DNA of 10,212 nucleotides from Desulfohalobiaceae bacterium (GTDB taxonomy: Bacteria; Desulfobacterota; Desulfovibrionia; Desulfovibrionales; Desulfothermaceae), in NCBI GenBank assembly GCA_036628655.1, contig JAZKRN010000098.1, positions 1 to 10,212 of the forward strand, read 5' to 3'. Shown here piece after piece: positions 1 through 10,212 of the stretch. Below the pieces are notes generated by a model. That model made no database searches and was not told the DNA's origin. It saw only the letters and a list, made by a program, of their open reading frames with translations. The position numbers were made by a program, and so were the translations under genes. The number at the start of each line of letters is the position of its first letter. Positions within the stretch are counted from its first letter, which is position 1.

Positions 1-35
1 CGGGGGACTGATGCAGGGCGAGTAGGGAGTTGGGG

Positions 36-63
36 GTCGGATATCGGAGGTCGGATATCGGGG
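36..63. repeat. Tandem 14-bp direct repeat GTCGGATATCGGAG x2, i.e. four TCGGA heptamers
   Basis: gtcggat-atcggag-gtcggat-atcgggg read directly from the sequence. Related to an inverted array at 1003-1050. Confidence 0.6.
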
Positions 64-244
64 ACCTGAGCCGGAACCGGTGATCCGGAGCTAAAGAATT
101 GGTGGTCTCGGGCGAGGGCGGAGGCCATCATTTACAAGACACCGCTGTTCCGGATGACCCCGGCGTGTCCCCGAGGCTCGGCCGGGTGACCGCGGCTGTC
201 CGACCTCAGACAATGGCGGGCGGCGGTCCTTGGTTGCATGTTCA

Positions 245-274
245 GGGGCAACCCTCTGTGGATTGCCCCTTTTT
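245..274 (+). terminator. Rho-independent terminator-like hairpin (GGGGCAA / TTGCCCC stem, 11-nt loop) followed by TTTTT
   Basis: 7-bp GC-rich perfect stem at 245-251 and 263-269, then a T5 tract at 270-274 on the plus strand. No upstream plus-strand CDS is visible; all three frames carry stops in 1-240. Confidence 0.4.
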
Positions 275-432
275 ACACGAATGCATGCAACGGATTCCTG
301 ATGAGCCTTATCACGAAATTGCGCTGTTAGCCTCAGCCCTCCCCCTTCCTATTCGTGTCGAGCTCTCCTGTTTTCATTCTTACCTCGTGCCGAACCCTCT
401 CCCCGGAACGGGAAACGTGCACCCCGCGGGTT

Positions 433-753
433 TTAGCTCTGCATGGGAAAGCCGGCGTCCTGCCAGGCCTTTACACCCCCCTCAATGACCTTCACGTTCA
501 GATAGCCTTCATCCATTAATCTCTTGGCCAGACCGGCCGAAGTGTTTTCCTGGGGTCAGTTGCAATAAAGGATGATTTCCTGATTTGCATCAATGCTGCC
601 CAGATGGTTGCGGAAGGAAGGCCAGCTCACGGAGCCTTCCAAAAGCAGATTGGCGCACTTGCTCTCGTCCCCGTAGGCGCAGACCAGCTTGGCCCGTCCG
701 GACCGGGTTTCTTCCCAGGCGTATTGGGGTGAAATGCGTGTGATTTCAGTCAT
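433..753 (-). CDS. Rhodanese-like (single-domain sulfurtransferase) protein with an in-frame UGA at 556-558; candidate selenoprotein, about 106 aa if UGA is read as Sec
   Basis: The track ORF 556-753 ends ...IILYCN at a TGA. The same frame continues for 40 more codons (PQENTSAGLAKRLMDEGYLNVKVIEGGVKAWQDAGFPMQS) to a TAA at 433-435. The N-terminus ISPQ..AWEE..., the YC active-site position and the GY.NV...GG..AW..AGFP C-terminus all fit a rhodanese fold on both sides of the TGA. RBS GGGAGG lies 5 nt upstream of the ATG at 753. Could alternatively be a recent nonsense pseudogene. Confidence 0.5.
523..542 (-). promoter_or_regulatory. Candidate bacterial SECIS stem-loop immediately downstream of the in-frame UGA
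   Basis: mRNA reads UGA, 13 nt, then CUUC-GGCC-[GGUCU]-GGCC-AAG. This gives a 4-bp GC stem plus 3 more pairs with a bulged C, and an apical loop containing G and U about 25 nt after the UGA, within the usual bSECIS distance window. Confidence 0.35.
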
Positions 754-1002
754 AATACCTCCCTTTTGCTATGGGGGTTTTGATATTCTTGGAGTGGAAC
801 CATGTGCACCCGTTTCGCGCGACGGTGAAAAATACCCCTAAGTACAGGAATCGTATACTATGGTGAGGGAAAAACAATGTCGGGTCAAGGCGGTTGCTTA
901 TTAGGTGCTCGAGTCTGAGCCATCATCGCGCCCGCCCCTTTGTTCCAGCGCTGACCTAGTTATCCTGCTCACGCTGTTTCCTGCTAGGAAGCCGGCGTTT
1001 CC

Positions 1003-1050
1003 ATCTCCGACATCCGACTTCCGATCACCGATCTCCGACCTCCGGTCCCC
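1003..1050. repeat. Array of six degenerate TCCGAnn heptamers, the inverted counterpart of the 36-63 array
   Basis: cTCCGAca TCCGAct TCCGAtca CCGAtc TCCGAcc TCCGgtcccc. Positions 1028-1045 (CCGATCTCCGACCTCCGG) are the reverse complement of 44-61 (TCGGAGGTCGGATATCGG) with one mismatch. GGTCCCC at 1044-1050 versus GGGGACC at 60-66. Confidence 0.6.
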
Positions 1051-1757
1051 AAATTGCTGGCACTCAGGGGTATCCTTCTCATCATATGCGTTCTTTGACT
1101 GGAATCGGAGCGGCAAAATCGGAGGAAAAAACGCTGAACTGTGAACGCAGTAGGTTGAATTCCGAGCGGAGACGGAGAACGCAAAAAAGGACCCAATATG
1201 TGCATTAGTAATGTTTATTAAATAGTAAATATTATTATTTAGAATGAAGATTTTTTTGTGATGTCAAGCACGTGTCTCGTCTTACCAAATAAAAACGTGA
1301 TTGGGACAATACTTAAGTTGAAGCGGGAAGAAATACATAAGCTTTTGATCTTGTTGCATTACATATCAATACTGGAGAAAAGAGACAGCGCGTAACTCAA
1401 ACATTAACGTGGGTACTTTTAAAAGTTGGCAGTGTAGGCAATTATAAAGAAAATTTGTGAACAAATTTACTCAAACATGTTTGAGATTGAGATAAGATAA
1501 AGAGATTTTGTTACAAGAATGTATATAACAAATAATTGATGAGCGATGATTTGTACTATTTGTTTGCAATTTTGCTGTATTAATTTGTAAGAGAATTTGC
1601 ATTAAAGATTGTGTCCATATTGCCGATAACCACTGTACGTGAATCTTATTTCCTTGAAGGTGGTTTTGGAAGGCTAGAGCTTCAGAAAAGGATAGGGAAT
1701 GATTTTGTTTGACGCACTTTTTTATCATTTTGTTATGGTAAATTGGAGGACAAAGGG

Positions 1758-1785
1758 TTGACATGATTGTCGACTTGATTATTAT
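1758..1785 (+). promoter_or_regulatory. Sigma70-like promoter candidate inside the AT-rich island (TTGACA-16 nt-TATTAT)
   Basis: TTGACA at 1758-1763, 16-nt spacer, TATTAT at 1780-1785. No convincing ORF downstream, so it may drive a small RNA or be fortuitous in AT-rich DNA. Confidence 0.2.
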
Positions 1786-2286
1786 GAAATTTGTGAGGGG
1801 ATGCATTGCGTTTTGTCGCAAGGGATAAGGCTTTCAATTCTTTCAAAGTTATAGACTTGCAGCTATAGTGCAGCTTTAATATAGACATGGTTTAATTGGA
1901 AACACAACACTCATTAAGTTGCAATGATTGAAAGCGTTTTTCTTTTGGCTGAAGCTGAGATCATACATGTAAAGCTGTTGCACACATGAACGGAACTCAG
2001 GAGTTACTTCATAGTTGAACTGATGAATGTGTATATGTTTTGGTGAAGGAACATATGTGGTTAAGCAGGTTCAATCAAAACTCATTAGAGTGTTCTGTAG
2101 ATCACAGATACTGAATATTTTTTTGCAGACGCATGAGGGTGTAGGAGTTGTTCGGGAATAATCATACAGAGAAAGATGTCGAGCGCCTCATCTTTTGGAA
2201 AACTAAGCTCAAACAGGCGAGGAACTTGAAATGAAAGTGCGTATGCGTTTTTAGGAAACCTCTAAAAATACGTGAAAGGCGCCATT

Positions 2287-2511
2287 ATGTTCACAGGAAC
2301 ATGCCGCATTGTGTGGGAGTGCCCGAGCTGTGGGACAATCTATGGCGGCGTCGTTGAAGGCGGCGTGGTCAAGCTCTGTCAGTGGTGTCCCCATCGCGGT
2401 GTTTGCGATGCAGCTGAGCGGGATGATATCCCCAGAGCGGAGCGGCTGTGTCAGAGCTCCGAATGCATTTTGGCCCAGGTACTGAACGGATACTCTCATG
2501 CAAAGATTTGA
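2287..2511 (+). CDS. Small zinc-ribbon-like protein (two CxxC pairs: CPSCG...17 aa...CQWCP), 74 aa
   Basis: The track ORF 2272-2511 starts at a GTG with no RBS. The in-frame ATG at 2287 has AAAGG 7 nt upstream. The Cys pattern WECPSCG / KLCQWCPH is typical of zinc ribbons. GC-rich codon use like the core genes. Confidence 0.4.
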   Translation: MFTGTCRIVWECPSCGTIYGGVVEGGVVKLCQWCPHRGVCDAAERDDIPRAERLCQSSECILAQVLNGYSHAKI

Positions 2512-2579
2512 CGAATAGCAGCCTGTTGAAAAAGTCCTTATCAGGCAAAGCGTTCAAAAATCTCGTGGGTCAAGCGCGA

Positions 2580-2647
2580 CCCGGCACTCACTTTCGCCCC
2601 CGAAGTTCAATATATTACGAGCAAACATAAAAAAAGTGAGTGCCGGG
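2580..2647. repeat. Perfect 15-bp inverted repeat (CCCGGCACTCACTTT / AAAGTGAGTGCCGGG) separated by a 38-nt AT-rich spacer
   Basis: Arms at 2580-2594 and 2633-2647 read directly. No T-tract follows, so it is not a classical terminator. Possible protein binding site or long RNA hairpin. Confidence 0.55.
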
Positions 2648-3225
2648 CAAGGTCGTAGTTTACCCCGCCTGCCCCGTAGCTCAGCCTTGTGATGCTACCG
2701 GGGTGAAACCTTCTTTTGTTTCACTGGGGCGTAGTGAGCCTCCATGAGAGCTTGAACTTTTAGAAGCAGCGTAGCACGTGTACGATTTTCAACGCCCTGA
2801 TAGGGTGCAGTTGTTTCAGCGCACAGGCTGTATCCGCTCTGGCCAGTATCGAGACGTACTCCTTCGGGTTGATCCGAATGCATTGGCCGCTCCGCAAGGA
2901 CATGCGTGACCGCGATGGCACACTAAGTCCGTAAACAGGTATACGTACGACCACCACCTTTCCGGATAGCCAATCCGGATAATAGCGGCCAAAACGTATT
3001 TCATGCAGGGCCGCAGCGAAGAATGAGCTCCGGAGATTGATTGTTTGAAAACGTATCGCGAAAAGCGAATCACAAGGATTCCTTTGACAATCGGACCACT
3101 TGTACAGCCCTGCCGTTTTTGTGCCCCTGAGCTTGGGCCGTGCCCCTTTTTGGGACGAAAGCTGGCCACGATGGCAGCAATCGGCTCCCAGGAAGGGCTG
3201 ATGAGAAAGCCTGCGCAGGAAATCT

Positions 3226-3259
3226 GGGGGATGCGGTGATCCGTATCCCCCTTTTTTTT
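3226..3259 (+). terminator. Strong Rho-independent terminator
   Basis: GGGGGATGCGG-tgat-CCGTATCCCCC forms an 11-bp stem with one G.U wobble, followed by T8 at 3252-3259. It ends a roughly 700-nt stretch with no convincing CDS. Confidence 0.7.
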
Positions 3260-3307
3260 GTCTGAGGGGCCTTGGCCGGGTAAGCGTTCTTCGTTCCCTG
3301 TTATTGG

Positions 3308-3336
3308 TTTGTCGATTTGGCTTGAAATGGTATACT
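3308..3336 (+). promoter_or_regulatory. Candidate sigma70 promoter for the MucR-family gene with an extended -10 (TGgTATACT)
   Basis: TG at 3328-3329, TATACT at 3331-3336, weak -35 TTTGTC at 3308-3313 with a 17-nt spacer. Implies a 5' UTR of about 135 nt. Confidence 0.3.
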
Positions 3337-3478
3337 CAAAATGAATGAATGTGTACCTCCTCGTCATGGAGACAGCCCACGCAGCGGCGGTTCGATTACG
3401 GGAATCCGCGCGGAATGGAAGCAAAGATTCGGGAGGCGTCATTCATCCATATATCTCTGATCAATAAGGAGGGCAGGC

Positions 3479-3883
3479 ATGGACGAGTACATGAAAGAAT
3501 CCCTTGAGATCGCCAAGGCACAGGCGAAAGTCCGGAATATGACCGAGGACGAGATCGCTTCGCTGGTGCAGAACCTGGCGAACAGCCTCAGGAATCTGGA
3601 GGCGGGCAAGCCGGCAGAAGGATCCAGGCAGCATCAGGAGCCGGCTGTGGATCCCAAGAAGGCTATTCGTGAAAAATCGGTCATCTGCCTGGAGTGCGGT
3701 GCGTCCTTCAAGCTCCTCTCCAAGAAGCATCTCGCCCAGCACGAACTTACTCCGCAGGAGTACAAGGAGAAATGGGGCTTCAAGAGCAATCAGGCCCTTG
3801 TTGCGAAGTCCCTCTCCAGGAAGCGCAGGCAGAAGATGCAGGAGATGGAGCTCTGGAAGCGGCGCGGGGTCGTTAAGGCGTAG
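3479..3883 (+). CDS. mucR: Ros/MucR family zinc-finger transcriptional regulator
   Basis: C-terminal motif ICLECGASFKLLSKKHLAQHELTPQEYKEKWGF matches the Ros/MucR signature (CLECG..FK.LKRHL..H...TP.EYREKW) and is followed by a basic tail. RBS AAGGAGGG lies 6 nt upstream of the ATG. Confidence 0.85.
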   Translation: MDEYMKESLEIAKAQAKVRNMTEDEIASLVQNLANSLRNLEAGKPAEGSRQHQEPAVDPKKAIREKSVICLECGASFKLLSKKHLAQHELTPQEYKEKWGFKSNQALVAKSLSRKRRQKMQEMELWKRRGVVKA

Positions 3884-3977
3884 GTCGGGTGCCCTCTTTC
3901 CTGGAATAAAGGCTTGAAGCGGCGCGGCTTTCTCGGGCCGCAGCTGCAATGCCCCCTCCCTTTTTTTGTGTTTAAAA

Positions 3978-4008
3978 GGCCCCGCGTTGAGCGGGGTCTT
4001 TGCTCTTT
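3978..4008 (+). terminator. Probable intrinsic terminator after the MucR-family gene
   Basis: GGCCCCGC-gttga-GCGGGGTC stem of 8 bp with one G.U, then TTTGCTCTTT. AAAA precedes it, so it could act in both directions. Confidence 0.4.
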
Positions 4009-4144
4009 GGGGCACCTTGTCCCGCCCCTGCCTTTTCTCCACTCGAAACCATTGTGCACGGACGCGGGTGGTTGTCTTGACATATCAAAATTGTTGCGAT
4101 GACGTATGCAGGAACACACGAAACGCCACCCTGCGAAGGAAAGA

Positions 4145-5059
4145 ATGAAAGCGGTAATGCGCAAAGCGATCCACCCAATTCCCCTGCTCGGGATTTGCCT
4201 CCTCGTGCTGCTGCTCGGCTGCGAGGGCGTCAATCTGCGACAGGCCAAGGAGGCCGGCGAGGACGCGGTCAAGGCGGTCACCCTGTCCGAGGAACAGGTC
4301 CGGGAGCTGGCCCGGCGGGCCGCGGAGAGGGCGGACGAGGAGCACGAGCTCGCCCCGCCCGAAAGCAGCTACTCTGGACGCCTCGAGCGCCTGGTCCGGG
4401 AACACGGCGAGGAGGAGGGCCATTCCTACGAATACAGGGTCTATCTCTCCTCCAAGGTGAACGCCTTTGCCATGGCTGACGGCTCCATACGGATCTACAG
4501 CGGGCTGATGGACAAGATGAGCGATCAGGAGCTTCTGTTCGTGCTCGGGCACGAAATGGGGCACGTGGTGGAGAACCACATTATGAAGAAAATGCGGGTG
4601 GCCCTTGCGGGCAGCGCCCTCCGCAAGGGGATCGCCTCCCAGGAGAACGTGATCGGCGAGCTTGCGGAGTCGCAGCTGGGCGGGCTGGTCAACAAGCTCA
4701 TCCAGGCACGGTTCTCCCGGGAGGAGGAAGAGGAAGCGGACCGATACGCTGTGCGCTTCATGCAACAGGAGGGGTACAATCCCCACAAGAGCGTCTCCGC
4801 CCTGAAGAAGCTTGGGGCCATGAGCGCAGGGAGCTCCCTCCTCTCCAGCCACCCCGCCCCGAAGGCGAGGGCCGAGAAGGTGAAGGAGCAGCTCCGCTCC
4901 GGGTTGGAGGACGAGGAGGATACCGGGATCTGGGACACGATTTGGGGACTGTTGCGGACAATCGGTCACTGGGTGGTCGATGCGATCGCCTGGGTGATCG
5001 ATCTGATTCCGGGGGTGGAAATCCCCTCCGAAGATCCCCAAAAGGCGATGGAGGTCTGA
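4145..5059 (+). CDS. M48-family zinc metallopeptidase, lipoprotein (YcaL/LoiP/BepA-like)
   Basis: HEMGH (HExxH) motif, NAFAMADGSIRIYSGLM and a lipobox LLLGC after MKAVMRKAIHPIPLLGICLLVLLLGC. The track ORF begins at 4106, but the ATG at 4145 has GAAGGAAAGA just upstream and yields a proper lipoprotein signal peptide. Confidence 0.8.
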   Translation: MKAVMRKAIHPIPLLGICLLVLLLGCEGVNLRQAKEAGEDAVKAVTLSEEQVRELARRAAERADEEHELAPPESSYSGRLERLVREHGEEEGHSYEYRVYLSSKVNAFAMADGSIRIYSGLMDKMSDQELLFVLGHEMGHVVENHIMKKMRVALAGSALRKGIASQENVIGELAESQLGGLVNKLIQARFSREEEEEADRYAVRFMQQEGYNPHKSVSALKKLGAMSAGSSLLSSHPAPKARAEKVKEQLRSGLEDEEDTGIWDTIWGLLRTIGHWVVDAIAWVIDLIPGVEIPSEDPQKAMEV

Positions 5060-5181
5060 TTGGTCTGTCCGGCGTGCTGGTTTTTTTCTGAAGACCAATG
5101 GGCTCTAACAAACCCGGCTCTTCGTCAACTCGTTGTGTGGTGCATCCGACAGGGCTGTTTACGAACCATTGCTTCCGCTAT

Positions 5182-5493
5182 GGTAACTATTCAGCACCTC
5201 CCTGGATTCAGCCTGAATGTTCGCGGGGTTTTTTGAATCTATCCAGCGTAGACTCTGTTCGATTTTCTTCGCTCGCCACGTGGGGGAAACCCGACCGTGA
5301 AAATGCTCATCATGGACTCAAGCTCATTACTGAAGGTGTTTTGCCGAGCCTTGGAACAAGAGCAGCGAAGGAGAGTCGGGTGGGGGCAGGGATGCCCCCA
5401 CGTGGCGAGCGTTAGAAAATCCAGAGTCGGAGGTTCAAGATTCAAAAAGGCCCCGCGAACATGTCGGTTTCGGAAGATGGTGAATAGTTACCC
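5182..5493. repeat. About 310-bp imperfect inverted duplication (two ~115-bp arms around an ~80-bp centre) in the M48-SprT intergenic region
   Basis: Three nested exact or near-exact inverted blocks. Outer: GGTAACTATTCA 5182-5193 vs 5481-5492. Middle: ATGTTCGCGGGGTTTTTTGAATCT 5217-5240 vs 5435-5462, 2 mismatches. Inner: GACTCTG..GATTTTCT..CGCTCGCCACGTGGGGG 5251-5286 vs 5395-5435. Each arm holds the palindrome CCACGTGG, and CCGCTATG flanks both ends in the same orientation. Confidence 0.6.
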
Positions 5494-5568
5494 GCTATGT
5501 GTCATTTTTCCTCTGTACCCTGTCTTCTGGCCAGCCCATAGCCTCATTTTATCAAAAGTGGAGATCCC

Positions 5569-6123
5569 GTGCTCACCGTCGACTCCGGCATCCCCCACGA
5601 GATCAGGCAGCGCTTCGAGGATGAATACGCCGCGATCCGCTCCCTCGTGCCGGATTCCAAGGCCTTCGACTCCGCGCGCAAGCACGTGTGCTTCAACAAC
5701 CGCTTGCGCACCTCTGCCGGGCGGGCAATCCAGGACCGGAACAACCGGCACTGCTGGCGGATCGAGCTCAATCCCAAATACTATGCGACATACGGCCTGG
5801 AGCGGGTGATCGGGACCTACAGGCACGAGCTCGCCCATGTGGCGGCCTGGGTCTTTTATCGGGAGCCTGGGCACACCAGGAACTTCAAACGGTTCTGCGA
5901 GCTGTTCGGCGGCACGATGAATCCCGACCAGGCCGGGAAGCGGGCATCCGCCAACGCCACAACAGAGTATCTAACCACTCCCCCCAAGTGGCGCTACACT
6001 TGCCCCTCCTGCGGGCTCACTTTTACCAGAAAACGCCGGCTGCCGAATAAGACCATCGAGCGGGCCTGGTGCGTTCAGTGCCGAACACCGGCTCGCAAGC
6101 TTCTGAGGGAGCAGTTGCGGTAG
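5569..6123 (+). CDS. sprT: SprT-like zinc metalloprotease with a C-terminal zinc ribbon
   Basis: HExxH in TYRHELAHVAAW, then GHTRNFKRFCELFGG, and a CPSCG...CVQC C-terminus typical of SprT-family proteins. GTG start at 5569 with GGAG 5 nt upstream. Confidence 0.8.
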   Translation: MLTVDSGIPHEIRQRFEDEYAAIRSLVPDSKAFDSARKHVCFNNRLRTSAGRAIQDRNNRHCWRIELNPKYYATYGLERVIGTYRHELAHVAAWVFYREPGHTRNFKRFCELFGGTMNPDQAGKRASANATTEYLTTPPKWRYTCPSCGLTFTRKRRLPNKTIERAWCVQCRTPARKLLREQLR

Positions 6124-6164
6124 GAAAGCAGACCAGCTGGATTCAGGACGGGCAGCTCGCTATG

Positions 6165-6194
6165 GCCCTTGGAGGAGCTCCGGGGGCTTTTTTT
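6165..6194 (+). terminator. Rho-independent terminator downstream of the SprT-like gene
   Basis: GCCCTTGGAG-gag-CTCCGGGGGC gives a 10-bp stem including two G.U pairs, followed by T7 at 6188-6194. Confidence 0.6.
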
Positions 6195-6355
6195 GAGCTC
6201 TCGGATTCAATGGACATCATGGAAAGCAGCAGTTGCATTCGAAGCAAGTGCGCTAATAACGTTATCGGTTATTGGAGAATTGGAGAATTGGGGAATGGGT
6301 AAAGAAAAATGCGTTCACCGCCCGCTCCCTTCGGTCGCTCGACGTGCGGGACATT

Positions 6356-6468
6356 CCCCGCGGCGGACCGTTGCCGCGGGGAAGGGCGCAGGCAAGCTTC
6401 GCTTGCCGCAGGCCCGCCGAGGCAGACCCGAGGCTGGGCCCTGTGCCCTGCAACGGTCTGCAGGGCAC
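6356..6468. repeat. Cluster of three GC-rich perfect hairpins (REP-like)
   Basis: CCCCGCGGC / GCCGCGGGG at 6356-6381. GGCAAGC / GCTTGCC at 6391-6407. GTGCCCTGCA / TGCAGGGCAC at 6443-6468. None has a T-tract. Tandem octamers AGAATTGG x3 lie just upstream at 6271-6299. Confidence 0.4.
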
Positions 6469-6663
6469 AATCCATGTCCCTCTTGTCCCCCAAGTCGAGT
6501 GAGCGCCAGCGAACGGGCGGTTCTCTGAATAGTGACGAGTGATGAGTTATTCGTTATTCGGATAAGGCTCTGGCCTTGATCACCAAACAGGGATTCTCAA
6601 TTAATCCGGCCTCGAAAAAGAACTGTAAAACAGGTGCACATTCATATTGCAACTGATCACGGG

Positions 6664-6712
6664 ATTTCATCCGCTATGGAGCTGTGTAGACACTCCGCTA
6701 CCGCTGGGAAAA
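6664..6712. repeat. Dispersed repeat copy 1, overlapping the pilin stop codon
   Basis: ATTTCAT..TGTGTAGACACT-ccgcta-CCGCTGGGAA. The conserved blocks are shared exactly with 9393-9440. The near-palindromic core GTGT-AG-ACAC covers the pilin TAG at 6698-6700. Confidence 0.55.
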
Positions 6713-7153
6713 CAACAACCAGAACATTCCCTTGCCTTTACAGAGGGATCCACTGCATTCGTCCTCGCTTATGGCTTTTGCGGAAGAGTTGACTGAATAG
6801 TATTTATCACCATTATGATGCCATGCACATATCTCAAAAGTATCGTTGGAACCGGAATATCCAATTTCCACATTGTCTGAGGACTCAAAATCAAGAGCTA
6901 AAGTGTCGATTTCAGTTGGGCTCCCTCCATTGAAATAGGAATCTCCTTGTGGAACAGAGTGTCCTTCTAAACTGGTTTTGGTCGTTTTTAACTCGCTCTG
7001 TGCAGCTGTATTCATTGCCGATGCCCTGTGTTGCGAATAGAGCGAGACCGCGATTGAGGCCAGAATGGCGATGATGGCAACTCCAATTATCAATTCGATC
7101 AGCTCGAATCCCATCTGCCGCAAGATTTGCGTGCTTAGTGCCCTTTTTTGCAT
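6698..7153 (-). CDS. Type IV prepilin-like protein with N-terminal cleavage/methylation motif, 151 aa, PilA-like with C-terminal Cys pair
   Basis: MQKRALSTQILRQMG|FELIELIIGVAIIAILASIAV shows the class III signal: Gly at -1, Phe at +1, Glu at +5 and a hydrophobic helix. C-terminal Cys residues (EICAW, DECSGSLC) could form the pilin disulfide loop. Strong RBS AAGGAGG 5 nt upstream of the ATG. The gene is AT-richer than its neighbours. Confidence 0.8.
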   Translation of the reverse strand: MQKRALSTQILRQMGFELIELIIGVAIIAILASIAVSLYSQHRASAMNTAAQSELKTTKTSLEGHSVPQGDSYFNGGSPTEIDTLALDFESSDNVEIGYSGSNDTFEICAWHHNGDKYYSVNSSAKAISEDECSGSLCKGKGMFWLLFSQR

Positions 7154-7576
7154 CCTGCCTCCTTATTTCCCCCATGTATGAGAACATGATTCATGATTGC
7201 AGGCTCTAGTCTTCACCAATGCAATTGCTGTTCCTTCAATCTTGACTTTGAAAGAATCGATTCTTCAGCTTGAAATGAATAATCTCTTTGCCGGTATATC
7301 TCAGTTTCTGTCCCATGGGCCATTCGTTGCTTGTCGAAATCTTTGAATCAGTCGTTCCAAAAAATTGGTCTTTGGTGACAGGATACGTCACCTTCTCCAC
7401 ATCTGAGCGTGTGCAATGCCACGTGATCCTTATGTCCCAGTACACACGCTTCAGGATTCCCGGCCCCTATAGGTCAGGCTTGCGTCTGGTTCTGGAGAAG
7501 GGTATTGACCCCAAAGGCGCGGACACAGACTGAACCCTTCCAACAGGCCGTCCGATTCAGGAGAAAAGGAGGAAGA

Positions 7577-8020
7577 ATGGCAGCGATCCCTATATGGCTC
7601 GTCTGGCTCATTGTTGCGATCGCCCTGGTCCTGGTGGACATCTTCGTGTTGGGGCTGCAGTTCATCCTGGTCGTCACCGGCATCGCCGCCCTGATTGCGG
7701 GGGCAGTCTCCGTAGCCGGCCTCGGTTTCACCGGACAGATCTGGGCCTTTGTTCTGGGCGTGCTGGTGCTGGTCCCGGTGTGGATCTTTCTTTCGCGCTC
7801 CGGGTTTTTCAAAAAGAAGCCCGGGCCCCGGGAACAGGGCTGGGAAAAGGGCGCCGAGGTGGAAGTGGTGCGGCAGGGGGACCGTCTGGTGGGCAAGCTG
7901 AAAAGCGACTCCTTCCCCATACGACTTGCCGACGACAGCCAGCCCCGGGAAGGGGAGCGGCTGATCGTGGACCGGATGGAAGGAATCACCCTGATCGTGT
8001 TCCGACAGGAAAACAGGTAA
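7577..8020 (+). CDS. NfeD-like membrane protein (short NfeD/YbbJ-type partner of an SPFH protein)
   Basis: Three hydrophobic helices followed by a soluble C-terminal beta domain (GAEVEVVRQGDRLVGKLK...EGERLIVDRMEGITLIV). Ends 16 nt upstream of the SPFH gene. ATG at 7577 has AAAGGAGGAAGA upstream; the track ORF from 7505 lacks an RBS. Confidence 0.8.
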   Translation: MAAIPIWLVWLIVAIALVLVDIFVLGLQFILVVTGIAALIAGAVSVAGLGFTGQIWAFVLGVLVLVPVWIFLSRSGFFKKKPGPREQGWEKGAEVEVVRQGDRLVGKLKSDSFPIRLADDSQPREGERLIVDRMEGITLIVFRQENR

Positions 8021-8036
8021 ACGCAAAGGATTGCTT

Positions 8037-9038
8037 ATGACCGGAGTATTCGACCTTTTGGGTGTGGGGCTGATTGCGGCGATCATCGTCGGAACCGGAG
8101 TGATCGCGTTCATCGCGAAGGGGCTGTTCATCGTCCAACAGAGCGAGGCCGTGGTTGTGGAGCGCTTGGGAAGCTACAAGAAAACCCTTGGCCCTGGAAT
8201 CAATTTCATCATTCCGGTGCTGGATCGTCCCAGGCCCATCAAGATACGGCGCTATGAATCGAGCATGGGCTCCAAGGAGCTCCAGGAGCGGGTGATCGAG
8301 GAGACCAAGATCGATACCCGGGAGACGGTGCTGAACTTTCCCGCCCAGCCGGTGGTGACCAACGACAACGTCTCCGTGCAAATGGACGGAGCGCTGTATT
8401 TCCAGATCCAGTCACCGAAGAAGTCGGTCTACGAGGTGGAGAACCTGGTCCAGGCCATCGAGGTCCTGACCAAGACCACCCTGCGCGCCGTGGTCGGCGC
8501 GCGGGAGCTGGACGTTCTGTTCTCCTCCAGGGACGAGATCAACAACGAGCTCCAGAAGGTCATGGACGAGGCCGGGGATAAATGGGGCGTGAAGGTGAAC
8601 CGGGTCGAAATCCAGGATATCCAGCTTCCGGAGGAGGTCGAGGAGGCCATGCGCCAGCAGATGACCGCGGAACGGAAGCGCCGGGCCACGGTCACCGAGG
8701 CGAACGGATACAAGGAAGCCCAGATCCAGCAGGCGGAAGGGGACAAGAGAGCGGCCATCGAACGGGCCCAGGGCGAAAAGGAGGCCGCCGTCAAGCTGGC
8801 GGAGGGCGAAAAGGGCGCCATCGAGAACGTGCTCCAGGCCGGCAGGGAATTGAATGTCACCCTGGATCAGTCAATGGTGGTGAACTACCTCATCGCCCAG
8901 AAGTATCTGGAGAAACTGCCCTCCATCGCCAAGGACGGCGAACGGGTCATCGTGCCCTACGAAGCGACCGGGATCCTGGGAAGCATCGAGTCTATCCAAT
9001 CCCTGTTCAACGGGAATCTTTCGATCAAGCAGACATAG
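8037..9038 (+). CDS. SPFH/band-7 (stomatin/QmcA/YbbK-like) membrane protein
   Basis: N-terminal transmembrane helix, an SPFH core, the characteristic VKVNRVEIQDIQLPEEVEEAMRQQMTAERKRRA and an Ala/Glu-rich coiled coil, then VNYLIAQKYLEKL. Forms an operon with the upstream NfeD-like gene. ATG at 8037 has AAAGGA 8 nt upstream. Confidence 0.9.
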   Translation: MTGVFDLLGVGLIAAIIVGTGVIAFIAKGLFIVQQSEAVVVERLGSYKKTLGPGINFIIPVLDRPRPIKIRRYESSMGSKELQERVIEETKIDTRETVLNFPAQPVVTNDNVSVQMDGALYFQIQSPKKSVYEVENLVQAIEVLTKTTLRAVVGARELDVLFSSRDEINNELQKVMDEAGDKWGVKVNRVEIQDIQLPEEVEEAMRQQMTAERKRRATVTEANGYKEAQIQQAEGDKRAAIERAQGEKEAAVKLAEGEKGAIENVLQAGRELNVTLDQSMVVNYLIAQKYLEKLPSIAKDGERVIVPYEATGILGSIESIQSLFNGNLSIKQT

Positions 9039-9050
9039 TCTGTCTTGAAT

Positions 9051-9075
9051 ACCCGCTGGGTACACACAACCCAGT
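9051..9075. repeat. Partial third copy of the dispersed repeat (CCGCTGGG-tac-ACACAACCCAG) just after the SPFH stop
   Basis: Compare CCGCTGGGAAAACAACAACCAGAAC at 6701-6725. It is preceded by AGACAtagtcTGTCT (9031-9045), which spans the SPFH TAG stop. Confidence 0.4.
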
Positions 9076-9392
9076 CAGTAAGCTCAAAAAACTATACCGC
9101 CTGGATAAAGGTTTGGCACTTCCCTTTTTCTGCTGGTCCTGATCGGTAGTATACGAAAACCAATACTGTTGGTATAGTCAGACCATAGATTTTCAGTGGG
9201 AGGCCTGCCATGGGAGCGAAAGCTGCAATCAGTCCTTAAAAAGGTCAGTAAACAAGATTGCAGGCCAGGGTTATACGCGCTTCTTTGAAGTGGCATTGAT
9301 CTGTGAGTCATGCTTTAGTCCACCTCAAAAAATAGAAACCACACATCCCATTCGATGGCTTAATTTTGAAGCCAGGCATTCAAGCGAGTAAA

Positions 9393-9440
9393 ATTTCATT
9401 ATATCTCGGGTGTGTAGACACTGTAGCTCCGCTGGGAACC
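9393..9440. repeat. Dispersed repeat copy 2 in the right-hand AT-rich island
   Basis: ATTTCAT..TGTGTAGACACT-gtagct-CCGCTGGGAA. Same orientation as copy 1. The 6-nt block between the conserved parts differs. Confidence 0.55.
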
Positions 9441-9590
9441 TCCTTGGATCCAGGGTATGTCCCCATAGTTTAAAAAGATATGGCTGGTTTGGAGTGGCAT
9501 ACACTGATAGAATAAACCAAGGGTAATCCATTTTAGGTTATCACACCTGATCAATTTACATAGTCATTACCAATAAAAAAGGAGAGTGTT

Positions 9591-9806
9591 ATGGCAATGT
9601 ATACACCAAATAGAGTGGTTCTAGATGGAAATGGTCAAGTATTTATACTTCGTAACAATGAAACGAAGCCTATGAAATGTCCATTTAATCATGATGATTG
9701 TACTGATAAATGTCCGTTATTAACAGAGATTTATGATGAGGAAGATTATCACTATATAAAGTTATGCAATGGGAGTACAATACAATTTGCTCAAGATAAT
9801 AGATAA
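9591..9806 (+). CDS. Hypothetical small Cys-containing protein (71 aa), orphan, AT-rich codon usage
   Basis: AGGAG lies 6 nt upstream of the ATG. Four Cys residues (KCPFNHDDCTDKCP...LCNG). A strong bidirectional terminator sits 70 nt downstream. Its composition is unlike the GC-rich core genes. Confidence 0.5.
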   Translation: MAMYTPNRVVLDGNGQVFILRNNETKPMKCPFNHDDCTDKCPLLTEIYDEEDYHYIKLCNGSTIQFAQDNR

Positions 9807-9876
9807 AGATTAAAAAAATGTGTATAACAGTGTACTGAGAGCACATACTACTCCTGAGGGCTTATTGGCAGGCCAC

Positions 9877-9911
9877 AAAAAAGGGGTTACGGCTTACCCG
9901 TAACCCCTTTT
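9877..9911. terminator. Bidirectional Rho-independent terminator
   Basis: A6, then GGGGTTACGG-cttac-CCGTAACCCC (perfect 10-bp stem), then T4. Confidence 0.75.
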
Positions 9912-10212
9912 ATCATGGTGGAGACGATGTCCATCACATTAGCATATCAACTTACTGTAATTTATATATTTATTTTGTAACTATATAAAAAATACCCCCC
10001 AAATCTACCCCCATAGGCAAGCTGCTCTCATCATTGAGGAATGGGTGCTCTTGAAAGAGGGAGGAGTGGGGCAAATAGTAATAGTAGAACTATCTCCTTC
10101 AATATCAAATTGTTATACAGCATCAAATTTCCATTTTTCCGCTTGCTAGGGATATGCCCTACGCGGAACTTCTCCAGAAGTCCTCACAGACCAAATATGA
10201 GCCTCTTCTTGT

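Follow-up and report, generated by a model that had tools for sequence, protein, structure and literature searches.

The minus strand of the window (the whole 10,212-nt stretch of DNA analyzed here) carries at 433-753 a rhodanese-like gene whose reading frame contains a UGA codon. The open reading frame (ORF) running from 753 to 556 encodes MTEITRISPQYAWEETRSGRAKLVCAYGDESKCANLLLEGSVSWPSFRNHLGSIDANQEIILYCN and stops at TGA 558-556, directly after ...IILYCN. Beyond this codon the frame continues for 40 codons, PQENTSAGLAKRLMDEGYLNVKVIEGGVKAWQDAGFPMQS, up to a TAA at 435-433. The initial annotation had described the same stop and the same in-frame continuation, and its coordinates are confirmed. 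We propose that the gene very probably encodes a 106-amino-acid (aa), single-domain rhodanese-like selenoprotein that belongs to a divergent sister clade of the CxU ("LYCAU") type. To judge from the sequence comparisons below, UGA codon 66 in all likelihood encodes selenocysteine (Sec, U). The features of the locus are the following.

433..753, minus strand: coding sequence of the predicted rhodanese-like selenoprotein, 106 aa, single domain (ATG 753-751, putative Sec-UGA 558-556, TAA 435-433)
758..763, minus strand: Shine-Dalgarno-like GGGAGG, 4 nt 5' of the ATG, read from the sequence and kept in loci L001 and L008
562..564, minus strand: codon 64, TGC, for Cys64 at the predicted canonical rhodanese catalytic position after the central beta-strand IILY (invariant in a 14-sequence family alignment; AF2 model of homologue P0189)
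556..558, minus strand: in-frame UGA, codon 66, in the motif C-N-U, putative Sec (TGA in five of five alleles; family tally at column 66)
523..542, minus strand: bSECIS-type hairpin within the coding sequence, composed of CUU (542-540), bulged C539, GGCC (538-535), loop GGUCU (534-530), GGCC (529-526), and AAG (525-523)
436..555, minus strand: the 40 post-UGA codons, covering the loop remainder PQENTS, the next helix, and the GGxxAW strand/helix (Pfam and distant read-through homologues)

The rhodanese domain extends across the UGA, as had been claimed. With U replaced by C, the 106-aa read-through product matches the Pfam Rhodanese profile (PF00581) with 31.6 bits, against a gathering score of 22.2, and the match covers residues 53-99. 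The post-UGA stretch of 40 codons by itself matches positions 73-101 of the same profile, and the 65-aa pre-UGA product alone gave no family match in Pfam or NCBIfam. These results bear on the possibility that translation truly ends at the UGA, yielding a functional 65-aa product, with the downstream conservation due to an RNA element or a separate peptide. We consider this extremely unlikely: the 65-aa fragment would be without half of the rhodanese fold, and inspection of the sequence revealed neither a start codon nor a ribosome-binding site for a separate downstream ORF in the post-UGA frame.

The UGA might instead be decoded as Trp, Gly, or Cys, through genome-wide or context-dependent codon reassignment or through read-through by suppressor or near-cognate tRNAs; the downstream hairpin would then be a generic stimulator of read-through. 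This is very unlikely in our view. TGA is an ordinary terminator elsewhere in the window, where the M48 peptidase gene ends in it and the six other annotated genes have no in-frame TGA; the GC content of ~55-60% is also unlike that of known code-4 or code-25 lineages. No tRNA genes were found in the 10,212-nt window, and no sel genes are present among its ORFs.

A promoter and terminator scan around the gene returned nothing beyond the shuffle expectation. The sole "terminator" called near the gene is the SECIS-type hairpin read on the wrong strand.

Selection on the codons after the UGA

A word-indexed protein search returned two relatives only, both 65 aa long and ending at the same residue, with 92% and 72% identity. 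Scanning genome contigs yielded one locus, and scanning metagenome contigs yielded four near-identical loci. From the contigs of the two relatives and from further scans we gathered 22 related loci, which comprise five distinct alleles with 90 variable sites; one of the 22, in an uncultured Desulfohalobiaceae MAG (GCA_964395575.1), is the closest named relative. In all related contigs, gene callers annotate just the 65-aa fragment, as a hypothetical protein.

This uniform annotation is what might be seen if the gene were a recent nonsense pseudogene, in which a Cys codon (TGC or TGT) had mutated to TGA while the downstream frame was still undecayed. TGC and TGA are, moreover, only one base apart. 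The alleles argue otherwise. TGA-66, the downstream frame, and the TAA are kept in all five (72-94% aa identity), even though dS among them reaches ~1, and with 90 variable sites the related loci cannot be assembly copies of a single sequence. The 40 downstream codons contain no frameshift and no extra stop in any of the five alleles, and similarity between the alleles collapses right after the TAA. By the Nei-Gojobori method, codons 67-106 had a dN/dS of 0.12-0.25 and codons 1-65 one of 0.05-0.22, so that constraint downstream of the UGA is about the same as upstream of it. The low values for codons 67-106 indicate that the 40 post-UGA codons are under protein-level purifying selection. The recent pseudogene that the initial annotation had offered as its alternative is thereby excluded, and we accord it next to no probability.

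The same alleles hold one point in favor of termination at the UGA, in that the first 29 nt past this codon are identical at the nucleotide level in all five, like a cis-acting RNA. On the 3' side of the hairpin, however, codon changes are mostly synonymous, which argues against that reading. Over the hairpin itself, the close alleles show a run of nine invariant third positions (permutation p ~0.10), a hint of constraint that is suggestive only.

A candidate SECIS element

The initial annotation had drawn a GC-stem hairpin 13 nt after the UGA, and it is present as drawn. When the local 26-46 nt are folded, it is the structure of lowest energy (-8.2 kcal/mol); the spacing from the UGA to the loop is 21 nt. 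According to published criteria, a bacterial SECIS (bSECIS) element has 3-9 nt in its loop, 4-16 bp in its stem, 16-37 nt between the UGA and the loop, and a minimum free energy of ≤ -7.5 kcal/mol; its first two loop positions contain G, with G or U usually coming next (PMC13188914, Fig. 2). The window hairpin lies within all of these bounds: its loop is 5 nt long and begins with GGU, its stem has 4 bp plus 3 bp past a 1-nt bulge, and its spacing (21 nt) and energy (-8.2 kcal/mol) are both in range. The earlier statement that the apical loop presents G and U at the distance expected of a bacterial SECIS holds for GGUCU. The G-[G/U] loop feature and the spacing are typical of SelB-type SECIS elements, which weighs against a generic stimulator of non-Sec decoding.

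Thermodynamic stability was dropped as evidence for the hairpin. Compared with shuffled sequences, segments of 26, 46, and 72 nt had z values of -1.1, 0.0, and -0.5, respectively, with an overall range of 0 to -1.3, and in the 72-nt fold a different structure is preferred over the hairpin. Judged from the alignments, the hairpin goes beyond chance expectation in its conservation and covariation among relatives and not in its energy. All 12 distinct sequences form a 7-bp helix with a 5-nt loop in identical columns, the loops being GGUCU, GGUCA, GGUCG, GGGCG, CGUGC, CGGGU, and CGUGU. Paired cells amount to 86.9%, versus 27-49% after a shift of the 3' arm by 1-3 columns. The observed covariation score was reached by none of 500 shuffles, and the outcome was the same without the window's clade. 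At columns 27/39, the pair is GC in six sequences, CG in three, UA in two, and AU in one, and it is unpaired in none. These columns are the third positions of a Ser/Ala codon and of the Ala codon that lies four codons on, and the changes at both are synonymous. Since the inner three stem pairs are fixed by conserved Ala/Gly codons, the informative pairs are the outer ones only. The compensatory changes in distant homologues thus speak for the conserved hairpin on which the initial annotation had relied, and covariation of this kind counts against a pseudogene.

We also built a covariance model, R1, from nine distant sequences only, leaving out the window's clade. Scored against both strands of the 10.2-kb window, R1 picked this site alone, as the initial annotation would have it: the single significant match is at 511-564 on the minus strand (30.4 bits, E 5.4e-6) and the next match scores 7.4 bits, with the proviso that R1 also carries coding-sequence signal and so is not a pure structure test. 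Against all Rfam families, at E up to 10, the whole window gave no match at 433-753. We regard this result as uninformative rather than negative, because bacterial SECIS elements vary too much to be covered by the library.

Two homologues with Cys in place of the UGA differ in this respect: P0188 (locus L036) retains the same hairpin after TGC, whereas P0119 (locus L035) has lost it. Because P0188 keeps the hairpin without a UGA, the hairpin by itself is not diagnostic of Sec. We read the P0188 hairpin as a putative fossil SECIS that has outlasted a recent Sec-to-Cys conversion. Given this mixed picture, absence of the hairpin from Cys homologues was not used as a discriminator.

The wider family and the active-site loop

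We searched 1.84 billion cluster representatives (50% identity clusters) with a profile of the N-terminal 65 aa and obtained 441 matches. This exhaustive search and look-ups of contigs supplied the diversity beyond the close alleles. The majority of the matched representatives terminate at query position 65 or 63. The very column of the window's UGA is the end point of well over 100 clusters (50% identity), a recurrence that is difficult to reconcile with a recent pseudogene. We then tallied 264 family proteins, combining the N-terminal-profile matches with a profile search that used read-through sequences. Nearly half (128/264) end after [FL]YCx, exactly at the UGA column (66), and a further 30 end after Y, two residues before, at the Cys64 column. 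About 31 full-length homologues read C-x-C (e.g., P0188, P0189, and P0190), and 26 read C-x-S at the same column. Five C-x-W homologues and one W-x-W homologue represent TGA translated under another genetic code. Such database calls of W at the family's TGA could be taken to favor decoding as Trp, but among genes without TGA column 66 alternates with Cys and Ser and is never Trp or Gly. C64, for its part, is invariant across the CxU, CxC, and CxS forms. Since column 66 alternates between Sec, Cys, and Ser, it displays the Sec/Cys pairing that is the signature used to define selenoproteins.

Distant loci, at ~40-50% identity, behave in the same way when the stop is read through. They yield, for example, FYCA-U-PAEATSAGQAARYQGQGYTNAVALKGGVEAWEAAGYPM, and the C-terminus is restored every time, following the pattern FYCA-U-PxEATSAG...GGVEAW...GYPM. 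In loci L023-L034, the UGA and the downstream frame are likewise preserved. One of them, L026, has two UGAs (FY-U-G-U-P), of which one coincides with the Cys64 column; it is this UGA that we count as the second. The downstream codons of distant homologues retain the rhodanese C-terminal motifs despite nucleotide divergence, which counts against a conserved RNA element following true termination. The initial annotation had named a preserved downstream frame and a Cys at this column in orthologues as signs of Sec, and both were found: the UGA and the frame after it are kept, and Cys occupies the column in the ~31 CxC homologues. Taken together, the alignments show a large family in which selection has kept the UGA, the frame after it, and the hairpin, and whose non-Sec homologues have Cys at the same column.

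Gene neighbors vary by clade and include MucR together with an HExxH protein, DUF4440, an MFS protein, a histidine kinase, hemerythrin, and a YgaP-like transmembrane protein. As the neighbors differ between clades, we rejected gene neighborhood as a functional clue and inferred no operon.

To place the two chalcogen residues within the fold, we turned to alignments and a structural model. HMMER alignments to solved rhodaneses contain a 2-residue target gap at C-N-U-P-Q, in agreement with the earlier observation that the loop is 2 aa longer than in GlpE-type rhodaneses. These alignments put the catalytic Cys on C64 in one case and on U66 in another. An AF2 model was made of the natural CxC homologue P0189 from a 38-sequence alignment, standing in for the window protein (pLDDT 87.1, pTM 0.80). 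In the PDB, Foldseek ranks only rhodanese domains at the top for this model (TM-scores up to 0.71), and its matches include 1gmx. The model has its central strand at 72-76, followed by C77-A-C79-P-H-E and a helix from 83. Because C77 of P0189 lies directly after the central strand, the model assigns C64 of the window protein to the canonical catalytic position, with U66 following two residues into the loop, consistent with the initial annotation, which had the UGA two residues after the catalytic-position Cys. The window's active-site loop, C-N-U-P-Q-E-N-T-S, is acidic or neutral, without the usual Arg/Lys. Further conserved cysteines are found at positions 25 and 33.

These observations suggest how the protein might be made and how it might work. 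Following the standard bacterial pathway, UGA codon 66 would be decoded by Sec-tRNA(Sec) delivered by SelB. SelB would be recruited by the hairpin at 523-542, built from the codons for S-A-G-L-A-K, whose GGUCU loop lies 21 nt past the UGA. In the mature protein, Cys64, at the end of the central strand, would most likely carry or accept sulfane sulfur, and Sec66, in its elongated loop, would act as a fast nucleophilic or resolving partner. The invariance of C64 and the variation of column 66 between U, C, and S fit a division of labor in which C64 is the primary sulfur carrier and U66 an accessory nucleophilic or resolving residue. The two could cycle via a Cys-S-Se-Sec selenenylsulfide, in which case the protein would not be a plain thiosulfate sulfurtransferase but a rhodanese active in redox reactions or in persulfide processing. 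We infer selenium insertion at the UGA and the chemistry of the protein from these comparisons; the Cys-Sec selenenylsulfide is pure inference. In the literature searched, we found no experiments on a Cys-x-Sec pair in a rhodanese active-site loop.

Relation to known rhodaneses and selenoproteins

The best NCBIfam family for the window protein is NF041203, "rhodanese_LYCAU", a rhodanese-related (seleno)protein family, with 62.6 bits (E 2.6e-17) or, with X at the Sec position, 55.8 bits. That this nearest curated family carries a selenoprotein annotation speaks against decoding of the UGA as another amino acid. NF041203 is also the best family for ten other members of the clade, in both Sec and Cys forms, at 49-73 bits. 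The window protein shares with it a single rhodanese domain, the L-Y-C-x-U motif with Sec two residues after the catalytic-position Cys, and the same C-terminal half; the window reads ILYCNU at this motif, and the L008 allele reads exactly ILYCAU. A Cys-x-Sec rhodanese, which the initial annotation had considered unusual, is therefore not new, since the CxU type was already known from this family. However, the window protein does not reach the curated cut-off of 115 bits. Just profile positions 66-124 of 126 align to it, and it is ~20 residues shorter, with a conserved N-terminal half of its own, RIS..A....LVCAY.DE.KC. The score below the cut-off and the separate N-terminal half mark a sister clade outside the curated NF041203 model, and they show that the CxU rhodanese type reaches well past that model.

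It is possible, and we put it forward tentatively, that these proteins form a distinct and widespread subfamily of very small Sec-rhodaneses outside the curated models, with a loop chemistry new to rhodaneses. Its defining motif would be RIS...LVCAY.DE.KC...[FL]YC-x-U-P.E.TSAG. The subfamily would include CxU, UxU, CxC, and CxS forms, and at least 441 clusters (50% identity) match its N-terminal half. Sec and Cys may be undergoing ongoing interconversion within it, P0188 still bearing the SECIS hairpin. If this reading is true, the elongated acidic C-x-U loop could serve, for example, in a selenenylsulfide-based persulfide/polysulfide reductase or in a selenium relay. Some members of the proposed subfamily carry signal or lipoprotein leaders.

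For annotation, the locus would be a case of stop-codon recoding that automatic annotation has missed, and reading it as such corrects a systematic misannotation of 65-aa "hypothetical proteins." It would also add a predicted selenoprotein to the selenoproteome of the organism. Being compact, the 106-aa protein would make a convenient model for Cys-x-Sec chemistry in a rhodanese loop.

Small rhodanese selenoproteins have been described in related bacteria. According to PMC1976440, the deltaproteobacterial symbionts of Olavius algarvensis have rhodanese-related sulfurtransferase selenoproteins, including a UxU form. These, too, are small rhodanese selenoproteins of sulfate-reducing Deltaproteobacteria (Desulfobacterota). 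The window's family likewise has forms with a second UGA at the Cys64 column (L026 and the 30 proteins ending after Y); in the window protein itself, column 64 holds Cys instead of Sec. The Sargasso Sea study also lists a family of rhodanese-related sulfurtransferase selenoproteins. No relevant paper came up in a literature search on the use of Sec in Desulfohalobiaceae.

The GlpE/PspE-type thiosulfate sulfurtransferases (PDB 1gmx) resemble the window protein in fold, in size, and in having the catalytic Cys right after the central strand. They differ from it in the active-site loop, which in the window protein is 2 residues longer, acidic or neutral without Arg/Lys, and furnished with a second chalcogen residue, the predicted Sec. 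The additional conserved Cys residues at 25 and 33 are a further difference of the window's family. As for the RNA element, the SelB-binding SECIS of Escherichia coli fdhF, in the formate dehydrogenase H mRNA, folds with GGUC in a small apical loop ~20 nt past the UGA. The window's hairpin likewise follows closely on the UGA inside the coding sequence, and it has a bulged pyrimidine in its 5' arm and GGUC within its loop (GGUCU at 21 nt). In contrast, the stem sequences are unrelated, and the upper stem of the window's putative SelB element is shorter, at 4 bp (7 bp including the pairs past the bulge). Overall, the window gene is best described as a divergent member, in a sister clade, of an already known selenoprotein type and not as a new kind of system.

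Conserved cysteines and N-terminal leaders

Beyond the Cys-x-Sec pair, the rhodanese protein contains two further conserved cysteines, encoded at the following positions of the window:

679-681, minus strand, codon 25 of the rhodanese gene (C25, in LVCAY)
655-657, minus strand, codon 33 of the rhodanese gene (C33, in E-x-K-C)

C25 is invariant in both the 14-sequence and the 38-sequence alignments. C33 is common among the Sec forms, but the Cys/Ser forms often have Phe or Trp in its column. Several family members (P0004, P0006, P0218, and P0247) begin with signal or lipoprotein-like leaders, as exemplified by MKRRFYLVFVLLLVGACASS. Because of these N-terminal leaders, we consider it probable that some Cys-x-Sec rhodaneses are exported; the rhodanese protein of the window has no such leader.

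Gene neighborhood and flanking non-coding DNA

Six other genes lie between positions 3479 and 9038 of the window, and none of them is a selenium-metabolism gene:

3479-3883, plus strand, ROS/MucR regulator
4106-5059, plus strand, M48 peptidase with a signal-like N-terminus
5569-6123, plus strand, SprT-like zinc-ribbon protein
6698-7153, minus strand, type IV pilin-like protein
7505-8020, plus strand, membrane protein in the NfeD position, without a family match
8031-9038, plus strand, SPFH/Band 7 protein

The rhodanese gene is separated from the divergent ROS/MucR regulator gene by approximately 2.7 kb (754-3478), the middle of which (1000-2500) is AT-rich, with a GC content of 0.37-0.41. This interval contains no convincing long ORF and no Rfam match, and the sole gene called in its counterpart among relatives encodes a Cys-rich protein of 74 aa (CxxC...CxxC). 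When compared with the equivalent interval of L001, a locus from an uncultured Desulfohalobiaceae MAG, it is approximately 85% identical except for a few indel blocks. Judged from these sequence features, the interval is a long conserved non-coding stretch.

On the other side of the rhodanese gene, relatives carry a downstream gene for a 184-aa protein with a metalloprotease-like HELVH (HExxH) motif and no Pfam match (4109-4663 in L001). This gene adjoins the rhodanese gene in the lineages of L001 and of L008, another allele, alike; a homologue in the window would be expected to start near position 150 and would run past the left end.

Near the opposite end of the window, positions 9880-9916 contain a strong hairpin of high GC content with UUUU after it (AAAAGGGGUUACGG-CUUAC-CCGUAACCCCUUUU). 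The element looks like a bidirectional intrinsic terminator, but a simple terminator scan made no call there. Weak Rfam matches to GibS and MIR405 at this site are spurious, caused by the GC-rich hairpin.

An apparent Sec-to-Cys switch and double-UGA variants

P0188, a Cys homologue encoded at L036 (1353-1682; also at L037), has the motif FYCAC-LDEASSAGQA, with TGC at the Sec column. Even so, the hairpin CUGCC-GGUCA-GGCAG, of SECIS type and perfectly paired, persists in its gene in the register seen across the family, and it looks like a fossil SECIS left by a recent Sec-to-Cys switch. Upstream lies a separate gene with a YgaP-like transmembrane domain (PF11127).

In one subgroup of the family, comprising the distant locus L026 (739-1160; FY-U-G-U-P) and 30 of the 264 proteins tallied, the column of the catalytic Cys is also occupied by an in-frame UGA, giving two per gene. 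Here the hairpin register counts from the second UGA, and one hairpin would have to serve both codons. The FY-U-G-U-P arrangement agrees with the UxU rhodanese form reported from Olavius algarvensis symbionts (PMC1976440).

Follow-up and report, generated by a model that had tools for sequence, protein, structure and literature searches.

A gene-free tract between a zinc-ribbon gene and mucR in a Desulfohalobiaceae bacterium: a MITE-like element, a spacer of about neutral rate and a conserved terminator

The locus and its relatives

The window considered here is the whole stretch of 10,212 nucleotides that was analysed from a Desulfohalobiaceae bacterium (assembly GCA_036628655.1, contig JAZKRN010000098.1, positions 1 to 10,212 of the forward strand), and it harbors a tract without any gene, which extends from the end of a zinc-ribbon ORF at 2511 to the start of mucR at 3479. 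The upstream zinc-ribbon gene (2272-2511, plus strand) encodes 79 aa from a GTG or 74 aa from an ATG at 2287, and its product, for which no Pfam family was found, is 78-96% identical in the syntenic loci of L001, L048/49, L052/53, the L037 clade, L054/55 and the L056 clade. The downstream gene mucR (3479-3883, plus strand) codes for a Ros/MucR family regulator (Pfam PF05443 ROS_MUCR, E = 6e-42). It is preceded by a putative promoter at 3309-3336 on the plus strand, which is constructed from TTGTCG, a 16-nt spacer and the extended -10 element TG-n-TATACT. This was the sole promoter-like site detected within 2000-4000, and each of the six lineages compared has an extended -10 at 106-249 nt 5' of the mucR ATG. 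A phage-type zinc-ribbon gene is conservedly paired with one of many mucR paralogues, with a strictly kept terminator between the two, and this pairing may interest researchers working on MucR-type silencers outside the alpha-proteobacteria. On a viral contig (L050/L062), a homologue of the zinc-ribbon gene is followed by a gene for a 115-aa protein and by a DNA polymerase gene.

Relatives of the locus were collected via MucR homologues, the exact MucR of the window not being on record, and a metagenome scan with the zinc-ribbon protein led to L048-L053. The metagenome scan with the terminator pattern returned 0 matches, although JGI contigs obtained otherwise do contain the terminator, and a blastn comparison of the interval with plasmid and phage collections gave no match. 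An earlier note on this DNA had regarded the tract as a candidate large non-coding RNA or a decayed gene closed by a very strong terminator. All the features that it listed were recovered at their positions, and the tract that contains them is composed of three unrelated parts, namely a MITE-like element, a spacer changing at a neutral rate and a conserved terminator.

A MITE-like element with nested palindromes

Judged by its sequence, the segment at 2519-2799 (plus strand) is a MITE-like mobile element, which measures 281 nt in the window on account of nested inserts and about 170 nt in its basic form. It is flanked by two copies of a presumed target-site duplication read from the sequence, ATAG at 2515-2518, which begins 3 nt past the zinc-ribbon stop codon, and ATAG at 2800-2803. 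Its 14-nt terminal inverted repeats, CAGCCTGTTGAAAA (2519-2532) and TTTTCAACGCCCTG (2786-2799), agree at 12 of their 14 positions, and the sub-terminal repeat CAGGGCGTTCAAAA is present as well. In 450 kb of related loci, nhmmer revealed copies in at least seven different flanking contexts (E = 1e-11 to 1e-54), and the alignment of seven copies exhibited common termini and different flanks. The flanking 4-mers are direct repeats in the window (ATAG/ATAG), L003 (CTAA/CTAA) and L053 (TTAT/TTAT), and imperfect ones in L004 and L001 (ATAG/TTAG in both). Orthologous sites were observed in both states: behind the zinc-ribbon stop codon the window, L001 and L048/49 carry the element and L052/53 lack it, L053 having a single 4-mer, AAGG, at this place; conversely, L052/53 carry the element at a second site, which is unoccupied in the window (960-963). 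Among the features by which a MITE is recognized, a short non-coding sequence with terminal repeats, a target duplication, occurrence at multiple unrelated sites and orthologous sites both filled and empty were found.

Target duplications of 4 bp centred on TA characterize the IS5 group. A parent insertion sequence would be expected to carry CAGSSYGTTGAAAA ends and to generate a 4-bp duplication; the related loci compared contained no two terminal repeats spaced 1-2 kb from each other, and the scan of viral contigs with the MITE end gave a single chance match of 21 nt in an AT-rich contig. The Correia elements of Neisseria, the enterobacterial ERIC/IRU and the pneumococcal RUP are bacterial MITEs located in transcribed intergenic regions, with which the element of the window shares its short, non-coding character, its terminal inverted repeats and its short TA-centred target duplication. 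It is likewise present in multiple copies at unrelated intergenic sites, differs in its presence between close relatives, and lies between a stop codon and a terminator, where it is probably co-transcribed and could give long RNA hairpins. In contrast with those families, to which its sequence is unrelated, the window copy itself hosts smaller nested palindromic inserts, and the duplication of its family is 4 bp long (ATAG, TTAG, CTAA, TTAT), whereas Correia and RUP duplicate the 2-bp TA. Together with the nested mini-palindromes, the MITE-like element appears to represent an undescribed repeat family of the Desulfohalobiaceae, and could provide a marker by which recent changes in the genomes of these hypersaline sulfate reducers are traced.

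Every hairpin that the earlier note had listed ahead of the terminator is located in the MITE-like element or in its small nested inserts. The 15-bp perfect inverted repeat (2580-2594 and 2633-2647) forms the arms, CCCGGCACTCACTTT, of a 68-nt palindromic mini-element at 2580-2647 with a 38-nt loop, which folds at -30.5 kcal/mol (z = -7.4) and is missing from all other aligned copies of the MITE-like element. L048/49 and L029 contain similar hairpins, whose CCGGCAC...GTGCCGG termini are 63-67 nt apart. These small imperfect palindromes of non-coding DNA, with conserved stems and variable loops, resemble REP/BIME sequences, although only three of them are found in 450 kb, their terminal 7-mer is not enriched (68 seen versus 55 expected), and they are longer than the classic REPs of 35-40 nt, the full inverted repeat in the window spanning 68 nt. 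The CCCCGTAGC...GCTACCGGGG hairpin (-18.8 kcal/mol, z = -3.9) is carried by a 36-nt insert at 2667-2702 found in this copy only; the copies of L049 and L053 have the same adjoining sequence to its left and right but lack the insert. The adjacent GTGAAAC...GTTTCAC segment (2703-2733) belongs to a sub-family of the repeat, being present in the L049 and L053 copies and lacking in those of L001, L003, L004 and L037, and its stem is weak (-8.4 kcal/mol, z = -1.9).

The stable hairpins of the earlier note are consequently real structures, the GTGAAAC stem being the weak one; as evidence for a non-coding RNA they fail, because they are part of the MITE-like element, which is absent from the orthologous site of L052/L053. 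The segment that had been likened to the 5' part of a tRNA did not hold up either: ARAGORN found 0 tRNA genes in the window, Rfam gave no tRNA match even at E <= 10, and the tRNA-like 16-mer lies inside the 36-nt insert unique to this copy.

The terminator

The tract contains an intrinsic terminator at 3226-3259 on the plus strand, GGGGGATGCGG-TGAT-CCGTATCCCCC followed by T8, whose strength, already stressed in the earlier note, was borne out by an 11-bp stem with eight G-C pairs, a 4-nt loop and a folding energy of -23.1 kcal/mol (z = -6.5). It is the sole element conserved in all six lineages compared; its identity amounts to 94-100% where that of its flanks is 71-92%, and in the L037 clade and L054/55 it constitutes the only blastn match between the stop codon and mucR. 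The stem is unchanged in L001, L052/53 and the L037 clade, where only the loop differs, and both arms differ with pairing preserved in L054/55 and L056; the folding energies in four lineages are -23.1, -23.8, -21.1 and -15.2 kcal/mol. These comparisons indicate that the terminator is maintained by selection across the relatives. Since it is conserved in every lineage while its surroundings change, 3259 very probably marks the end of a plus-strand transcript, in agreement with the earlier note.

The zinc-ribbon gene is most likely the upstream gene whose transcript runs to this terminator, which would most likely end the zinc-ribbon transcript at 3226-3259 and shield the mucR promoter at 3309-3336. 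The distance from the zinc-ribbon stop to the terminator varies from 150 to 715 nt across lineages, the former value, an ordinary 3' UTR length, being that of L054/55 and the latter that of the window. With its G+C-rich 11-bp stem, tetraloop and U8 at 50 nt before the -35 of the next gene, and with selection acting on the stem as the loop and flanks change, the hairpin resembles promoter-insulating intrinsic terminators, although its 715 nt from the presumed stop codon are unusually far for an intrinsic terminator.

Coding potential

Two ORFs are present in the tract, one of 208 aa on the minus strand (2816-3442) and one of 64 aa with a TTG start on the plus strand (3045-3239). The judgement of the earlier note that no credible coding sequence exists here was confirmed by broken ORFs, flat codon phases and empty Pfam results. 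In the 208-aa frame, which is broken in L001, the substitutions by codon phase amount to 0.157/0.182/0.133 against L001 and 0.237/0.224/0.261 against L053, as compared with 0.088/0.044/0.214 in a real M48 gene, and the ORF matched only itself among 5.8 billion proteins, as is expected of the noise that the earlier note took it for.

It was also conceivable that a protein gene had decayed here, such as a phage gene once located 3' of the zinc-ribbon gene, as the length of the interval, its G+C content similar to that of the neighbouring genes, the open 208-aa frame in the window and the order of genes on the viral contig L050/L062 might suggest. The evidence renders this most improbable. The six-frame Pfam search of the interval gave nothing above noise, six-frame tblastn of the interval against 47 loci detected no protein-level conservation except at the terminator, and when all spacers were searched by tblastn with the phage primase-helicase, the polymerase and the 115-aa protein, only noise emerged (E >= 0.017), the best such match falling in upstream sequence outside the intervals. 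Translated searching of the kind proposed in the earlier note to expose pseudogene remnants has accordingly recovered nothing protein-like, neither a six-frame similarity nor a Pfam match nor a phage-gene remnant, and the substitutions lack a codon-phase pattern.

That the 64-aa ORF encodes a small protein, the coding alternative put forward in the earlier note, can hardly be credited. The ORF itself exists; its frame is uninterrupted in both the window and L001, and 22 of its first 33 residues are identical in L053, but a 4-nt insertion in L053 shifts the frame to give a truncated product of 48 aa with an unrelated tail and two cysteines lost. Its codon phases against L053 are flat (0.237/0.224/0.259), it has no Pfam match, no purine-rich ribosome-binding site is visible just 5' of the TTG, and 1.84 billion representative proteins gave one marginal match (E = 2.9e-4), to a 589-aa protein in seven stretches.

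The spacer and the search for a structured RNA

The remaining sequence at 2804-3225 (plus strand) is a clade-specific non-coding spacer that is probably transcribed as 3' UTR. Homologues were found only in L001, L052/53 and, up to 3042, L048/49, and the spacers of different clades display no detectable similarity, no block being common with L037, L054 or L056. Against L053 the spacer shows 97 mismatches in 412 positions (23.5%), as compared with 73 in 317 (23.0%) at the four-fold sites of four nearby genes, which are perhaps under some selection themselves, and therefore "neutral" is an upper estimate of the freedom of the spacer to change. Its indels are mostly not multiples of 3 and break the frame. 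By this comparison, which is based on three or four independent lineages, the spacer is evolving at about the neutral rate. Against L001, the 220 nt of 3003-3225 are about 89% identical and 2804-3002 about 78%; the higher value could reflect mild constraint, a pattern that is absent from the L053 comparison.

A conserved island of 19-24 nt at 3020-3044, AGAATGAGCTYCGGAGATT, includes the palindrome CTCCGGAG; it was discarded as a signal, such a run being expected about once by chance in a four-lineage alignment by rough estimate, and the viral-contig scan with the conserved spacer 19-mer gave 0 matches. Sigma-54 and sigma-70 sites read by eye inside the spacer were rejected as not conserved between lineages, and a scan for sigma-70-like promoters detected none within 2804-3225 in the window or L001. 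Rfam reported nothing at gathering score, and at E <= 10 only MIR4380 (16.5 bits) and PrrB_RsmZ (13.4 bits versus a gathering score of 44). The latter prompted the idea of a CsrB/RsmZ-type sponge for CsrA, which was dismissed because the GGA motifs are not conserved, all three AGGA motifs of the window (at about 3075, 3191 and 3217) being lost in L053.

In column-shuffle alifold tests, the plus strand exhibited no conserved-structure signal, with z = -0.8 for 2803-3225, +0.05 for 3003-3225 and -0.33 for 3100-3225, and with z = -0.74 for 2803-3042 in four lineages; 12 control windows ranged from +0.04 to -2.62, so that the value of -0.8 falls within the control range. The analysis of structure conservation across homologous regions that the earlier note had recommended therefore gave no plus-strand signal (z = -0.8). 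RNAalifold counted five pairs changed on both sides on the minus strand and 12 on the plus strand, a count that looks good versus shuffles; the structure came from the same alignment, a circularity that the column-shuffle test avoids. The large non-coding RNA of the earlier note thus finds no footing in these 420 nt, which change at the four-fold-site rate and show neither plus-strand structure nor an Rfam match.

A narrower version, in which the last 180-450 nt before the terminator act as a fast-evolving plus-strand regulatory sRNA, released by cleavage of the zinc-ribbon 3' UTR or transcribed from a weak promoter of its own, is considered unlikely. The terminator, strong and conserved, is of the sort in which sRNAs typically end, the segment 3003-3225 is about 89% identical to L001, and one clean compensatory change, T3110C with its partner A3176G in L053, falls within a long-range helix. 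Promoter-like sites are also seen, namely TTGCAA-17-AATTAT in L053, 159 nt 5' of its terminator, and in L056 an extended -10 that lies 83 nt 5' of a terminator-like hairpin. These points are set against a divergence from L053 equal to the four-fold-site rate, the z values of +0.05 and -0.33, the loss of the weak L053 promoter-like site in both the window and L001, the lack of any block shared with the L037, L054 and L056 spacers, the sub-threshold RsmZ score with its vanished GGA motifs, and the deletion in L049 of the 3' half of the spacer along with the terminator. CpxQ, SroC and DapZ are 3'-UTR-derived sRNAs of enterobacteria with conserved seed regions, and the geometry of the tract is similar to theirs, since a stable 3' fragment could be liberated from a long 3' UTR that is closed by the strong terminator of the mRNA itself; unlike in those sRNAs, the sequence upstream of the hairpin shows no conservation in excess of the neutral rate, nor is there any evident site of processing or internal promoter.

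The minus strand gave a weak signal, with z = -3.43 for 2803-3225 (0 of 100 shuffles), beyond all 12 controls, and z = -2.62 for 2803-3042 in four lineages (1 of 200 shuffles), as compared with -0.8 and -0.74 on the plus strand. It would be accounted for if the spacer were a structured minus-strand RNA, running antisense to the 3' UTR of the zinc-ribbon gene and divergently from mucR, which is nevertheless judged very unlikely. The excess over controls, which reach at most -2.62, is small and drawn from three lineages, no minus-strand promoter or terminator was found, the pairs changed on both sides number five versus 12 on the plus strand, the sequence divergence is neutral, and Rfam offers no match on either strand.

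Proposed history of the tract and its significance

With a probability of roughly 60%, the tract is ordinary intergenic DNA, neither a large RNA gene nor a dead gene. A MITE-like transposable element of about 170 nt has inserted 3 nt 3' of the zinc-ribbon stop codon, duplicating ATAG, and has later gained the 68-nt palindromic mini-element and the 36-nt insert. The next 420 nt represent a spacer changing at the pace of synonymous sites, in place of which other clades carry unrelated sequence of 150-580 nt, the terminator hairpin being maintained throughout. For the zinc-ribbon mRNA the whole tract would then be a long 3' UTR ending at 3259, and selection may keep the terminator in that it ends the zinc-ribbon transcript and prevents transcription from running on into the mucR promoter, which lies 50 nt downstream. 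The segment ahead of the terminator may be a tolerated landing zone for insertions and drift, presumably because nothing is needed there.

For annotation, the tract is instructive in that a long, gene-free and hairpin-rich sequence with a textbook terminator mimics an RNA gene and resolves into a mobile element, a neutral spacer and an ordinary terminator. It is quite unlikely that the variable stretch before the terminator acts as a rapidly evolving regulatory RNA of the zinc-ribbon/mucR pair, either an sRNA derived from the 3' UTR or a structured minus-strand RNA, with clade-specific versions. As a separate observation, L056 possesses an extended -10 upstream of a terminator-like hairpin, an arrangement that hints at clade-specific versions of a regulatory RNA.

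Architecture of the Tract and Its Flanking Genes

The tract at 2512-3259 is ordinary intergenic architecture, consisting of a MITE-like element (2519-2799), a spacer (2804-3225), and a terminator (3226-3259), and its comparison with related loci revealed mobile-element anatomy and no coding signal. Its borders, the zinc-ribbon ORF ending at 2511 and mucR starting at 3479, stand as described in the earlier note, which had proposed a large non-coding RNA or a decayed gene between them. The mucR product matches Pfam ROS_MUCR (E = 6e-42), and its homologues place the window in the Desulfohalobiaceae, among Desulfovermiculus relatives. The zinc-ribbon and mucR pair was found in six lineages, namely the window and the loci L001, L052/L053 with L048/L049, L037-L046, L054/L055, and L056-L061. 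The zinc-ribbon gene is considered real because its protein is 78-96% identical in the five other lineages compared. A homologue (76% identical) at 1470-1700 of L050 (= L062, IMG/VR UViG_3300001136_000044), a contig classed as viral, lies in a T7-like replication module, between a 480-aa primase-helicase and a 115-aa ORF, with a 626-aa family-A DNA polymerase after the latter; this points to a probable phage origin of the window's gene.

On the upstream side, the zinc-ribbon gene adjoins about 1 kb (1200-2200) of 30-37% G+C, compared with 50-65% elsewhere in the window, which lacks a convincing ORF and is 75-83% conserved in L001, L048/49, and L052/53. In alpha-proteobacteria, MucR-family proteins have been described as silencers of AT-rich DNA (PMC7710501). 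The order mucR, M48 peptidase, and SprT-like zinc protein (window 4106-6123) is kept in L053 and L054; mucR is followed by a DeoR regulator and oxidases in the L037 clade, and by a second, convergent mucR in the L056 clade. Paralogues of mucR are abundant in these MAGs, with 36 loci (L001-L036) found and several per assembly.

MITE-Like Element and Its Nested Inserts

The left part of the tract is a transposable, MITE-like element with a unit length of about 170 nt, as identified by the combination of terminal repeats, a duplicated target, copies at several sites, and sites that are filled in one lineage and empty in another, and vice versa. Window positions 2516-2802 are absent from L052/L053, where the zinc-ribbon stop codon is followed by GGA, AAGG, and GGTGCAG; the window reads CGA, ATAG (2515-2518), a 281-nt element, ATAG (2800-2803), and GGTGCAG. 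Reciprocally, L052/53 bears a copy at 2449-2238 whose site is empty in the window, with a single TTAT at 960-963. Like this copy, those of L004 (5993-6154), L003 (3929-3767), the L037 clade (1885-1727), the L056 clade (2534-2722), and L002 (2993-3137) have other flanks and orientations. The copies have the termini CAGCCTGTTGAAAA / TTTTCAACGCCCTG in common, and their 4-bp direct flanks are ATAG/ATAG, CTAA/CTAA, and TTAT/TTAT. Of the five features that define a MITE, four are present; the fifth, a parent IS, was not found among the loci compared. The tract probably holds an undescribed repeat family. Copies also lie near some mucR paralogues, for example 6 nt past the gene in L002 and about 700 nt past it in L003/L004.

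The element brings to mind Correia, ERIC, and RUP, intergenic MITEs that are co-transcribed, but its sequence is distinct from theirs, as is its 4-bp duplication around TA. Such a duplication is typical of the IS5 group.

The window's copy owes its greater length to two acquired inserts: a 68-nt palindromic mini-element (2580-2647) and a 36-nt insert (2667-2702), the latter bearing a hairpin with a tRNA-like 16-mer. The perfect 15-bp inverted repeat (2580-2594 / 2633-2647), the CCCCGTAGC...GCTACCGGGG hairpin, and the GTGAAAC stem are all present in the sequence; they gave the tract the look of a structured RNA, but each maps to the MITE or to an insert inside it. The GTGAAAC hairpin is a feature of a MITE sub-family that includes the L049 and L053 copies, and ARAGORN finds no tRNA in the window. 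L048/49 carries a different CCGGCAC-ended hairpin at another position within the same element, and L029 a third. These three CCGGCAC...GTGCCGG hairpins (window 2580-2647, L048 2860-2922, and L029 105-171) span 63-67 nt, the full window repeat being 68 nt; the window and L029 hairpins have near-identical arms (CCGGCACYCACTT) around unrelated loops. They may represent a mini-palindromic element family common to Desulfohalobiaceae and Desulfonatronovibrio.

Coding Potential and Divergence of the Spacer

The spacer aligns only to L001, L052/53, and, up to 3042, L048/49, and its indels are mostly not multiples of three. Both previously noticed ORFs exist. The 208-aa ORF (minus strand, 2816-3442) is noise, as had been suspected: in L001 it falls apart into fragments of 34-47 aa, its sole match among 5.8 billion proteins is an identical self copy, and substitution is flat across its codon phases (0.157/0.182/0.133 versus L001; 0.237/0.224/0.261 versus L053). 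The 64-aa ORF (plus strand, 3045-3239), once the only coding alternative, fares no better, because a 4-nt insertion in L053 shifts the frame and ends it after 48 aa, and its phases are likewise flat (0.237/0.224/0.259 versus L053); a search of 1.84 billion representative proteins gave one marginal match (E = 2.9e-4), to a 589-aa protein. The M48 peptidase gene nearby, as reference, gives 0.088/0.044/0.214. A protein-coding spacer was rejected on the broken ORFs, the flat phases, and the absence of any Pfam match in six frames. A decayed gene found no support either, as the six-frame Pfam search was empty, codon phase was missing, and the viral-contig proteins flanking the zinc-ribbon gene left no trace in any lineage's spacer.

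The spacer evolves at the neutral rate. It differs from L053 at 97/412 aligned positions (23.5%), against 73/317 (23.0%) of the four-fold degenerate sites in four nearby genes (zinc-ribbon 9/33, mucR 10/55, M48 peptidase 33/142, SprT-like 21/87). Relative to L001, its 5' half is about 78% and its 3' half about 89% identical, with a four-fold difference of about 19%, so that conservation in the 3' half is locally raised to a mild degree at most. No similarity to the window, or among themselves, was detected for the spacers of the L037, L054, and L056 clades, which fits neutral drift because the four-fold difference from window to L037 already stands at 43%; repeated replacement instead of drift is also conceivable for them. 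In L049, a clean 2.1-kb deletion (4712/4714, = window 3042 and 5183) has removed window 3043-5182, so that the spacer lacks its 3' half and the terminator, mucR, and M48 peptidase gene are gone.

RNA Families and Conserved Structure

No Rfam family reached its gathering score anywhere in the window, and at E <= 10 only two noise-level matches appeared, MIR4380 and PrrB_RsmZ (13.4 bits versus a gathering score of 44). The tract contains no member of any Rfam family, tRNA, CsrB/RsmZ-type RNA, or protein family. RNAalifold on the plus strand of the window, L001, and L052/53 gave 115 pairs, 12 of them changed on both sides; these counts exceed those of shuffles, but the comparison is biased because the structure was chosen from that very alignment. 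Columns were therefore shuffled within equal conservation-pattern classes and refolded, which avoids this bias. On the strand of the terminator (plus), no conserved structure was detected, with z of -0.8 (2803-3225), +0.05 (3003-3225), and -0.33 (3100-3225) over three lineages, and -0.74 (2803-3042) over four. The large non-coding RNA is not supported, given the lack of plus-strand conserved structure and of an Rfam family, and the neutral rate of the spacer; a fast-evolving sRNA using the terminator is unlikely.

The corresponding minus-strand values were -3.43 (0/100 shuffles), -2.19, -2.66, and -2.62, a small and unexplained excess of signal. The first lies beyond the range of 12 three-lineage control tests on six flanking 420-nt windows (+0.04 to -2.62, both strands pooled), which would favour a minus-strand RNA in the spacer; no promoter or terminator was found on that strand, however, and such an RNA is very improbable.

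Terminator and mucR Promoter

The terminator at 3226-3259 was borne out, with 11 base pairs closing a 4-nt loop, then T8 (-23.1 kcal/mol, folding z = -6.5), and this predicted hairpin is a standard intrinsic terminator. It is the sole part of the interval conserved in every lineage. Its stem recurs unchanged in L001, L052/53, and the L037 clade, the loop alone varying (TGAT, TTAT, CATT); in L054/55 and L056 both arms have changed with pairing kept (-21.1 and -15.2 kcal/mol). As judged from this comparison of lineages, the predicted hairpin is maintained by selection. It lies at very different distances past the zinc-ribbon stop codon: 150 nt in L054/55, about 425 nt in L052/53, about 445 nt in L056, 547 nt in L001, 580 nt in L037, and 715 nt in the window. 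The region's one good promoter-like site, TTGTCG-16-TG-n-TATACT (3309-3336), follows about 50 nt downstream of it, and an extended -10 precedes the mucR ATG by 106-249 nt in 6/6 lineages compared.

In the simplest reading, the terminator would belong to the zinc-ribbon transcript and would shield the mucR promoter, and the DNA from the stop codon to the terminator would be dispensable, so that it could be filled by the MITE, nested mini-elements, and drifting spacer. We infer that the mRNA of the zinc-ribbon gene extends across the tract and that mucR is insulated by the terminator.

L052/53 carries a 245-nt insertion between terminator and mucR promoter (L053 4725-4968, between window 3302 and 3309), which contains many CGGAT / GGATYC repeats and is absent from all other loci compared. 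In L056 the extended -10 lies upstream of the hairpin: within 4797-4912, an extended -10-like TGGTAGAAT stands 83 nt upstream of a terminator-like hairpin, which in this clade is just 90 nt ahead of the mucR ATG. This arrangement could represent an sRNA of about 100 nt or a mucR-leader attenuator in that clade.

Follow-up and report, generated by a model that had tools for sequence, protein, structure and literature searches.

Positions 5183-5491 of the window (the whole analysed stretch of 10,212 nucleotides from a Desulfohalobiaceae bacterium, contig JAZKRN010000098.1) are very likely a non-autonomous DNA transposon (MITE) inserted in the spacer between an M48 peptidase gene and a SprT-like gene. 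This identity rests on a set of features. The element is short and non-coding, it has terminal inverted repeats and fixed 8-bp target-site duplications, and it belongs to a family of dispersed copies that are present or absent at orthologous sites. The copy in the window is best read as a recent transposon insertion missing from a close relative, and not as a regulator that evolved for the two metalloprotease genes.

The element and its neighbourhood

The element is an imperfect palindrome of 309 nt on the + strand (Table 1). It starts 124 nt past the stop codon of the M48 gene and ends 78 nt ahead of the SprT start codon. The Pfam matches confirm the location given in an earlier note on this DNA, between two protease genes. 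Both genes lie on the + strand, and the element is co-directional with them. The SprT orthologues (57-90% identity) have a common GTG start in all cases. The window scan found no tRNA or tmRNA genes. Likewise, no second copy of the MITE family is present within the window, in agreement with what the note had observed.

A comparison of complete copies, first 23 and later 33, set the ends of the element. The nucleotide preceding GTAAC differs from copy to copy, so 5183 and 5491 are the outermost bases of the element. The earlier note had placed it at 5182-5493; the ends lie just inside these coordinates. Since the base outside GTAAC is variable, the flanking direct repeat of the window copy is exactly 8 bp. 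The repeat reported to abut both outer ends in direct orientation is this 8-mer, CCGCTATG, and it corresponds to the target-site duplication.

The repeat finder and the alignment recovered the inverted arms, the replaced segment and the unique centre that had been described, and the palindrome is indeed found in each arm. The repeat finder gives 86-91% complementarity for the arm blocks 5182-5202/5472-5492, 5217-5240/5438-5462 and 5270-5292/5389-5411. In a global alignment, the left arm and the reverse complement of the right arm share ~80% identity over ~110 nt. This same alignment shows one segment replaced and a centre found only once. The nhmmer profile of the family aligns to the window copy over profile positions 1-310.

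The predicted shape of 5183-5491 is a single long imperfect hairpin. As RNA, the predicted energy is -157.3 kcal/mol (z -8.6) for the + strand and -148 kcal/mol (z -9.6) for the - strand. Folded as DNA, the region gives -80.8 (z -11.1). In each of the three cases, 0/100 shuffles were as stable. The huge hairpin proposed for a read-through transcript therefore holds as a prediction, with the + strand value. A chance local duplication was also considered as the origin of the arms. It was rejected, given the dispersed family described below and the 0/100 shuffles that fold as well.

Table 1. Features of the element and its flanking genes, in window coordinates
Feature	Position	Strand	Basis or remark
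M48 peptidase gene, upstream neighbour, outside the element	4106..5059	+	Pfam PF01435, E 1.6e-29
Left target-site duplication copy, CCGCTATG	5175..5182	.	Identical 8-mer flanks both ends; single CCGCTATC in empty site L042
MITE, long form, arm subfamily 'A', 309 nt	5183..5491	+	+ strand is the family orientation throughout
Left terminal inverted repeat, GTAACTATTCA	5183..5193	+	Near-invariant alignment columns 1-11
Variable co-varying helix, left strand (AATGTTCGCGGGGTTTTT)	5216..5234	+	Pairs with 5445-5463
Left invariant core, GATTTTCTTCGCTCGCCACGTGGGGGAAACCCGACCG (contains CCACGTGG at 5276-5283)	5261..5297	+	Near-invariant in 20/20 long copies
Palindrome CCACGTGG	5276-5283 and 5398-5405		One per arm
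Variable centre module of the long form	5298..5370	+	Copy alignments; no ORF kept across the module
Right invariant core	5371..5429	+	Invariant columns, long-copy alignment
Local hairpin GTGGGGGCA-GGGA-TGCCCCCAC within the right core	5380-5401	+	Tip of the whole element in short copies
Variable co-varying helix, right strand	5445..5463	+	Pairs with 5216-5234
Right terminal inverted repeat, TGAATAGTTAC	5481..5491	+	Comparison of complete copies
Right target-site duplication copy, CCGCTATG	5492..5499	.	Identical to the left 8-mer
SprT-like gene, downstream neighbour, outside the element	5569..6123	+	Pfam PF10263, E 1e-14

Empty sites and mobility

Homologues of the SprT protein were found, and their contigs were fetched for the comparison of the spacers. 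In the comparison of orthologous spacers that the note had proposed, the element is absent from the M48-SprT spacers of three relatives. The clearest case is L042, whose SprT is 90% identical. This contig reads uninterrupted as ...TTACGAATCACGGCTT-CCGCTATC-TGTCATTTTTCCTCTGTA... (read out also as ...GGCTT CCGCTATC TGTCATTTTTCC...), with no element. It consists of the window sequence minus the element and minus one copy of the duplication, which makes it a precise empty site. The spacer of L037 (SprT 88% identical) has 300 nt and lacks the element; as it is not alignable to the window spacer, it shows the absence of the element and not a clean empty site. In L038 (SprT 77% identical) the spacer has 32 nt, again with the element absent.

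Filled and empty states were also found for other copies of the family, in L024 versus L080 and in L091 versus L010 and L055. Apart from the MITE family, L010 has 150 nt extra (5868-6017) relative to the orthologous region of L091 (1096/1097), an unrelated indel.

The empty sites together with the duplications indicate staggered-cut transposition as the insertion mechanism. The mobility of the family is inferred from presence/absence and duplications in the sequences. In the window, the insertion into the M48-SprT spacer duplicated the 8-bp target CCGCTATG.

The earlier note had proposed an RNase III processing site, an attenuator or a riboregulator between the two protease genes. A locus-specific cis-regulatory RNA, evolved to control or uncouple M48 and SprT, would fit a position between co-oriented genes and the very stable hairpin predicted for a read-through transcript. 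Nevertheless, the element is missing from the spacers of relatives with 77-90% identical SprT, one of them with a precise empty site. Moreover, its sequence recurs at ~120 unrelated sites with different flanks, and it has no match to an Rfam family. The empty site and the copy number exclude a dedicated M48-SprT regulator, and we give this explanation almost no credence.

The insertion could still have local consequences. Transcription from the M48 side would give the M48-SprT transcript a hairpin whose stem measures ~110 bp. RNase III could cut this hairpin, or it could stabilise the upstream 3' end. The element may act on the stability of the M48 3' end or on SprT expression, given its distances of 124 nt from the M48 stop and 78 nt from the SprT start. 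Any such effect would be a by-product of the insertion, and not the work of an evolved regulator.

A dispersed family in Desulfohalobiaceae

The note had recommended a search for the arm sequence in other places, and this search reached ~120 distinct sites in MAGs and metagenomes. We made an exact scan with the arm pattern TTCT N1-2 CGCTCGCCACGTGGGGG over one genome per GTDB species. It matched 36 contigs, 34 of them in four Desulfohalobiaceae MAGs. Many of these contigs have two inverted matches, with an inner spacing of ~9, 52 or 108 nt. The right-arm pattern recovered 79 further contigs from four samples of the JGI metagenomes, and most of its matches lie less than 100 nt from a contig end. 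Such clustering at contig ends is typical of repeats that interrupt assemblies.

With a profile made from 20 long copies, 149 matches were obtained in the related sequences gathered. After merging adjacent matches and removing sites with shared flanks, ~120 distinct insertion sites remained. The family was found almost wholly in Desulfohalobiaceae MAGs and a few JGI metagenomes. The arms of the window copy are 98-100% identical to copies in the MAG CAYNCR, so the window probably belongs to a near relative of this MAG, and the copy number in the window's own genome is extrapolated from such close relatives. There are tens of copies per genome in one group of Desulfohalobiaceae.

Two matches fall outside this distribution. 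L012 (1-265) is a contig of 265 nt with coverage 0.79 in the assembly of Streptomyces sp. P17, and it carries an element copy with 81% identity. It is most likely Desulfohalobiaceae-type DNA that contaminates this assembly. In L032 (Acidobacteria) the search pattern matched and nothing more, which looks like chance.

We scanned the whole window against Rfam 15, and no match reached the gathering scores. With E up to 10, the Rfam matches were only sub-threshold (10-21 bits against gathering scores of 39-49). A distant blastn found no similar sequence in the plasmid collection, and the pattern scan had no match to the family in viral contigs. The family sequence is absent from Rfam, the plasmid collection and the searched literature.

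Anatomy of the family

All complete copies present the terminal inverted repeats GTAACTATTCA / TGAATAGTTAC, of 11 nt, at both ends. In the related sequences, 138 of 152 end matches are canonical MITE ends. Perfect 8/8 target-site duplications flank 17 of the 23 complete copies, each with a different sequence. The remaining complete copies mostly have duplication matches of 6-7/8 or a 6-nt filler. Considering all loci, 33 copies have duplications of at least 7/8, and the duplicated sequences differ among the 23 individually listed copies. The chance of a perfect 8-base flank match is ~1.5e-5 per copy. Together with the dispersed copies and the empty site, these duplications bear out the earlier suggestion of a MITE-like insertion with long subterminal inverted repeats.

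The copies form three size classes, of ~209, ~251 and 305-311 nt. The shortest consist of two arms closed by a GGGA loop, with the centre module missing. Those of ~251 nt have a short extra hairpin in its place. The longest, among them the window copy, have a centre of ~75 nt. As one arm subfamily was found in all three classes, the centre is a module that can be swapped or deleted. The difference between the short and the long form is the segment between two GTGGGGG repeats, and this suggests that the short form arose by a deletion between them. There is no conserved ORF, and the stop-free frames vary between copies.

Other copies depart from these sizes. Two derivatives of 56 nt (L023 7930-7985) and 131 nt (L094 1115-1245) have the ends and the 8-bp duplications. 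A copy of 373 nt (L101 3449-3821) has ends and duplication, with ~60 nt extra in one arm. Among the loci L013 3865-4052 and L097 2916-3151, we observed an odd derivative with CGTTAC added between the right end and the duplication, and a variant with a CCGGCACTCAC hairpin in place of the invariant core. Adjoining a truncated copy, L026 106-317 is a sequence of ~212 nt that ends in TGAATAGTTAC and differs internally. It may be a sister MITE family with the same ends.

A unique centre flanked by long inverted arms is also what an invertible DNA switch or a recombination hot-spot would have, with the centre flipping between the arms, as the note had considered. However, the centre is oriented alike relative to the asymmetric arms in each of the 20 long copies, which come from several genomes, and many copies have no centre at all. 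Likewise, the immediate neighbours are the M48 and SprT genes, and no recombinase adjoins the element. We regard such a switch as extremely improbable.

The conservation of the MITE is not uniform. The 11-nt ends and the two cores (5261-5297 and 5371-5429, of 37 and 59 nt) are near-invariant, while the stretch from end to core is highly variable. The left-arm core is near-invariant also in the copies recovered with the right-arm pattern. This means that its conservation is not an artefact of the retrieval.

Covariation in the arms

The near end-to-end palindrome is a property of the whole family. In the variable helix (5216-5234/5445-5463), the subfamilies differ at nearly every position and still keep the pairing. 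Examples are ATGTTCGC/GCGAACAT, TCTTCAAG/CTTGAAGA, GCCGACAC/GTGTCGGC, GCCTACCC/GGGTAGGC and GCCTGCAC/GTGCAGGC. Thirteen of the 18 pairs of this helix have changed on both sides, with 97% of the cells paired. Its covariation score was reached by 0/500 shuffles. When the 3' partner is slid by 1-3 columns, the pairing drops to ~41%. The bulges and asymmetries of the arms are kept across subfamilies. So, the difference between the arms already existed in the ancestor of the subfamilies, and the two arms have co-evolved from then on.

The covariation indicates that the pairing matters for the MITE family, either in RNA or in single-stranded DNA. Together with the invariant core, it indicates that folding (as ssDNA or as RNA), a protein-binding core, or both matter for the spread or the tolerance of the family. 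Mismatches that would be G.U on the + strand are found in 111 cells, versus 84 that would be G.U on the - strand (p = 0.06, with non-independent cells). A.C mismatches are frequent in the terminal helix, and an apparent excess in the helices from RNAalifold carries a bias from the way this structure was predicted. With no clear strand asymmetry of G.U versus A.C, the constraint is not assignable to RNA over DNA. Template switching in quasi-palindromes can mimic compensatory change without selection.

Compensatory changes at the RNA level were previously described in bcr1, a MITE-like repeat of Bacillus (PMC3184786). Compensatory changes in a MITE-like repeat are, with this precedent, not new in kind.

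Orientation relative to neighbouring genes

To place the copies relative to genes, we used gene calls from a home-made, self-trained codon model, which reproduces the genes of the window that have Pfam support. The gene facing the right end of the element does so with its start at 60 sites and with its end at 23. For the left end, the counts are 18 gene starts and 31 gene ends. This bias has a Fisher p = 1e-4, and p = 0.03 considering complete copies only. Among the copies located between tandem genes, the counts are 15 co-directional and 5 antiparallel. Overall, the preference for the direction of the neighbouring genes is ~2-3:1. It points to an interaction with transcription or with the direction of replication, and a host function is not implied. 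The bias could also come from the transposase, if this has a preference, or from purifying selection on copies in one of the orientations.

The MITE might have been co-opted as a mobile structured-RNA module that acts on the stability, processing or termination of neighbouring mRNAs at many loci. Several observations on the sequences would agree with this: the helix preserved by compensatory changes, the 37-nt and 59-nt cores, whose invariance extends to copies retrieved without regard to them, and the orientation bias. Correia, ERIC and bcr1 provide precedents, the last one with compensation at the RNA level (PMC3184786). However, the strand asymmetry of G.U versus A.C was not found in the cells counted above. 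We found no match to a promoter or terminator consensus in or beside the element. Besides, the orientation test depends on the home-made gene calls, and the two sources of bias just mentioned could produce it as well. We consider this co-option unlikely, with some weight left to it.

The transposase and the IS66 lead

For the insertion of the MITE, we propose that a DDE transposase acting in trans would bind the GTAAC... ends. It would then cut the target with an 8-bp stagger and paste the element in.

A search of 743 kb of related sequence for the autonomous partner gave no element with the ends of the MITE. This is weak evidence, since MAG assemblies tend to lose IS copies. In the same sequence, the end pairs that lie 0.04-6 kb from each other and have a duplication are all MITE-sized copies. 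Consecutive end pairs, with no duplication required, did not reveal an autonomous partner either. There were no long multi-copy repeats between loci; every long match between contigs was an orthologous region.

The inverted repeats of IS66 start with GTAAGCG, or GTAACCG in some members, and the elements have 8-bp direct repeats (PMC11946415, PMC12888890). The family presents GTAAC at both termini and 8-bp duplications, and both fit this description. The match to the published IS66 ends GTAAGCGTCCGG / GTAACCGTCCGGGCA covers the first 4-5 bases only, GTAA(C). In contrast with the IS66 terminal repeat of 20-30 nt, the conserved repeat of the MITE family has 11-12 nt. No transposase gene was found linked to these ends. 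Considering the GTAA ends together with the 8-bp duplications, an IS66-family transposase could move the MITE family, and we hold this for close to an even chance, slightly on the lower side.

The hairpin could instead be needed for mobility itself, if the element moved as a folded single strand, like REPIN/RAYT or integron attC. The Watson-Crick-preserving covariation without a strand-specific wobble signal would be expected from this, and so would the arm bulges and asymmetries conserved across subfamilies and the very stable fold predicted for ssDNA. Nevertheless, fixed 8-bp duplications and terminal inverted repeats are the signature of a staggered-cut DDE enzyme. REPINs and IS200/IS605-type elements are not known to make target-site duplications. 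Moreover, the derivatives of 56 and 131 nt have mostly lost the hairpin and keep ends and duplications, although a deletion after the insertion is possible. Compensation in a quasi-palindrome can also arise by the template switching mentioned above, as is established knowledge. Movement as a folded strand is improbable, and we maintain the staggered-cut transposition.

The core hairpin, with its GGGA loop and paired GCCACGTGGC boxes, and the structure-preserving arms might form a mobile RNA or ssDNA module, in which case the family would not be selfish DNA only. Its fold would be needed by a DDE (IS66-like) enzyme, or it would serve as a post-transcriptional signal recruited by the host at >100 intergenic sites. 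We find this proposal unlikely.

Other repeats and features of the window

An unrelated palindromic repeat is present at 6305-6536 of the window (GAACCGCCCGCTCCCTTCGGTCGCTCGACGTGCGGGACAT ... ATGTCCC..GTCGAGTGAGCG..AGCGAACGGGCGGTT). Its right end, CTGAATAGTGAC, is similar to the MITE end. This repeat was also found in L030 (~1172-1310), L048 (~1982-2140) and L053 (~10453-10594), and the window copy differs by an additional GC-rich hairpin segment in its interior. Two short dispersed repeats were observed at 2517-2651 (80-97% to segments in L101, L055, L077, L065, L095, L100, L013 and L005) and at 2703-2756 (94% to L004 481-534). Small repeat families seem to abound in the genomes related to the window. 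Inside the M48 gene, at its 3' end, there is a tandem repeat of 21 nt, or 7 codons, with 76% identity (4969-5010, CTGGGTGGTCGATGCGATCGC / CTGGGTGATCGATCTGATTCC).

The window has three low-GC islands, at 1050-2250 (30-39% GC), 6600-7500 (~44%) and 9450-10212 (~35%); elsewhere the GC content is 53-67%. In the first of them the GC skew is strongly positive, and no ORF there matches Pfam. These islands may be foreign or non-coding DNA.

Significance and comparison with known systems

This is an abundant MITE family of Desulfohalobiaceae, undescribed, and within a well-known kind of element. Its structure-preserving evolution, modular centre and orientation bias are worth noting, and all of them have precedents. 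Most copies lie at contig ends, so the family fragments metagenome assemblies. It also marks strain-level insertion polymorphisms. Its five or six arm subfamilies with compensatory changes, its three types of centre module and its orientation bias make it a clean natural data set on why some bacterial MITEs keep a full-length hairpin.

The family shares with bacterial MITEs the short and non-coding sequence, the terminal inverted repeats, the duplication of fixed length, the many intergenic copies and the presence/absence between genomes. The Correia elements of Neisseria and the ERIC/IRU of enterobacteria are also near full-length imperfect palindromes in transcribed intergenic regions. The hairpins that they form as RNA are substrates of RNase III or RNase E, and they alter the expression of neighbouring genes, depending on the orientation. 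An orientation bias is seen in the Desulfohalobiaceae family too. However, there is no sequence similarity with them. Correia elements duplicate TA, whereas the Desulfohalobiaceae family duplicates 8 bp. It is also 2-3 times longer than Correia and ERIC, and modular, with three types of centre.

With REPIN/RAYT, the likeness consists of hairpin-forming repeat doublets with co-evolving arms. The identity with REPINs was rejected. The family has DDE-type terminal inverted repeats and 8-bp duplications, and REPINs are not known to have either. On the side of the transposase, the likeness with IS66 is in the GTAAC ends and the 8-bp duplications.

The bcr1 element of the Bacillus cereus group is also MITE-like, with direct-repeat flanks and compensatory changes that keep the fold (PMC3184786). 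It has ~155 bp and 5-bp repeats and is known to be transcribed. The Desulfohalobiaceae family, in contrast, has 209-311 nt and 8-bp repeats.
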